Assembly: GCA_963771355.1 (NCBI GenBank)
Contig: CAVYTA010000006.1
Location: 2,656,001 to 2,720,000 of the forward strand
Reading direction: 5' to 3'
Source: an uncultured Candidatus Rokubacteria bacterium
GTDB lineage: Bacteria; Methylomirabilota; Methylomirabilia; Rokubacteriales; CSP1-6
Length of the DNA: 64,000 nt
Shown here: positions 1-64,000 of the stretch, one piece after another
How positions within the stretch are numbered: position 1 is the stretch's first letter
How the letters are laid out: the number at the start of each line of letters is the position of its first letter
The notes under the pieces: generated by a model
Told to the model about the DNA's origin: nothing
Databases searched by the model: none
The model's input: the letters and a program-made list of their open reading frames with translations, nothing else
Translations under genes and position numbers: made by a program

Positions 1-66
1 CGCGCGGCCGGCGGCCCCCTCGGCGACCCAGTTCAGGCAGGAAGCGGAGGACGCGTCGGGGAGAGG

Positions 67-390
67 CTAGCCGGTGCCCGGCAGGTCCCGGCCGGTATCC
101 GACTCGAAGACGATCTCGTCGTTCTCGTCGACGGTGAAGGCCTCATGGAGCACGAAGAGCACCTCGTGCTGGACCAGGAAGCGGGTGAGCTTGGCCACCG
201 CCACCGGATGGGCGTCGAGGTGGAAGGACAGCGCCAGATCGCCGATCTCATCCACCGCGAAGATGGCCCAGTCACCCACGATGAGGGCTTCCATCTCCTC
301 CTCGTAGGTGACCCCGCCTTCGAACTCGGGCGAGCCCTCCGCCAGCTCTCGCAGCTCGGCGAGCTTGGCCCGACGCTTCTCTTCGTCCAT
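67..390 (-). CDS. hypothetical acidic protein (107 aa)
   Basis: Protein-like ORF; start overlaps the stop of the upstream aminotransferase (TGATG). Confidence 0.7.
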   Translation of the reverse strand: MDEEKRRAKLAELRELAEGSPEFEGGVTYEEEMEALIVGDWAIFAVDEIGDLALSFHLDAHPVAVAKLTRFLVQHEVLFVLHEAFTVDENDEIVFESDTGRDLPGTG

Positions 391-1733
391 CAGAAGCCCT
401 TGAAGACCCCGTCGGCGGCCATGTCCCGGAACGCCTGCTCGTAGGCCCGGATGGAGCGGGCGAGATCGTCGTCGGTGTGGACGGCGGAGATCCAGCCGTG
501 GTGGCTGGCGCAGTCCACGCCATTGTTGAAGAGCGCGCAGCGGAGCATCTGGTAGAGGTCGTGGCGGCGAGGGCGGTCGAATCCCGCCAGACCCGGCTTG
601 CCCTCGAAGGACACGTGGAAGATCGACGCCTCGCCGAAGCAGAGTCCGGGCACGCCCACCCGCTTCATGGCGTCCGAGAGCCCCGCGCGCAACTCGTCGC
701 CCGCCTTGTTGGCGCGGGCGTGAAGGCTACCGTCGGCGACCATCTCCAGCGTGGTGATGGCGGCGGCCGCGGAGACGGGGTTGGAGTTGTACGTCCCATT
801 CTGCGCGACCCGCTGGCTCCGATCGAACGTGGGATCGCCACGGTGGGCCATCATGCTCATGAGCACCTTCTTCCCGACCACGGCCCCGCCCGGAAGCCCG
901 CCCGCCACGATCTTGGCCAAGGTGGTCATGTCCGGGGTGACGCCGAAATAGGCCTGAGCGCCGCCGGGAGAGTAGCGGAAGCCCGTGATCACCTCGTCGA
1001 AGATGAGGACCACGCCATGCCGCTCGGTGACCGCGCGCAATTCCTGGAGGTAGCCGGGGATGGTGGGCGTGGTGCCGGACTGCCCGCCCGCGGGCTCGAG
1101 GATGACGGCCGCCACGTCCCCCCGCTGGAGGAGCGTGTCCACCGCCTTGATGTCGTTGGGCGGGCACAGGAGCAGCTGGTCCAGGGTAGCGGCCGGGACG
1201 CCCGCCGACATGGGCACGTCGTAGGGCGGGTTCACCGCCGCCACCACGCCGTCGTGCCAGCCGTGGAAGTGGCCGTGGAACTTCAGCACCCGCGTGCGTC
1301 CGGTGTAGGCGCGCGCGATCCGCATCGCGAGATGGGTGGCCTCGGTGCCGGACATGGTGAAGCGCACCATCTCCGCCGACGGGATGAGCTTGCAGACCAG
1401 CTCGGCCCACCGGACTTCCAGCTCGTGCGAGGCGCCGAGATGGGTGCCGCGCGCCGCTTGCTCCTGCATGGCCTTCACCACCGCGGGATGGCAGTGGCCG
1501 AGGAAGAGCGCCCCGTGGCCCATCCAGTAGTCGATGAGCTCGTGGCCGTCCACGTCCCACTTGCGCGGCCCCTGCGCGCGGTCCACGTAGATCGGGAAGG
1601 GCTTGAGGTGGCGGCCGTCGTGGGTGATTCCGCCGGGGATGACCGCACGGGCCCGCTCGTAGAGGGCCGCCGACTTCGGATGCCGCGCGCGGTACGTCTG
1701 GATCACCTTGGAGTCCATGCTCGCCTCGCTCAT
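390..1733 (-). CDS. class III PLP aminotransferase, glutamate-1-semialdehyde aminomutase-like
   Basis: Motifs WDVDG..IDY, SGTEA, FHG.FHG, LIFDEVITGFR, PDMTTLAK (PLP Lys). Confidence 0.9.
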   Translation of the reverse strand: MSEASMDSKVIQTYRARHPKSAALYERARAVIPGGITHDGRHLKPFPIYVDRAQGPRKWDVDGHELIDYWMGHGALFLGHCHPAVVKAMQEQAARGTHLGASHELEVRWAELVCKLIPSAEMVRFTMSGTEATHLAMRIARAYTGRTRVLKFHGHFHGWHDGVVAAVNPPYDVPMSAGVPAATLDQLLLCPPNDIKAVDTLLQRGDVAAVILEPAGGQSGTTPTIPGYLQELRAVTERHGVVLIFDEVITGFRYSPGGAQAYFGVTPDMTTLAKIVAGGLPGGAVVGKKVLMSMMAHRGDPTFDRSQRVAQNGTYNSNPVSAAAAITTLEMVADGSLHARANKAGDELRAGLSDAMKRVGVPGLCFGEASIFHVSFEGKPGLAGFDRPRRHDLYQMLRCALFNNGVDCASHHGWISAVHTDDDLARSIRAYEQAFRDMAADGVFKGF

Positions 1734-2668
1734 CTCGCCCTGCCTCCCATTCGGCTCTTTGATCTGCCCGTTCGGCTCTTCGATCCGGTCGGTGCGCTGC
1801 GCGCAGCGGGTCCACCGGCCGTGGCGGCCACCCGCAGCAGCTCCAGAATGCCTGTATGCGCTCCGGAGGGCAAGCAGTCCACGGTGGGCTCCGCCCGCCG
1901 CGTGACGCCGTCCACCGCGCCCGCCTGCACGCAGGCCACCACCATGGCCTGCTCCTCGTCGCTGGTGTGGAGGAGATCGCGCCCGGCCAGCCGCGAGAGC
2001 TCGGCCACGATCCCGTAGGCGCCCCAGTTCGACGTGCCCGCGACCACCAGGTGGTCCACCGTGACCACGGAGGCGAAGCGCCGGGCCTTCGCACTCACGC
2101 GGGCCACCCGCGCGCGGACATTGCCCATGCCGATCTCGTTGCCGCCGTCGCCCACGCCGATGGTGACCGGCCGCCGGACGCCGCGAGGGACGCGGGTGAG
2201 GAAGAGGGCATCCAGCGGCCCGTTCCAGTCGCGCACGGACTCCGCGCGCATGCTGAGGTAGTCGCCGGAGGCGGTGCGACCAGGGCGCTCCACCGCCACC
2301 ACGAAGGCCGGCGCGTACTCGGCAAGGACGCGCCGCGCGGTCACGTCGGCTTCGGTCGCGGACGCGTGAAAGGTCACGATGTCCGCGGGCTCGCCGAGCA
2401 CCTTGAGCGCGGCCTCCAGTGGCGGCACCGTGACGGCATCGGTGACGTAGACAACCTCCGAGCCCAGCCGGCGGAGCGCGCGGCCGAGAACGGCGGCGCC
2501 GGGTGGCCCGTCGGTCTCGGGCAGGCCCGGACCCAGCGCGAAGCCGGTGGTGATCAGCGTGCGGCCGCCGCGGTGCAGCGCGCGCGCCGCCGACGCCGCC
2601 CCGCCCGCGACAAAGAAGCGCCCGATGCCGCGGGCGCCCGGGTCCAGCGCGAGGAGGTGGTCGATCAC
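1730..2668 (-). CDS. DUF4392 / D-glutamate cyclase domain protein
   Basis: Motifs TTGF, ETDGPPGA, AVERPG, GVGDGGNEIGMG, SNWGAY. Confidence 0.85.
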   Translation of the reverse strand: MIDHLLALDPGARGIGRFFVAGGAASAARALHRGGRTLITTGFALGPGLPETDGPPGAAVLGRALRRLGSEVVYVTDAVTVPPLEAALKVLGEPADIVTFHASATEADVTARRVLAEYAPAFVVAVERPGRTASGDYLSMRAESVRDWNGPLDALFLTRVPRGVRRPVTIGVGDGGNEIGMGNVRARVARVSAKARRFASVVTVDHLVVAGTSNWGAYGIVAELSRLAGRDLLHTSDEEQAMVVACVQAGAVDGVTRRAEPTVDCLPSGAHTGILELLRVAATAGGPAARSAPTGSKSRTGRSKSRMGGRAR

Positions 2669-3276
2669 CGGGGGGCCGGGGCGGGGCGGGGCGCGGGCGT
2701 CGGGCGCGACGAGGGTGGCAGCGGCGCGGGCGCCTGCCCCGGCGTGCCGGCCGCGGGCGGCTCCTCGCGCGCTTCGGGGGGCGACGGCGTGATGTTCGGC
2801 TGCATCACGGTGAAGAAGAGGCTGGTCGCTTCCACGCCCTCCTGGTCGAAGGTGACCACCAGGCCCGAGCGGTAGAAGAAGACGTCGCGGTCGTTCTGAA
2901 TGGTCGCGCGATCAGGCTCGCCCCAGCCGGTCACCACGGTGTCCTTGGTGAAGAGACGGGGGCGCGGATCGAGACGGAGCACGCGCACCGTGGTCGCGCT
3001 GTAGCCGTTAGGCAGGAGGATTCCGAACTCGACCATCATGCGATGGAAGCCGGGCGGCGCCTGCGGACCCTCGTATTCCCACTCGAAGGTGTCGTAGCCG
3101 TCGACCTTCCGCTTGACCTCCTTGGTGGGCGTGCCGTAGCGCTGGCGGACCGTGTCCGCGGAGGTGACGGCGGGCACGATGCCGCCCCAGTCCGCGGCGA
3201 GCGCGGCCGGGGGCGTCAGCGAGGGGGACGCGGCGAGGAGGGTCAGGCCGAGGGCGAGCGCGGCGAGGGAGCGCAT
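2665..3276 (-). CDS. exported hypothetical protein with Pro-rich tail
   Basis: Internal ATG (MRSLAALALG...ALAA, signal-peptide-like) overlapping the ggt stop. Confidence 0.7.
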   Translation of the reverse strand: MRSLAALALGLTLLAASPSLTPPAALAADWGGIVPAVTSADTVRQRYGTPTKEVKRKVDGYDTFEWEYEGPQAPPGFHRMMVEFGILLPNGYSATTVRVLRLDPRPRLFTKDTVVTGWGEPDRATIQNDRDVFFYRSGLVVTFDQEGVEATSLFFTVMQPNITPSPPEAREEPPAAGTPGQAPAPLPPSSRPTPAPRPAPAPR

Positions 3277-4871
3277 CAGAAGCCGAGCGCGGCCCCGTCG
3301 GCGCGCGCGTCGGCGCCCCCGCGGAGCGTGCCGCCATCCAGCGTGATGCCGTGCCCATGGCCCATCTGCGTGAACCAGTCCGAGACCACGCGGATATTGT
3401 GGCCCCGCTGCCGGAGCTCCTCCACCACCTCGGCCGGGACGCGCCCTTCGAGGCGGAAGAGATCGGCGGCATCGGCGGGCAGGAGCCGGCCGTACATGAA
3501 CCGGGGCCGCTCGATGGCCTCCTGGATCTCCATGCCGTAGTCCAGGAGGTTCGTGAGCACCTGCACGTGGAACATGGCCTGCCCGTCCCCGCCCATAGTG
3601 GCGTAGCCCAGCACGGGGGCGCCGTCTCGCGTCACCAGATTGGCGAGGAGAGTGTGGAAGGGCCGCTTGCGCGGCGCGAAGACGTTCGGATGGGCGGGAT
3701 CGGTATTGAAGTAGGTGCCGCGATTGTTGAGCACCACGCCGGTGCCGGGCGGGACCACGCCGGCGCCGAAGCCCTTGTAGAGGCTCTGGATCACGCTCAG
3801 CACGTTCCCCTGCCCGTCCGCCACCACGAAGCCGGTGGTGTCGCCGTCCGGATCGCCCCAGGCATGCGCCTGCGCCTTGCGCGGGTCGAAGGCCGTGCGT
3901 CGCGCCTCCGCATACTCCTTGGACAGGAGGCGCTCCACCGGCACCCGGGCATGCGCGGGATCGGCGATCCAGCGATCGCGATCGGCATAGGCGAGCTTGG
4001 TCGTCTCGAGCAGCAGGTGGAGATGGTCGGCCGAGTGCACGGAGAGCGACGCGACGTCGAAGCCCTCGAGGAGATTCAAGGTGAGGAGGGCGGCCAGGCC
4101 CTGGGTGGGCGGCGGCGTCTCGTAGATGGTGTAGCCGCGGTACGTGGTGGAGATCGGCTCCACCCACTCCCCCGCGTGCTCGGCGAGATCGCTCGCGGTG
4201 AGGTAGCCATGCTGCTCGAGCCGGCCCGCGATGGCCTGACCCACCCGGCCGCGGTAGAAGAGGCGGGGATCGTCCGCGAGCTCGGTGAGGGTGCGCGCGA
4301 GATCAGGCTGGCGGAAGAGGTCGCCGGGCTGGGGGAACGCGCCGCCGGGGATGAAGAGGCGCCGCCACTCCGGATCGTCGAAGAGCTCGGCGCGATCGCG
4401 GACGGCCTGGGCGACGATGTCGGTGAGGGGAAAGCCCTCCGCCGCGTAGTGGATGGCGGGCTCGAGCAGGCGCCCGAGGGGCCGGGTGCCGAATCGCTCC
4501 AGCAGCACGTGCCAGGCCTCGGTCACCCCGGGCACGGACACCGAGCCGGGGCCGACCGCGGGCACGGCGGACAGCCCGCGCCGCCCGAGCTCCTCGAGGC
4601 CGGCGCGCGAGCCCGAGCGCCCCGCCCCGTTGTAGCAGTGCACGCGCCCCGTGGCCGCCTCGTGGTACAGGCAGAAGAAATCGCCGCCCACGCCGCAGAA
4701 GTTCGGCTGGGTGACGGCGAGCACCGCGTTGGTGGCGATGGCGGCGTCGACGACATTGCCACCGCCCTTGAGCACCTCCACGCCGGCCAGGGTGGCGAGG
4801 GGATGGCAGGCGGCCACCATGCCTCGCCGTGCCATCGGCGCCTGGCGATGCGCGTATCCGATCTGGATCAT
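3276..4871 (-). CDS. ggt: gamma-glutamyltransferase
   Basis: Motifs GGNVVDAAIA, GVGGD.F, DTTGFVVAD (nucleophile Thr), KRPFHTL, MGG..Q, GGADARADG. Confidence 0.92.
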   Translation of the reverse strand: MIQIGYAHRQAPMARRGMVAACHPLATLAGVEVLKGGGNVVDAAIATNAVLAVTQPNFCGVGGDFFCLYHEAATGRVHCYNGAGRSGSRAGLEELGRRGLSAVPAVGPGSVSVPGVTEAWHVLLERFGTRPLGRLLEPAIHYAAEGFPLTDIVAQAVRDRAELFDDPEWRRLFIPGGAFPQPGDLFRQPDLARTLTELADDPRLFYRGRVGQAIAGRLEQHGYLTASDLAEHAGEWVEPISTTYRGYTIYETPPPTQGLAALLTLNLLEGFDVASLSVHSADHLHLLLETTKLAYADRDRWIADPAHARVPVERLLSKEYAEARRTAFDPRKAQAHAWGDPDGDTTGFVVADGQGNVLSVIQSLYKGFGAGVVPPGTGVVLNNRGTYFNTDPAHPNVFAPRKRPFHTLLANLVTRDGAPVLGYATMGGDGQAMFHVQVLTNLLDYGMEIQEAIERPRFMYGRLLPADAADLFRLEGRVPAEVVEELRQRGHNIRVVSDWFTQMGHGHGITLDGGTLRGGADARADGAALGF

Positions 4872-4872
4872 G

Positions 4873-5907
4873 TCAGCTCCCGGCGAAGAGTTTGGTGATC
4901 TCGTCCTGGGGAAACGTGGGCAGCGGCCGCGCCCGCCCGCCCTCGACGAGGGTTGCGCCCTGGCTGCGCTCCGTCACCGCGCCGATCGCGGCGCACATGA
5001 TGCCCGAGCCCCGGCACGCGGCCTCCACGGCCGCCGCGTCCCCCGGCGCCACCGCCAGCAGCAGCGCGCCGGAGGCGATGGTGCCCAGCGGGTCGAGGCC
5101 GAACGCCTCGCAGAGCCGCGCGCCGTCCGGCAGGATCGGGATCTGCTCGCGCTCCAGCCGCACGCCCACCTCCGCCGCCTCCGCCAGCTCCCAGCAGGCG
5201 GTGGCCAGCCCGCCCTCCGTCGGGTCGTGCATGGCGTGCACGCGCGCGGCGGCGGTGGCGAGCCCCGCCTCCGGCACCACGCTCAGCCCCGGCCGCCGCA
5301 GCAGCTCGCGCGCGCGGGTGACCACGTCAACGGGAACGCCTCGCCGCATCGCCTCCTCACCGTGCTCGCGCGCGATGATGGCGGCGCCCTCGAGCGGCAC
5401 GCCCTTGGTGAGGAGCAGCGTGTCGCCCGGCCGCGCGCCGCCCGTCGTCACCAGCGCGTCCTTCGCCACCTCGCCGAGCATGGTGCCGGCCACGATGGGA
5501 CGCGCGAGGCCCGCCGTCACCTCGGTGTGGCCCCCGATGAGCGTCACCCCGAGCGCCGCGCACGCCTCCGCCACCTCCGCGAACAGGGACTCGACCTGCG
5601 CCTCCGTCGTCTGCCCTTCAGGGAGAAGGAGAGTGGCCAGGAACCACGCCGGGCGCGCGCCCCGTACCGCCACATCGTTGGCGTTGACGTGCAGCGCGTA
5701 CCATCCCGCCGCGTCCGCGGCGAACGTGACGGGATCGGTGGTGACGACGAGATAGCGGTCACCGAAGTCGAGCACCGCCGCGTCCTCGCCCACGCGCGGG
5801 CCCACGATCACGCGCGCCGCCGCGGGCCCCTCGCCGGGCCGCGCATACTTCCCGAAGAGCCGCTGGAGCACGTCGCCCGAGAGTTTGCCGACGGGGAGCG
5901 GCGACAT
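4873..5907 (-). CDS. AIR synthase/HypE-like family protein
   Basis: Motifs GEDAAV, TTDP, NANDVA, GGHTEV, MHDPTEGG; start taken as MSPLPVGKL. Confidence 0.85.
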   Translation of the reverse strand: MSPLPVGKLSGDVLQRLFGKYARPGEGPAAARVIVGPRVGEDAAVLDFGDRYLVVTTDPVTFAADAAGWYALHVNANDVAVRGARPAWFLATLLLPEGQTTEAQVESLFAEVAEACAALGVTLIGGHTEVTAGLARPIVAGTMLGEVAKDALVTTGGARPGDTLLLTKGVPLEGAAIIAREHGEEAMRRGVPVDVVTRARELLRRPGLSVVPEAGLATAAARVHAMHDPTEGGLATACWELAEAAEVGVRLEREQIPILPDGARLCEAFGLDPLGTIASGALLLAVAPGDAAAVEAACRGSGIMCAAIGAVTERSQGATLVEGGRARPLPTFPQDEITKLFAGS

Positions 5908-5960
5908 GATCTTCGTAGTATAGCAGGGTACCCCCGGGGTCCTCACCGCGGCCGCCCCCG

Positions 5961-6620
5961 CTAGCGCGGGATCAGGAGGGGCAGCAGCTCGGTGAGCGTC
6001 CGGAGGCGGTAGTCGGCTTCCGTGAAATCGTGGCCGAGCGTGGCCGAGCAGGGCACCACCGCGCAGCGCATACCCGCGGCCCGGGCCGCGAGCAGCCCGT
6101 TGCGCGAGTCCTCCACCACGAGGCAGTCCCGCGGGGCCAGCGCCAGGCGCCGCGCCGCCTCCAGGAAGACGTCGGGGGCGGGCTTGCCCCGCGGCACCTC
6201 CTCTCCGGAGACACGGAGCTCGAAACAGTCCGCGAGCCCGAGGGTCTCCACGGTGGCGGCAATGATCGGGATCTCGGCCGAGGAGGCCAGCGCGAGGCGA
6301 TAGCCGGCGGCCCGCACGCGCTCCAGCACCTCGGGCACGCCGGGCAAGGGCCGGGCGCCCTCGCGGATGAGGCGGATCTTGGCGTCGCAGAACTGGCGCA
6401 CGAGCTCGCCGATCTCGGGCCGGAGGCTGCGCCGGGCACGGAGGACGCGGAAGCTCTCCGCGGTGGTTCGGCCCACGAACTCGTCGTTCTCGATCTCGTC
6501 ATAGGGCGCGCCTTGGCCCCGCATGACCAGGCGCATGGCCTCGTAGCCGATGGGCTCGGAGTCGAGGAGCACGCCGTCCATGTCGAACACCACGGCCAGG
6601 GGACGCGGGGCGCCGATCAC
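5961..6620 (-). CDS. HAD family phosphatase
   Basis: Motifs FDMDGVLLDSE, GKPAPDVF, VEDS.NG. Confidence 0.9.
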   Translation of the reverse strand: MIGAPRPLAVVFDMDGVLLDSEPIGYEAMRLVMRGQGAPYDEIENDEFVGRTTAESFRVLRARRSLRPEIGELVRQFCDAKIRLIREGARPLPGVPEVLERVRAAGYRLALASSAEIPIIAATVETLGLADCFELRVSGEEVPRGKPAPDVFLEAARRLALAPRDCLVVEDSRNGLLAARAAGMRCAVVPCSATLGHDFTEADYRLRTLTELLPLLIPR

Positions 6621-7504
6621 GCGATCGAGAGCAGCTTCAGGAGATCGGCGGTGAGATCGTAGAGCTGGGCGCAGCCGGCCTCGCCGCCGAGGAGAGTCTG
6701 GGCTCGCTTCCGCAAGCCCGCGTCCACCCCCTGCCCGACCATCGCCTCGATCCGCGCTTGCGGCTCGTCGCAGATGCCGCGATAGGGGAGGCGCGACGTC
6801 ACCGAATGGGCGCTCGCGATGACTCCTCGCTCGAGGTCGATCTCGAAGTGCACGTCGAAGCCGTGGACGTTGTCGTGCATGGCATGAAAGCAGTCGAGGC
6901 GCGACCCGGTGCGCACGAGGCGAAGGAGCCGCCGCCGGTGGAACACCTTGCGGGCGTCGGCGGGCGGGCTGTAGAGATCGAGCGTCGCCGCCGCGGTGAC
7001 CGGTCGCGACGCCAGGAGCGCGCGCCCGCTCTCGCCATAGGTGAAGCAGGAGCCGGGCAGGTCTGCCCAGCTCGCGACGTCGAGATCCCAGAAGGCGCGC
7101 GCGTCGGCCGCGCGCAGCGACTCCACGCGCGCGCGCGGCAGGCGGCTCACCTGGCGGGCGAGCCGCGCTACCTCGATGCCGGCGTCCACGAAGTGCCCGG
7201 CGCCCGGGCGTGGCCCGGTCAGGTCGAGAAGCCGGCGCGTGAAGCCGCCCACCATGCGGGTCCCCGCGAGCATGGGGAGCGCGGCGGGCAAGGCGGCGTC
7301 GGCGGCACCGGACAGGACGGCGCCGCGGGCCTCGCGGATCTCGTAGCCCGGCGACGGCGTGCAGACCGCGGTCAACTCCACCGCGGCGTCCTCGTCCTGC
7401 ACCCGAACCGTGTGGGTGAGCGCGTCGGACGGGACGGCATCGGTCCAGCCCTCGGTGTGCCGCTCGTAGCGGTCGCGGCCCTCGAGAAACGGAGAGCCGA
7501 TCAC
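6617..7504 (-). CDS. DUF2889-like protein (apparently two repeats)
   Basis: C-terminal MHDNVH...LPY.GIC...LGGEAGCAQLYDL pattern; GTG start overlaps the YHS gene stop. Confidence 0.6.
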   Translation of the reverse strand: MIGSPFLEGRDRYERHTEGWTDAVPSDALTHTVRVQDEDAAVELTAVCTPSPGYEIREARGAVLSGAADAALPAALPMLAGTRMVGGFTRRLLDLTGPRPGAGHFVDAGIEVARLARQVSRLPRARVESLRAADARAFWDLDVASWADLPGSCFTYGESGRALLASRPVTAAATLDLYSPPADARKVFHRRRLLRLVRTGSRLDCFHAMHDNVHGFDVHFEIDLERGVIASAHSVTSRLPYRGICDEPQARIEAMVGQGVDAGLRKRAQTLLGGEAGCAQLYDLTADLLKLLSIA

Positions 7505-7647
7505 TTTCCGAGGTACTTGGCCGGGTTCTGGTCGAACTTCACCTTGCACGCCACCGCGCAGAAATAGACGGTCTGGCCCTGATACGTGCTCTGGGCCGCC
7601 GCCTTCTTCGGGTCGACTTCCATGTTGCAGACGGGATCCTTGGCCAT
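7501..7647 (-). CDS. YHS/TRASH domain metal-binding protein (48 aa)
   Basis: Translated by hand (absent from ORF track): MAKDPVCNMEVDPKKAAAQSTYQGQTVYFCAVACKVKFDQNPAKYLGK; SD GGAGGAGG; directly after copA. Confidence 0.9.
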   Translation of the reverse strand: MAKDPVCNMEVDPKKAAAQSTYQGQTVYFCAVACKVKFDQNPAKYLGK

Positions 7648-7659
7648 GCCGTCCTCCTC

Positions 7660-9903
7660 CTAGGCGCGGAAGCGCCTGAGCCGCAAGCTATTGAGCACCA
7701 CCGAGACCGATGACAGCGCCATCGCCGCCCCCGCGAGAAGGGGCGACAGCAGGATGCCCGCCACCGGATAGAGCACGCCCGCCGCCACCGGGATCAGGAC
7801 GAGATTGTAGCCGAAGGCCCAGGCCAGATTCTGGCGGATGACGCGGATGGTCCGGCGCGAGAGGTCGATCGCGGTGACCACGCCGCGCAGGTCGCCGCGC
7901 ATGAGCGTCACGTCCGCCGCCTCGATGGCGACATCGGTGCCCGAGCCCATGGCAATGCCGACGTCGGCCTGGGCCAGCGCGGGAGCGTCATTGATGCCGT
8001 CGCCCACCATCGCGACCACCCGGCCGCCCTGCTGCAGCCGCTTGATCTCGGCGGCCTTGTCCGCGGGCAGCACCTCCGCGAGCACACGGGTGATCCCGGC
8101 CTCGCGCGCCACCGCTTCCGCGACCACCCGGCTGTCGCCGGTCAGCATCACCACCTCGAGGCCGCGCGCGACCAGCGCGGCCACCGCCTCGCGCGCGGTG
8201 GGCTTCAGCGTGTCCGCCACCGCGATGAGACCGAGCACCTCGCCGCCGAAGGCGACGAACACGCTGCTCTTGCCTGCCGCGGCCAGGGCCTCCGCGCGCT
8301 CCGTGAGCGGCCCCAGCTCGATCCCGCGCGACTCCATGAGCCGGCGATTCCCGAGCAGGATGCGGCCGTCCGGCGCCAGGGCGTCCACCCCCTGGCCGGG
8401 GATGGCCTGGAAGGACGAGACCGGCGGCAGCGCGAGGCCTTGCGCCTTGGCCGCGGCGACGATGGCCTCGCCGAGCGCATGCTCGGACCCTTGCTCCGCG
8501 GCGGCCGCGAGCGCGAGGAGCTCGTCGGCGGCGCCGGGCGCTTCCGAGAGCGGCACCGCGTCGGTGACCACCGGGCGGCCCTCCGTGAGGGTGCCGGTCT
8601 TGTCGAGCACCACCACTTCCGCGCGATGGAGCACCTCCAGGGCCTCGGCGCTGCGGATCAGCACCCCGAGCTCGGCCCCCCGTCCGGTCGCGACCATGAT
8701 GGCGGTGGGCGTCGCCAGACCCATCGCGCAGGGGCAGGCGATCACGAGCACGCCCACCGCGTTGGCGAGCGCATGGAAGACGGCGGGCTCGGGCCCGAAC
8801 AGCCACCACGCCACGAAGGTGAGCGCGGCGATGCCGAGCACGATCGGCACGAACACCGCGGCCACGCGGTCGGCGAGGCGCTGGATGGGCGCCTTGGAGC
8901 CCTGCGCCTCCTCGACGAGCCGGATGATGCGCGCGAGCACGGTGTCCGCGCCCACGCGGGTGGCACGGAAGGAGAAGCTGCCGGTGCGATTCACCGAGCC
9001 GCCCACCACGGACGCTCCCGGCCCCTTCTCCACCGGCAAGCTCTCGCCGGTCAGCATGGACTCGTCCACGCTGGACCCGCCCTCCTCCACGATCCCGTCC
9101 ACCGCCACGCGCTCCCCCGGCCGGACGCGGAGCCGGTCGCCCGCCACCACCGAAGCGATGGGCACGTCCACCTCGCCCCCCGCGCGCAGCACCCGCGCGG
9201 TGCGGGGCTGCAGCGCAAGCAGGCGGCGGATGGCGTCCGATGTACCGCCGCGCGCGCGGGCCTCGAGCCAGCGGCCGAGCACGAGAAAGGTGATCAGGAG
9301 CGCGGAGGCCTCGTAATAAGGCATGGCGCCGGTGGCCATGAAGCGGTGCGGCCACAGGGTGACGGCCAGGCTGAAGAAGTAGGCCGAGCCGGTGCCGATG
9401 GAGACCAGCGTGTTCATGCTCGCCGACCGGTGGCGCAGCTCCTTGACGAAGGCGACGTGGAAGGGCGCGCCCACCCAGAACTGGACCGGCGTGGTCAACG
9501 CGAGCAGGACCCAGGGATTCCTCAGGAACTCGGGAGCCCAGGGAAACACCGTGGGCATGCTGCCGAGCAGCACGGGCACAGAGAGCGCGACGCCGACGAG
9601 CAGGCGCCGGCGGAGCCGACGGTCATCGTGGGCGCGCTCGACCCGCTCGCGATCGGCCGCCTCGGGCGTGGCCGCGGTCTCCTCCGGCACGGTGTAGCCG
9701 GCGGCGGCCACCGCGGTGCGCAGCGCGGGGAGCCTGGCCTGCTCGGGGTCGAGCCAGACGGTGGCGCGCTCGGTGGCGAGGTTCACCGCCGCGCGGTCCA
9801 CGCCCGGCACCCCCTGGAGCGCGCGCTCCACCTTGCCCACGCAGGCCGCGCAGTGCATGCCCTTCACGGGAAAGTCGACGCGGGACTCTTCGACCGTGGC
9901 CAT
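7660..9903 (-). CDS. copA: Cu(I)-translocating P1B-type ATPase
   Basis: Motifs GMHCAAC (HMA), [27 protein letters not shown]. Confidence 0.95.
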
Positions 9904-9915
9904 GGTGAGCCGAGC

Positions 9916-10197
9916 CTAGCGCCCGCCGAAGCGGGAGAAGACGTCCAGCAGCTCGTCCAGCTTCTTCTGCCGCTCGCGCCCGTTGCCGGAGCGGAGGGCG
10001 TCGGTCACGCAGGAGCTGATGTGGCGAGCGAGGAGGAGCTTCTGGACCTGCTCCACCGCGCCCTGCACGGCGGTGAGCTGGAGGAGGATGTCCACACAGT
10101 ACTTGTCCTCCTCGACCATGCGCTGGATACCCTGGACCTGGCCCTCGATACGCCGGAGGCGACCCAGCGCCTTGCCGCGAGTCTCGTCGTCGATCAT
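9916..10197 (-). CDS. csoR: CsoR family copper-sensing repressor
   Basis: MIDDETRGKALGRLRRIEGQV.GI..M...YC.DIL...H...C. Confidence 0.9.
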   Translation of the reverse strand: MIDDETRGKALGRLRRIEGQVQGIQRMVEEDKYCVDILLQLTAVQGAVEQVQKLLLARHISSCVTDALRSGNGRERQKKLDELLDVFSRFGGR

Positions 10198-10979
10198 CGT
10201 CGTCCCCCGTCGAAAGTGGTGCGGAGCGCGAGCATGCGGCAGAACACGCCGCCGGCCAGCGCCGCGCCGAGGTGCTTGAGGGAGTGGCCGCTCACCACTC
10301 CGCCCAGCGCGAGCACGCGCGCGTCCGCCAGCTCGAGCCCCTTGGCCGCGGCATAGATCAGCACCGCGAGGCCCCAGTACCCACCGTGCGTGTAGCGCGC
10401 GGGAAAGAGCCACGCGAGAAGCGGAATGGCCAGCATGGGAAAGAACTGCACCAGGCCGTACGCGCGAAGATCGCCGCGGCCCTGCGCCTCCCCCGCGTGC
10501 CACCAGAGCACGCTGCCCGTGCCCGCCACCAGCAGGGGGCCCAGGAGGGCGAGCCCGACGGGGGGCCCGATGCGCTCGCCGATCATGGCGGCGAAGAGGC
10601 CCATGAAGGCCACCGTCATGGGCAGCCGGTCCCACACCAGCCGGACATTGCCCGGATCCAGGTGATACCAGACCGAGCCGAGCCCGGTCAGGCCGAGACC
10701 CGCGAAGAACAGCGCCCAGGGCCAGCGCTCCCGGCCATCCACGAACGCGACGCGGCCGGCCCCACCCACGACCAGCGAGAGTCCCACGCCGCCGGCGATC
10801 AGGAAGGCGAGGTTGGACAGCACGTTGAGCGCATTGGGCACGCCCAGGAAGTGCCGGGCGTCGGCGAAGCGATGATAGGCGGGATCCTGCGGCACTGGGG
10901 GGACCCACCACGTGAGCACGAGGGCGGCCGCCGCTACCCCCAGCAAGATCCCGATCCGGCCGCGCCGTCCCGTCACCAT
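10194..10979 (-). CDS. alkaline (phyto)ceramidase-like membrane protein (CREST superfamily)
   Basis: Motifs QDPAYH.FAD, NVLSNLAF, GSVWYH, WDRLPM, GHSLKH; multiple TM segments. Confidence 0.8.
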   Translation of the reverse strand: MVTGRRGRIGILLGVAAAALVLTWWVPPVPQDPAYHRFADARHFLGVPNALNVLSNLAFLIAGGVGLSLVVGGAGRVAFVDGRERWPWALFFAGLGLTGLGSVWYHLDPGNVRLVWDRLPMTVAFMGLFAAMIGERIGPPVGLALLGPLLVAGTGSVLWWHAGEAQGRGDLRAYGLVQFFPMLAIPLLAWLFPARYTHGGYWGLAVLIYAAAKGLELADARVLALGGVVSGHSLKHLGAALAGGVFCRMLALRTTFDGGRR

Positions 10980-11007
10980 CTTCCCCCTAGGCCCTGCGGA
11001 CCCCCCT

Positions 11008-11024
11008 ATACCCTACGGGGGTAC
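11008..11024. promoter_or_regulatory. CsoR operator
   Basis: ATACCCTACGGGGGTAC: TACC-(C/G tract)-GGTA pseudo-palindrome typical of CsoR operators, ~30 bp upstream of the csoR-copA operon. Confidence 0.85.
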
Positions 11025-11072
11025 TCTACCACCGGCGTCAAGCCGGCGGCGTCACGGGGCGCGCCCGGCGGG

Positions 11073-11429
11073 CTAGGCGGGAAGGTCGGGGAAGAGCGAG
11101 GGTTGCTCGGCGGAGCCGGGAGGCCGCCGGCGCGCCTTGGGCTTCGCGGCCTTGGCCGCCCGGACGGACGCGGCCGGTCGCTCGCGACGCCGCTTCACCC
11201 AGCCCTTCTGCCGGGCGATCTTGTCCCCCTGCTTGATGAGGAGAAGGTCGACCAGACGCGCCAGCGGATTGGTGAGCAGCTCGAGGTAACGCTCCCAGTA
11301 GCGGGGGCTGTAGGCGAGCGTCTTCATCTGCTCGGCGGCCAGGGTCAGGGCGGTGCGGTCCCCCTTGCGCGCGGCGAGCCGCAGCTGCTCGAGGATCTTG
11401 GCCCGGCTGATGCGGGACGGGCGCGTCAC
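11073..11429 (-). CDS. basic hypothetical protein
   Basis: GTG overlapping the metE-like stop; helical core RAKILEQLRLAARKGD...YWERYLELL. Confidence 0.6.
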   Translation of the reverse strand: MTRPSRISRAKILEQLRLAARKGDRTALTLAAEQMKTLAYSPRYWERYLELLTNPLARLVDLLLIKQGDKIARQKGWVKRRRERPAASVRAAKAAKPKARRRPPGSAEQPSLFPDLPA

Positions 11430-12487
11430 GCCGCGCCGAGCTCGCGCCGCAGCGCGCGGGCGGCCTCGACCATGGAGCGGAGCTTGGCGAGGCCGACCCA
11501 GCGCGGCGTCTCCCACAGCCCGCAGTCGGGGACGAGCCAGAGGCGCTCGGGAGCGATGTGGCGGAGGGCGAGCCGAGCCCGCTCCACGATCTCCTCCGGG
11601 GTCTCCACGCGGAAGGCCTTGACGTCCACCACGCCCACCGCGACTTCCTTGTCGGACGGGAACTCGCCCCACAGCTCGATCTCACTCATCTCGCGATTCG
11701 CGTACTCGAAGACGAACTGGCTCACGTGAGCGTCGAGCACGCGCGGGTAGAGCGCGCGGTAGCGGCGGGGCGACGCGAAGGAGTTGTTGTGCGCGTTGCC
11801 GAAGCACACGTGCAGCGCGGTCTTGACCCGCACCCCGGCCAGGCTGGCGTTGAGCGCCTCCACCATCGGCCCCGCCTCGCCCTTCACCGTCCGGTGCTTC
11901 CCGGCCGCCATGACGTAGTTGGGCTCATCGATCTGGATGAAGTCGCAGCCGGCGGCCACCAGCGCCCGCACCTCCGCGCGGACGATCTCGATGAGGTCCG
12001 CGATGAGCGTGTCCTCGGAGGCGTACGGTCCCCCGCGGCGCAGCGGCATCAGGAGCGTGATGGGACCGGGCACGGCCACCCGCATCGGCCGCTCGGCATG
12101 AGCGCGCGCAAAGCGGAACTCGTCCACGATCCCGAGGCCCTGCGGGGCGGTGACGCGCTCCACCACGTCGTAGGGGCAGTGGCTGTCGTAGTTCGACGGC
12201 CCGATGCGGCGGGGAATGGGCAGGGCTCGAATGCCGGCCAGCCGGTCGTAGAAGCCGCGGATGAAGGTCACCCGGCGCATCTCGCCGTCCGAGATCACGT
12301 CGACCCCGGACTCCACCTGATCCCGCATCGCGATGCGGACGGCGTCGTCGTAGCACTCCTGCAGGTCCACCGGCCCCAGCCGGCCCGCCGCGGCCGCCTC
12401 GCGCACGAGGTGGAGCCAGGCGGGAAGCCCGTGGCTGCCGCAGACGGTGGTGGGGATGAGCGGCAGGGCGCCGGTGGTCATGGTCAC
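11426..12487 (-). CDS. cobalamin-independent methionine synthase II family (core MetE-like)
   Basis: Motifs DGEMRR, IQIDEP, HVCFGN, GVVDVK, PDCG (Zn ligands). Confidence 0.88.
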   Translation of the reverse strand: MTMTTGALPLIPTTVCGSHGLPAWLHLVREAAAAGRLGPVDLQECYDDAVRIAMRDQVESGVDVISDGEMRRVTFIRGFYDRLAGIRALPIPRRIGPSNYDSHCPYDVVERVTAPQGLGIVDEFRFARAHAERPMRVAVPGPITLLMPLRRGGPYASEDTLIADLIEIVRAEVRALVAAGCDFIQIDEPNYVMAAGKHRTVKGEAGPMVEALNASLAGVRVKTALHVCFGNAHNNSFASPRRYRALYPRVLDAHVSQFVFEYANREMSEIELWGEFPSDKEVAVGVVDVKAFRVETPEEIVERARLALRHIAPERLWLVPDCGLWETPRWVGLAKLRSMVEAARALRRELGAA

Positions 12488-14013
12488 CTGAAGGTCACAT
12501 CGTACTCTTCGCGGTGATAGGACGGCATGCCCTGCACGGAGATCTTTCGGCCGATGAGGGCCCGGAGCCGCTCCAGCCCCTCGCGCTCCTCCCCCTCCAG
12601 ACGGTGGGCCACATCCGGGTGCGCGTGCACCAGGACTTCCTCGCCGGAGGCGTCGGCGGCCTGCGCCTGGATCTTCCGGAAGATCTCGGCGGCGAGGGTG
12701 GCGTCGGATTTCACGTGCCCGCTTCCCTTGCAGGTGGGACAGGAGGCGTAGAACACCGAGTGGAGGTCCTGACGCGCCCGCTTGCGCGTCATTTCCACGA
12801 TGCCCAGCTCGGAGATCTCCAGCACGTTGGTGCGCGCCTTGTCGTCGGCGAGTGCGTTCGTGAGCGCGCGCGAGACCTGCGCCCGGTGCTCGGCGCGCTC
12901 CATGTCGATGAAGTCGAGGATGATGATTCCGCCCAGATCGCGGAGCCGGATCTGGCGCACCGCCTCCGCCGCCGCTTCGAGATTGATCTTGAGCACCGTC
13001 TCCTCGAAGTCGCGCTTGCCCACGTACTTCCCGGTGTTCACGTCGATGGCCACCAGGGCCTCGGTATGGTCGATGACGATGTACCCGCCGGACTTCAGCC
13101 AGACGCGCCGGCGGAGCGCCTTGTCGATCTCCTTCTCGATCCCGGTGGAGTCGAAGATCGGTGCCTTGCCCACGTAGCGCTTCACCCGGGAGGCCAGCTG
13201 CGGCACCAGCGTGTTCGCGTACTGGAGGACCTTCTCGTACCCCTCCTCGGTGTCGACGAGGAACTCCTCGACCTCGGGCGAAAAGAGGTCGCGCACCACG
13301 CGGAAGGTGAGATCCATCTCCTCGTGGAGCAGGGCGGGCGCCTTGGCCGTCTCGAAGCGCTGCTGCACCTGGCTCCAGAGTCGGCTCAGGAACTGGATGT
13401 CGGCGATGAGCTCCTCCTCGCCCTTGCCCTCCGCGACTGTTCTAACAATGAATCCCCCCGTCGGCGGCCGCACCGCCTTGACGATGCCGCGCAGCCGCTC
13501 GCGCTCCGCTTCGTCGTGGATGCGGCGGGACACGCCGATGTGGCGCGACTGGGGCATGTAGACGATGTAGCGCCCGGGGATGGAGATGAAGGAGGTGATG
13601 CGGGCGCCCTTGGAGCCCAGCGATTCCTTGGAGACCTGGGCCAGGATCTCCTGGCCCTTGCGCAGCACCTCCTCGATGGGCGCATGCAAATGGGTGACGC
13701 GGGTCTCCACCTCGCCCTCGCCGAGGTCCACGTCGCGGGTGTCGTCCTCCTCGCCCGCCCCCGCCTGGTCATCTTCCTCGCCGAGGTTGGCGGTGTAGTC
13801 CCCGCCGTAGAGAAAGGCGTCCTTGCTCAGCCCGATCTCGACGAAGGCCGCCTGCATGCCGGGGAGGACGTTGGTGACCACGCCCTTGTAGATGCTTCCC
13901 ACGATGGAGCGGCGGCGGGCGCGCTCGACGTAGAGCTCGGTGAGCTGGTTATTGTCCTGCACGGCGAGACGGGTCTCCGTCACGCCTACGTTCACGACGA
14001 TCCGCTTTCCCAC
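12484..14013 (-). CDS. rng: Rne/Rng family ribonuclease (RNase G)
   Basis: Motifs GSIYKGVV..VLPGMQAAFV, IDVNTG, LRDLGGIIILDFIDM, CPTC.G.G. Confidence 0.93.
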   Translation of the reverse strand: MGKRIVVNVGVTETRLAVQDNNQLTELYVERARRRSIVGSIYKGVVTNVLPGMQAAFVEIGLSKDAFLYGGDYTANLGEEDDQAGAGEEDDTRDVDLGEGEVETRVTHLHAPIEEVLRKGQEILAQVSKESLGSKGARITSFISIPGRYIVYMPQSRHIGVSRRIHDEAERERLRGIVKAVRPPTGGFIVRTVAEGKGEEELIADIQFLSRLWSQVQQRFETAKAPALLHEEMDLTFRVVRDLFSPEVEEFLVDTEEGYEKVLQYANTLVPQLASRVKRYVGKAPIFDSTGIEKEIDKALRRRVWLKSGGYIVIDHTEALVAIDVNTGKYVGKRDFEETVLKINLEAAAEAVRQIRLRDLGGIIILDFIDMERAEHRAQVSRALTNALADDKARTNVLEISELGIVEMTRKRARQDLHSVFYASCPTCKGSGHVKSDATLAAEIFRKIQAQAADASGEEVLVHAHPDVAHRLEGEEREGLERLRALIGRKISVQGMPSYHREEYDVTFR

Positions 14014-14059
14014 GGCAGCCCCCGACGGGCCCGGCGCGGCGCCGGCCCGGCTGTTCGGG

Positions 14060-15145
14060 TTACTGGAACTGCCGCATTCGAACCGAGAGGAGGAGCCCCA
14101 GAGCCATGAGGGACACCACCATGGACGATCCCCCGTAGCTCATGAACGGGAGCGGAATGCCGACCACCGGCAACAGCCCCGTCACCATGCCCAGGTTGAT
14201 CAGCGTCTGGGTGGCGAACAGCGCAGTGATGCCCAGGGCGACGATGCGTCCCCGAGGCTCACGGGCGCCCGCGGCGATCTCGAACCCCCGAAGCACCAGG
14301 AGCCCGTACGCCATGATCAGGACGAGACAGCCCGCGAAGCCCCACATCTCAGCGAACACGGCGAAAATAAAATCCGTATGCCGCTCCGGGAGGAAGGCGA
14401 GACGGCTCTGCGTCGCACCGCTGACCCCCTTGCCCAGGAGCTGGCCGGAACCGATGGCAATCTTTGCCTGGATCACATTGTACGCCGTTCCGAGCGGATC
14501 GCGGAACGGGTCGATGTACACGAGAAGACGCTCCCGCTGGTACTCCTTCAGGGCGAACCAGGCCACCGGCATGAAGGCCAGCCCGGCGGCGATGAGGGCG
14601 GCGAAGATCTTGAGCCGCATGCCCACCCCGATGAGCACGGCGGCCAGCACCGGCAGGAGCACCAGCGCGGTGCCGAGGTCGGGCTGCCGCACCACGAGGA
14701 TGAAGGGCACCCCCACCAGCGCGGCGGTGGCGATCAAGGCCCCACGCGAGAGCGGCCGGCCCCACCGCGAGGTGAGGGCCCACGCCAGCGTGAGCACGAA
14801 GATGATCTTGAACAGCTCCGACGGCTGCACGGTGAAGGGGCCGAGGTGTATCCAGCGGCGCGCGCCGGACACGGTCCGGCCCAGGATGAAGACGGTGAGC
14901 AGCAGGCCCACCCCGAACACGTAGAAGGCGGGCGCGGCCCGCACGAGGTTGCGGTAGTCGAGCGCCACCACGACGAGCAGCGCCACCGAGCCCACCCCCA
15001 CCCACACCAGCTGGCGGAAGGCGATGCCGCCGGTCGGCGAGAGGCTCCAGAGCGAGATGAAGCTCAGGCAGATGAGGACCAGCGCGGCGGTGAGCAGCGG
15101 CCAGTCGACGTTCTGGAGGAGGCGGCGGTCGATCCGGAGGATCAC
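14060..15145 (-). CDS. rodA: rod shape-determining protein RodA
   Basis: Motifs GARRWI, QPSELFK, QPDLGT, FLPERHTDFIF, PLPFMSYGGSS; follows PBP2. Confidence 0.93.
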   Translation of the reverse strand: MILRIDRRLLQNVDWPLLTAALVLICLSFISLWSLSPTGGIAFRQLVWVGVGSVALLVVVALDYRNLVRAAPAFYVFGVGLLLTVFILGRTVSGARRWIHLGPFTVQPSELFKIIFVLTLAWALTSRWGRPLSRGALIATAALVGVPFILVVRQPDLGTALVLLPVLAAVLIGVGMRLKIFAALIAAGLAFMPVAWFALKEYQRERLLVYIDPFRDPLGTAYNVIQAKIAIGSGQLLGKGVSGATQSRLAFLPERHTDFIFAVFAEMWGFAGCLVLIMAYGLLVLRGFEIAAGAREPRGRIVALGITALFATQTLINLGMVTGLLPVVGIPLPFMSYGGSSMVVSLMALGLLLSVRMRQFQ

Positions 15146-16947
15146 GAACCCGTGCCCAGCACGGCCATGGCCACCTTCTCGAGGAAGATGGCCTGGTAGA
15201 TCTGGCGCGCGATGGGCGCGGCGACGGCTCCGCCGTGGCCCCCGCCCTCGACGAACACCACCACGACCACCTGCGGGTCGTTGACGGGAGCGAAGGAGGC
15301 GAACCAGGCGTGGTCCTGACCCTTGGCGCTGCTGCTGTTGGCGATGGTCTGGGCGGTGCCGGTCTTGCCCCCGATCTCGAGGCCGGGCAGCCGCGCCGCC
15401 ACGCCGGTGCCGACCGCGTCGTTGACCACCCCGGACATCGACTGACGCAGGAAGGCCCACACGACCGGCGACAGGTCCACCTGCCCGTTCATGCGGGTTG
15501 ACTCGGAGTAGGCGAGCTTGCCGTCGGGGCGTTCCACTCGTTGAATGAGCCGGGGTTTCCAGAGCACGCCCCCGTTGGCGATGGCCGCCGTCATGCGCGC
15601 GACCTGGATCGGCGTCACCAGCAGCGCCCCCTGGCCGATGGACATGTTCAGCGTGTCGCCGGAATGCCAGGGTCGCCCCCGTTCCTTGCGGCCCTCGGGG
15701 GACGGCACCAGCCCGGGCTTCTCGCCGGGCAGATCCACCCCGGTGGCATCGCCGAGCCCGAACGCGCGCGCGTAGCGGGCGATGGCCTCGGGCCCCACCT
15801 TGAGCCCGTACTGGTAGAAGAAGACGTCGCACGACTGGACCACCGCGCCGCGCAGGTCCACGTGGCCGTGACCACCCGGCTTCCAGTCCTTCCAGGTCCG
15901 CGTGCCGGACGTGTACTCGCCGTTGCAGTAGACCCGGTCCATCGGCGTGAGACTGCCTTCCTGCAGCCCCGCCGCCGTCACGATCATCTTGAACACCGAG
16001 CCCGGCGGGTACTGGCCCTGCAGCGAGCGATTGAGCAGCGGATGCGCGGGATCCTTCACCAGACGCACCCAGGCGTCCCGGTCGATGTTACCGGCGAAGG
16101 CGTCGAGGCCGAAAGCGGGACTCGAGGTCAGCGCGAGGATGTCGCCGCTTTTCGGGTCCATGACCACCACCGAGCCCGAGCGGCCGAACATCGCGCGCTC
16201 CGCCGCCTCCTGGATGCGGCGGTCCACCGTGGTGACGACCTGGGCTCCGGGCCGAGGCTCCTCGCGCTGCATCAGCTGGACCGATCGCCCGAAGGCGTCG
16301 ACTTCGATGCGCTCGCCTCCGTCACGGCCGCGGAGGTGCTCGTCGAGGAGACGCTCCAGCCCGGTCTGGCCGATCATGTCGCCGCGCCGGTAGCGGCCTT
16401 GCTTCATCTGCTCCTCGCTCACCTCCCGCACATAGCCGAGGACGTGCGCGGCGAAGGTGCTGGTGGGATACACGCGCTGCGGCTCCACCTCGACCACGAC
16501 CCCGGGGAGGTCCAGCTTGGACTCCTCCACCTTGGCCACGTCCTCGAGGGAGAGATTGCGGCGGATGCGCACCGGTCGGAGCGAGTCGGCGGACACCTTG
16601 GCGAGCGAGTCCTGCAGCTCGGCCAGCGGGATCTTGAGCATGACCGCGAGGCGGGCCAGCACGGAGTTGCGGTCCTCCATCTCGCGCGGGATGAACGAGA
16701 GCGTGAAGGCAGGGCGGTTGTCGACGAGGGCCAGACCATTCCGGTCGAAGAGGATCCCGCGGGGCGCCGCCACCGGCCGCACGCGAATGCGGTTCTTCTC
16801 CGACATGTCGCGGAACTTCGTGCCCTCGAGGACCTGGAGGTACCAGAGCTGACCCAGCAGCAATACGAAGCCCGCCGCCCCCATCACGGTGAGGGTGAGA
16901 ACGCGCTTGCTCCACGCGTCCCGCCGAGTCCCCGGTCCGCCCGCCAT
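15142..16947 (-). CDS. mrdA: penicillin-binding protein 2
   Basis: Motifs PRGILFDRNG, PGSVFK, SCD, KTGTAQ; in mre operon. Confidence 0.95.
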   Translation of the reverse strand: MAGGPGTRRDAWSKRVLTLTVMGAAGFVLLLGQLWYLQVLEGTKFRDMSEKNRIRVRPVAAPRGILFDRNGLALVDNRPAFTLSFIPREMEDRNSVLARLAVMLKIPLAELQDSLAKVSADSLRPVRIRRNLSLEDVAKVEESKLDLPGVVVEVEPQRVYPTSTFAAHVLGYVREVSEEQMKQGRYRRGDMIGQTGLERLLDEHLRGRDGGERIEVDAFGRSVQLMQREEPRPGAQVVTTVDRRIQEAAERAMFGRSGSVVVMDPKSGDILALTSSPAFGLDAFAGNIDRDAWVRLVKDPAHPLLNRSLQGQYPPGSVFKMIVTAAGLQEGSLTPMDRVYCNGEYTSGTRTWKDWKPGGHGHVDLRGAVVQSCDVFFYQYGLKVGPEAIARYARAFGLGDATGVDLPGEKPGLVPSPEGRKERGRPWHSGDTLNMSIGQGALLVTPIQVARMTAAIANGGVLWKPRLIQRVERPDGKLAYSESTRMNGQVDLSPVVWAFLRQSMSGVVNDAVGTGVAARLPGLEIGGKTGTAQTIANSSSAKGQDHAWFASFAPVNDPQVVVVVFVEGGGHGGAVAAPIARQIYQAIFLEKVAMAVLGTGS

Positions 16948-16956
16948 CGCGCTGGC

Positions 16957-17463
16957 CTATCGTCTCCGCGGTGAGTGCCACTCGATCTGCGCGCGCACCG
17001 CTTCCGAGGCGGTCATCGCGAGCAGACAGGCGGCGCCGAGAACGCCGTTGTACAGCGCCTGCGGGAGGATCACGTCCACGAGCAGCGCGGGCAGGCTGGC
17101 CGGGTAGTGGAAGAGCTGCAGCAGACCGAAGCGCAGGAACCCTTCCGCCACCGTGAGGAGCACGAGCCCGGGCACCTGTACCAGCGGGTTGGCCACGGAG
17201 AGCCGGCCGCCCGCGAGCCCGAGGGTGAAGCCGGCGACCGCCTTGGTGAGGGCCTGGATGCCGACGAGGCCGCCCGCGCTCACGTCCTGGAGGAGCCCGG
17301 CGAAGAAGCCCGCCACGCAGCCGGCCTCCGGCCCGCGGCGCAGCGCCCAGAACACCGTCATCATGAAGGGCAGATCCGGCGTCGCCCCCGCCACCGAGAG
17401 CATCTGGACGACATTGGTCTGCGCCACGCTGCCGCCCAGGGTGAAGAGGAGGAGCCAGCGCAT
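16957..17463 (-). CDS. mreD: rod shape-determining protein MreD
   Basis: Hydrophobic; PDL and GLLQD motifs; position in operon. Confidence 0.88.
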   Translation of the reverse strand: MRWLLLFTLGGSVAQTNVVQMLSVAGATPDLPFMMTVFWALRRGPEAGCVAGFFAGLLQDVSAGGLVGIQALTKAVAGFTLGLAGGRLSVANPLVQVPGLVLLTVAEGFLRFGLLQLFHYPASLPALLVDVILPQALYNGVLGAACLLAMTASEAVRAQIEWHSPRRR

Positions 17464-17464
17464 G

Positions 17465-18307
17465 CTAGCCGTCCTGCCGTGGGAACAGCGCGGCCAGATC
17501 CTGGCTGGTCTGGCCGGTGAGGAGCAGCACTTCCTCCACGCGCGCGAAGTCCACCACCGGGGCCAGCACCGCGAAGTGGAAGAGCGCCGAACCCTTGTCC
17601 TCGATCGCGATCACGCGCCCGACGGGCAGGCCCTTGGGGAAGACGTTTCCCTGCCCGGAGGTCACCACGGTGTCGCCGACCACGATGCCGGCGCCGTCAC
17701 GCGCCATGAACTTGAAGCGAACGGCCCCCCCGGGATCACCCTCCACTAGACCGGGAGTGCGCGTCCGCTGGACCATGGCGCCCACCGTCGAGGCGGGGTC
17801 GTTGAGCAGCTGCACCACCGAGGCGCCCGGCCGCACGCGGACCACCCGGCCCACCAGGCCGTCCGGCACGATCACCGGGGTCTGGGTGGCGATTCCCTCG
17901 CCGAGGCCACGGTTGACGGTGAGAGCGCGCACCCAGCCGCCGCCCTCCCGTCCGATCACCTCGCCGGTCATGGTCGTGATGGGCAGTCGCTCCCGCAGGC
18001 CGAGCAGGCGCCGGAGTCGGTCGTTCTCGTCGCGAGTCTCGGCGACCTGGAGGGAATGCACGCGGAGCCGCTCGTTCTCGGCGCGCAGCTCCGAATTCTC
18101 GCTCCACGACGCTCGCCACTCCCGGTAGCTCCCCCACAGTCCGACGGCGGTGCGATGGATCTTGGTGAGCACGACCTGGGCGGGAGTGGTGAGGATGGAC
18201 ACGAAGTCCGCGGCCCGCCCCGTCCCGCCCCCGCGCGTCTGCACGGTGAGGAGCACCAGGCAGACCAGGAGCACGCAGATGAGGAGACCATACCGTCGAA
18301 CTTTCAC
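17465..18307 (-). CDS. mreC: rod shape-determining protein MreC
   Basis: Motifs ENDRLRRLL, GLVGRV, VTSG...FPKGLPVG. Confidence 0.92.
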   Translation of the reverse strand: MKVRRYGLLICVLLVCLVLLTVQTRGGGTGRAADFVSILTTPAQVVLTKIHRTAVGLWGSYREWRASWSENSELRAENERLRVHSLQVAETRDENDRLRRLLGLRERLPITTMTGEVIGREGGGWVRALTVNRGLGEGIATQTPVIVPDGLVGRVVRVRPGASVVQLLNDPASTVGAMVQRTRTPGLVEGDPGGAVRFKFMARDGAGIVVGDTVVTSGQGNVFPKGLPVGRVIAIEDKGSALFHFAVLAPVVDFARVEEVLLLTGQTSQDLAALFPRQDG

Positions 18308-18361
18308 CGAGGGTCACCCAGGAGGCGACCGGCCGCACGATGCGCTCCCGGGGAGCGGGTG

Positions 18362-19441
<1,080 letters not shown>

Positions 19442-19678
19442 TCAATCTAGCACTCGCCCAACTTTGGAACAAGAGAAACGTTTGCGATTTCAGGAAGATG
19501 GACGTCACTAACCCAACACTGTCCCCTGACATGTCAGCTTGGCGACACTCCGGGCGGCCCAGGCTACCCACGAAATCGGCGTTCTTTCCGGGGGTTAACC
19601 GAGGGAGGGACCAGCGGTTGTTTCCAGGTCAGCCGGTCGTGCGTCTGGGGGTCCAACGCCGCCCGGGGAGGGGGAGCC

Positions 19679-20224
19679 CTAGCGGGCGGGCAGGCCGGGC
19701 AGGATCTTGTCGCGATAGAGGCGTACGGCGTCCCGGATCACATGCTCCGCATCCACCCGCCCGCGGATGTGGTCGATGTCCACCGACTTGTCTTCCAGGA
19801 TTTTGTAGTCGAGGAAGAAACGCTGCATCTCCTTGAGGCGGTGCGGCGGCAGCTCGGACACGTCGCGGTAGTGTGCGTACTCCGGGTCGTCCACGTGGAT
19901 GGCGATGACCTTGTCGTCCTGGCCCTTGTCGTCCCGCATGGTGATCACGCCGATGGCCTTCGCGCGCAGGATGCAGAGCGGCACCACCGGTTCCTGGCCG
20001 AGGACGAGCACGTCGAGCGGATCGCCGTCGTCGCAGTAGGTCTGGGGGAGGAAGCCGTAGTTCGCGGGGTAGTGCACCGCGGAGTGCAGCACCCGGTCGA
20101 GCCAGAGCAGGCCGGTGACCTTGTCGAGCTCGTACTTGATCTTCGAGCCCTTGGGTATCTCGATGACGCAGCGGAAGTCCCGGGCGATGTCGTTCCCCAG
20201 AGCCACATCGTGCCAGGGATGCAT
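19679..20224 (-). CDS. ppa: family I inorganic pyrophosphatase
   Basis: Motifs HPWHD, KYELDK, YPANYGF, DGDPLDV, DDK. Confidence 0.95.
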
Positions 20225-20278
20225 GACGCCCCAGTGTGGCATGCGGTCCGAAGCTGTGCCAAGATGCGTCCCTTCGCG

Positions 20279-21310
20279 ATGGACGACTTCGAGATCTGGT
20301 TCGACAAGGGCGTCACCGACGGCCTGCCGGTGGTCCCGCCCACACGCGAGCGGGTGGAGCGCATGCTCGCGGGCACCCGGCGCGAGCGCAGCGCGCTGGC
20401 GGGGGAGATGCCGCCCAACTACGGCCGCGCCACCGTGGAGCGCGTCGCCGTCAATGCGGTGATGGCGGGGTGCCGACCCGACTATCTCCCGGTGGTGCTC
20501 GCGACGGTGGAAGCGGCCTGCGATCCCGCCTTCGCGCTACACGGCATGTCCACCTCCACCCACTTCTCGGCTCCCCTCATCGTGATCAATGGCCCGATCC
20601 GGGCGCGCCTCGGGGTCAATTGCTCCTTCGGGGTCTTCGGCCCCGGCTATCGCGCCAACGCCACCATCGGGCGGGCGCTGCGGCTGGCCATGATCAATAT
20701 CGGCGGGGCCAAGCCCGGCGAGACCTCCATGTCCACCTTCGGCCATCCCGGCCGCTACACCTACTGCATCGGCGAATACGAGGAGGCCAGCCCCTGGCCC
20801 CCGCTCGCGTTGGAGCGCGGCGTCGAGGCTGGACGCAGCGCGGTGACGCTCTTCGCGGGCGAGGCGCCCCACGGTATCTCCGACCATGCCAGCCGTACCG
20901 CCCGGGCGCTCGCCGGGTCCATAGGGTGGTCCATGGCCGGTCTCTGGAACATCAAGCACTTCCCGCTCTACTCCCACACCATGGTCGTGGTCGGGCCCGA
21001 GCACGCCCGCACCTTTGCCGACGACGGCTGGAGCAAGGAGGATCTCAAGCGGCACCTGCACGAGACGGTGCGCGTCCCGTATCGCACCCTCCTGCCGGAC
21101 GCCGACAACGGCGAGGGCACGAATCTCCGCTTCGCCAAGGGCCGGGAGCCGGCTCCGGACACGCTGGTCTCCAAGTTTCCCTCGGTGGCGGAGCTCCACG
21201 TGGTGGTCGCCGGCGGCACCGCCGGCCGCTTCTCGATGGCCATACCGGGCTGGCTGGGCACCAAGAACGGCTCCACCCCGGTCACGGTGGCCATCGATGA
21301 CGATCCTTGA
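20279..21310 (+). CDS. conserved hypothetical protein ([10 protein letters not shown] family)
   Basis: Motifs [36 protein letters not shown]. Confidence 0.75.
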
Positions 21311-21335
21311 CGGGGGAACCCGAATACGCTATGTT
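21307..21335 (+). promoter_or_regulatory. sigma70-type promoter of csp gene 1
   Basis: TTGACG-17 bp-TATGTT. Confidence 0.7.
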
Positions 21336-21526
21336 TCCAGCAGGTCGCAGGGTCACTCGGTAGCAACCGATTCGTAGCGAACAGCCGTCGCTAGGCTCGA
21401 GTTCAATGCCGCGGGGACCTCAGGTCCCGCGGCGTTTTTTGTTTGACCCTCCATTCCTGGAGGGAGCCCCCGCCATGGTGGCGGGGTAACACAGGGGCGA
21501 AGCCCCAGAAGAAAGAGGGAGTAGAA

Positions 21527-21730
21527 ATGGCTCAGGGTACGGTCAAGTGGTTCAACGACGCGAAGGGGTTTGGCTTCATCTCCCAGGAGGGCGGCGAAGA
21601 CGTGTTCGTGCACTTCAGCGCCATCCAGGCCCAGGGCTTCAAGAGCCTGGCCGAGGGTGACAAGGTCGAGTTCGAGGTTACTCGCGGTCCCAAGGGACTG
21701 CAGGCGGCCAACGTTCGTCGCGCGTCGTAG
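21527..21730 (+). CDS. cspA: cold-shock protein (CspA family), copy 1
   Basis: [18 protein letters not shown]...DVFVHFSAI (RNP1/RNP2). Confidence 0.95.
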
Positions 21731-21771
21731 GACCCTTCGATAGGGACCCAAAGGGTCCCCGAAACGGTCAG

Positions 21772-21816
21772 AACGGCCGGGTTCCCAAGGAGTTGGGGCC
21801 CCGGCCGTTTCCCTTT
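21772..21816 (+). terminator. hairpin, probable terminator after csp1
   Basis: AACGGCCGG...CCGGCCGTT stem followed by TCCCTTT. Confidence 0.55.
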
Positions 21817-21833
21817 GAAGGCCAACAAGCTGC

Positions 21834-21863
21834 TTGACAGGCGGGCAGCCCGATTGTTAAGTT
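21834..21863 (+). promoter_or_regulatory. sigma70-type promoter of csp gene 2
   Basis: TTGACA-18 bp-TAAGTT with extended TG. Confidence 0.7.
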
Positions 21864-22059
21864 ATGCGCGGTTCGCACCTGAAATGCCGCTTGACCTGTA
21901 CGTGAGCCAGCATCGCGAGTAGTCAGCGGAAGCGCCGAGAGGACCCCGGTCCTCCAGGCGCTTTTTTTGTTTTCCCCCGATCTTGGGGGTGCCCCGGCCA
22001 TGGTGGTTGGGGATCACGCGGGTGGCCCATCGCCGCTCAAGGAGAGAGGGAACCGAGGT

Positions 22060-22260
22060 ATGGCACAAGGTACGGTCAAGTGGTTCAACGACGCGAAGGG
22101 CTATGGCTTCATTCAGGTCGAGGGTGGCGAGGACGTCTTCGTGCATTACAGCGCCATCCAGGCCCAGGGCTTCAAGAGCCTGGCCGAGGGTGACAAGGTC
22201 GAGTTCGAGGTGACCAAGGGCCCCAAGGGGCTTCAAGCCTCGAACGTGCGGAAGGCGTAA
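22060..22260 (+). CDS. cspA: cold-shock protein (CspA family), copy 2
   Basis: [18 protein letters not shown]...DVFVHYSAI. Confidence 0.95.
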
Positions 22261-22290
22261 CAACTACCAGACCCCAACTCAGAGACGACG

Positions 22291-22326
22291 ACGGCCCGCC
22301 GGGATGCCGGCGGGCTGTTTTATTTT
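22291..22326 (+). terminator. intrinsic terminator after csp2
   Basis: ACGGCCCGCCGG-GATG-CCGGCGGGCTGT then TTTATTTT. Confidence 0.8.
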
Positions 22327-22354
22327 CCAGTCATCCCGCCGGCCGGCGGTGGGC

Positions 22355-22687
22355 AAGAAAAAGCCCCGACGGTGCTTGCGGCCTAGGTGCTGCCTGGCCG
22401 CCCCGCTGGTGAAAGAGCGGGACCGTCGGGGCCGGTGGTTCCTGGATCCTCCAGGGCCACCTGCAACTGCTACATCCGGGCCTTAGGAGGTGACCACCTC
22501 ACAGATCACCGTAGGAGTACACATCGGCTGGATCACCTCCCTTTCTCGGCGAGGCCGGAAATAGGCCCAGGTCCCTTTGACCTCGCACCGGACGCCGACT
22601 CCCGGCCCGAGGCTCGGTCACGTCGTCGCCGGCGAAATTGCCGACGGGAGACGCTGATGGAGCCTGTGTGCGCTCCGACCGATTTCG
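22355..22687 (-). ncRNA. candidate ~330-nt structured RNA / small-peptide mRNA with extended SD
   Basis: Own promoter (22693-22721); several hairpins; 16-nt match to 16S rRNA 3' end before a 13-codon ORF; closing stem plus U tract. Confidence 0.6.
22483..22524 (-). CDS. putative 13-aa peptide MCTPTVICEVVTS
   Basis: ATG directly after AGAAAGGGAGGTGATCCAGCCG; translation unproven. Confidence 0.45.
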   Translation of the reverse strand: MCTPTVICEVVTS

Positions 22688-22692
22688 GGGTC

Positions 22693-22721
22693 ATCGTACC
22701 TACACGACGGAGGGCGTGCAA
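22693..22721 (-). promoter_or_regulatory. sigma70-type promoter
   Basis: TTGCAC-17 bp-TACGAT on the minus strand. Confidence 0.65.
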
Positions 22722-22731
22722 AGGCTTTTTT

Positions 22732-23037
22732 TCACTTCACCGCGATCCGCCCTTCGTTCTTCTCCAGCACGCCCTTCCCCACGCCCTCGACCTTCTCGAG
22801 ATCCTGCGCGCGCCGGAACGGACCGTGAGCCTGGCGGTAGCTGATGATCCGGTCGGCCGTGCCCGGCCCCACCCCGCTGAGCTTCATCAGCTGGGCCCGC
22901 GACGCCTCGTTGATGTTGACCTTGCCCTCCGCCTTGGCCGGCTTGTCCTCGGCGCTCGCGCCCCCGGCGGTCAGACATAGCGCCAGCGCCGTCACCGTCG
23001 CGATTCCGATCATCCGTCCGAGTCCACCTCGCTCCAT
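22732..23037 (-). CDS. ComEA-like helix-hairpin-helix DNA-binding protein
   Basis: Signal peptide plus VNINEAS..QL..LSGVGP..A..II.YR...G.F....DL..V.GVG. Confidence 0.88.
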   Translation of the reverse strand: MERGGLGRMIGIATVTALALCLTAGGASAEDKPAKAEGKVNINEASRAQLMKLSGVGPGTADRIISYRQAHGPFRRAQDLEKVEGVGKGVLEKNEGRIAVK

Positions 23038-23174
23038 CGCTCGCTCCTCCTTTGGGGTATGAGTTGGCTTGTTGCCACCCGTTGAGGGGAATTTGAGCGG
23101 CGGGGACGGAGAGATCAATGTCCCAAGTTCGATACGGGACGAGCGGCCACGCGGAGATACACTTCGGGCGACGG

Positions 23175-23540
23175 TCAGGGCGCCAGACGAAACGTGAACT
23201 CGCCCTCGACGACGTGGCTGTCCACCGACAGCACGCGCCAGCTCACGGTGTAGCGGCCCGGCCCGATGGGGAGGAGTGGCACCCGGAGCCGCTTCGGCGC
23301 TCCCGCCTCCAGGTGGGTCTCACCGCGATCCACGCGACGCCCGGCCTCGTCAGTGACGCGGACGGTGGAGAACGCCGCTTCCAGGCGCTCGGTGAAGCGC
23401 AGCCGCACATCAGCCGGCACCGTCTTCACCGTGCTCCCGGGCCGCGGCTCGGCGCCCTCGAGGAAGGAGTGCGCGGAGGCGCTGCCAGCGACCATGACGA
23501 GCGCGAGGAGCGCGAGCGTCAGGCGGCACGCCCCGCTCAT
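23175..23540 (-). CDS. copC: CopC copper-binding protein
   Basis: Signal peptide then mature N-terminal His (ASA|HSFL); WRVLSVDSH. Confidence 0.85.
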   Translation of the reverse strand: MSGACRLTLALLALVMVAGSASAHSFLEGAEPRPGSTVKTVPADVRLRFTERLEAAFSTVRVTDEAGRRVDRGETHLEAGAPKRLRVPLLPIGPGRYTVSWRVLSVDSHVVEGEFTFRLAP

Positions 23541-23851
23541 TCCCCTCCGACCCGGCCCTGCGCCTTGAGATAGTCCTCCCACTCCCAGGCCAGCAGCGAC
23601 TGCTTGCGGTTGTTGCAGTCCTTGCAGGCCGGCACCATGTTGCCGCGCGAGGAGCGGCCGCCTCGGATCAGCGGTACCACGTGGTCGGCGGTCAGCGCGC
23701 GGGTACCCACCTGTCGCCCGCAGTAGTGACAGACCCCCTCGGCGATGCGGCGCTTCCACCAGGCGCTCTGGCGAAGCTCGCGCGCGCGGGCCTTCTCTCG
23801 GCGCAGCTCGGCCCCGTCCACCATGGGGATGAAGCGCGGGGGCTCCGACAT
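23537..23851 (-). CDS. stand-alone HNH endonuclease
   Basis: Motifs CHYC, DHVVPL.RGG.S...N.VPACKDCN. Confidence 0.88.
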   Translation of the reverse strand: MSEPPRFIPMVDGAELRREKARARELRQSAWWKRRIAEGVCHYCGRQVGTRALTADHVVPLIRGGRSSRGNMVPACKDCNNRKQSLLAWEWEDYLKAQGRVGGE

Positions 23852-23862
23852 CCGGGCCTCCC

Positions 23863-25908
23863 TCACCCGCCCTCGACCGCGGTCAGCTGCTCGGAGAGCT
23901 CCTCCCATTCCTTCATGAGCCAGGCCACCTGCTCCTCCGCCTGCCGGCGCGACTCCGAGATCTCGCGCGCGCGGTTGCCGTCGCGGTAGAGGTCCGGATC
24001 GGCCAGTGCCAGCCCGATGTCGGCCAGCCGTGTCTCCATCTCGGCGATCTGCTTCTCGATGGTTTCGAGCCGGCCTCGTATCGCCTTCACCTCGCGCTCC
24101 AGGGCCCGCCGACCCGACTTCTCGGGCGACCCTTCCCGGCGCGCCGGCGACGGCCCGCGAGCGGGCGCGGGTCGGGCGGGCGACGACGGGGAGGGAGGAG
24201 CGGGCGTGGTGATCGCGGCGGCGGGGCGGCTTCCGGCGGCCCTCGCCGGAGGCCTCGCGCCGGACATCGCGTCGGGGCGGCGCGGCCCGGGCGCGGAGAC
24301 GGGCTCCGCCGACGTCCGCGCCGCACTGGCGGCGAGATAGTCATCGTAATTTCCGAGATAGTCGGTGAGCCGGCCCCCCTGCACCTCGACCACCCGCGTG
24401 CCGATGCGGTTGATGAAGTAACGGTCGTGGGAGATGAAGACGATGGTCCCGGTGAAACCGGCCAGCGCCTCCTCGAGCACCTCCTTGGAGGCGAGATCCA
24501 GGTGGTTCGTCGGCTCATCCATGCAGAGAAGCGCGGCCGGATGCACCAGCATCTTGGCCAGCGCCAGCCGCGCTTTCTCTCCCCCGGACAGCACCGCCAC
24601 GCGCTTGTCCACCGCGTCGCCGCCGAAGAGGAACGAGCCGAGAATGGTCCGCAGACGGGTGTGGGTGGCGTCGGGGGCGGCCCCCTCCAGCTCCTCGAGC
24701 ACGGTGTGCGCCGGATCGAGGGCGTCGAGCTGATGCTGCGCGTAGTAGTGCACCTCGACGTGCGACCCCAGCACGCGCTCGCCCGCGTCGGGCGGCAGCA
24801 CGCCGGCCAGCATCTTGAGCAGCGTGGACTTGCCGGCGCCGTTGACGCCCACCAGCGCGATGCGCTCCGCGCGCTCGGCGGTGAAGTTCACCCCCGCGTA
24901 CACCACGTTGTCGCCGTACGCCTTGCGCACACCCTCCAGCCGCATGACGATGCGGCCGGTGCGGGGCGGCTGGGGAAACTTGAAGTGGATCTTCCGCGCG
25001 TCGCCGTCCACCTCGATCCGCTCCACTTTCTCGAGCATCTTGATCCGGCTCTGCACCTGGCGCGCCTTGGTGGACTTGTAGCGGAAGCGGTCGATGAAGC
25101 GCTCGATCTCCTCGATGCGCTTGGCCTGGTTGCGGGCCCGGGCCTCGATGAGCGCCCGCCGGGCCTCGCGCTCCACGAGGAAGTGTCGTAGTCGCCCGGA
25201 TAGACCTCCACCTCGCCGGCCGCGAGCTCGGCGATGGAGGTGACCATGCGGTTGAGGAAGTAGCGGTCGTGCGACACGATCACCACGCTGCCGTCATAGG
25301 AGGCGAGGAAGTTCTCGAGCCAGCCCAAGCGACTCGAGATCGAGGTGGTTGGTGGGCTCGTCGAGGAGCAGGAGGTCGGGGCGCAGCAGGAGAAGCCGCG
25401 CCAGGGCCGCCCGCATCCGCCAGCCGCCCGAGAACTCGCCGAGCGGGCGGTGGAGCCCGGCGGGCGCGAAGCCGAGCCCGCCCAGGATCATCTTGGCCTC
25501 GGCCTCGAGGCGGTAGCCGCCCAGCGCCTCGAAGCGATGCTGGACCTCGCCGTAGCGGTCGGTCAGCCCGGGGTATGCGTCGGGGCGGGCCATCGCCTCG
25601 GCGAGCCGCTCCAGCTCCGCCTCCAGCTCCCAGACCTCGTCGAAGCCGGAGAGCGCCTCCGCCAGCACGGTACGGTCGACCCCGCCCGCCACTTCCTGGG
25701 GCAGGTACCCCACGGTGATGCCGCTGTCGAGGTGCACGCGCCCCGCATCGGGCTCCTCGGCGGAGGCCAGGATCCGACAGAGCGTGGTCTTCCCCGCCCC
25801 GTTGGGCCCGACCAGGCCGATGCGCTCCCCGCGGCCCACGCGCCACGAGCATCCGCGCAGGAGCTCCTGCCCGCCGTAGCCCTTGGAGACGCCGTCGAGC
25901 GCGATCAC
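23863..25908 (-). pseudogene. ABC-F family ATPase interrupted by two compensating single-base indels (possibly assembly error)
   Basis: Two NBDs (GPNGAGKT, GVNGAGKS, SGG, DEPTNHLD) split over three ORFs; extra base near 25325, missing base near 25184. Confidence 0.8.
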
Positions 25909-25911
25909 GAC

Positions 25912-26316
25912 CTAGCCGTTGGTCTGCACGCGCTCGGGGACGACCTTGTAGATCACCCGCACCTCGTCCGGCTTTCGGTACGGATACTTGTCCACGCCCA
26001 TGTACTTCTTGGCGAGCGAGTCGATGTGGGCGTCCGCCCCGGTCTCGGTCATCTCCGCCACGCGGCCCTTGATCTGCAGGTACCGATACGGATTGTCCGG
26101 GTCCACGATGGCCAGCGCCACCTTGGGCGTGCGCCGGACGTTCTTGTCCTTCACCCGGCCCTTTGCGCTGTTGAAGCGCAGATGGGTGCCGTCCCAGTCG
26201 AACCACACCGGCGTCACTTGCGGGCCGCCGTCCGCGCCCACGGTGGCGAGGCTGGCGAAGGCCTTCTTCTGCGTGAGCACGTCCTTGAACCCGTCGGGAA
26301 TGGTAATGGTGGCCAT
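25912..26316 (-). CDS. PPOX class F420/FMN-dependent oxidoreductase
   Basis: Motifs ASLATV..DG.PQVTPVW, K.KN.RR.P.VAL, YRYLQIKG. Confidence 0.88.
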   Translation of the reverse strand: MATITIPDGFKDVLTQKKAFASLATVGADGGPQVTPVWFDWDGTHLRFNSAKGRVKDKNVRRTPKVALAIVDPDNPYRYLQIKGRVAEMTETGADAHIDSLAKKYMGVDKYPYRKPDEVRVIYKVVPERVQTNG

Positions 26317-26666
26317 CACTTGGTTCCTTTCTTGATTCCGTCCATCACGTTGAAGGCGTGCCGCACCGACTTGATGGCGAGGGTACCGCCCATCAGCACC
26401 CCCACGTCCATGGTCTCCGCGATCTCGGCGGCGGTGGCGCCCAGGTGGAGGACCTCCTCCACGCGGTGCTCGATTCAGTCGAAGCAGTTCTGAGAAATGG
26501 CGACGGCCAGCGCGGTGAGCTCCTTGTGCTTCTTGGACAGGGCCCCGTCGGCGAATACCCGCTTGCCGAGGTCGCCGAAGGCCCCCGGCACCTTCATGGG
26601 ACTGCCGGCCATGAGACCGTTCAGGCGCTTCCGCTCCTCGGTCTTGTCGTGCAGGTGGAACGTCAT
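26316..26666 (-). CDS. AhpD/carboxymuconolactone decarboxylase family protein, probable selenoprotein (Sec64)
   Basis: ALSKKHKELTALAVA..QNCFD[TGA]IEHR...GAT..EI.E; fold homology continues past the in-frame TGA at 26475-26477; SECIS-like hairpin follows. Confidence 0.8.
26445..26462 (-). promoter_or_regulatory. bacterial SECIS-like hairpin
   Basis: GUGGAGG-AGGU-CCUCCAC beginning 12 nt after the UGA; G in the apical loop. Confidence 0.65.
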
Positions 26667-26667
26667 C

Positions 26668-27237
26668 TCAGCTCTCCTCTCGTGAGCGCTCGTCGTTGGC
26701 GGGGGCGGAATCCGGTGCGCCCGGGCTCCGGGAGTCCATGAGGGACCGCGCGCGCGCTTCCGCCATCCCGCGCACCGCGAGCAGGAGCCGCATGAGGCAC
26801 TGCTGCACCAGCCCCGAGTCCTGGGCGGTGGGATCCGCCATCCAGGCTCGCGCCGAGTCACGGTTGTCGGCCTGGAACCCCAGCGTGGGGGACAGGGTTT
26901 GCAGCCGAAGCAGGAGGTCGTCGGGCGGCAGGCCGGCCGCGCGCAGCCGGGACACCACCGCCCCTCGGACAGCGGCGTTCCAGATGCCGGTGAGCGCCTC
27001 GAGCAAGGCCGCATAGCAGGTGGCGTCGGCCTTCTGCCCCAGGTGCTCGAGCACGGCGGCGACCAGCGGGTGCACCGCCGGCCGGCCCTCGTCGTCCACG
27101 CCGACGAAGCCGGCGAGGAGCGGATCCTTGGCCAGCACCGCGGGGCGCTCGAACAACCCGATGAGCTCGGTCACCGGCACCGGAGGCAACCCGGCCAGGC
27201 GCTCCAGGAGGGGCGAGTCGCCGCTCACCGTGGTCAT
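26668..27237 (-). CDS. hypothetical protein
   Basis: Protein-like ORF from MTTVSGDSPLL filling the operon gap. Confidence 0.65.
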   Translation of the reverse strand: MTTVSGDSPLLERLAGLPPVPVTELIGLFERPAVLAKDPLLAGFVGVDDEGRPAVHPLVAAVLEHLGQKADATCYAALLEALTGIWNAAVRGAVVSRLRAAGLPPDDLLLRLQTLSPTLGFQADNRDSARAWMADPTAQDSGLVQQCLMRLLLAVRGMAEARARSLMDSRSPGAPDSAPANDERSREES

Positions 27238-27248
27238 CGGCCGTCCAC

Positions 27249-27575
27249 CTAGTGGCCACCCGTGCAGCCCGCGCACCGGCACAGCGCGCGGAGCGCGGTG
27301 TAAGGATAGAGACTCTGGTGATCGTCGGACCACTCCACCCGCAACCCGTCCGGCTGGCGCTTGATCTCGCGCGGCCAGGTCATGGCCGCGGTGAGTGGCG
27401 CGGGCGCGTCGGGCTCCCGGGCGGGGTCGTCGAGGCGAAGGCGCTCGAAGGGGTAAATGCTCGAGTGACCGTCGCCCCAGGACACGCCGAGCGCGTACCG
27501 TCCGACGAGGTGGATGTCCTTGGGCTCGCCCGGGTTGCCCTGCCCCAGGATGGGGAGATTGCCCTTGATCGTCAT
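27249..27575 (-). CDS. DUF971 (GBBH-like N-terminal) protein, two repeats
   Basis: VGRYALGVSWGDGHSSIYPFERLR and VEWSDDHQSLYPYTALRALCRCAGC. Confidence 0.82.
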   Translation of the reverse strand: MTIKGNLPILGQGNPGEPKDIHLVGRYALGVSWGDGHSSIYPFERLRLDDPAREPDAPAPLTAAMTWPREIKRQPDGLRVEWSDDHQSLYPYTALRALCRCAGCTGGH

Positions 27576-28492
27576 GTCCCGCCCCCCGCGGTCGCGCGCG
27601 CGAGCCGCTGCCCGGCCAACAGATAGTGCACGGCGAGGTTCTGGTGCGGTCCCCATGCCTTGGCGCGGCGACGGATGGCACGCTCGCTCAGCCCGCGGCC
27701 CCGGTTGTAGAAGTGCTCGAACGCCTTTCGCACCGCGAGATCGCCGGCGGGGCAGACGTCCCCGCGCCCGAGTCCCCGCGCCAAGAACCACTCCGCCGTC
27801 CAGCGACCGAGCCCGCGGAGCGCGGTGAGGGCCTCGATGATCTCCTCGTTGGATCGGTCGGCCACGGCGGCAAGATCCAGCGAGCCGGAGGCGATGGAGC
27901 GCGCGAGACCGATGATGTATTCCGCCTTCCGCCCGCTGAACTTCATGGCCCGGAGCTCGGAGACACGGGCGCGCGCGAGGACGGCGGGCTCCGGGAAGAC
28001 GTAAACCGTTTCCCCGCCCACTCGCAGGCACGTCCCGAAGCGGCGCACCAGGGCGGCGCGGAGCGAGAAGGCGAAGGTGAGGTTCACCTGCTGCGCGCAG
28101 ATCGAGCCCACCAGCATCTCGAAGGGCTCCGGCATGAGGGTCGGCCGCAGCCCCTGGAGTCTGGCCACCAGGTCCCCCAGTACCGGGTCCGCCTTGGCCG
28201 CGATGTAGAAGCCGGCCAGGTCGAGATCCGCACCGCAGATCCGCCGGGCTTCGGCCACCGCGGCGGCAAGGACATGGGAGCGGCGCGCACCAGGTACGCG
28301 CACGGTGATCCGCGGGTCGTCCGGCTCGCCGGTCCAGCGGAGCTCGTAGCCATGCCAGCCCTCGCCTACCCGCACCGCCCGGCGGAGCACGCCCTCGCCG
28401 AGCCGGTTGACGGGATCCTCGCCCCAGGTGCGGAAACGGGAAAAGGTGCGCGTGAGATCCAGCGGAGGGGGAACGTGCAGGGTTGCTTCCAT
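27572..28492 (-). CDS. alkA: DNA-3-methyladenine glycosylase II (AlkA family)
   Basis: Motifs PFEMLVGSICAQQV, HhH LRGLGRWTAEW, PAGDL. Confidence 0.88.
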   Translation of the reverse strand: MEATLHVPPPLDLTRTFSRFRTWGEDPVNRLGEGVLRRAVRVGEGWHGYELRWTGEPDDPRITVRVPGARRSHVLAAAVAEARRICGADLDLAGFYIAAKADPVLGDLVARLQGLRPTLMPEPFEMLVGSICAQQVNLTFAFSLRAALVRRFGTCLRVGGETVYVFPEPAVLARARVSELRAMKFSGRKAEYIIGLARSIASGSLDLAAVADRSNEEIIEALTALRGLGRWTAEWFLARGLGRGDVCPAGDLAVRKAFEHFYNRGRGLSERAIRRRAKAWGPHQNLAVHYLLAGQRLARATAGGGT

Positions 28493-28523
28493 CGCGGCCG
28501 CTTCAGTGTACCAGAGGGAAGCC

Positions 28524-30350
28524 CTAGCGGCTCAGGTGATAGGGGACGTCGGTGACGACGACGTTCTTGCGGAAGAGAAGCGCACCCTTGATGACCAGCG
28601 CGGTCTGGTTGTGCAGGAGATGCTGCCACCACTTCGCGGGGATGAACTCCGGGATGATGATGGTGACCATGTGATGGTCGCCCAGGGCGAGCAGATGGTC
28701 GAGATAGTCGAGCAGCGGGCCCAGCAGCATCCGGTAGGGTGACGAGAGGACGACCAGCGGCAGCCCGCAGCCCCACTTCCCCCACTTTTCCTCCAGCCGC
28801 CGGGTTTTCTCCGGATCCGTCTCCACGTACACCGCCTTCGCCACCGGGGAGAGCGTGCGCGCGTACTGGAGCGCTTGCACCACCCCCTTGTGGAGGTCGC
28901 CCACCAGCACCAGCACCGTGTGCTCGATGGGCGGCGGCTCGTCGAAGTCCTCCAGCGAGAGCTGGCGCGCCACCTCCCGGTAGTGGCGGTTGATGCTCAG
29001 GAAATGCGCCACCAGCGCGACGCCGAGAATGAGCACGATCCAGGCCCCGTCGTGGAACTTCGTCACTCCGGTGATGGTCATCACCAGCCCGGTGGTGAGG
29101 GCGCCGAGCCCGCTGATGGTCGCCCGCCACCACCAGCCGGGCGGACGCCGCACCAGCCACCGGCGCACCATGCTCAGCTGCGACAGGGTGAACGAGGTGA
29201 ACACCCCCACCGCGTAGAGCGGGATGAGGGCATGCGTGCTGCCGTGGAAGATGAGGATGAGCGCACCCGACGCCACCGCCAGGATGATGACCCCGTTGGA
29301 GTAGACCAGGCGATCGCCCCGACTGATGAACTGACGCGGCAGGTAGCCGTCGCGCGCCATGAAGTAGGCGAGCCGGGGAAAGTCGGCGAAGGCGGTGTTG
29401 GCGGCGAGCACGAGGATGACCATCGAGACGGCCTGGATGAAGTAGTAGAAGAGGCCGCCTCCGAACACCTGCCGCGAGAGCTGGGAGATCACCGTCTCCT
29501 CTTCGCGGGGGACGATGCGGTAGAGGTCGGCAAGAGCGGTGATGCCGATGAAGAGCGTGATCATGATGATGCCCAGCGCGACGAGGACCTTCTGGGCATT
29601 GCGCACCTCGGGCGGCTTGAAGGCGGTCACCCCGTCCGACACCGCCTCGATTCCGGTGAGGGCGACGGCTCCGGAGGCGAACGCGCGCAAGAGGAGAAAA
29701 ATACCGATCTCGCCCATATGCTCTTCCGCGGGCAGGCGGGCGGGCGGAGGGGCTCCGGGCCCGCCGAACAGGTAGGAGACGAGCCCATAGCCGATGAGGG
29801 CGAGATAGCCGGCGATGAAGAGATAGCTCCACACCGCGAAGATCCGACCCGACTCCCGCAGACCCCGCAGGTTGGCCACGCCGATCAGCGCGACCATTCC
29901 CACCCCGAGCAGGACCCGGTGGGGGTAGAGCGTGGGCACCGCGGAGGTGAGGGCGGCCACGCCCGCGCTCACGCTCACCGCCACCGTGAGCGTGTAGTCG
30001 ATCAGGAGCGCGGCGCCCGCCGCCAGGCCCGGATAGACGCCCAGGTTGTCCTTGGTGACGAGATAGTCGCTGGCGCCCTGCGGGTACTCCGCGATGGTCT
30101 GGCGGTAGGAGGTGATGACGATGGCGATGACGAGGCCGATGGCGATGCCGATGGGCACCGAGAAGGAGAGTGCGCCCACTCCCGCCAGCAGGAGCACGCG
30201 CAGGATCTCCTCGGTGGCGTACGCGACCGAGGAGAGATTGTCGGAGGCGAAGACGGCGAGACCGGTAACCTTGTCCAGGCGCTCGTGGCGCGCCTGCGCG
30301 GTGGCGATGGGGCGCCCCACGAACAACTGCTTGAGGCGGCTGATCTTCAT
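28524..30350 (-). CDS. APC family KimA-like K+ transporter, paralog 2
   Basis: Motifs ASDNLSSVAYATEEIL, LTGIEAVSDGV, LIPLYAVGVF, WWQHLLHNQTA. Confidence 0.9.
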   Translation of the reverse strand: MKISRLKQLFVGRPIATAQARHERLDKVTGLAVFASDNLSSVAYATEEILRVLLLAGVGALSFSVPIGIAIGLVIAIVITSYRQTIAEYPQGASDYLVTKDNLGVYPGLAAGAALLIDYTLTVAVSVSAGVAALTSAVPTLYPHRVLLGVGMVALIGVANLRGLRESGRIFAVWSYLFIAGYLALIGYGLVSYLFGGPGAPPPARLPAEEHMGEIGIFLLLRAFASGAVALTGIEAVSDGVTAFKPPEVRNAQKVLVALGIIMITLFIGITALADLYRIVPREEETVISQLSRQVFGGGLFYYFIQAVSMVILVLAANTAFADFPRLAYFMARDGYLPRQFISRGDRLVYSNGVIILAVASGALILIFHGSTHALIPLYAVGVFTSFTLSQLSMVRRWLVRRPPGWWWRATISGLGALTTGLVMTITGVTKFHDGAWIVLILGVALVAHFLSINRHYREVARQLSLEDFDEPPPIEHTVLVLVGDLHKGVVQALQYARTLSPVAKAVYVETDPEKTRRLEEKWGKWGCGLPLVVLSSPYRMLLGPLLDYLDHLLALGDHHMVTIIIPEFIPAKWWQHLLHNQTALVIKGALLFRKNVVVTDVPYHLSR

Positions 30351-30374
30351 CGGTCCGGGGGCGAGGGTACCACG

Positions 30375-32198
30375 TCAGCGGAGGTGGAAGGGGACGTCGA
30401 CCACCACCACGCGCTTGTGGAAGAGAAGCGCGCCTTTGATGAGGAGCGCGGTCTGGTTGTGGAGAAGATGCTGCCACCAGCGTCGCGGGATGAACTCCGG
30501 AATGACGATGGTCACCATGTGGTCCTCGCCGAGGGCGAGGTGGTGGTCGACGTAGTCGAGGAAGGGGGCGAGGAGAGAGCGGTAGGGAGAGCTCAGCACC
30601 ACCAGGGGGATGCCGAGCCCCCACTTCCCCCACTTCTCCTCCAGCCGCCGCGTCCGCTCGGGATCCGTCTCCACGAAGACCGCCTTCACCGCCGGGGACA
30701 GGGATTGCGCGTAGCGGAGCGCCACCGAGACGCCCTGGTGGAGGTCACCCACCAGGACCAGCACCGTGTTGCGAATGGGCGGGGGCGGGTCGTAGCGCTC
30801 CATTGAGAGCTGGCCGGCCACGTCCGCGTAGTGACGATGCACGCCGAGAAACAGCGCCACCAGCAGCGGAATCAGCAGCACCACGATCCACGCGCCGTGC
30901 GTGAACTTGGTGCCCGCAATCACCAGCATGACGAGGCCGGTGATGGTGGCGCCGACCGCGTTGAGCCACCAGCGCCACCACCAGCCCTCCTCCCGGCGGG
31001 TGAGCCAGCGGCGCACCATGCTGGCCTGCGACAGGGTGAAGGAGATGAACACCCCCACTGCGTAGAGCGGGATGAGGGCGTGAGTGTCACCGCCGAAGAG
31101 CACGATGAGGGCGGCCGCCGTCGCCCCCAGGATGATGATGCCGTTCGAGTAGACGAGACGGTCGCCTCGGGTGCCGAACTGGCGGGGGATGAAGCCGTCG
31201 CGGGCCAGGAAGTAGGCGAGCCGCGGAAAGTCGGCGAAGGAGGTATTGGCGGCGAGGATCAGGATCAGCATGGTGACGACCTGGATCTCGTAGTAGAGCA
31301 GGCCCCCGCCGAAGATCTGGCGGGCAAGCTGGGACACCACCGTCTCCTCCGCGCGGGGCACCACGTGGTAGTGGTGGGCGAGGAAGGTGATGCCCATGAA
31401 CAGCACGATGAGGATGACGCCCAGCCAGACCAGCACGGTGCGGGCGTTGCGCGACTCGGGAGGCTCGAAGGCGGGTACCCCGTCCGACACCGCCTCCACG
31501 CCGGTGAGCGCGGTGCAGCCCGAGGCGAAAGCACGGAGGATGAGGAAGAGGGAAGCCGCCTGCAGGCCTTCCGCCGCCACCTCCGGGCGAGGCGGCACGC
31601 CCATCTCCCAGCCGAATGCCCAGCGGGCGAAGCCATAGACGAGCATGGCGCCAAAGCTGGCGATGAAGAGATAGGTGGGGGCGGAGAAGAGCTTGCCGGA
31701 TTCGCGGATCCCGCGGAGGTTGGCGGTGGTGATGGCGGCGATGAAGAGCACTCCCAGCGCCACCCGGTAGTCGAACAGCGCGGGAAAGGCCGAGGTGATG
31801 GCGGCCACGCCGGCGGCCACGCTCACCGCCACCGTCAGCACGTAGTCGATGAGGAGCGCGGCGCCCGCGACCAGCCCGGCGTAGGTGCCGAGATTGTCTT
31901 TGGCCACGATGTAAGCACCGCCGCCCTGGGGATAGCAGCGGATGGTCTGGCGGTAGGAGCTCACCACGATCGCGATGAGGAGCGCGATGGCGATCCCGAT
32001 GGGAATGGAATAGACGAGAGCACCCGTTCCGGCGAGGACCAGGACGAGGAGGATCTCCTCGGTCGCGTACGCCACCGAGGACAGCGCGTCCGACGCGAAG
32101 ACGGCGAGGGCGGAACGCTTGGACAGGCGCTCGTGGTGCGCCTGCGCGGTCGGGATGGGAGCCCCGACGAGGAGGCGCTTGAGCGGACTCATCTTCAT
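30375..32198 (-). CDS. kimA: APC family KimA-like K+ transporter, paralog 1
   Basis: Motifs ASDALSSVAYATEEIL, YPQGGGAY, LTGVEAVSDGV, WWQHLLHNQTA; downstream of c-di-AMP riboswitch. Confidence 0.9.
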   Translation of the reverse strand: MKMSPLKRLLVGAPIPTAQAHHERLSKRSALAVFASDALSSVAYATEEILLVLVLAGTGALVYSIPIGIAIALLIAIVVSSYRQTIRCYPQGGGAYIVAKDNLGTYAGLVAGAALLIDYVLTVAVSVAAGVAAITSAFPALFDYRVALGVLFIAAITTANLRGIRESGKLFSAPTYLFIASFGAMLVYGFARWAFGWEMGVPPRPEVAAEGLQAASLFLILRAFASGCTALTGVEAVSDGVPAFEPPESRNARTVLVWLGVILIVLFMGITFLAHHYHVVPRAEETVVSQLARQIFGGGLLYYEIQVVTMLILILAANTSFADFPRLAYFLARDGFIPRQFGTRGDRLVYSNGIIILGATAAALIVLFGGDTHALIPLYAVGVFISFTLSQASMVRRWLTRREEGWWWRWWLNAVGATITGLVMLVIAGTKFTHGAWIVVLLIPLLVALFLGVHRHYADVAGQLSMERYDPPPPIRNTVLVLVGDLHQGVSVALRYAQSLSPAVKAVFVETDPERTRRLEEKWGKWGLGIPLVVLSSPYRSLLAPFLDYVDHHLALGEDHMVTIVIPEFIPRRWWQHLLHNQTALLIKGALLFHKRVVVVDVPFHLR

Positions 32199-32213
32199 CG
32201 CTTCTCCCAGCGA

Positions 32214-32326
32214 GCGCCTACGAGGTTAGCTGCCGGGTTCGGGCCTGGGACGCCCTACCGCAGTCCGACGCGGATTCACCCCGATGTAACGGGTCCCCCG
32301 TTTCCCCTCGCGGGGAAATTCGGCGC
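32214..32326 (-). ncRNA. c-di-AMP (ydaO/yuaA) riboswitch
   Basis: Ordered motifs GCCGAAU, GGGGAAACGGGGGACCC, GGGGUGAAUCC, GGUAGGG, CCCGAACCCGGCAGCUAACCUCGUAGGCG. Confidence 0.92.
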
Positions 32327-32452
32327 AACGGCTGGATGCTACTCCCTCCCGCCCTCGCTTGGCAACCAAGGCGAGGCCGAGGCGTGGCAAACTAGGCCCG
32401 CGGGTACCCGGACCTGCGGTGGGGTTCACGGATGCGCCGCCAGGAGGACTCG

Positions 32453-32929
32453 ATGGACATTCTGCTCCCGGACATTCCGGTGGTCGAGAAGGTGATCCGC
32501 ACCGTGGTGATCTACGGCTTCCTGCTGGTCGCCTTCCGGCTCGCGGGCAAGCGGCAGGTCGGCCAGATGTCGCCCTTCGATCTGATCGTGCTCCTGGTGA
32601 TCAGCAACGCCGTGCAGAACGCCATCATCGGCGATGACCAATCCCTGGGCGGGGGTCTCATCAGCGCCACCGCGCTGCTGGTGCTGAACGGCGTGGTGGC
32701 CTGGGCCTCGACGCGGTTCCGGGGATTCGGGCGTCTGGTCGAGAACACGCCCACCATCCTGGTGCAGCACGGCCACGTGCTCGTGGACAACCTCCGGCGC
32801 GAGTGCATGACGCTCCCCGAGCTGCGCGCCGCGCTCCGGCGCGAAGGCGTGAGCTCCGTCACCGACGTCCGTTACGCCATTCTCGAAGAGGACGGACACG
32901 TGAGCGTCATCCGTCGACGGCCGGCCTGA
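32453..32929 (+). CDS. DUF421 (YetF) membrane protein
   Basis: Motifs GKRQVGQMSPFDLIV, P.ILV..G, LR..G......V.YAILEEDG.VSV. Confidence 0.88.
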   Translation: MDILLPDIPVVEKVIRTVVIYGFLLVAFRLAGKRQVGQMSPFDLIVLLVISNAVQNAIIGDDQSLGGGLISATALLVLNGVVAWASTRFRGFGRLVENTPTILVQHGHVLVDNLRRECMTLPELRAALRREGVSSVTDVRYAILEEDGHVSVIRRRPA

Positions 32930-32931
32930 GC

Positions 32932-33594
32932 GTGGATCCCGGCGAGCTGATCCACCACTGGGGCTACGGCGCCCTCTTCCTCCTCGTCATCCTGGGGAAC
33001 ATGGGGCTGCCCCTGCCCGAGGAGACCATCCTCATCCTCGCCGGCTACATGTCATGGCGAGGCCAGCTTCGGCTGCCCATCGTCCTCGCCATCGGCATCG
33101 TGAGCGCGACGGGCGGCGACAACATCGGCTACTGGATCGGGCAGCGCTACGGGCGCACGACGCTGGAGCGCCACTCCCGCTGGCTACTCGGCCATCCCGA
33201 TCGCCTCGCCATGATGCAGGACTTCGTGGCCCGGCGCGGCGCCCTGGCCGTCTTCGTGGCGCGCTTCGTCCCCGGCCTCCGCTTCATGGCCGGCCCCCTG
33301 GCGGGGGCGCTGGGCCTGCCCTTCCGCACCTTCTTCACCGCGAATCTGCTGGGGGCGGTGGTCTACGTGCCCATCGTGGTGAGCGTGGGCTACTACGGCC
33401 TCGGCTACGGACTGGGCCAGTACCTGGAACGGTTCCGGGAAATGGGAACCGATCTGGAGGGGCTGGTGCTCCTGGCGGCCTTGCTGAGCTTCGCCGGGAT
33501 ACTCGCCTGGCGGATCGTGCGGGCGTCCCGCCGCGGGGGCGGGGGCTCGGAGCCCCCGCCGCCGACGTCGGTGCCGGACGGACGCGGGATCTAG
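32932..33594 (+). CDS. DedA family membrane protein
   Basis: Motifs GLPLPEETIL..AG, GDNIGYWIG, ARFVPGLR. Confidence 0.88.
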   Translation: MDPGELIHHWGYGALFLLVILGNMGLPLPEETILILAGYMSWRGQLRLPIVLAIGIVSATGGDNIGYWIGQRYGRTTLERHSRWLLGHPDRLAMMQDFVARRGALAVFVARFVPGLRFMAGPLAGALGLPFRTFFTANLLGAVVYVPIVVSVGYYGLGYGLGQYLERFREMGTDLEGLVLLAALLSFAGILAWRIVRASRRGGGGSEPPPPTSVPDGRGI

Positions 33595-34562
33595 TGCCCC
33601 GGTCCCTCGCCAAACCCGTCGGAGCCCCGTAGACGCTCCTCCGTGCCCGGGATGTACCGACGCTCCAGCTCCTGGAAGTGCGCGACGCGCGCCATGACGT
33701 GGTGGCTCTCGGTGGGATGACCGGCCTTGAGCCGCTCCAGGTTCCACTGCGCCTGCTCCTCGTTCTTCACCAGCTCGTGCATGTGGTTCCACACCGAGTA
33801 CATGGCGGCGTGGGCGCCGAAGAGCGTGATGAAGATGAACTTGTAGCCGAGCTCCCCGAGCTCCCGGAAACTGAGCGGGTTGGGGTCCTGGTTCCACCTG
33901 AAGGATGACGAGTAGTTGAAGGCCAGCGGCAGCTTGGGGTGCGTCTGGCGCATGGCGCGGGCGAACTCGATGGCGGGCTCGCGATCCGATGAGGACAGCT
34001 CCGCCCACACGAGATCCACCCCGGCGTCGGCATAGGCGCGGCCCCGCCAGATCGCCTCGTCCATGCTGCCGCCCACCGCGCCGAAGGCGTCGGTGCGGGC
34101 GATGACCACGAAGTCCCGGTCGAGCCGGTTCCGCTCGTCGAGCGCGGAGCGATACTTCCCGATGGCCTCCTCGCGGCTCACGATGGTCTTGCCCGCGATG
34201 TGTCCGCACCGCTTCGGGAAGCGCTGATCCTCGAGGTGAATGCCGGCCACCCCGGTCTTCACGAACTCCTGCACGGTGCGCATGGTGGACAGCGCGTTGC
34301 CGTACCCGTCATCGGCGTCAGCGATGATCGGCACCTCGACCGCGCTCGCCACCATCGAGGCGATCTTGGTGACCTCGGTCTGGGTGAGGAATCCCATGTC
34401 CGGCCAGCCATTGAGCATGGCCACCGAGTAGCCGGAGAGATAGATCGACTTCATCCCCGCGCGCTCGGCGATCTGCGCGTCGAGCGGCGAGTAGATTCCG
34501 CCGGTGTAGAGGTACGGCTCGTCCTGCAGCAGGCGCCGGAATGCCTTCCCCTTGCTCTCCAT
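33591..34562 (-). CDS. isocitrate lyase-like enzyme (short ICL/PEP mutase family)
   Basis: Motifs YLSGYS, ADADDGYG, KRCGH, ARTD; ICL-type LAFNYSSSFRW and ELGYKFIFITL. Confidence 0.85.
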   Translation of the reverse strand: MESKGKAFRRLLQDEPYLYTGGIYSPLDAQIAERAGMKSIYLSGYSVAMLNGWPDMGFLTQTEVTKIASMVASAVEVPIIADADDGYGNALSTMRTVQEFVKTGVAGIHLEDQRFPKRCGHIAGKTIVSREEAIGKYRSALDERNRLDRDFVVIARTDAFGAVGGSMDEAIWRGRAYADAGVDLVWAELSSSDREPAIEFARAMRQTHPKLPLAFNYSSSFRWNQDPNPLSFRELGELGYKFIFITLFGAHAAMYSVWNHMHELVKNEEQAQWNLERLKAGHPTESHHVMARVAHFQELERRYIPGTEERLRGSDGFGEGPGH

Positions 34563-34574
34563 GTTGGTGAACTC

Positions 34575-34772
34575 CTATCCCGCGAGGAGCGCGTTCGGAC
34601 GGGTTTCGGGTGCCCACGGCAGCTCGAGGATGCTCTCGGCGCAGCTTCCGCAGTAGGCGGCGGACTCGAGCTCGTACGAGCAGGTGAGGCAGCACGGTGC
34701 CCCACACTGGATGCAGCCCAGCTGGTCGAAGTGAAACTGGATCTCGGAACCGCAACGGCAACGAGCCCCCAT
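34575..34772 (-). CDS. small Cys-rich (zinc-finger-like) protein, 65 aa
   Basis: SD GAGGAGG; MGARCRCG...CIQCGAPCCLTC...YCGSCAE. Confidence 0.7.
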   Translation of the reverse strand: MGARCRCGSEIQFHFDQLGCIQCGAPCCLTCSYELESAAYCGSCAESILELPWAPETRPNALLAG

Positions 34773-34807
34773 GTGGCCTCCTCGGTGATGAGTTGACCCG
34801 TGAGAGA

Positions 34808-34822
34808 GCAAGGCGCGTTCCA
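34808..34822 (-). promoter_or_regulatory. sigma54 (-24/-12) promoter
   Basis: TGGAACGCGCCTTGC = GG-N10-GC, next to an AT-rich region downstream of a sigma54 activator gene. Confidence 0.75.
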
Positions 34823-35008
34823 GGCAGGGGGATCCAGCTCGAACTACTTGTAATGTATGACCCTTCTAGAATCTGAAGACACCAAGAAACAGGGGGGAGT
34901 GGGCTATTAGTGTCCCAGTTGGATCAGTGCAACTATTCCACTGAAAATTCAAAGCAGTTGATTTGTTTGGTGCTTCACTCGGAAAACATCTGGGCTACGG
35001 GAGTCACA

Positions 35009-36385
35009 CTAGTGTGACTTGTGGTTCCCGGTACGGTAGGCTTTTGAGTTAATTGAGTATTTAGCGATGAGCCGGTGAAAGTTTCGCCGGGTGATGCGCG
35101 CGCGCTTGGCCGCCAGGGAGATATTGCCCCCGGCCTCGGCAAGGAACCGCGTGACGGCCTCGCGCTCGAACACGGCGATCGCGCGCTCCTTGGCCTCGAG
35201 AAAGCCGTCATCGGTGGACACCCGGAGGGGCCCGCCCTCCTGCAGGTAGAGCGGGAGATGGGGCAGATCGACCTCGCGGGTGGAGGCGAGCACCACCGCC
35301 CGCTCGATGACGTTCTCGAGCTCGCGCAGATTGCCCGGCCACGGATAGCGCGTGAGCAGATCGAGCGCTTCCGGCGAGAACCGGTCCACCTTCTTGTTCA
35401 CCTTGGCCTCGGCCTTGCGCAGAAAGTGATAGGCGAGGACGGGGATGTCCTCCGCGCGCTCGCGCAGGGGCGGCAGTGGGATGGTGAAGGTGTTGAAGCG
35501 GTAGAAGAGGTCGGAGCGGAACTCGCCCACCTCCAGGGCGCGCTCGAGATCGCGATTGGTGGCCGCGATCACGCGCACCCGGATCTTCCGCGTCACCGCG
35601 TCGCCCACCGATTTGATCTCGCCCGCCTGGAGCACGCGGAGGAGCTTGGACTGCATCTCCGGCGGCATGTCGCCGATCTCGTCCAGGAAGATGGTGCCGT
35701 TGTCGGCCTTCTCGAACAGCCCGACCTTGTCGGCCACCGCGCCGGTGAAGGCGCCGCGCTTGTGCCCGAACAGCTCCGATTCCATGAGCGACGCCGTGAC
35801 CGCGGTGCAGTTGACGGTGACCAGCGGCTTGTCGCGCAGGTTCGAGTAGCGATGAATCGCGCGCGCCACCAGCTCCTTGCCCGTCCCCGACTCGCCGCGG
35901 ATGAGGACGGTGGTAGGCGTGGGCGCCACCCGCGCGATCAGCTCGGCCACCTCCTTCATCTTCGGGTTCTGGCCGATGATGAAGTCGCCCTCCGCCTGGC
36001 GCTGGAGCTCACGCAGCATGAGCGAGTAGCGGTCCTCGAGCTCGTCCGACCGCTTGCGCTCGGCGAGCAGATCCCACATGAACTTGGCGCTGGCGCCGCC
36101 CATGACCTCCGTCATGGGAGCCTTGAGACGATGGATCTCCGCCGCCACCGTCGGATTGCCCGTCACGTCGATGATGAGATCCACCCGCGGATCCTGGACG
36201 AGCTCGCGGAAGTCGGTGGCGACGGGGAAGTTGAGGCGGCGGGCCAGCTCGAGGCCGGGCGCCCAGGCGTTCGCGTCGGCCACGCCCACGATGGACACGG
36301 TCGGGTCGCCCACGATCATTTCGAGGAGGGCGCGCCCACCCTTCCCCGCTCCCACGATGATGACCTTGGTCACGGCTGCGGTCAC
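35009..36385 (-). CDS. sigma54-dependent activator with N-terminal Rossmann-like (BkdR-type) domain
   Basis: Motifs [38 protein letters not shown]-terminal HTH. Confidence 0.92.
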
Positions 36386-36437
36386 GGCTGGGTCATGGCT
36401 GGGTCACGGCTCGACGACCACCCGTCCCCCGGACGGC

Positions 36438-37799
36438 CTAGACGGGCTGGACCTGGCGGCTCGGCGGCGCGAGGTTCTCGAAGGACGCGTACTCGGGAAT
36501 GAAGGTGACCTGCACCTTGCCGGTGGGCCCGTTACGCTGCTTGCCGATGATCACGTCGGCTACCCGGTCCCCGTCCGGCGACTCCAAGCCGTACCGCTCC
36601 GGCCGGTAGAGGAAGAGGATGAGATCGGCGTCCTGCTCGAGGGCTCCGGACTCACGGAGGTCGGACAGCTGCGGCTCCTTGGACTGCCGGGCCTCCACCG
36701 CCCGGGAGAGCTGTGACAGCGCCACCACCGGCACGTTGAGCTCCTTGGCCAGCGCCTTGAGGGAGCGCGAAATCTCGGAGATTTCCTGCTGGCGGTTCTC
36801 GGGGGTGCGACCGCGCATGAGCTGGAGGTAGTCGATGACGATGAGATCCAGGCCGTGCTCCGCCTTCATCCGCCTCGCCTTGGCGCGGGCCTCCAGGACC
36901 GAGAGCGCCGGCGAGTCGTCGATGTAGATCGGCGCGTCGGCGAGCTTGCCGGCGGCGTGCGTCATGCGCGTCCAGTCCCGGGGATCCAGGTAGCCGGTGC
37001 GCACCTTGTGGGAGTCGACGCGGGCCTCCGCGCAGAGCAACCGCTGCACCAGCTGCTCCTTGGACATCTCCAGGCTGAGCACGAGCACCCGCTTGTGGTC
37101 GACGACCCCGGCGTACTTGGCGACGTTCAGCGCGAAGGCGGTCTTTCCCATCGACGGACGTCCGGCGATGATGATGAAGTCGCTGGACTGGAATCCGGAG
37201 GTCATCTCGTCGAGCTTGCCGAACCCGGTGGCGAGCCCGGTGACGTGCTCCTTGCGCTCGTAGAGCCGCTCGATGTGCTCGAAGGTGTCCTTGAGGATGG
37301 CCCGTACCGGGAAGGCCGATCCCTGCATCCGGCGCTCGGAGATCTGGAAGATGAGGCGCTCGGCGTCGTCGAGCAGCTTCTCCACTTCCTGGCTGCCGTC
37401 GTAGCTCTGGGAGATGACCTCGGTGGACACGCGGATGAGGTCGCGCAGGAGCGCCTTCTCGCGGACAATGCTGCCGTAGGCGACGAGGTGGGCGGAGGTG
37501 GCCGCTTCCTCCACCAGCGCCGCGAGGGCGGCGGGGCCGCCCACCGCCTCGAGATGGTTCTGGCGCTTGAGCTCTTCGGACAGGGTGAGCAGGTCCACCG
37601 GCTCGTTGCGCTCGAAGAGCCCGAGCATGGTGTCGAAGATCTTCCGGTGGCCCTCCTTGTAGAAGTCAGAGGGCTTGAGGAGCTCGATGGCCCGCGGCAG
37701 GCTCTCCCGCTCCAGCAGAATGGCGCCCAGCACGGCCCGCTCGGCCTCCAGGCTGTGGGGTGGAATCTTGGAGGTGAGCAGCTCGGTGAGAGTGGCCAC
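36438..37799 (-). CDS. dnaB: replicative DNA helicase
   Basis: Motifs PPHSLEAE, GRPSMGKT, IDYLQL, LSQLSR, DLRESGALEQDAD. Confidence 0.97.
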   Translation of the reverse strand: MATLTELLTSKIPPHSLEAERAVLGAILLERESLPRAIELLKPSDFYKEGHRKIFDTMLGLFERNEPVDLLTLSEELKRQNHLEAVGGPAALAALVEEAATSAHLVAYGSIVREKALLRDLIRVSTEVISQSYDGSQEVEKLLDDAERLIFQISERRMQGSAFPVRAILKDTFEHIERLYERKEHVTGLATGFGKLDEMTSGFQSSDFIIIAGRPSMGKTAFALNVAKYAGVVDHKRVLVLSLEMSKEQLVQRLLCAEARVDSHKVRTGYLDPRDWTRMTHAAGKLADAPIYIDDSPALSVLEARAKARRMKAEHGLDLIVIDYLQLMRGRTPENRQQEISEISRSLKALAKELNVPVVALSQLSRAVEARQSKEPQLSDLRESGALEQDADLILFLYRPERYGLESPDGDRVADVIIGKQRNGPTGKVQVTFIPEYASFENLAPPSRQVQPV

Positions 37800-37801
37800 C
37801 C

Positions 37802-38245
37802 CTACTCCCGGCTGACGGAGACCTTCAGCTGCGCGGTGACGTCGGAGTGCAGCCGAACCGGCACGCTGAACTCGCCCAGCGTCTTGATCGGCTCGTCCAG
37901 CATGATCCGCCGCCGCTCCACCTCGACGCCGTGCTGCGAGAGGAAGGCGGCGATGTCCGCCTTGCCCACCGACCCGAAGAGCTTGCCCTCGTCGGAGGCC
38001 TGCCGGCTCTGAGTGAAGGCGAGCGCCTCGATGGCCTTGGCCTGACCCTCGGACTCGTTGCGGAGCTTGGCCGCCTGGCTCTCCTGGCGCGCCTTGATGG
38101 CATCGAGATTCTTGAGATTGGCCGAGGTCGCGTTCAGCGCGAGCTTGTGAGGCAGGAGGTAGTTGCGGGCATAGCCGTCGGAGACGTCGCGGATCTCGCC
38201 GCGGCGACCGAGCTTCGGCACATCGTCGAGCAGGATGATCTTCAT
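37802..38245 (-). CDS. rplI: 50S ribosomal protein L9
   Basis: MKIILLDDVPKLG..G...V.DGYARNYLLP; GKLFGSV. Confidence 0.96.
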   Translation of the reverse strand: MKIILLDDVPKLGRRGEIRDVSDGYARNYLLPHKLALNATSANLKNLDAIKARQESQAAKLRNESEGQAKAIEALAFTQSRQASDEGKLFGSVGKADIAAFLSQHGVEVERRRIMLDEPIKTLGEFSVPVRLHSDVTAQLKVSVSRE

Positions 38246-38261
38246 CGCGTGCTCACGATCC

Positions 38262-38507
38262 TCACTCGCCCGTGTAGGGGACGAGGGCCACGGTACGCGC
38301 GCGGCGGATGGCGTGGGTGAGCTGCCGCTGGTGGCGGGAGCAGCTCCCGGAGATGCGCCGCGGCGTGATCTTGCCGCGCTCGGACACGAAGCTGCGCAGC
38401 CTCCGGATGTCCTTGTAGTCGATGAGGCTGACCTTGTCGACACAGAACTTGCAGACTTTACGCCGGCCGAACCGGCGCCGCTTCAACGGCTTCGATGCTG
38501 GCGGAAT
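38262..38507 (-). CDS. rpsR: 30S ribosomal protein S18 (start uncertain: ATT at 38507 or TTG at 38486)
   Basis: RRKVCKFC...[25 protein letters not shown]. Confidence 0.93.
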
Positions 38508-38519
38508 GGCTCGCTCCTC

Positions 38520-38927
38520 CTAGAAAGGGACCTCGTCGTCCCCGTCACTTGTGGTCTCGCCGCCCTCGGCGGGAGCCCCCGGCGCCACCGGACTCTTGGT
38601 CCGGCCCATGAACTGCACGCGCTCGGCGACCACCTCGACGACGGTGCGCTTCTGCCCGTCCTTCGTCTCCCAGTCCCGCGTCTGCAGCCGTCCGTCCACC
38701 AGGATGGGGCTCCCCTTATCCAGATACTCCCCGCACGTCTCCGCCTGCTTGCCCCACACCACCACGGTGAGGAAGCACGTCTCCTCCCGCTTCTCGCCGC
38801 TCTGGGTGGTGTAGTTGCGGTTGACCGCGAGCCGGAGATCGGCGACCGCGGTGCCGCTCGGCGTGTAGCGAAGCTCCGGGGGGCGGGTCAGGTTCCCAAT
38901 GAGGAACACCTTGTTCAGGCTCGCCAT
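38520..38927 (-). CDS. ssb: single-stranded DNA-binding protein
   Basis: LNKVFLIGNL, GRLQTR.W, C-terminal DDEVPF. Confidence 0.96.
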   Translation of the reverse strand: MASLNKVFLIGNLTRPPELRYTPSGTAVADLRLAVNRNYTTQSGEKREETCFLTVVVWGKQAETCGEYLDKGSPILVDGRLQTRDWETKDGQKRTVVEVVAERVQFMGRTKSPVAPGAPAEGGETTSDGDDEVPF

Positions 38928-39280
38928 CAGACGACCTCCTCCGGTACCGCGGCCTCCACCTTCGGCGCCGAGCGCTGGCGCTTGCGCACCGGCACCCGCG
39001 TCGTCATGTAGCGGAGGACGTTCTCGTTCAGCTTCAGCTGCCGCTCGAACTCCTTGACCGCGGCCGGCTCGGCCGAGCACGGGATCACCGCATAGGTTCC
39101 CTCGCGCTGCTTGCGGATGTCGTAGGTGAGCCGGCGCTTGCCCCAGTTCTCGACCGTGCCGACCTCCGCGCCCAGCCCCTTGAGCATGTCCTGCAGGCGG
39201 GTGAGGAGTGCCGTCACCTCCTCGTCCGTGGGACGGGGATCGAAGATCACCAAAATCTCGTACGGATACAGTTGCGTCAC
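38927..39280 (-). CDS. rpsF: 30S ribosomal protein S6
   Basis: YE...I..P, WGKRRLTY.I.K...G.Y; rpsF-ssb-rpsR-rplI order. Confidence 0.95.
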   Translation of the reverse strand: MTQLYPYEILVIFDPRPTDEEVTALLTRLQDMLKGLGAEVGTVENWGKRRLTYDIRKQREGTYAVIPCSAEPAAVKEFERQLKLNENVLRYMTTRVPVRKRQRSAPKVEAAVPEEVV

Positions 39281-39375
39281 CCCCTCCAAACCACTCACTC
39301 CGGTCTCGAAAGCAGTTAACCCTACCAGACGACCCGACTTTAGGCAACCTAGCGGGCCGCGGTCAAGACGTGGAC

Positions 39376-39416
39376 AAAAATAGACACGGCCCCTGTCCAG
39401 GAGGACAGAGGCCGTG
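39376..39416 (-). terminator. intrinsic terminator of groESL
   Basis: CACGGCC(T/C)CTGTCC stem followed by TCTATTTTT on the minus strand. Confidence 0.75.
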
Positions 39417-39443
39417 CCCGACCGCGGGTGAAGCTCGCCGGCC

Positions 39444-41063
39444 TTAGAAGTCGCCGTGCGGCATCGGCGGAGCCGCCGCCGGCTTCTCCTCCGGCAGGTC
39501 GGTGATCAGCGCCTCGGTGGTGAGCAGCAGGGAGGCCACCGACGCCGCGTTCTGGAGCGCGATACGCTCGACCTTGGTGGGGTCGATGATGCCGGCCTGG
39601 ATCATATCCACGTACTCCAGGCTCTCGGCGTCGAAGCCCCGGGTGGGGACCGTCTCCGCCTTGACCTTCTCGACCACGACGCTGCCCTCGAGGCCGGCGT
39701 TCTCCACGATCTGCCGGATCGGCTCCTCGAGCGCCCGCCGCACGATGAGGGCGCCCACCTTCTCGTCGCCCTCGAGCTTCAAGCGGTCGATGGCCTTGGA
39801 CGCCCGCAGGAGCGCCACGCCACCGCCCGGCACGATGCCCTCTTCCACCGCGGCCCGGGTCGCGTTGAGCGCGTCCTCGACCCGCGCCTTCTTCTCCTTC
39901 ATCGCGGTCTCGGTGGCCGCGCCCACCTTGACCACCGCGACGCCTCCGGCCAGCTTGGCGAGCCGCTCCTGGAGCTTCTCGCGGTCGTAGTCCGAGGTGG
40001 TCTCCTCGATCTGCGCCCGGATCTGCTTGATGCGGCCCTCGATGACGGAGGACTTGCCGGCGCCCTCGACGATGGTGGTGTTGTCCTTGTCCACCACGAT
40101 CTTCTTGCCCTTGCCGAGATCCTCGAGCTTGATGTTCTCGAGCTTGATCCCGAGATCCTCGGTGATGGCCTTGCCGCCGGTCAGGATCGCGATGTCCTCG
40201 AGCATGGCCTTCCGGCGATCACCGAAGCCGGGGGCCTTGACCGCGGCGCAGTGCAGCGTGCCGCGGAGCTTGTTGACGACCAGGGTCGCCAGCGCCTCGC
40301 CCTCGACATCTTCCGCGATCACCAGGAACGGCTTCCCCGAGCGCGCCACCTGCTCGAGCAGGGGCAGCATGTCCTTCATGACGCTGATCTTCTTCTCGTG
40401 GATCAGGATGAGGGCGTCTTCCAGCACGCACTCCATCCGCTCCGCGTCGGTGGCGAAGTAGGGGGAGAGATAGCCCCGGTCGAACTGCATGCCCTCGACC
40501 ACGTCCAGGACGGTCTCGGCGGACTTCGACTCCTCCACCGTGATGACGCCGTCCTTGCCGACCTTCTCCATCGCCTCGGCGATCAGGTTGCCGATCGTCT
40601 TGTCGTTGTTCGCCGCGATCGACGCGACCTGCGCGATCTCCTTCTTGTCCTTGGTGGACTTGCTGAGCTTCTTCAGCTCCTCGGTAACCGCGTCCACCGC
40701 GGCGTCGATGCCCCGCTTGAGGCCCATGGGGTTGGCACCGGCGGTGACGTTCTTGAGGCCTTCGCGGAAGATCGACTGCGCGAGCACGGTGGCAGTGGTG
40801 GTGCCGTCGCCCGCGATATCGGAGGTCTTGGACGCCACTTCCTTGATCATCTGGGCGCCCATGTCCTCGTAGTTGTCCTTGAGCTCGATCTCCTTCGCCA
40901 CCGTCACGCCGTCCTTGGTGATGGTGGGACTGCCGAACTTCTTGTCGATCACCACGTTGCGCCCCTTGGGGCCCATGGTGGCCTTCACCGCCGCGGACAG
41001 GACGTTGACCCCCCGCAGAAGAGCGGCGCGGCCCTCATCGCTGAACATGACCTGCTTCGCCAT
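39444..41063 (-). CDS. groL: chaperonin GroEL
   Basis: Motifs [32 protein letters not shown]. Confidence 0.98.
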
Positions 41064-41179
41064 CGTTGTCTCTCCTCTTCGATCGTTGGCTGGAATGGGC
41101 CGGACTGGATCCGGCCTGGTTTGTTGGCTCTCAGGCGCCCCGCGGCGGCCGCCGCCGCGACCCGCTACGCCGCGATCCG

Positions 41180-41467
41180 CTACTCGATGATGGCGAGCAC
41201 GTCCTCCTCGCGCATGATCAGGTACTCCTCGTCGTCGATCTTCACCTCGGAGCCCGAATACTTGCCGAAGAGGATCTTGTCGCCCGCCTTGACGTCGAGG
41301 GGGATCTTCTTGCCTTCGTCACTCACCTTCCCGTTTCCCACCGCGATCACCTTGCCCTCCTGGGGCTTTTCCTTGGCGGTGTCCGGGATGATGATGCCGC
41401 CCTTCTTCTGCTCCTGCTCTTCGAGACGCTTGATAAGGATGCGGTCGTGCAACGGACGAATCTTCAT
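41180..41467 (-). CDS. groS: co-chaperonin GroES
   Basis: [10 protein letters not shown]...[16 protein letters not shown]. Confidence 0.98.
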
Positions 41468-41531
41468 GGTCAACTCGCCTCCTGCTGGGTAAGATGTTGG
41501 GCCTGGCAGCCTTCCACGGCCACCAAATCGG

Positions 41532-41558
41532 TTAGCACTCATCGAGTGCGACTGCTAA
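41532..41558. promoter_or_regulatory. CIRCE (HrcA operator)
   Basis: TTAGCACTC-N9-GACTGCTAA, one mismatch to consensus, upstream of groES. Confidence 0.9.
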
Positions 41559-41585
41559 TATAGCGGCGGATTTGGCCGCTGTCAA
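41557..41585 (-). promoter_or_regulatory. groESL sigma70 promoter
   Basis: TTGACA-17 bp-TATATT abutting CIRCE. Confidence 0.8.
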
Positions 41586-41633
41586 GCTGCACCATTGGTT
41601 TACATTTCCTATACTTAGGTATCGGAGGCACGG

Positions 41634-42629
41634 ATGGCTGAACCCGACCGTAAACCCGCAATCTTGATCTCCCGCCTCCTCCCCGAGGAGGCGCTCGTCG
41701 CGGCGCGGGCCCGGGCCGACGTGGACGTGCACACGGGCGATCGCCCCCTCACCAAGCCTGAGCTCATCGCGCGGCTGAAGGGACGCCAGGGGCTCGTGTG
41801 TCTCATCACCGACGCCATCGACGCCTCGGTGCTCACCGCCTGCCCGGACCTCCGCGTGGTGGCCAACGTGGCGGTCGGCTACAACAACATCGACGTGGCC
41901 GCGGCGACCCGGGCCGGCGTCGTCGTCACCAATACCCCCGACGTCCTCACCGAGACCACCGCCGACTTCGCCTGGACCCTCCTCATGGCCACCGCCCGGC
42001 GCCTGGTGGAAGGCGACCGCTATGTCCGCGAGGGCAAGTTCACCCAGTGGGAGTACATGCTGCTCCTCGGCGGCGACATCCACGGCAAGACCCTCGGGGT
42101 GGTGGGCTTCGGCCGGATCGGCCGTGCGGTGGCCCGCCGCGCCCAGGGCTTCGGCATGCGCGTGCTCTATCAGGACGCGGTGGCGGCCACCCCCGCCCAG
42201 GAGGCCGAGCTCAAGGCGACCCGAGTGGACCTCGCCGAGCTCCTGCGTGAGTCCGACTTCGTGTCGCTCCACACCCCGCTGCTCCCGGAGACACGGCACC
42301 TCATCAATGCCGAGTCGCTCCGCACCATGAAGAAGACGGCGTACTTGATCAATGCGGCCCGGGGCCCGGTGGTCGACGAGGCGGCGCTCGTCCAGGCGCT
42401 GCAGGAGCACTGGATCGCCGGGGCGGGCCTCGATGTCTTCGAGGACGAGCCCAAGGTCCATCCCGGCCTGGTCGGGCTACCGAATGTCGTGGTCGCTCCG
42501 CATATCGCCAGCGCCTCCCACGGCACGCGGCAGGCGATGGCCAACCTGGCCGTCGACAACTGCCTGTCGGTGCTGGAAGGCAAGGCGCCGCCGACCCCGG
42601 TGAACCCGGAAGCATCGCGGCGGCGCTGA
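41634..42629 (+). CDS. D-2-hydroxyacid dehydrogenase (glyoxylate reductase-like)
   Basis: Motifs AVGYNNID, NTPDVLTETTAD, GFGRIG, NAARG, LDVFEDEP, PHIAS. Confidence 0.92.
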   Translation: MAEPDRKPAILISRLLPEEALVAARARADVDVHTGDRPLTKPELIARLKGRQGLVCLITDAIDASVLTACPDLRVVANVAVGYNNIDVAAATRAGVVVTNTPDVLTETTADFAWTLLMATARRLVEGDRYVREGKFTQWEYMLLLGGDIHGKTLGVVGFGRIGRAVARRAQGFGMRVLYQDAVAATPAQEAELKATRVDLAELLRESDFVSLHTPLLPETRHLINAESLRTMKKTAYLINAARGPVVDEAALVQALQEHWIAGAGLDVFEDEPKVHPGLVGLPNVVVAPHIASASHGTRQAMANLAVDNCLSVLEGKAPPTPVNPEASRRR

Positions 42630-42633
42630 GGGC

Positions 42634-43689
42634 GTGGAGCTTCTCCGGCTCGCCGACGTCAGCAAGCGCTACGCGGCCGATCAGCCGCCCGCGGTGGACG
42701 GCCTGTCGCTGGTGGTGGCGGAGGGCGAGATCGTGGCGCTGCTCGGCCCGTCAGGATGCGGTAAAACAACCACGTTGCGGCTGATCGCCGGCTTCGAGAC
42801 CCCGGATTCGGGCACGGTGAGCCTGCGCGGCAAGGTGGTGGCGGGACCTGGGTCGTTCGTACCTCCGGAGACGCGAGGCGTGGGTATCGTCTTCCAGGAC
42901 TACGCGCTCTTCCCCCATCTCTCCGTGGAAGACAATGTCGGATTCGGCCTCGACCGGCTGACGCGCGCGGCCCGCCGGGCCCGGGTGGCCGGGGTGCTGG
43001 ACCTGGTGGGCCTGGGGGGCTTCGGCGGCCGCTACCCCCACGAGCTGTCCGGCGGGCAGCAGCAGCGGGTGGCGGTGGCCCGCGCGCTGGCGCCCGCCCC
43101 CGCCCTCCTGCTCCTCGACGAGCCATTCTCCAACCTGGACGCCGACCTTCGCGCGCAGATGCGGGAGGAAGTCGAGACCATTCTCCGGAACACCAAGACC
43201 ACCGCGATCTTCGTCACGCACGATCAGGAGGAGGCCTTCGCCCTCGCCGATCGCGTGGGCGTCCTCTCACACGGGCGGATGGAGCAGATCGCCGCGCCGG
43301 AGACGGTCTACCATCACCCCGCCTCACAGTTCGTCGCCGAGTTCGTGGGCGCCGCCGACTTCCTGCCCGGGGTCGTGACCAGCGAGGGCATCGTCACGGA
43401 GCTGGGGATATTCGGCAACCGCGACGAGCTGGAGCCGGGCGAGCGGGTCGAGGTCATGATCCGTCCCGACGACATCGCCTTCGTGCCGCAGGAGGATGGG
43501 AGCGGGGTCATCACGCGCCGTTTCTTCCGGGGCTCGGAGTGCCTCTACTGCATCGAGCTGCCCTCGGGGCACCGCGTGCACTCCTCGCAGCCGTCCTCGT
43601 CCACCCTGCCCACCGGGACGCGCGTGCGTGCACAGGCGCACGTGCTGCACGTGGTGACCTTCCCCGCCGTGGACGCGGCGGGGACCTAG
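42634..43689 (+). CDS. ABC transporter ATP-binding protein (FbpC/PotA-like, TOBE domain)
   Basis: Motifs GPSGCGKTT, FQDYALFPH, LSGGQQQR, DEPFSNLD. Confidence 0.9.
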   Translation: MELLRLADVSKRYAADQPPAVDGLSLVVAEGEIVALLGPSGCGKTTTLRLIAGFETPDSGTVSLRGKVVAGPGSFVPPETRGVGIVFQDYALFPHLSVEDNVGFGLDRLTRAARRARVAGVLDLVGLGGFGGRYPHELSGGQQQRVAVARALAPAPALLLLDEPFSNLDADLRAQMREEVETILRNTKTTAIFVTHDQEEAFALADRVGVLSHGRMEQIAAPETVYHHPASQFVAEFVGAADFLPGVVTSEGIVTELGIFGNRDELEPGERVEVMIRPDDIAFVPQEDGSGVITRRFFRGSECLYCIELPSGHRVHSSQPSSSTLPTGTRVRAQAHVLHVVTFPAVDAAGT

Positions 43690-44921
43690 GCGTCGAGGCC
43701 GGGAGTCACGCCCCGGAGCAGGCGTCGCTCCAGGCGCTCGAGACGATGGCCGAGCGCCTCGCGCGCTCCCACCGCCGCGCGCCCGGCTTCGGCCCGGGCC
43801 AGCGCTTCCTGCACCACCGAGCGCGCGCGCGCCCAGTCCCGGAGCCGGTGCTCGTCGATCTTTGCCATCTCCTCCCAGGGCCGGGGGTCGAAGCTGCGCT
43901 GCTCGCGCGCCAGCTCGTCCCAGAGCGCCCGGGCCTCCGGCCAGCGCGCGCGCCGCTTCTCCCCCCACGCCAGCCGGCCGAGCAGGCGGGCCCGCCCGGC
44001 GCCGGCGAGGCCGCGCGCGAGGGCCTCCCGGAAGCACGCCTCTCCCCGATCGGCGTCGCGACGCTCCCAGAGGTGCCCCAGCCCGGCCAGCTCGTCCGGG
44101 GCCACGTCCGCGCCGGGGGCCCGGGCCGCCGCGTGCGCGACCCAACCGGTCAGCGCGGCAAGCGAGAGGATGTCGTGGCGGTTGTGCTCGAAGACACGAG
44201 GGAGCTCTCCCGGCTGCTTGCGACGAAGATATTCGAAGTAGACGGCGGGGATGAGCGCGCCGGGCAGGTCGTCCCGCCGGTGGAAGCCGAGCACGTTCTG
44301 CTCCACGGTCCCGAGGCGGCAATCGGGGAGCCGCGCGCTCCACAGGCGGCGCGCGGCGGGGAGGAGGTCGAGGTGAAAGGGGTCGCTCGGCCAGCGCCGG
44401 CGGCCGAGCACGAAGCGTGTCTCGAGCAACGGCAGGTCGAAGCCGGCGCCATTGTAGGTGACCAGCCCCTCGAAGCCGCGGACGAGCCCGTCGAGCGCGG
44501 CCAGCAGCGCCGGCTCCTCGTCGAGGTCGCGCATGAAGTACTGGCGCACCTCGAAGTCGTCGCCGTCCACGAAGCCCACCCCGACCAGGAACACGTAGGT
44601 GCCGGTGCCGCCGGCCAAGCCGGTGGTCTCGGTGTCCAGAAAGAGGAGCCGCGGAGACCCGGGGGGGAGGAGCTCGCGGCGCGCGAGCATGGCCAGACAC
44701 TCGCCGTCCAGCGCCCCGATGGGCCCGAGCGGCTGCGCGCCGTGCGCGCCGGCGAGGGGGTAGCGGCGCCGCGTGACGAAGATGGAGCCGCGTTCCGTCT
44801 CCTCCGCCGCGCCCTCCACCAGCTCTTCCAGGGTGCCCCGGCGGACGGGTCGCGCCGCCGCCGCGCGCGTGCGCTCCTCGATGCGGCGGATGACCTGACG
44901 GAGCTCGGCGGGGACGGCCAC
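43686..44921 (-). CDS. YprB/MrfB-like RNase H-fold exonuclease with TPR-like tail
   Basis: Motifs FLDTETTGL.GG.GT, TYNG..FD.P, HNRHDILSL. Confidence 0.87.
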   Translation of the reverse strand: MAVPAELRQVIRRIEERTRAAAARPVRRGTLEELVEGAAEETERGSIFVTRRRYPLAGAHGAQPLGPIGALDGECLAMLARRELLPPGSPRLLFLDTETTGLAGGTGTYVFLVGVGFVDGDDFEVRQYFMRDLDEEPALLAALDGLVRGFEGLVTYNGAGFDLPLLETRFVLGRRRWPSDPFHLDLLPAARRLWSARLPDCRLGTVEQNVLGFHRRDDLPGALIPAVYFEYLRRKQPGELPRVFEHNRHDILSLAALTGWVAHAAARAPGADVAPDELAGLGHLWERRDADRGEACFREALARGLAGAGRARLLGRLAWGEKRRARWPEARALWDELAREQRSFDPRPWEEMAKIDEHRLRDWARARSVVQEALARAEAGRAAVGAREALGHRLERLERRLLRGVTPGLDA

Positions 44922-44934
44922 GGGAGAGGCCCCC

Positions 44935-47286
44935 TCAGCGCCGCGGAACCAGCCGGCGGAGGATGGCCAGCGCGATGGGCTTGGCGCGCCGGCCCACCTC
45001 GTTCACCGGGCCCACGCAGGACGGACAGCCGGTCTTGCACGGGCAAGCCTCCAGGGTGGCCAGGCCCTGGGCGAGAAGCTCGGGGAGGATCTCGAAGATC
45101 CGTTCGGCGAGGCCGATGCCGCCGGGCTGGCTGTCGTAGAGGTACAGCGTGGGCGTGAAGCGCTCGGAGCCGAGGAGCTGGGCGCGCTGCGTCTCCCGCG
45201 TGACCACCACGCCGGCCTCGGCCGGCGAGCCGTCGCCCAGCCAGGCCCCCACGTCGCGCACGTCGCAGAGCAGGAAGATGGGCGCGAGATGGTGGAGGAG
45301 ATAGGTGAGCGCTCGCATCCCGTCCACCAGCTCCTCGCGGCTCGGCGAGATCTGGACGAGGAGGGTGGGATCGACGGCCAGCCAGGCACTGGTGGTCTGC
45401 ATCTCCTGCTGGGGCAGCTCCACCTCGCCCGATCCCACGTTCTCCAGCGTGACCATCTTGATCTTCTTGAAGCCCACCACCTTCTCCGCCACCAGCACCT
45501 CGCCCCCCTCCGACGTCCAGCCGGGCGCCTCCCGCCGCGTGAGGTGCTGGAGGATCCACACACCCTTGGCGCTGATGGCATCGGTGAAGTAGTCCACCGC
45601 CACCCGCTTGACGTAGGCGACCTTCTCCTCGTCCTCACGGTAGTGGAGCTCCTGCACCTCGAACGGCTCGCCCTCCACCATGTAGATGGCCTTGGGGTAC
45701 ACCATGGCGAATGCGCTCTTCCAGTCCACCTCGGCGATGATCTGCCGCCGCTTGACCTCCTTGGCATCGCGGGCGGTGGTGTCGATCACCAGGAAGTTGT
45801 CCGAGGTGACCGTGCGCAGCGAGATGTGGTCGGCGGGATAAGTCTCCGAGGTCCAGTGATAGACGCCGCCCGCGCGGTGCAGCAGCCCCTCCGCCTCCAG
45901 CGCGGCCAGGGGCGCGGCCACGTCACCGCCGAACACCTCCCCCTCCGCGAAGGGCAGCTCGAAGGCGCCGCACTTGAGGTGGTTGACGAGGATGAAGGGA
46001 TTCTCGGGGTTGATCCGCGCGTGCTCGGGCGAGGCGCCGAAGAGATACTCCGGATGCGAGGCGAGGAACTGGTCCATGGGCGCGCTGCTGGCGACCAGCA
46101 CCGCCGCCGAGGGGCCGCTGCGCCGCCCCGCCCGGCCCGACTGCTGCCACAGCGAGGCGATGGTGCCGGGGAAGCCCGCGAGCACGGCCACGTCGAGGTG
46201 GCCGATGTCGATGCCGAGCTCGAGCGCGCTGGTGGCCACCACTCCGAGCACGTCGCCCGAGCGCAGCCCCTGCTCGACTTCGCGGCGGCGAAGGGGGAGG
46301 TAGCCGCCCCGATAGCCGCGGACGATGCCGGCGTCGCCCGTCCGGTCCTCCACCAGCCGCTTGATGGTGGACAGCAGCACCTCGGTCGACAGCCGGCTCT
46401 GGGCGAAGACGATGGTGGCGATCTTCTCCCGGAGGAAGCGTCCGGCGAGCTTGGCCGCCTCCCCCAGATACGGCGCGCGGATGCCGAGGTCCGGATTCAC
46501 CACCGGCGGGTTGTAGCAGATGAAGATCTTGTCACCCGCGGGCGCGCCGTTGTCCGCCAGCTCGGTCACCGGCTCGCCGGTGAGGCGAGCGGCAAGCTCG
46601 CCGGGATTGGCGATGGTGGCGGAGGCCATGATGAACTGCGGCGTGGAGCCGTAGTGGCGGCAGATTCGCTTGAGGCGCCGGAGTACGTTGGCGAGGTGGC
46701 TGCCGAACACGCCGCGGTACGCGTGCAGCTCGTCGATCACGACGTAGCGGAGGTTCTGGAAGAGGTTCACCCACTTGGTGTGGTGGGGCAGTATCCCCGA
46801 GTGGAGCATGTCCGGATTGGTGAGAACGAGGTTGGCCCGGGCGCGCACCGCGCGCCGCGCGTCCTGTGGTGTGTCGCCGTCGTACGTGAACATGCGGAGG
46901 TCGGGCAGGCTCTTGGCGAGCTCGGTGAGCTCGGCGAGCTGGTCCTGGGCGAGCGCCTTGGTGGGGAAGAGATAGAGCACGCGCCCTTCCGGCTGCTGCA
47001 CCAGGCTCTGCAACACGGGGAGGTTGTAGCAAAGCGTCTTGCCCGACGCGGTGGGGGTGACCACCACCAGGTGTTCGCCCTTGGCCACGATCTCGAACGC
47101 CTTCGCTTGATGCGAGTACAGCTGCTCCACGCCGCGGGCCCGCAGGGCCTCGATCAGTCGCGGATCGAGTGACGAGGGAAACGGGGCGAAGACGGGGGGA
47201 CGCGCCTCGAGGTGCCGCGTGGCCGTGATGAGGGGACCGGTCTCGAGCGAGGTCAAGAGCTCGTCGAGAAGCTCCCGCAGCGGCAT
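44935..47286 (-). CDS. DEAD/DEAH helicase with DUF1998 (MrfA/YprA/SftH family)
   Basis: Motifs TPTASGKT, DELH, SATIANP, QQSGRAGR, YD..PGG.G, CPC..GCPSC. Confidence 0.92.
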   Translation of the reverse strand: MPLRELLDELLTSLETGPLITATRHLEARPPVFAPFPSSLDPRLIEALRARGVEQLYSHQAKAFEIVAKGEHLVVVTPTASGKTLCYNLPVLQSLVQQPEGRVLYLFPTKALAQDQLAELTELAKSLPDLRMFTYDGDTPQDARRAVRARANLVLTNPDMLHSGILPHHTKWVNLFQNLRYVVIDELHAYRGVFGSHLANVLRRLKRICRHYGSTPQFIMASATIANPGELAARLTGEPVTELADNGAPAGDKIFICYNPPVVNPDLGIRAPYLGEAAKLAGRFLREKIATIVFAQSRLSTEVLLSTIKRLVEDRTGDAGIVRGYRGGYLPLRRREVEQGLRSGDVLGVVATSALELGIDIGHLDVAVLAGFPGTIASLWQQSGRAGRRSGPSAAVLVASSAPMDQFLASHPEYLFGASPEHARINPENPFILVNHLKCGAFELPFAEGEVFGGDVAAPLAALEAEGLLHRAGGVYHWTSETYPADHISLRTVTSDNFLVIDTTARDAKEVKRRQIIAEVDWKSAFAMVYPKAIYMVEGEPFEVQELHYREDEEKVAYVKRVAVDYFTDAISAKGVWILQHLTRREAPGWTSEGGEVLVAEKVVGFKKIKMVTLENVGSGEVELPQQEMQTTSAWLAVDPTLLVQISPSREELVDGMRALTYLLHHLAPIFLLCDVRDVGAWLGDGSPAEAGVVVTRETQRAQLLGSERFTPTLYLYDSQPGGIGLAERIFEILPELLAQGLATLEACPCKTGCPSCVGPVNEVGRRAKPIALAILRRLVPRR

Positions 47287-47350
47287 GGCTCATCCTATGT
47301 TTAGCGGTCGGCGGTTGTCAACTTCGCGGCCCTCGTGTCACGCTGTGGGC

Positions 47351-47911
47351 GTGAGCGCGCGCCGCCTGGGGCTGCCGCTGGGGTGGACGGTCGTGATTTT
47401 CTGGTTCTCCGGCGAAGACTGGAGCGCGGACGTCACGCACGACTACGCGCTGCTGCTCCACCAGCTCTTCCCCTGGGTCGGCCCAGCGTTACTCGACCTC
47501 GCCCACTGGCTCGCGCGCAAGGCCGGGCACGTCGCGGGCTACGGCATCCTGGGCGGGCTGTGGCTCTTCGCCCTGCCGGACTGGCGCGCGGCGGTGCTGC
47601 TCGCCGCCCTCACCGCCTTCATCGAGGAGGCCCGCCAGGCGCTCACGCCCAGTCGGGGTGCGAGCGCCGCCGATCTCTTGCTCGACTCGGCGAGCGCGGG
47701 CCTCGCGGTCGCCCTGCTGGCCGGGGGCGTCACGGCCACCGTGGACACGCTGACCGGCCTCCTGCTCTGGATCGCCGCCGTCGTGGGCGGCCTGCTCCTC
47801 CTGCTGCACCTCGTCACCGGCGCGCCCCTGGGCTGGCTCGGGCCCGCCACCGCGGCCGCCTGGCTGCTCCTCGGCTGGCGCGCGCGCCGCCGGCCCGCGC
47901 GCTCGACGTGA
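47351..47911 (+). CDS. VanZ-like membrane protein
   Basis: Motifs IFWFS, RKAGHV..YGIL, EE.RQ...P.R.AS..D.LLD. Confidence 0.75.
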   Translation: MSARRLGLPLGWTVVIFWFSGEDWSADVTHDYALLLHQLFPWVGPALLDLAHWLARKAGHVAGYGILGGLWLFALPDWRAAVLLAALTAFIEEARQALTPSRGASAADLLLDSASAGLAVALLAGGVTATVDTLTGLLLWIAAVVGGLLLLLHLVTGAPLGWLGPATAAAWLLLGWRARRRPARST

Positions 47912-49365
47912 CGCTCCTCCCCGAGTGGCGCCCCGCGGAGCTCCCGCATCCGCCCGCCTACAACCTCGTCAACGCGCTGCGCGTGATCGGGCCGGGCGCG
48001 ATCCTGCTCGGCCTCTCGCTCGGCTCGGGCGACTGGTTGCTCGGACCGGTGGTGGTGACCCGACATGGCCCCGCCGTCCTCTGGATCTGCACCGCCTCCG
48101 TGCTCCTGCAGGCCGCGCTCAATGCCGAGATGGCGCGTTACACGCTGGCCACCGGCGAGCCCATCTGGGCGGCCTTTCTCCGCACGCCGCCCGGTCCCGG
48201 ATTCTGGGCGTGGGTCTACGCGGGACTGCATCTCTTCCAGCTCGGCTGGCCGGGCTGGGCGCTCGCGGGCGGCGCCACCGCGGCCGCGCTCTTCCTCGGC
48301 CGGGCGCCGCGCGTGGAGGACGACCCGGTGGTGCTGGCGCTGGGCTACCTCCTCTTCGCGGCGGCGGTGGGCGCGGTCCTGCTGGGGCGGCGCGGCCAGG
48401 ACCTCCTGTGGCACGCCGACCAGCTCTTTCTCGTCGGCACGCTCCTCTTCCTCGCCGTCCTCGCCGTGGTCCTGGTCCCGAGGCCCGTGTGGCGAACCGT
48501 CGCGGCGGGTCTCCTGGGGCCGCTCGTCGGCATGCCCCGTCCTCCCGGTGATCTGGACTGGACTCTGCTCACCGCGTTCGCCGCCTATTCGGGGGCGGGC
48601 GGCGTGGTCAACGCGAGCCTCACGCACTGGATGCGCGACAAGGGCTTCGGCGTGGCCGGCACCGGTCGCGGCGCGCCGGCGCAGATCGGCGGCCACCGGC
48701 TCCACCTGGTGAGCGAGGGATTGCGCCTCGAGCCCTCCGAGGGAGATCTCGCGAAGTGGCGCGAGTGGTGGCGCTACCTCGGTCTCCACCTGGGGATCCT
48801 GTGGGTGCTGGGACCGATAGCGGCGATGGCGCTGCCCGTGCTCCTCGCCGCCCACCTCGTGCCGTTCGGGAGCAACATGCAGGGCGCCGCTGCCGCCCTC
48901 GCGCTCCCGCGCGCGCTGGGCGCGGACGGAAACCTCTGGCTCTGGTTCCTCACCCTGCTCGCCGGTCTGTGGATCTTCTTCTCGACCCAGCGCGGCGTCG
49001 CCGAGGGCTTCACCCGCAGCGTCACCGAGATCCTGTGGACGGGCAGCGATCGCGCCCGCGCCTGGGCGGGCGAGCGGGCCGCCCGCCTCTACTACGCGGT
49101 GCTCGGCACCTTCGCGGTGGCGGGCGGCGCCGCGCTCTCTCTCGGCGACCCGCTCAAGCTCGTGCTCATCGGCGCCAACGTCGGCGCGCTCGGATTCGTG
49201 ATGCTCTCCGTGCACACCCTCTGGGCCAACCGGCGGCTCCTGCCCCGCGCGCTCCGGCCGTCGCTCTGGCGCGAGGCCCTGGTGGTCGCGGGCGGGCTCT
49301 TCTTCGCCATGCTGGTGGCCCGCGTGCTGGCGCGCCCGCTCGACCTCCTCGCCCTGCTGCACTAG
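47908..49365 (+). CDS. Nramp-like multi-pass membrane transporter
   Basis: Motifs GPGAILLG.SLGSGDW, N.EMARYTLATGE, AYSGAGG, WMRDKGFG. Confidence 0.75.
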   Translation: MTLLPEWRPAELPHPPAYNLVNALRVIGPGAILLGLSLGSGDWLLGPVVVTRHGPAVLWICTASVLLQAALNAEMARYTLATGEPIWAAFLRTPPGPGFWAWVYAGLHLFQLGWPGWALAGGATAAALFLGRAPRVEDDPVVLALGYLLFAAAVGAVLLGRRGQDLLWHADQLFLVGTLLFLAVLAVVLVPRPVWRTVAAGLLGPLVGMPRPPGDLDWTLLTAFAAYSGAGGVVNASLTHWMRDKGFGVAGTGRGAPAQIGGHRLHLVSEGLRLEPSEGDLAKWREWWRYLGLHLGILWVLGPIAAMALPVLLAAHLVPFGSNMQGAAAALALPRALGADGNLWLWFLTLLAGLWIFFSTQRGVAEGFTRSVTEILWTGSDRARAWAGERAARLYYAVLGTFAVAGGAALSLGDPLKLVLIGANVGALGFVMLSVHTLWANRRLLPRALRPSLWREALVVAGGLFFAMLVARVLARPLDLLALLH

Positions 49366-49380
49366 GAGGGTGCGGCCCCG

Positions 49381-49431
49381 GCGGCTCAAAAAGGTCCAGA
49401 TGCGAGGCGGCGCCCGAGGGCCGCACGCGAG
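49381..49431. repeat. left part of a ~120-bp palindromic REP/MITE-like element, split by IS110
   Basis: GCGGCTCAAAAAGGTCCA...GGCGCCC.AGGGCCGCACGC is an imperfect inverted complement of 50550-50617. Confidence 0.8.
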
Positions 49432-49446
49432 CGACTGTGTCGCGAG

Positions 49447-51810
<2,364 letters not shown>

Positions 51811-51814
<4 letters not shown>

Positions 51815-52737
51815 ACCTTGAGCCGCGGGTCGAGCGTATCGCGGAGGCCGTCGCCGAGCAGGTTGATGCCGAGCACGGTGACGAGGATGGCGAGGCCGGG
51901 GAAGGTGGCGAGCCACCACGCGGTGGAGAGATACACGCGCCCGTCGGCGAGCATGCCGCCCCAGGTGGGCGTGGGCGGTTGCACGCCCAGGCCGAGGAAG
52001 GACAGGGCAGACTCGAGCACGATCACCCGCGCCATGTCGAGGGTGGCGACCACCAGCCAGGGCGTGAAGGCGTTGGGGAGCACGTGGCGCACGAGCACGC
52101 GGTAGTCCCGGCTGCCCAGCGCCACCGCGGCCTGGACGAACTCGCGCTCGCGGATGGACAGCACCTCGCCGCGGACCACGCGCGCGTAGACCACCCACGA
52201 GGACACCCCGATCACGATGATGATATTGCGCAGGCTGGGGCCCAGCACGCCGATCACCGCGATGGCGAGCAGGATGAACGGGAAGGCGAGCTGGACGTCG
52301 GCGAGGCGCATGAAGAAGTCGTCGACGCGGCCCCCGAAGTATCCCGATACCAGGCCGACGGCCATGCCGAGAACGCCCGAGATCGCCACCGCCGCGAGCC
52401 CCACCGAGAGCGCGATGCGCGAGCCGTGGATGATGCGCGAGAGGATGTCCCGGCCGAGGTGATCGGTGCCGAGGGGATGGATGCGCCCCTGCGCGTCCTG
52501 CCAGCCCGGCTCCTTGAGACGCTGCCCGATGTCCTGCGCGAGCGGATCGAAGGGCGAGACGAAGGACGCGAACACCGCCGCCACCAGCACCGCGAGCACC
52601 ACGATGAGGCCGAACAGCGCGGTGCGCCGCCGCACGAGGCGCGTCATGACGCGCACCCACTCCCGCTCTGCGAAGGGGCGGGGCGGGACGAGGACCAGGG
52701 GCTCCGCGGCGGCGGCGGTGCCGGCCGGCGGCGCCAT
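51811..52737 (-). CDS. peptide/nickel ABC transporter permease (DppC-like)
   Basis: Motifs HPLGTD.LGRDILSR, EFVQAA.ALG, LSFLGLG..PP.PTWG. Confidence 0.92.
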
Positions 52738-53654
52738 CAGCGGAACCGGATCCGCGGGTCGAGGTAGGTGTACATCACGTCGACCATGAAGTTCACGATC
52801 ACGAAGGTGCTGGCGAGCAGAAACACCGCCGCCTGCACCACCGGGTAGTCGCGGTTGAAGATCGCCTGCACCGACAGCCGTCCCACCCCCGGCCAGGCGA
52901 AGATGGTCTCGGTGATGACGGAGCCGCCGAGGAGCGTGCCCATCTCGATCCCCACGATGGTCACGATGGGGATGGAGGCATTCCGCAGGGCGTGCTTCCA
53001 CACCACCGGCGGCTCGCTCACGCCCTTGGCCCGGGCGGTGCGGATATAGTCCTGGCCGAGCACTTCCAGCATGCCCGAGCGCGTGAGGCGCGTGATGCGA
53101 GCGGTGGTGAAGAGCCCCAGGGTGATGGCGGGGAGCACGAGGTGCTCGAGGTCGCCGCGCCCCGACGAGGGAAACCACCCGAGCCGGACCGAGAAGACCA
53201 GGATGAGCATGATGCCGAGCCAGAAGGTGGGCATGGCCTGGCCGAGCAGCGCCACCACCGTCGAGATGTAGTCGATCGGCTTGTTGCGCCGCACCGCGGA
53301 GACAATCCCGGCGGGAATGGCCAGCGACAGCGCGATGAGGAGGCCCGCTCCCGCCAGCTCGAAGGTGGCGGGCAGCCGCTCGAGCACGAGCGTCATGGCG
53401 GGCTCCCCGTGCCGGAGGGACTCCCCGAAGTTCCCCTGTACCGCGCCCCGGAGGAAGCGGAGATACTGCACCGGCAGCGGGTCGTTGAAGCCCAGCGCGG
53501 CGCGGAGCTTCTCGATGTCCTCCGCGGTGGCGTCGGGCGGGAGGAGGAGAGCGGCGGGGTCACCGGTGAGGTGAAGGATGAAGAACACCACCACCGAGAC
53601 GCCGAGCAGGACGAGGAGGGATTGCCAGAGCCGGCGGACGAGGTAGGCCTTCAT
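52737..53654 (-). CDS. peptide/nickel ABC transporter permease (DppB-like)
   Basis: Motifs QYLRFL...QGNFG.S, DYIRTARAKG, ETIFAWPGVG, RDYPVVQ. Confidence 0.92.
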   Translation of the reverse strand: MKAYLVRRLWQSLLVLLGVSVVVFFILHLTGDPAALLLPPDATAEDIEKLRAALGFNDPLPVQYLRFLRGAVQGNFGESLRHGEPAMTLVLERLPATFELAGAGLLIALSLAIPAGIVSAVRRNKPIDYISTVVALLGQAMPTFWLGIMLILVFSVRLGWFPSSGRGDLEHLVLPAITLGLFTTARITRLTRSGMLEVLGQDYIRTARAKGVSEPPVVWKHALRNASIPIVTIVGIEMGTLLGGSVITETIFAWPGVGRLSVQAIFNRDYPVVQAAVFLLASTFVIVNFMVDVMYTYLDPRIRFR

Positions 53655-55066
53655 CGCGAGAGGTGCGCCACGACCTCGATGTGCGGCGTGTGCGGGAACA
53701 TGTCCACCGGCTGCACCCACTCGAGCCGGTAGCCGCTCCGGGCGAGCTCACCGACATCGCGGGCGAGCGTGGCGGGATTGCAGGAGACGTAGACGATCCG
53801 CGCGGGCGCGAGGGCGGCCAGCGCGGCGAGCGCCTTGGGATGGAAGCCCGCCCGGGGCGGGTCGCAGACCGCCACGTCCGCCATCACCCCGCGACTGAGG
53901 AGCTCGGGCAGGGCGAAGCGGACCTCGCCCGCCACGAAGGTGCAGTTGGTGATCCCGTTGGCGGCCGCGTTGCGCATCGCGTCCGCCACCGCGGCGGGCG
54001 CCATCTCGATGCCGTAGACGTGGCGACAGCGGCGCGCGAGGAGCAGGCTGATCGCGCCGGTGCCTGAGTAGAGATCGACCACCGTCTCGGAGCCGGTCAG
54101 CGCGGCCGCCCGCAGCACGAGGTCGAAGAGCCGCTCCGCCTGCGCGGTATTGGTCTGGAAGAAGGAGCCGGCCGAGACCTGGAAGACCACCCCGTCGAGC
54201 GATTCCCGGATATGGTCGCGGCCTCCGAGCAGATGCTCCTCCACGCCCACCGCCACGCTCGCCTTCTTGGGGTTGACGTTGAGCACCACGCTGGAGGTTT
54301 CCGGCACCCGCGCCTGCACGCGTCCCACCAGCGGCTCGAGCTCGGACACCGCGGGCGCCGAGGTCACCACGTTCACCATGGCCTCGCCGGTATGCGTGCC
54401 CTCGCGCAGCATCAGGAAGCGGAGCAGGCCCTCGCCGCTCTCCTGGTCGTAAGCGGTGAGCCGCCGCTCCGCGAAGAAGGCGCGCGCCTCCTGAAGCAGC
54501 GCGTTCATGCGGTCGGATTGCAGAAGGCAGCGCTCCACGTCGAGCACGGAGTCATAGCGATCCGCTTCGTGGAGGCCGACGACCACGTCGGTGCCGTCCA
54601 GAGCGCCGTCGAGGCGCCGCCCCACCGGAACCACCCGCTCGGCGCCCCTCGGGCGCGCGACCGTGAACTCCATCTTGTTCCGGTAGCCGTAGATGTCCGG
54701 CGCGGGAACGATGGGGCGCATCTCGAAGGCCCCCACCCCGCCGAGCCGCTGCAGGCAGTCCGCGACCTGCTTGGTCTTGAACGCGAGCTGGGCCGGATAC
54801 GCCAGATGCTGGAGACGGCAGCCGCCGCAGCGGCCGAAATAGGGGCACGGGGGCTCCACCCGATCCGGGGACGGCTGTTCCACCGCCTCGATGAGGCCGC
54901 GGCCGAAGCGCGAGCGGGCCTGGATCAGCCGGACGCGGACGGTGTCACCGGGAACGCCCCCCGGCACGAACACCACGTAGCCATCGGCGCGGCCGACGCC
55001 CTCTCCCCCGAACGCGAGGTCGTCGATGGCCACGGACAAAGTATCGCCGCGTCGAGCTCGCGCCAT
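53651..55066 (-). CDS. rlmD: 23S rRNA (uracil-C5)-methyltransferase RlmD
   Basis: TRAM domain, CPYFGRCGGC, FFQTN, DPPRAG, YVSCNP.TLARD, DMFPHTPHIE. Confidence 0.93.
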   Translation of the reverse strand: MARARRGDTLSVAIDDLAFGGEGVGRADGYVVFVPGGVPGDTVRVRLIQARSRFGRGLIEAVEQPSPDRVEPPCPYFGRCGGCRLQHLAYPAQLAFKTKQVADCLQRLGGVGAFEMRPIVPAPDIYGYRNKMEFTVARPRGAERVVPVGRRLDGALDGTDVVVGLHEADRYDSVLDVERCLLQSDRMNALLQEARAFFAERRLTAYDQESGEGLLRFLMLREGTHTGEAMVNVVTSAPAVSELEPLVGRVQARVPETSSVVLNVNPKKASVAVGVEEHLLGGRDHIRESLDGVVFQVSAGSFFQTNTAQAERLFDLVLRAAALTGSETVVDLYSGTGAISLLLARRCRHVYGIEMAPAAVADAMRNAAANGITNCTFVAGEVRFALPELLSRGVMADVAVCDPPRAGFHPKALAALAALAPARIVYVSCNPATLARDVGELARSGYRLEWVQPVDMFPHTPHIEVVAHLSR

Positions 55067-55163
55067 GTCGCGCTCACTATAAGGGTGCGTGGAATCGGAG
55101 TCAATTTGCCCTCCCCTCTTCGGAGTAGCCTCGCGCGGGAGGGTCAAGTATCATTGATCCAGG

Positions 55164-55670
55164 ATGAAGTCCGCGAGGTTCTCGGTGCCCCACCGCGTGG
55201 GTGATTTGCTCACCGCTGCCGTGCCCGCGCTGGCGGAGCGAATGCTGGCCGCCGCGATCCGCCGCGACTGGGCGGCCACGGTGGGCGGGGAGATGGCCCG
55301 GCGCTCCCGGCCCGCGTCGCTCGATCACGGCGTGCTGGAGATAGAGGCCGACAACTCCCCCTGGCTCATGGAGCTGCAGATGCGCACCGGGGAGATCCTG
55401 GAGGCGCTCGGCCGTCGATACGGGCGCTCGGTGCTTTCGCTCCGCTTCACCCTGGGCGCGCGGCCGGCCCCCGCCCCGGCGCCGGTGACCACCCGGCCGT
55501 CGCGCGCGGTGGCGCGGCTGAGCGCGGAGGAGACCCGTGAGATCGAGGCGGTCACGGCCTCGCTCGGCGATCCCAGCCTCGTGCGCGCGCTCCGCCGGCT
55601 GCTCACCAAGGACCGGCTGGCCCGCCGCCAGCCGGTCTCAATCTCGATAGCGGAAAAGGATCAGCCATGA
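55164..55670 (+). CDS. DUF721 / DciA family protein
   Basis: W...VG..MA..S.P....G.L.I......W..EL pattern. Confidence 0.75.
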   Translation: MKSARFSVPHRVGDLLTAAVPALAERMLAAAIRRDWAATVGGEMARRSRPASLDHGVLEIEADNSPWLMELQMRTGEILEALGRRYGRSVLSLRFTLGARPAPAPAPVTTRPSRAVARLSAEETREIEAVTASLGDPSLVRALRRLLTKDRLARRQPVSISIAEKDQP

Positions 55671-57439
55671 CCTTGCCACGCGTACTGACGCTGGCCGCGA
55701 TCCTCACGCTCACCGGCTGCGCGACGGTCTCGTCGCCCCCCGTCACCGAGCCCCGCCCGGCCCGCGCGGTGATGCCGCGTCCGGTGGCCGCCGACCGGCT
55801 TGGTGACTCCTACTACCACTTCTCGGTGGCGCAGATGCACGCGCGCGCGGGACGCATGCCGGAGGCCATCGCGGAGGTGCGCCAGGCCATCGAGCGTGAT
55901 CCCAAGACGGCGGCGCTCTGGACCCAGCTCGCCCAGTGGCTCGCGCGCGCCAATCAGCCCACCGAGGCCGTCGCGGCCGCGCAGAAGGCGGTGGAGCTCG
56001 AGCCCGAGAACACCTCCGCGTACCTGACGCTGGCCGAGCTCTATCGCCGAGCGCGCCGGCTGCCCGAGTCGGAAGCCGCCCTCGAGAAGGTGATCGAGAT
56101 CGCGCCGCAGTCCCCCGACGCCTACCTCGCCCTCGCGCAGCAGCACTTCGAGCAGAAGGCGTACGAAAAGGCCCGCGCCGTGCTGCTCCGCCTCATCGCT
56201 GAGCGGCCGGGGCTCGCCCAGGGGCACTATCTCCTCGGCCGCATCGCCATCGAGACCGAGAGCTGGGACGAGGCGCTCACGCGGCTGAAGCGGGCCGTCG
56301 AGCTGGATCCCGACCAGGACGGCGCCTGGCAGGCCCTCGGCTACGTCTACGAGAGCCAGAAGAAGCCGGACGAGGCGGTCGAGACGTACAAGGCCGCCAT
56401 CCGGGCCAACCCCGACAACGCGGCCTTCGTCGAGCGTCTCGGCGATCTCCTCGTACGGCTGGGCCGCTTCAAGGAAGCCCAGGCCGAGATCGAGCAGCTC
56501 GCGGAGGCGGCCCCGCGCGACCCGCGCGTCTGGCTCAAGCTGGGCGCCATCCAGTACGAGCAGAAGAGCTGGGACGCGGCGGCGGCGTCGTTTCGTCGCG
56601 CGCTGCTCCTCGAGCCCGGCAATCTGCGCGCGCGCTACTTCCTCGCCACCACCCTGATGGAAGCGGGCAAGGACGACGAGGCCAAGGTCGAGCTCGAGCG
56701 CATCCTCGTCGCCGATCCGCGGTCCGTGGACGCCCGGGTGCAGCTCGGCTTCCTCCTCAGCCGGGCCAAGCGCTACGACGAGGCGGTCACCGTGCTGCGC
56801 CAGGCGGTCAACATCGAGCCCAAGCGGCCGGAGCTCTTCCTCTACCTCGGCACCGCCCTCTTCCGCGGCAGCCAGTACGACCGGGCCGCCGACGTGCTGG
56901 GCGAGGGGCTGCAGCTCGACGACAAGAACAAGGACCTCTACTTCCAGCTCGGCGTGGTGCGCGAGAAGCAGCAGCGGTTCGACGACGCCGTCGCCGCCTT
57001 CCGCCGCGTGGTCGCGCTCGATCCCAAGCACGCGGAGGCGTACAACTACATCGGCTACATGTACGCCGAGCGGGGGCAGAATCTCTCCGAAGCGGTGGAG
57101 CTCATCCAGAAGGCGCTCGAGCTCGACCCCGAGAACGGCTACTTCATCGACAGCCTCGGCTGGGCCTATTACCAGCAGGGCAAGTACGCCGAGGCCCTCC
57201 GCGAGCTGCAGCGCGCCGCCGAGCGGGCCAAGGATGATCCGGAGATCTTCGACCACCTGGCCGACGCCTACGTGAAGAACGGCAAGGTCGAAGAGGCGAT
57301 CGCGGCCTGGGAAAAGGCCGTCTCGGTGGACAAGGACAATCGGCTCGGCGACAGCGTGAAGAAGAAGCTCCAGGAGGCGCGCGAGAAGCAGCTCCGGGCC
57401 AAGGGTGAGAGCCCCAAGCCGAAGATCGAAACGAAGTAA
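55667..57439 (+). CDS. TPR-repeat lipoprotein
   Basis: Lipobox LTGC; many TPRs; NYIGY and DSLGWAYY motifs. Confidence 0.9.
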   Translation: MTLPRVLTLAAILTLTGCATVSSPPVTEPRPARAVMPRPVAADRLGDSYYHFSVAQMHARAGRMPEAIAEVRQAIERDPKTAALWTQLAQWLARANQPTEAVAAAQKAVELEPENTSAYLTLAELYRRARRLPESEAALEKVIEIAPQSPDAYLALAQQHFEQKAYEKARAVLLRLIAERPGLAQGHYLLGRIAIETESWDEALTRLKRAVELDPDQDGAWQALGYVYESQKKPDEAVETYKAAIRANPDNAAFVERLGDLLVRLGRFKEAQAEIEQLAEAAPRDPRVWLKLGAIQYEQKSWDAAAASFRRALLLEPGNLRARYFLATTLMEAGKDDEAKVELERILVADPRSVDARVQLGFLLSRAKRYDEAVTVLRQAVNIEPKRPELFLYLGTALFRGSQYDRAADVLGEGLQLDDKNKDLYFQLGVVREKQQRFDDAVAAFRRVVALDPKHAEAYNYIGYMYAERGQNLSEAVELIQKALELDPENGYFIDSLGWAYYQQGKYAEALRELQRAAERAKDDPEIFDHLADAYVKNGKVEEAIAAWEKAVSVDKDNRLGDSVKKKLQEAREKQLRAKGESPKPKIETK

Positions 57440-58196
57440 CGCGCGCGGACTCGCCCTCCTTCTGCTCTGCCTGGTGCTCGGGGCCTGCGCATCCGCCCCG
57501 CCCCTCGTGCCCCTCACCCCCGAGGTGGAGGGCGCGCGCGCACGGATCGAGGACGCTTGGCGCAGCTTCCGGGATCTCCGCAGTCTGGCCGACATCACGA
57601 TCCGGCAGGGCAGCCGCTCCCAGCGGCTCTCCGGGGTGCTGCTCCTCAAGGCCCCCGCCGCCTTCCGCTTCGAGGCGCTCTCCCCCTTCGGCCCTCCCCT
57701 TCTCATCGTCGCGGGCTCGGCCGAGAGCGTGACGGTGTGGGAGGTGCTGCGGAACCGCGCCTATCTCCTGCCGTCCACTCCCGAGGCGAACCGCCGCTGG
57801 CTGGGCCTCGCGCTGCCGGCGGAGGATCTGGTGGCGTTCCTGGCCGGTCAGGTGCGGCCGATGCCCTCGCCGCAAACGGGCACCTTGATGCCCCCCGACG
57901 AGACGGGCCCCTCGCTGCGCCTGTCGGGGTCCGAGGGCACCCAGCGTATCTGGCTGGATCGGGCGGGCCGCCCGCTCAAGGTCGAGTGGACCGAGGGCAA
58001 GAGTCCCCTGCGCGTCACGTTCACGCGCGGCGACGACGGAGGAGACGGGGCGCCGCGACAGATTCGGCTCCAAACCCTCGACGGCAAGCTCGACGTCTCG
58101 GTGGTCTATCGCGATCCCCAGGTCAACACGGGACTCGACCCGGCGCTGTTGAGCCTGACTGTGCCGCAAGGCGTGGAAATCCAAGACTTCCGTTGA
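57405..58196 (+). CDS. outer-membrane lipoprotein, LolB-like (start uncertain)
   Basis: Lipobox LGAC; RFEALSPFG; lies between TPR gene and ispE, the usual lolB position. Confidence 0.6.
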   Translation: MRAPSRRSKRSNARGLALLLLCLVLGACASAPPLVPLTPEVEGARARIEDAWRSFRDLRSLADITIRQGSRSQRLSGVLLLKAPAAFRFEALSPFGPPLLIVAGSAESVTVWEVLRNRAYLLPSTPEANRRWLGLALPAEDLVAFLAGQVRPMPSPQTGTLMPPDETGPSLRLSGSEGTQRIWLDRAGRPLKVEWTEGKSPLRVTFTRGDDGGDGAPRQIRLQTLDGKLDVSVVYRDPQVNTGLDPALLSLTVPQGVEIQDFR

Positions 58197-58222
58197 CACT
58201 TCGACGCACCGCGTGTTAGTGT
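58193..58222 (+). promoter_or_regulatory. putative sigma70 promoter of ispE-tRNA-prs operon
   Basis: TTGACA-18 bp-TAGTGT with extended TG. Confidence 0.5.
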
Positions 58223-58230
58223 TCTCTGCC

Positions 58231-59127
58231 TTGTCGAAGCGGTCGAGGGCAGTCCACGGGCTCGTGATCCGTACCTCGGCCAAAGTGAACTGGACTCTGG
58301 AGGTCCTGGGTAAGCGGGAAGACGGCTACCACGAGCTCTCCACGATCTTGCAGTCGGTGGATCTCTGGGACCGGCTGACCGTCGAGCCGGCCGACACGAT
58401 CTCACTGGTGACGAGTGATCCGGGGCTACCCCTCGACGAGGGCAACTTGGTGGTGCGGGCGGCGCGGCTCCTGCAGAAGGAATCGGGCGTGACGGCGGGC
58501 GCACGGCTACACCTCGAGAAGCGGATTCCGGTGGCGGCGGGGCTGGGCGGCGGATCGAGCGACGCCGCCGCGACACTCTGGGGGCTGAACCGGTTGTGGA
58601 GGCTGCGCTGGCCCGTGAAGCGCTTGCAGGCACTGGGCGAGCGGCTCGGGATGGACGTGCCATTCTTCCTCGGGAAGGGACGAGCGGTGGCCACCGGGCG
58701 CGGCGAGCGGCTGCGGCCGCTGCCGCCGGGAGGCGGATACGCGCTGGTGCTGGTGAACCCAAACTTCCCGCTGTCCACACGCGACGTGTACGGCCGCGTA
58801 CCGGCGGGCTGGACGGCGGAGCCGGCGTCGACGAAGCGAATGCTCGAAGCGCTGAGGAGCCGCAGCCCGCGGCGGGTGGCGGCGGCGCTCGCAAACAATC
58901 TCGAGGCCGTGGTCGAGCCGGCGGTGCCGGCGATCACACGGATGAAGGCGGCGCTGGGGGCGGCCGGCGCGCTGGGCGCGGTGATGTCGGGAAGCGGGCC
59001 GACGGTATTCGGCGTCGCGCGCTCCCTGGATCACGCGCGGACGATCCGGCGCCGGGTGAATCGCGCGGGGTGGTCGGCATGGGCGGTGCGAACGCAGGCC
59101 GGCGCCTGCATCCGACAGGTGAGATAA
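58231..59127 (+). CDS. ispE: 4-diphosphocytidyl-2-C-methyl-D-erythritol kinase (start uncertain)
   Basis: Motifs AKVN..L...GKREDGYHEL, KRIPVAAGLGGGSSDAA, MSGSG. Confidence 0.93.
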   Translation: MSKRSRAVHGLVIRTSAKVNWTLEVLGKREDGYHELSTILQSVDLWDRLTVEPADTISLVTSDPGLPLDEGNLVVRAARLLQKESGVTAGARLHLEKRIPVAAGLGGGSSDAAATLWGLNRLWRLRWPVKRLQALGERLGMDVPFFLGKGRAVATGRGERLRPLPPGGGYALVLVNPNFPLSTRDVYGRVPAGWTAEPASTKRMLEALRSRSPRRVAAALANNLEAVVEPAVPAITRMKAALGAAGALGAVMSGSGPTVFGVARSLDHARTIRRRVNRAGWSAWAVRTQAGACIRQVR

Positions 59128-59138
59128 GACCGAATCAC

Positions 59139-59214
59139 TGGGGCGTGGCCAAGTTGGCAAGGCGCGGGACTTTGGATCCCGTATTCGGAGGTTCGAGTCC
59201 TCCCGCCCCAACCA
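59139..59214 (+). tRNA. tRNA-Gln(UUG)
   Basis: Acceptor stem TGGGGCG/CGCCCCA; anticodon TTG at 59172-59174; GGTTCGAGTCC T-loop; encoded CCA. Confidence 0.96.
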
Positions 59215-59307
59215 TTTTTCATCAACATGCTTTTCGCATGTTGAACGTGGGACGGTCAGGTCGGGGCAACCGGCTCAATACTGGCGTCAGTACAGGTGAA
59301 GGACGGC

Positions 59308-60252
59308 ATGATGGGTTATGACCTGAAGCTCTTCTCGGGGAATGCGAATCGGCCGCTCGCTGAGGAGATCGCCAAGACGCTCCAGCTCTCGCTGGGCGAC
59401 GCGGAGGTCTCGCGCTTCTCGGACGGCGAGGTGTACGTCCAGATCAACGAGAACGTCCGCGGCCAGGACGTCTTCGTGATCCAGCCCACCTGCCCGCCGG
59501 TGAACGACCACCTGATGGAGCTGCTCGTGATGCTGGACGCGTTCAAGCGCGCGTCGGCGCGCCGCATCACCGCGGTGCTCCCGTACTACGGCTACGGGCG
59601 CCAGGACCGCAAGGTGATGGGGCGGGTGCCCATCACGGCCAAGCTGGTGGCCGATCTCATCACCGCGGCGGGCTGTCATCGCGTGCTCGCGGTGGACCTC
59701 CACGCCGGGCAGATCCAGGGCTTCTTCGACATGCCGGTGGACCACCTCTTCGCCGCCCCGCCCGTGATCGTGGACTACCTCGCCAAGAAGGACCTGCGAG
59801 ATCCGGTGCTCGTCTCGCCCGATGCCGGCGGCGTCGAGCGCGCGCGCGCCATCGCCAAGCGCCTCAACGCGGGCCTCGCCATCATCGACAAGCGCCGCGA
59901 CGGCCCCAACGTGGCCGTCTTCATGCACCTCATCGGCGAGGTCGAGGGCAAGGACGTCGTCATCATCGACGACATGATCGACACCGCGGGGACCCTGATC
60001 CAGGCGGTGGACGCGCTCCGGCGCGAGGGGGCGCGGCGCATCCTCGCCGCCGCGGTCCACGGGGTGCTGTCCGGCCCGGCCATCCAGCGCATCAACGACT
60101 CGGTGCTCGAAGAGGTCGTCATCACCAATTCCGTTCCCCTCGCCCCCGACAAGCACGTCGCGAAGATCCGGGTTCTCTCGGTCGCCCCCCTGGTGGCCGA
60201 GGCGATCCGGCGCATCCACGACGAGGAGTCCGTGTCCGGGCTCTTCGTCTAG
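59308..60252 (+). CDS. prs: ribose-phosphate pyrophosphokinase
   Basis: Motifs FSDGE, PYYGYGRQDRK, DLHAGQIQGFF, SPDAGG, DDMIDTAGT. Confidence 0.97.
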   Translation: MMGYDLKLFSGNANRPLAEEIAKTLQLSLGDAEVSRFSDGEVYVQINENVRGQDVFVIQPTCPPVNDHLMELLVMLDAFKRASARRITAVLPYYGYGRQDRKVMGRVPITAKLVADLITAAGCHRVLAVDLHAGQIQGFFDMPVDHLFAAPPVIVDYLAKKDLRDPVLVSPDAGGVERARAIAKRLNAGLAIIDKRRDGPNVAVFMHLIGEVEGKDVVIIDDMIDTAGTLIQAVDALRREGARRILAAAVHGVLSGPAIQRINDSVLEEVVITNSVPLAPDKHVAKIRVLSVAPLVAEAIRRIHDEESVSGLFV

Positions 60253-60273
60253 CTCAGAAAGGAAGCCGTCGTC

Positions 60274-60966
60274 ATGGAAATGCGCGCACTGACCATCGAG
60301 AAGCGTGTCGGGACCGGCAAGGAAGCGGCCAAGCGCCTCCGCCGGACCGGCCGCGTCCCCGCCATCCTCTACGGTGGGAGCACGCCGGTGAACATCACCG
60401 TCAACCCCAAGGATATCTTCCGTCTCATCCACGGCCACGAGGGCGGCACCCAGCTGCTCCAGGTAGCCTTCGGCGACTCCCCCGACAAGCGGATGGCCAT
60501 CATCCGGGACATGCAGCTCGACCCCGTCACCGAGGATCTGGTCCACGTCGACCTGCAGGAAGTGGCGATGGACAAGCCCATCCAGGTCACCGTTCCCCTG
60601 CGCCACGTCGGCGAGCCGGTGGGGGTACGCGACACCAAGGGCATCCTCGAGATGATCCTCCGCGAGGTGCAGGTGTCCTGCCTCCCGGGCTCGATCCCGG
60701 AGTCGTTCACTGCGGACGTGTCCGAGCTGGGCATCCATGATGTCTTCACGGTCGGCCAGCTCGTGGCGCCGGAAGGCGTGCGCATCCTGACCGATCCCAG
60801 CCAGGCCGTCGCCACGGTGGCGCCGCCCATGGCCGAGGAGGTCGCGGTGCCGGCAGTGGCGACCGGCGTGGTCGCGGCCACTCCGGCCGAGCCCGAGGTG
60901 CTCACGGAGCGGAAGCCCAAGGAAGAAGCGGCCGACGAGAAGGAAAAGGACACCAAGAAGAAGTAG
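60274..60966 (+). CDS. rplY: 50S ribosomal protein L25 (long Ctc type)
   Basis: GK.AA.RLRR.G.VPAILYG; Q.DPV...L.HVD. Confidence 0.95.
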   Translation: MEMRALTIEKRVGTGKEAAKRLRRTGRVPAILYGGSTPVNITVNPKDIFRLIHGHEGGTQLLQVAFGDSPDKRMAIIRDMQLDPVTEDLVHVDLQEVAMDKPIQVTVPLRHVGEPVGVRDTKGILEMILREVQVSCLPGSIPESFTADVSELGIHDVFTVGQLVAPEGVRILTDPSQAVATVAPPMAEEVAVPAVATGVVAATPAEPEVLTERKPKEEAADEKEKDTKKK

Positions 60967-61533
60967 GTGGCGCAGGGCATCGTCGGGCTGGGCAATCCCG
61001 GCCCGGAGTACCGGGATACGCGCCACAACGTGGGGTCGCGGGTGGTGGACGGTCTCGCCAGGACACTGCACACGCGCTTCGCGCGCGAGGGCGGTCACCT
61101 GGTGGGGCCGGCCCGCTGGCATGGCGAGCCGGTCTATCTCATCAAGCCGCAGTCGTTCATGAACGAGACCGGGCCCGCGGTGGCCCGCCTGGCCCGGCGG
61201 CTGCACCTCGGGCCCGCCGACCTCGTCATCGTCTTCGACGACCTCGACCTCCCGCTGGGGACGGTCCGGGTCCGGATGAAAGGCAGCGCGGGCGGGCACA
61301 ACGGGGTTCGCTCGCTCATCGCGGCGCTGGGCACCGACGAGATCCGTCGGGTCAAGGTCGGCATCGGCCGCCCGGGGCCACCGGAAGGGACGGCGCGACG
61401 CCGTCCCGAGGTGGTGGACCACGTGCTGTCGCCCTTTTACCCCGACGAGGGGGAGGTCGTGGAGGCCGCGTGCGCGGAGGCTGCCCAGCACGCGCTGAGG
61501 CTCCTGGAGAGTCGCCACGGCGCCCGGGCCTGA
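60967..61533 (+). CDS. pth: peptidyl-tRNA hydrolase
   Basis: Motifs VGLGNPG..Y..TRHNVG, KPQSFMN, DDLDL, GGHNG. Confidence 0.95.
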   Translation: MAQGIVGLGNPGPEYRDTRHNVGSRVVDGLARTLHTRFAREGGHLVGPARWHGEPVYLIKPQSFMNETGPAVARLARRLHLGPADLVIVFDDLDLPLGTVRVRMKGSAGGHNGVRSLIAALGTDEIRRVKVGIGRPGPPEGTARRRPEVVDHVLSPFYPDEGEVVEAACAEAAQHALRLLESRHGARA

Positions 61534-61634
61534 GCTCTTGGGGAGCTCCAGATTGCGGCCCAGGGGGGGCCATGGTATACAGTCGTCGTTTAGCCATCCG
61601 TTGTCCGTAAAGGTCCCGGAGAGGGGGGACGTGA

Positions 61635-61829
61635 GTGACCAAGGTCATCGTGGAGCCCGACGAGTCCTTCGAGAACGCACTGAAGCGGTTCAAGAAGCAG
61701 TGCGAGAAGGCCGGGCTCATGTCGGAACTGCGCAAGCGCCAGCACTACGAGAAGCCCAGCGTCAAGCGGAAGCGCAAGACCCTGGCGGCGCGCAAGAAGG
61801 CGAAGAAACGCGAGCGGTTCTCCGAGTAG
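61635..61829 (+). CDS. rpsU: 30S ribosomal protein S21
   Basis: [14 protein letters not shown]...[12 protein letters not shown]. Confidence 0.96.
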
Positions 61830-61897
61830 TCGCCGGCGGTAGCGGGGTCGAATGGGCCCAGGTCCAGGGCCTGCTCGCCCGGCAGACGCACACCCCC

Positions 61898-64000
61898 ATG
61901 GGGCGCGAGCGGGCCCTGGCCCTCGAGCCCTCGACTGATCTCACGCGGATCCAAGCGGCCCTGAGCGAAACTCGCCAGGGCCGCCGTGCTTTGGGGGAGG
62001 CGGGATCCCCTCCCTGGGAGGTCATCCCGGACGTGCGGGCCACCCTCGAGCGGACGCGCACCGCGGGGGCGGTCGTGGAGGGGCGCGAGCTGGTGGCGCT
62101 GATTCCCCTTCTCGAAGCCGCGGGCCGGCTGGCCGGCTACGGCCGCAGCATCGCGCCCGTCGCTCCCGAGCTGGGCCAGGCCCTCGGCGGCCTCCCCGCG
62201 GTGGGGCCCCTGCGTGATCTCCTCCGGCGCTCACTGGACGAGGACGGCGCCGTCCGGGACGAGGCCAGCTCCGCGCTGCGCCGGCTGCGGGGGCGGCTGC
62301 GAGAGCTGCGGCGGGCGCTGATCAAGCGGCTGGAGGCGTTCTTCCAGCACCCGGGCGCGGATACCCTCTTCCAGGAGCGCTACGTCACCGTGCGCCACGG
62401 GCGCTACGTGCTGCCGGTGCTCGCGGGCGCCAAGACGCGGCTCCGGGGCATCGTGCACGATCGCAGCCAGAGCGGGGCGACGCTCTTCGTGGAGCCGGAG
62501 TCGGTGGTCGAGGACAACAACGATCTGGTTCAGGTGGAGCGGGAGGAGGAGGCCCTGGTCCTCCAGGTGCTGGCCGCGCTCACCGACGCGGTGCACGCCG
62601 CGCTGCCCGAGCTCGAGCGTCTCGTCGACGGGCTGGGCGCGGCGGACCTCATCTTCGGCCGCGCGGAGCTGGCGGAGCGCATGGAGGCGGTGGAGCCCGT
62701 GGTGGGGGACGAGCGCGTGGTGGACGTGCGCGGCGCTCGCCACCCGCTGCTGCTGGCCCAGGGCTGGGCGCAGACCGAGGCAGAGGTCGGGACGCACGGC
62801 CCGCGATCCGTGGTCCCGGTGGATCTCTTCCTCGACGCCGAGCGTCCCCTGCTCGTCATCACGGGGCCGAACGCGGGCGGCAAGACGGTGGCGCTGAAGA
62901 CGCTGGGCCTCCTCGCGGTGATGGCGCAGGCCGGCCTCCACGTGCCCGCGCTGCCGGGCGCGCGGCTGCCGCGCTTCACCCAGCTCTTCGCCATCATCGG
63001 GGACGACCAGAGCGTGGCCGAGAACCTCTCGACCTTCTCTGCCTTCGTCAAGCAGCTTCGTGAGGTGATCGAGCACGTGGACGCGGAGTCCCTCGTGCTC
63101 CTGGACGAGCTGGGCGCGGGCACCGACCCCGACGACGGCGCCGCGCTGGCCCAGGCCGTGCTGGAGGAGCTGGGCACGCGCGGGGCCCTCTGCGCGGCCT
63201 CCACCCACCTCGAGCCGCTCAAGGGCTTCGCCGCCACCCATCCGCGGGCACGCAACGCCTCGGTGGAATTCGACGGCGACCGGCTCGAGCCCACGTTCCG
63301 GGTGGTGTACGACCGGCCGGGGCAGAGCTATGCCCTCGCCATCGGGGCGCGGCTCGGCCTGCCGCCTCGCCTGATCGAGCGCGCGCGGGCGCATCGCACC
63401 ACCCAGCAGGCCGCGCTCCAGGAGCTCATCACCCGACTGGACGCGCGCGATCGACAAGAAGCGGAGCGTGTCGCTCAACTGGAAGACCGCGAACGGGAGA
63501 GCGCGGCCCGGGTCCGGCGCGCCGAGGCGGACGCAGAGGCCGCGCGCGCCGACGCCCGCGACGCCCTGACGCGGGCGCGTGGGGACGCCCAGCGGCTGGT
63601 GGCCGACGTCCGCCGCGCCGTCAACGCGGAATGGGATACCCTCAAGCGCGGCGAGCGATCCCGGCAGGGGCTGGAGGCCTCCCGCCGTCGGCTCCTCGAG
63701 GCCGGGCAGCGGGCCGCCGCGCCGGGACCCGAGGAAGCGGCGAGCGATCCGGGGCGGGATCCGCTCCCCGGCGATCGCGTCGCCATCACCCATCTGGGGC
63801 TCAAGGGGGACGTGCTGGACGTGACCAACGGCAACGCGACGGTGCGCGCGGGCGCGGTGACGCTGAAGGTCCCGGCGCGTGCCCTCCGGGTGCTTCCGCG
63901 CGACACGGGCGAGGCCGCCGCCGCGTTCTCGGCGGCGCGCGCCGCCACCCACACCCTCGGGCAGCCGCTCAAGCGCGGGGTGGGCCCCGAGCTCCACCTC
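61898..64000 (+). CDS. mutS2: endonuclease MutS2 (runs off window; homology appears to begin near 61847)
   Basis: Read by hand: GIVHD.SQSGATLFVEP, ITGPNAGGKT, IGDDQS...LSTFS, LLDELGAGTDP, STH, GQSYA. Confidence 0.92.
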   Translation, partial: MGRERALALEPSTDLTRIQAALSETRQGRRALGEAGSPPWEVIPDVRATLERTRTAGAVVEGRELVALIPLLEAAGRLAGYGRSIAPVAPELGQALGGLPAVGPLRDLLRRSLDEDGAVRDEASSALRRLRGRLRELRRALIKRLEAFFQHPGADTLFQERYVTVRHGRYVLPVLAGAKTRLRGIVHDRSQSGATLFVEPESVVEDNNDLVQVEREEEALVLQVLAALTDAVHAALPELERLVDGLGAADLIFGRAELAERMEAVEPVVGDERVVDVRGARHPLLLAQGWAQTEAEVGTHGPRSVVPVDLFLDAERPLLVITGPNAGGKTVALKTLGLLAVMAQAGLHVPALPGARLPRFTQLFAIIGDDQSVAENLSTFSAFVKQLREVIEHVDAESLVLLDELGAGTDPDDGAALAQAVLEELGTRGALCAASTHLEPLKGFAATHPRARNASVEFDGDRLEPTFRVVYDRPGQSYALAIGARLGLPPRLIERARAHRTTQQAALQELITRLDARDRQEAERVAQLEDRERESAARVRRAEADAEAARADARDALTRARGDAQRLVADVRRAVNAEWDTLKRGERSRQGLEASRRRLLEAGQRAAAPGPEEAASDPGRDPLPGDRVAITHLGLKGDVLDVTNGNATVRAGAVTLKVPARALRVLPRDTGEAAAAFSAARAATHTLGQPLKRGVGPELHL

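Follow-up and report, generated by a model that had tools for sequence, protein, structure and literature searches.

tmRNA acts at the ribosome as a free-standing, structured RNA that has pseudoknots and a short ORF inside it. At the recoding sites of prfB and dnaX, an element resembling a Shine-Dalgarno (SD) site lies within an ORF at a fixed distance from the decoding event, and the type I toxin mRNAs hok, AapA and TimP hide their SD in a fold that is opened by refolding. In attenuators and small RNAs of the rnTrpL/peTrpL type, as far as the portions of that literature considered here go, translation of a 10–16 codon ORF is predicted to switch folds. The RNA gene described here resembles each of these in the features just named, and its nearest described relative is Ms_IGR-5 (RF02471). 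According to the excerpts considered here, IGR-5 of M. smegmatis sits between MSMEG_5794 and MSMEG_5795, begins with A, is NAD-capped and is termed "uncharacterized" (bioRxiv 10.1101/2021.12.14.472595); it is also reported as ncMSMEG15794c (PMC10454040) and is expressed in Streptomyces (PMC8079986, PMC8780764). In M. abscessus, its homolog ncMab10731 has an RNA-seq value of 70 and a Ribo-seq value of 3737 RPKM (PMC4974804 supplement), which places it at the top of 36 ncRNA rows in both Ribo-seq value and ratio (tmRNA, 3581), with many tRNAs in the same data having higher Ribo/RNA ratios (PMC4974804). This ratio could be inflated, since pairing with 16S may lead an RNA to be purified or depleted together with rRNA. 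A literature search, which had most subscription papers outside its scope, returned no description of an ORF or a function for IGR-5.

Positions 22355–22685 (minus strand) of the window, meaning the whole 64,000-nucleotide stretch analyzed from a Candidatus Rokubacteria genome, are a stand-alone gene for a folded, conserved, single-copy RNA of ~331 nt. BLAST conservation starts there, and the inferred +1 is A22685. An earlier note had described this unit from its letters, and a check of the sequence confirmed the whole observation, with each of its features at the place claimed. The promoter, read there as TTGCAC-17-TACGAT, has a weak −35 hexamer at 22716–22721 (three of six consensus positions, loosely kept in relatives) and a −10 hexamer at 22693–22698, in which TA-n-n-AT is kept in 30 aligned relatives. 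Across a 17-nt spacer, the two boxes together match the sigma-70 consensus at just 7 of 12 positions, and the promoter is therefore not listed by a simple promoter scan. The RNA region folds with z = −5.95, and none of 100 shuffles was equally stable. Near-identical contigs from six RNA runs (four studies), one of them reaching a depth of 213, all lie within 22396–22682 and are unstranded; the metatranscriptome contigs of the four studies end at 22673–22682. Among the eight runs compared, the two others gave contigs that cross a boundary, and 16 listed RNA runs, picked for containing that stretch, contain part of the RNA gene. This gives a weak hint of a discrete transcript from 22355–22685.

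A gathering-threshold Rfam scan and a whole-genome family search returned no match at 22355–22685. Ms_IGR-5 nevertheless matches 22355–22550 with 28.3 bits against a cut-off of 45 (E = 4.6e-4 in a 2-kb search), and the RNA is thus not the orphan without a known family that it had been taken for. Short forms from Methylomirabilota pass the RF02471 cut-off (L068, 84.3 bits; L116, 67.7 bits), and the long-form relatives L164, L124 and L085 score 41, 40 and 35; across 20 homologous loci, eight reach at least 45 bits, six lie at 27–41 and six have no match. Because the score is below the cut-off and the chain of homology runs through short forms that pass it, we regard the RNA as a distant homolog and not as an Rfam member. 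By sequence comparison, it is a distant long-form homolog of Ms_IGR-5 with an added 5′ domain. The two have the same order of parts, with an extended SD, a short frame containing GAGGUG followed by three codons and a stop, a downstream CACC strand, and then a terminator domain with a pairing loop; the purine-rich GGAGGUGRUCC block at the 5′ side of Ms_IGR-5 is also present in the long form. While the SD of Ms_IGR-5 lies within ~15 nt of the 5′ end of an RNA of ~165–185 nt, a ~140-nt 5′ domain precedes it in the long form, where a GGUGA:UCACC pseudoknot replaces GGAC:GUCC and a strong hairpin between the SD and the ORF end is added. In the Rfam model, the SD is paired with the ORF end, and two elements described below, the helix P2 and the pseudoknot PK2, are both absent.

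By BLAST, the unit is present in 56 of 61 related genomes and in each of the 30 high-quality ones, with a few partial matches. Most Rokubacteriales and related Methylomirabilota carry a single copy. The sole match in the genome to a model built from 70 cross-phylum members, its own core included, is the 22355–22685 locus. A core pattern matched 169 of the 251 genomes of the phylum, with one copy each bar one genome and no control matches, and a relaxed pattern recovered 21 of 35 genomes missed by the core pattern. The relaxed pattern also matched 99 of 201 Actinomycetota genomes (two control matches) and raised the count in Acidobacteriota from 1 to 9 of 121, about seven of them real; in two further phyla, the pattern search matched 1 of 101 and 2–3 of 101 genomes. 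A scan of the collection listed at least 120 loci of an estimated 1700 in all, two of which are chance matches, and the loci listed come from Actinomycetota, Methylomirabilota, Binatia/Desulfobacterota, Acidobacteriota and Nitrospirota. The BLAST, core-pattern and Actinomycetota tallies include a few unpublished genomes, on which the structural claims do not depend. The search patterns required the 11-nt SD core and the internal hexamer as fixed sequence, so that members lacking them would go unseen, and the relatives are not independent of one another. We rejected a mobile-element or phage gene, as the strict pattern had no match in viral contigs and none was found in phage records; the one match in the plasmid collection is an actinobacterial homolog on a 2.66-Mb Nocardia record. 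Identity with Streptomyces scr4389, a guess from locus numbering, was also set aside; an Rfam scan of a Streptomyces locus gave Ms_IGR-5 alone, and two papers on scr4389 carry no sequence for it. At L146:1554–1700 (Saccharopolyspora rosea), the downstream parts of the family are absent after the stop, where the sequence resembles by eye an insertion-sequence end, and L146 is possibly a disrupted copy.

The genes flanking the unit are unrelated across lineages and phyla (70 ORFs scanned), and neighbors are heterogeneous and often convergent, with no conserved co-oriented downstream operon. Upstream lies a helix-hairpin-helix gene (22732–23037, minus strand; Pfam HHH_3), which we take to be ComEA-like. 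As the earlier note had seen, the unit converges on a cold-shock-domain gene outside it (22060–22260, plus strand; Pfam CSD), which has its own terminator at 22290–22319. This csp neighbor is confined to part of Rokubacteriales, and the suggested tie to cold shock is not supported. Nor is a leader-peptide mRNA, as the unit lacks a conserved gene behind it and its terminator points at a convergent gene. We made several separate observations in the window. The csp leaders at 21335–21440 and 21860–21975 (plus strand) are long and, ahead of the coding region, carry a hairpin and U tract that resemble a terminator (terminator scan match at 21405–21436; fold z about −2.1 each), with weak matches to the cspA thermoregulator (49 and 25 bits, cut-off 78); premature termination or attenuation of csp transcription is possible. 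A gene for an ABC-F-like ATPase, its family inferred from translation (23863–25908, minus strand), appears to be split into two frames near 25176–25328 by a frameshift, pseudogene formation or an assembly error. A c-di-AMP riboswitch lies at 32199–32335 (minus strand; 93.9 bits), and ARAGORN called a tRNA-Pro(CGG) of atypical length (101 nt) at 41087–41187 (minus strand), where the gathering-threshold Rfam scan is silent.

The extended SD spans 22525–22546 (minus strand; core 22540–22530) and is complementary to the genome's own 16S 3′ end. The 16-nt anti-16S match proposed earlier holds against this end, that of a single 16S gene on contig C7, with which the RNA pairs over 16 nt exactly; the match widens to all 21 terminal bases with one bulge on the RNA side. 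The duplex with the 16-nt tail reaches −26.7 kcal/mol; across the genome, none of 3021 ORFs from a crude call has an SD as strong (median −10.1 kcal/mol; strongest valid value −22.5, once a slicing artefact at −23.9 is set aside). Among 145 homologs, the positions upstream of GGAGG that face a U in the tail of 16S are either A or G, the R within the SD core likewise faces a 16S U, and the position that faces a 16S C is G in 140 (position −1 was set by the search pattern in 120 loci). With variation almost wholly of the wobble type, the SD looks selected for pairing with 16S. The idea that this pairing goes beyond a normal SD survives for 11 nt plus five upstream purines, which are conserved, but not for the 5-base extension before the free tail, which is not general. 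In the parts of a S. aureus study considered here, start-proximal extended SDs with AU/GU wobble are normal, occurring at ~30% of start sites; such extensions form on S. aureus ribosomes and go with non-canonical or weak start codons (PMC13009471). By analogy, this precedent makes the extended-SD geometry plausible, yet less exceptional, and since extended SDs are normal in S. aureus, this first SD (SD1) may only secure initiation.

The SD is followed by a 13-codon mini-ORF (MCTPTVICEVVTS; 22483–22524, minus strand). We compared reading frames in 145 distinct sequences from 150 loci, all of them kin. Between the SD and GAGGUG, the ORF frame is open in 144 of 145, against 60 and 36 for the other two frames; in-frame stops in this spacer occur in a single sequence, upstream of the start, vs 85 and 109 in the other frames. 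All 145 homologs have an in-frame start within the first four codons (ATG 51, TTG 50, GTG 22, and the near-cognate CTG, ATC, ACG or ATA 22). Across the family, the mini-ORF is 11–16 codons long, and its free codons are AU-rich (38% GC). The residue preceding the C-terminal Glu-Val takes nine different values and is Cys in 41 of 145 sequences; we discarded a conserved Cys ("CEV", cysteine sensing) as an artefact of the first patterns, having found this count once the codon was freed. Selection thus appears to act on the frame, or on the act of translation, and not on the peptide. The stop is TAG in 101 of 118 members for which any stop was permitted, compared with 36% of the genome's crude ORFs; P2b pairing or RF1-specific termination may be behind this preference.

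Nine nucleotides before the stop lies a second SD-like element, the hexamer GAGGUG (22495–22500, minus strand), which is invariant in homologs and is found 8–9 nt ahead of the stop codon family-wide. Where synonyms were permitted, Glu-Val is written GAG GTG in 118 of 118 members, compared with 46% of Glu-Val pairs genome-wide. Two members (L426 and L427) read the hexamer in another frame, as Gly-Gly, 8 nt before the stop; their promoter, P2 helices and terminator are all intact, and they are clear family members. In L428 and L429, 11 nt separate hexamer and stop and P2a is not evident. With no fixed distance to the stop, the matched Actinomycetota genomes rose only from 99 to 103 of 201, the newcomers having 8–11 nt. 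This suggests that the constraint falls on the nucleotides of the hexamer and on its position before the stop. The duplex of the hexamer with 16S amounts to −14.1 kcal/mol. Its GGUG also pairs with the CACC of P2a, which alone could explain part of the invariance.

We assessed the fold in two alignments: A1, with 46 of 78 long forms (near-duplicates, long-insert forms and one unpublished genome removed), and A2, with 70 of 104 candidates across phyla (mis-anchored and redundant rows removed; a CACC-like anchor within 85 nt required). In A1, a 77-pair structure is 94.7% paired, compared with 33–54% in slid controls, and 32 pairs have changed on both sides vs 17.7 ± 2.1 in shuffles; in A2, two-sided cells number 104 overall vs 40 ± 5 after shuffling. 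These shuffles ignore relatedness, and the significance is therefore overstated. At 22434–22456 (minus strand), two lock strands, the 3′ sides of P2b and P2a, pair with the last ORF codons and the stop, and could instead form a local hairpin. P2a is 89.5% paired in the 70 cross-phylum sequences, with five of nine pairs changed on both sides, and P2 is also backed by a test on 45 distinct ORF ends that needs no alignment (z about −6); within long forms, the P2a/P2b region is invariant. In five long forms (L038, L056, L057, L060 and L066), ~70–140 extra bases occupy the apical part of P2 after the stop with the flanking helices intact, making apical P2 a tolerant insertion site.

The second pseudoknot, PK2, joins GGUGA of the ORF (22506–22510, minus strand), located in two codons ahead of the hexamer, to UCACC in a loop of the terminator domain (22408–22412, minus strand) identified by comparison of relatives. 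The partners change together across lineages, giving the matching variants GGAC:GUCC, GGUGA:UCACC, GGAU:AUCC and CGAC:GUCG. An alignment-free test on broad windows was not significant (z −1.6), and the signal became clear once the test was restricted to the loop, where the cognate run is 4.37 vs 3.42 ± 0.10 (126 rows). Counted from the start codon, the PK2 strand begins at +14 or later in 130 of the 133 ORFs that were scored. Binatia-type short forms (L093, L107, L108 and L149) keep the SD, frame, hexamer and P2 and end in a plain terminator with no PK2 loop, and PK2 is therefore dispensable in some lineages. The terminator domain (22355–22433, minus strand) consists of an 11–12 bp stem around two hairpins and then a U tract, six of 12 stem pairs having changed on both sides; the 11-bp stem (22432–22422/22373–22363) and the end of the unit at 22355 are where the earlier note had put them.

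The 5′ domain comprises two parts. Part 1 (22614–22682, minus strand), with two-sided changes among 46 sequences, is formed by a closing helix (22682–22677/22619–22614; two-sided changes in five of six pairs), a hairpin with a conserved ACA(CA)G loop (22676–22658; three of four pairs) and a second hairpin (22645–22628; three of five). Part 2 (22546–22613, minus strand) contains a hairpin (22613–22580) and a pseudoknot, PK1, in which the loop 22598–22593 pairs with 22551–22546, abutting the SD; 98.6% of its cells are paired, and one of its pairs is G:C in 27 and A:U in 19 of the 46 sequences. The domain has no Rfam match and carries conserved unpaired motifs, and visual inspection shows a similar one in long forms from other phyla. 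A shorter variant of it, ~100 nt upstream of the SD, is present in Acidobacteriota and metagenome loci (L384, L385, L388–L390, L252 and L308), with the GGCGG..CGCCC pairing and the UGGG motif kept and the ACACA hairpin absent.

Two mutually exclusive folds had been proposed, with the ORF end pairing either with the SD over 10 bp or with an internal GGUGAUC. Alternative folds do exist, and the SD:ORF-end helix is present and is part of the predicted minimum-energy fold, but the details differ. Across phyla, GGUGA pairs with the terminator-domain loop instead, and the main partner of the ORF end is the downstream strand, with many two-sided changes; pairing with the SD is strong mainly in the long form. 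There, the SD:ORF-end helix is kept in 95% and the internal-hairpin helix in 91% of cells (46 long forms), with no two-sided change in either. We rejected the SD:ORF-end pairing as a covarying helix of the whole family (z −1.3; a single two-sided pair among 70 sequences). In the predicted ensembles it prevails for this RNA and for five of six other long forms, but for none of 13 short forms. The SD of this RNA is hidden in the predicted ground state, with an unpaired probability of 0.09 and about 24 kcal/mol needed to open it (pseudoknot-free model). As this helix dominates long-form ensembles only, the long form appears to have a closed and an open state.

We propose, with a probability of roughly 0.55, that the RNA mimics an mRNA, loading a ribosome and then keeping hold of it. 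The maximal SD would capture a 30S subunit, and the first 4–6 AU-rich codons would fill the mRNA channel, leaving PK2 near the channel entrance; a distance of +14 from the start codon is about the length held in the mRNA channel. Elongation would then have to unwind PK2 and P2. With the stop codon in the A site, GAGG would lie 8 nt from the P-site codon, a distance that equals normal SD spacing, and GAGGUG would pair again with the 16S tail and delay release or recycling. In the long form, the SD:ORF-end hairpin would compete with the open fold and, together with the 5′ pseudoknot, would gate loading. What the comparison supports in the interpretation of the earlier note is a transcription unit made for engaging the 30S subunit or the 70S ribosome, with a translated mini-ORF and alternative folds. 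The target is likely the ribosome itself, parked or with its 16S tail shielded, because all invariant elements point towards the ribosome, and the loop sequences vary together with the ORF; we favor holding of the ribosome over the four other explanations for the same reason. The M. abscessus homolog has a low RNA-seq value, and this speaks against bulk sequestration under the condition sampled.

A translation-gated sensor, in which the role of the ribosome is only to open the RNA, which then acts in trans through an exposed C-rich strand, a protein site or a change in stability, is a possible but doubtful alternative. The mutually exclusive folds suit it, as do a frame that matters when the peptide does not and an RNA level modest enough for a regulator. 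The conserved unpaired motifs of the 5′ domain fit as well, and in one variant the ACACA loop or the 5′ domain would be a protein-binding site and the RNA would report translation capacity. However, the loop to be set free varies in step with the ORF (GUCC, UCACC, AUCC or GUCG), unlike a seed for outside targets.

We consider it improbable that the RNA guides or guards maturation or quality of the 16S 3′ end by pairing with the tails of new or idle small subunits, with translation as the test or release. The complementarity spans the free tail and goes no further than the inferred mature end, and position −6, mostly G or C, cannot pair with the next A in the genome's 16S gene, but any SD optimized for mature 16S would look alike. 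Moreover, roughly half of the Actinomycetota sampled, and most of the genomes sampled from three other phyla, yielded no pattern match, which speaks against a maturation role.

Still less probable is an mRNA for a functional small peptide, a type I toxin or a signal, silenced by folding. Its strong SD, the fold that hides this SD in the long form and the C-terminal Glu-Val of most members would be expected of such a gene, but the peptide is polar, only 11–16 aa long and variable, its three final codons change along with the strands they pair with, and L426 and L427 have lost Glu-Val but kept the nucleotides. The gene is single-copy and chromosomal, with no match in viral contigs or phage records. 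The suggestion of a type I toxin-like mRNA is therefore not borne out by an unconserved, polar peptide, in which Cys precedes Glu-Val in only 41 of 145 sequences and the hexamer encodes Gly-Gly in two members. Least probable of all, and largely excluded by context, is a cis attenuator or an antisense or cold-shock regulator of the neighboring csp genes. The convergent csp gene adjoins the unit in several Rokubacteriales, but separate terminators lie between the two units, other families and phyla have other neighbors, and no sensing codon is conserved, Cys included.

Holding of the ribosome by an mRNA mimic also departs from the described systems. Unlike tmRNA, the RNA has its own SD and start codon, and it has neither a tRNA-like domain nor a conserved tag. 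ARAGORN found no tmRNA in the 64-kb window, and 6S (RF00013) has no match at the 22355–22685 locus; an ordinary tmRNA lies on contig C3 and a 6S RNA on C7 (82 bits), and we rejected a stand-in for either, as the genome has both elsewhere. Compared with leader-peptide attenuators, the long form comes without a downstream operon, conserved sensing codons or a conserved peptide. No slippery site or continuing frame of the prfB or dnaX kind is evident, and the spacing to the last sense codon is like that of an initiation SD. In contrast to hok, AapA and TimP, the peptide is neither hydrophobic nor conserved, and the gene has a single chromosomal copy.

The description of this family, which reaches at least Methylomirabilota, Acidobacteriota, Nitrospirota and Binatia/Desulfobacterota, newly gains the structure of the long form, two pseudoknots and members with a shifted frame. 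IGR-5 has been catalogued as an actinobacterial non-coding small RNA, and comparison of its relatives instead points to a translated, pseudoknotted RNA with two SDs. Translation kept by selection, with a free peptide and no downstream operon, is an unusual pattern. We put forward only tentatively that Ms_IGR-5 and the long forms are a cross-phylum class of ribosome-parking RNAs, in which the ribosome would be clamped between a 16-bp duplex with the 16S tail and a pseudoknot, and gripped again at the stop codon by the second SD. If true, this class would be an RNA-only counterpart of hibernation factors, and in Rokubacteria the pseudoknotted 5′ domain would make loading of the ribosome signal-dependent.
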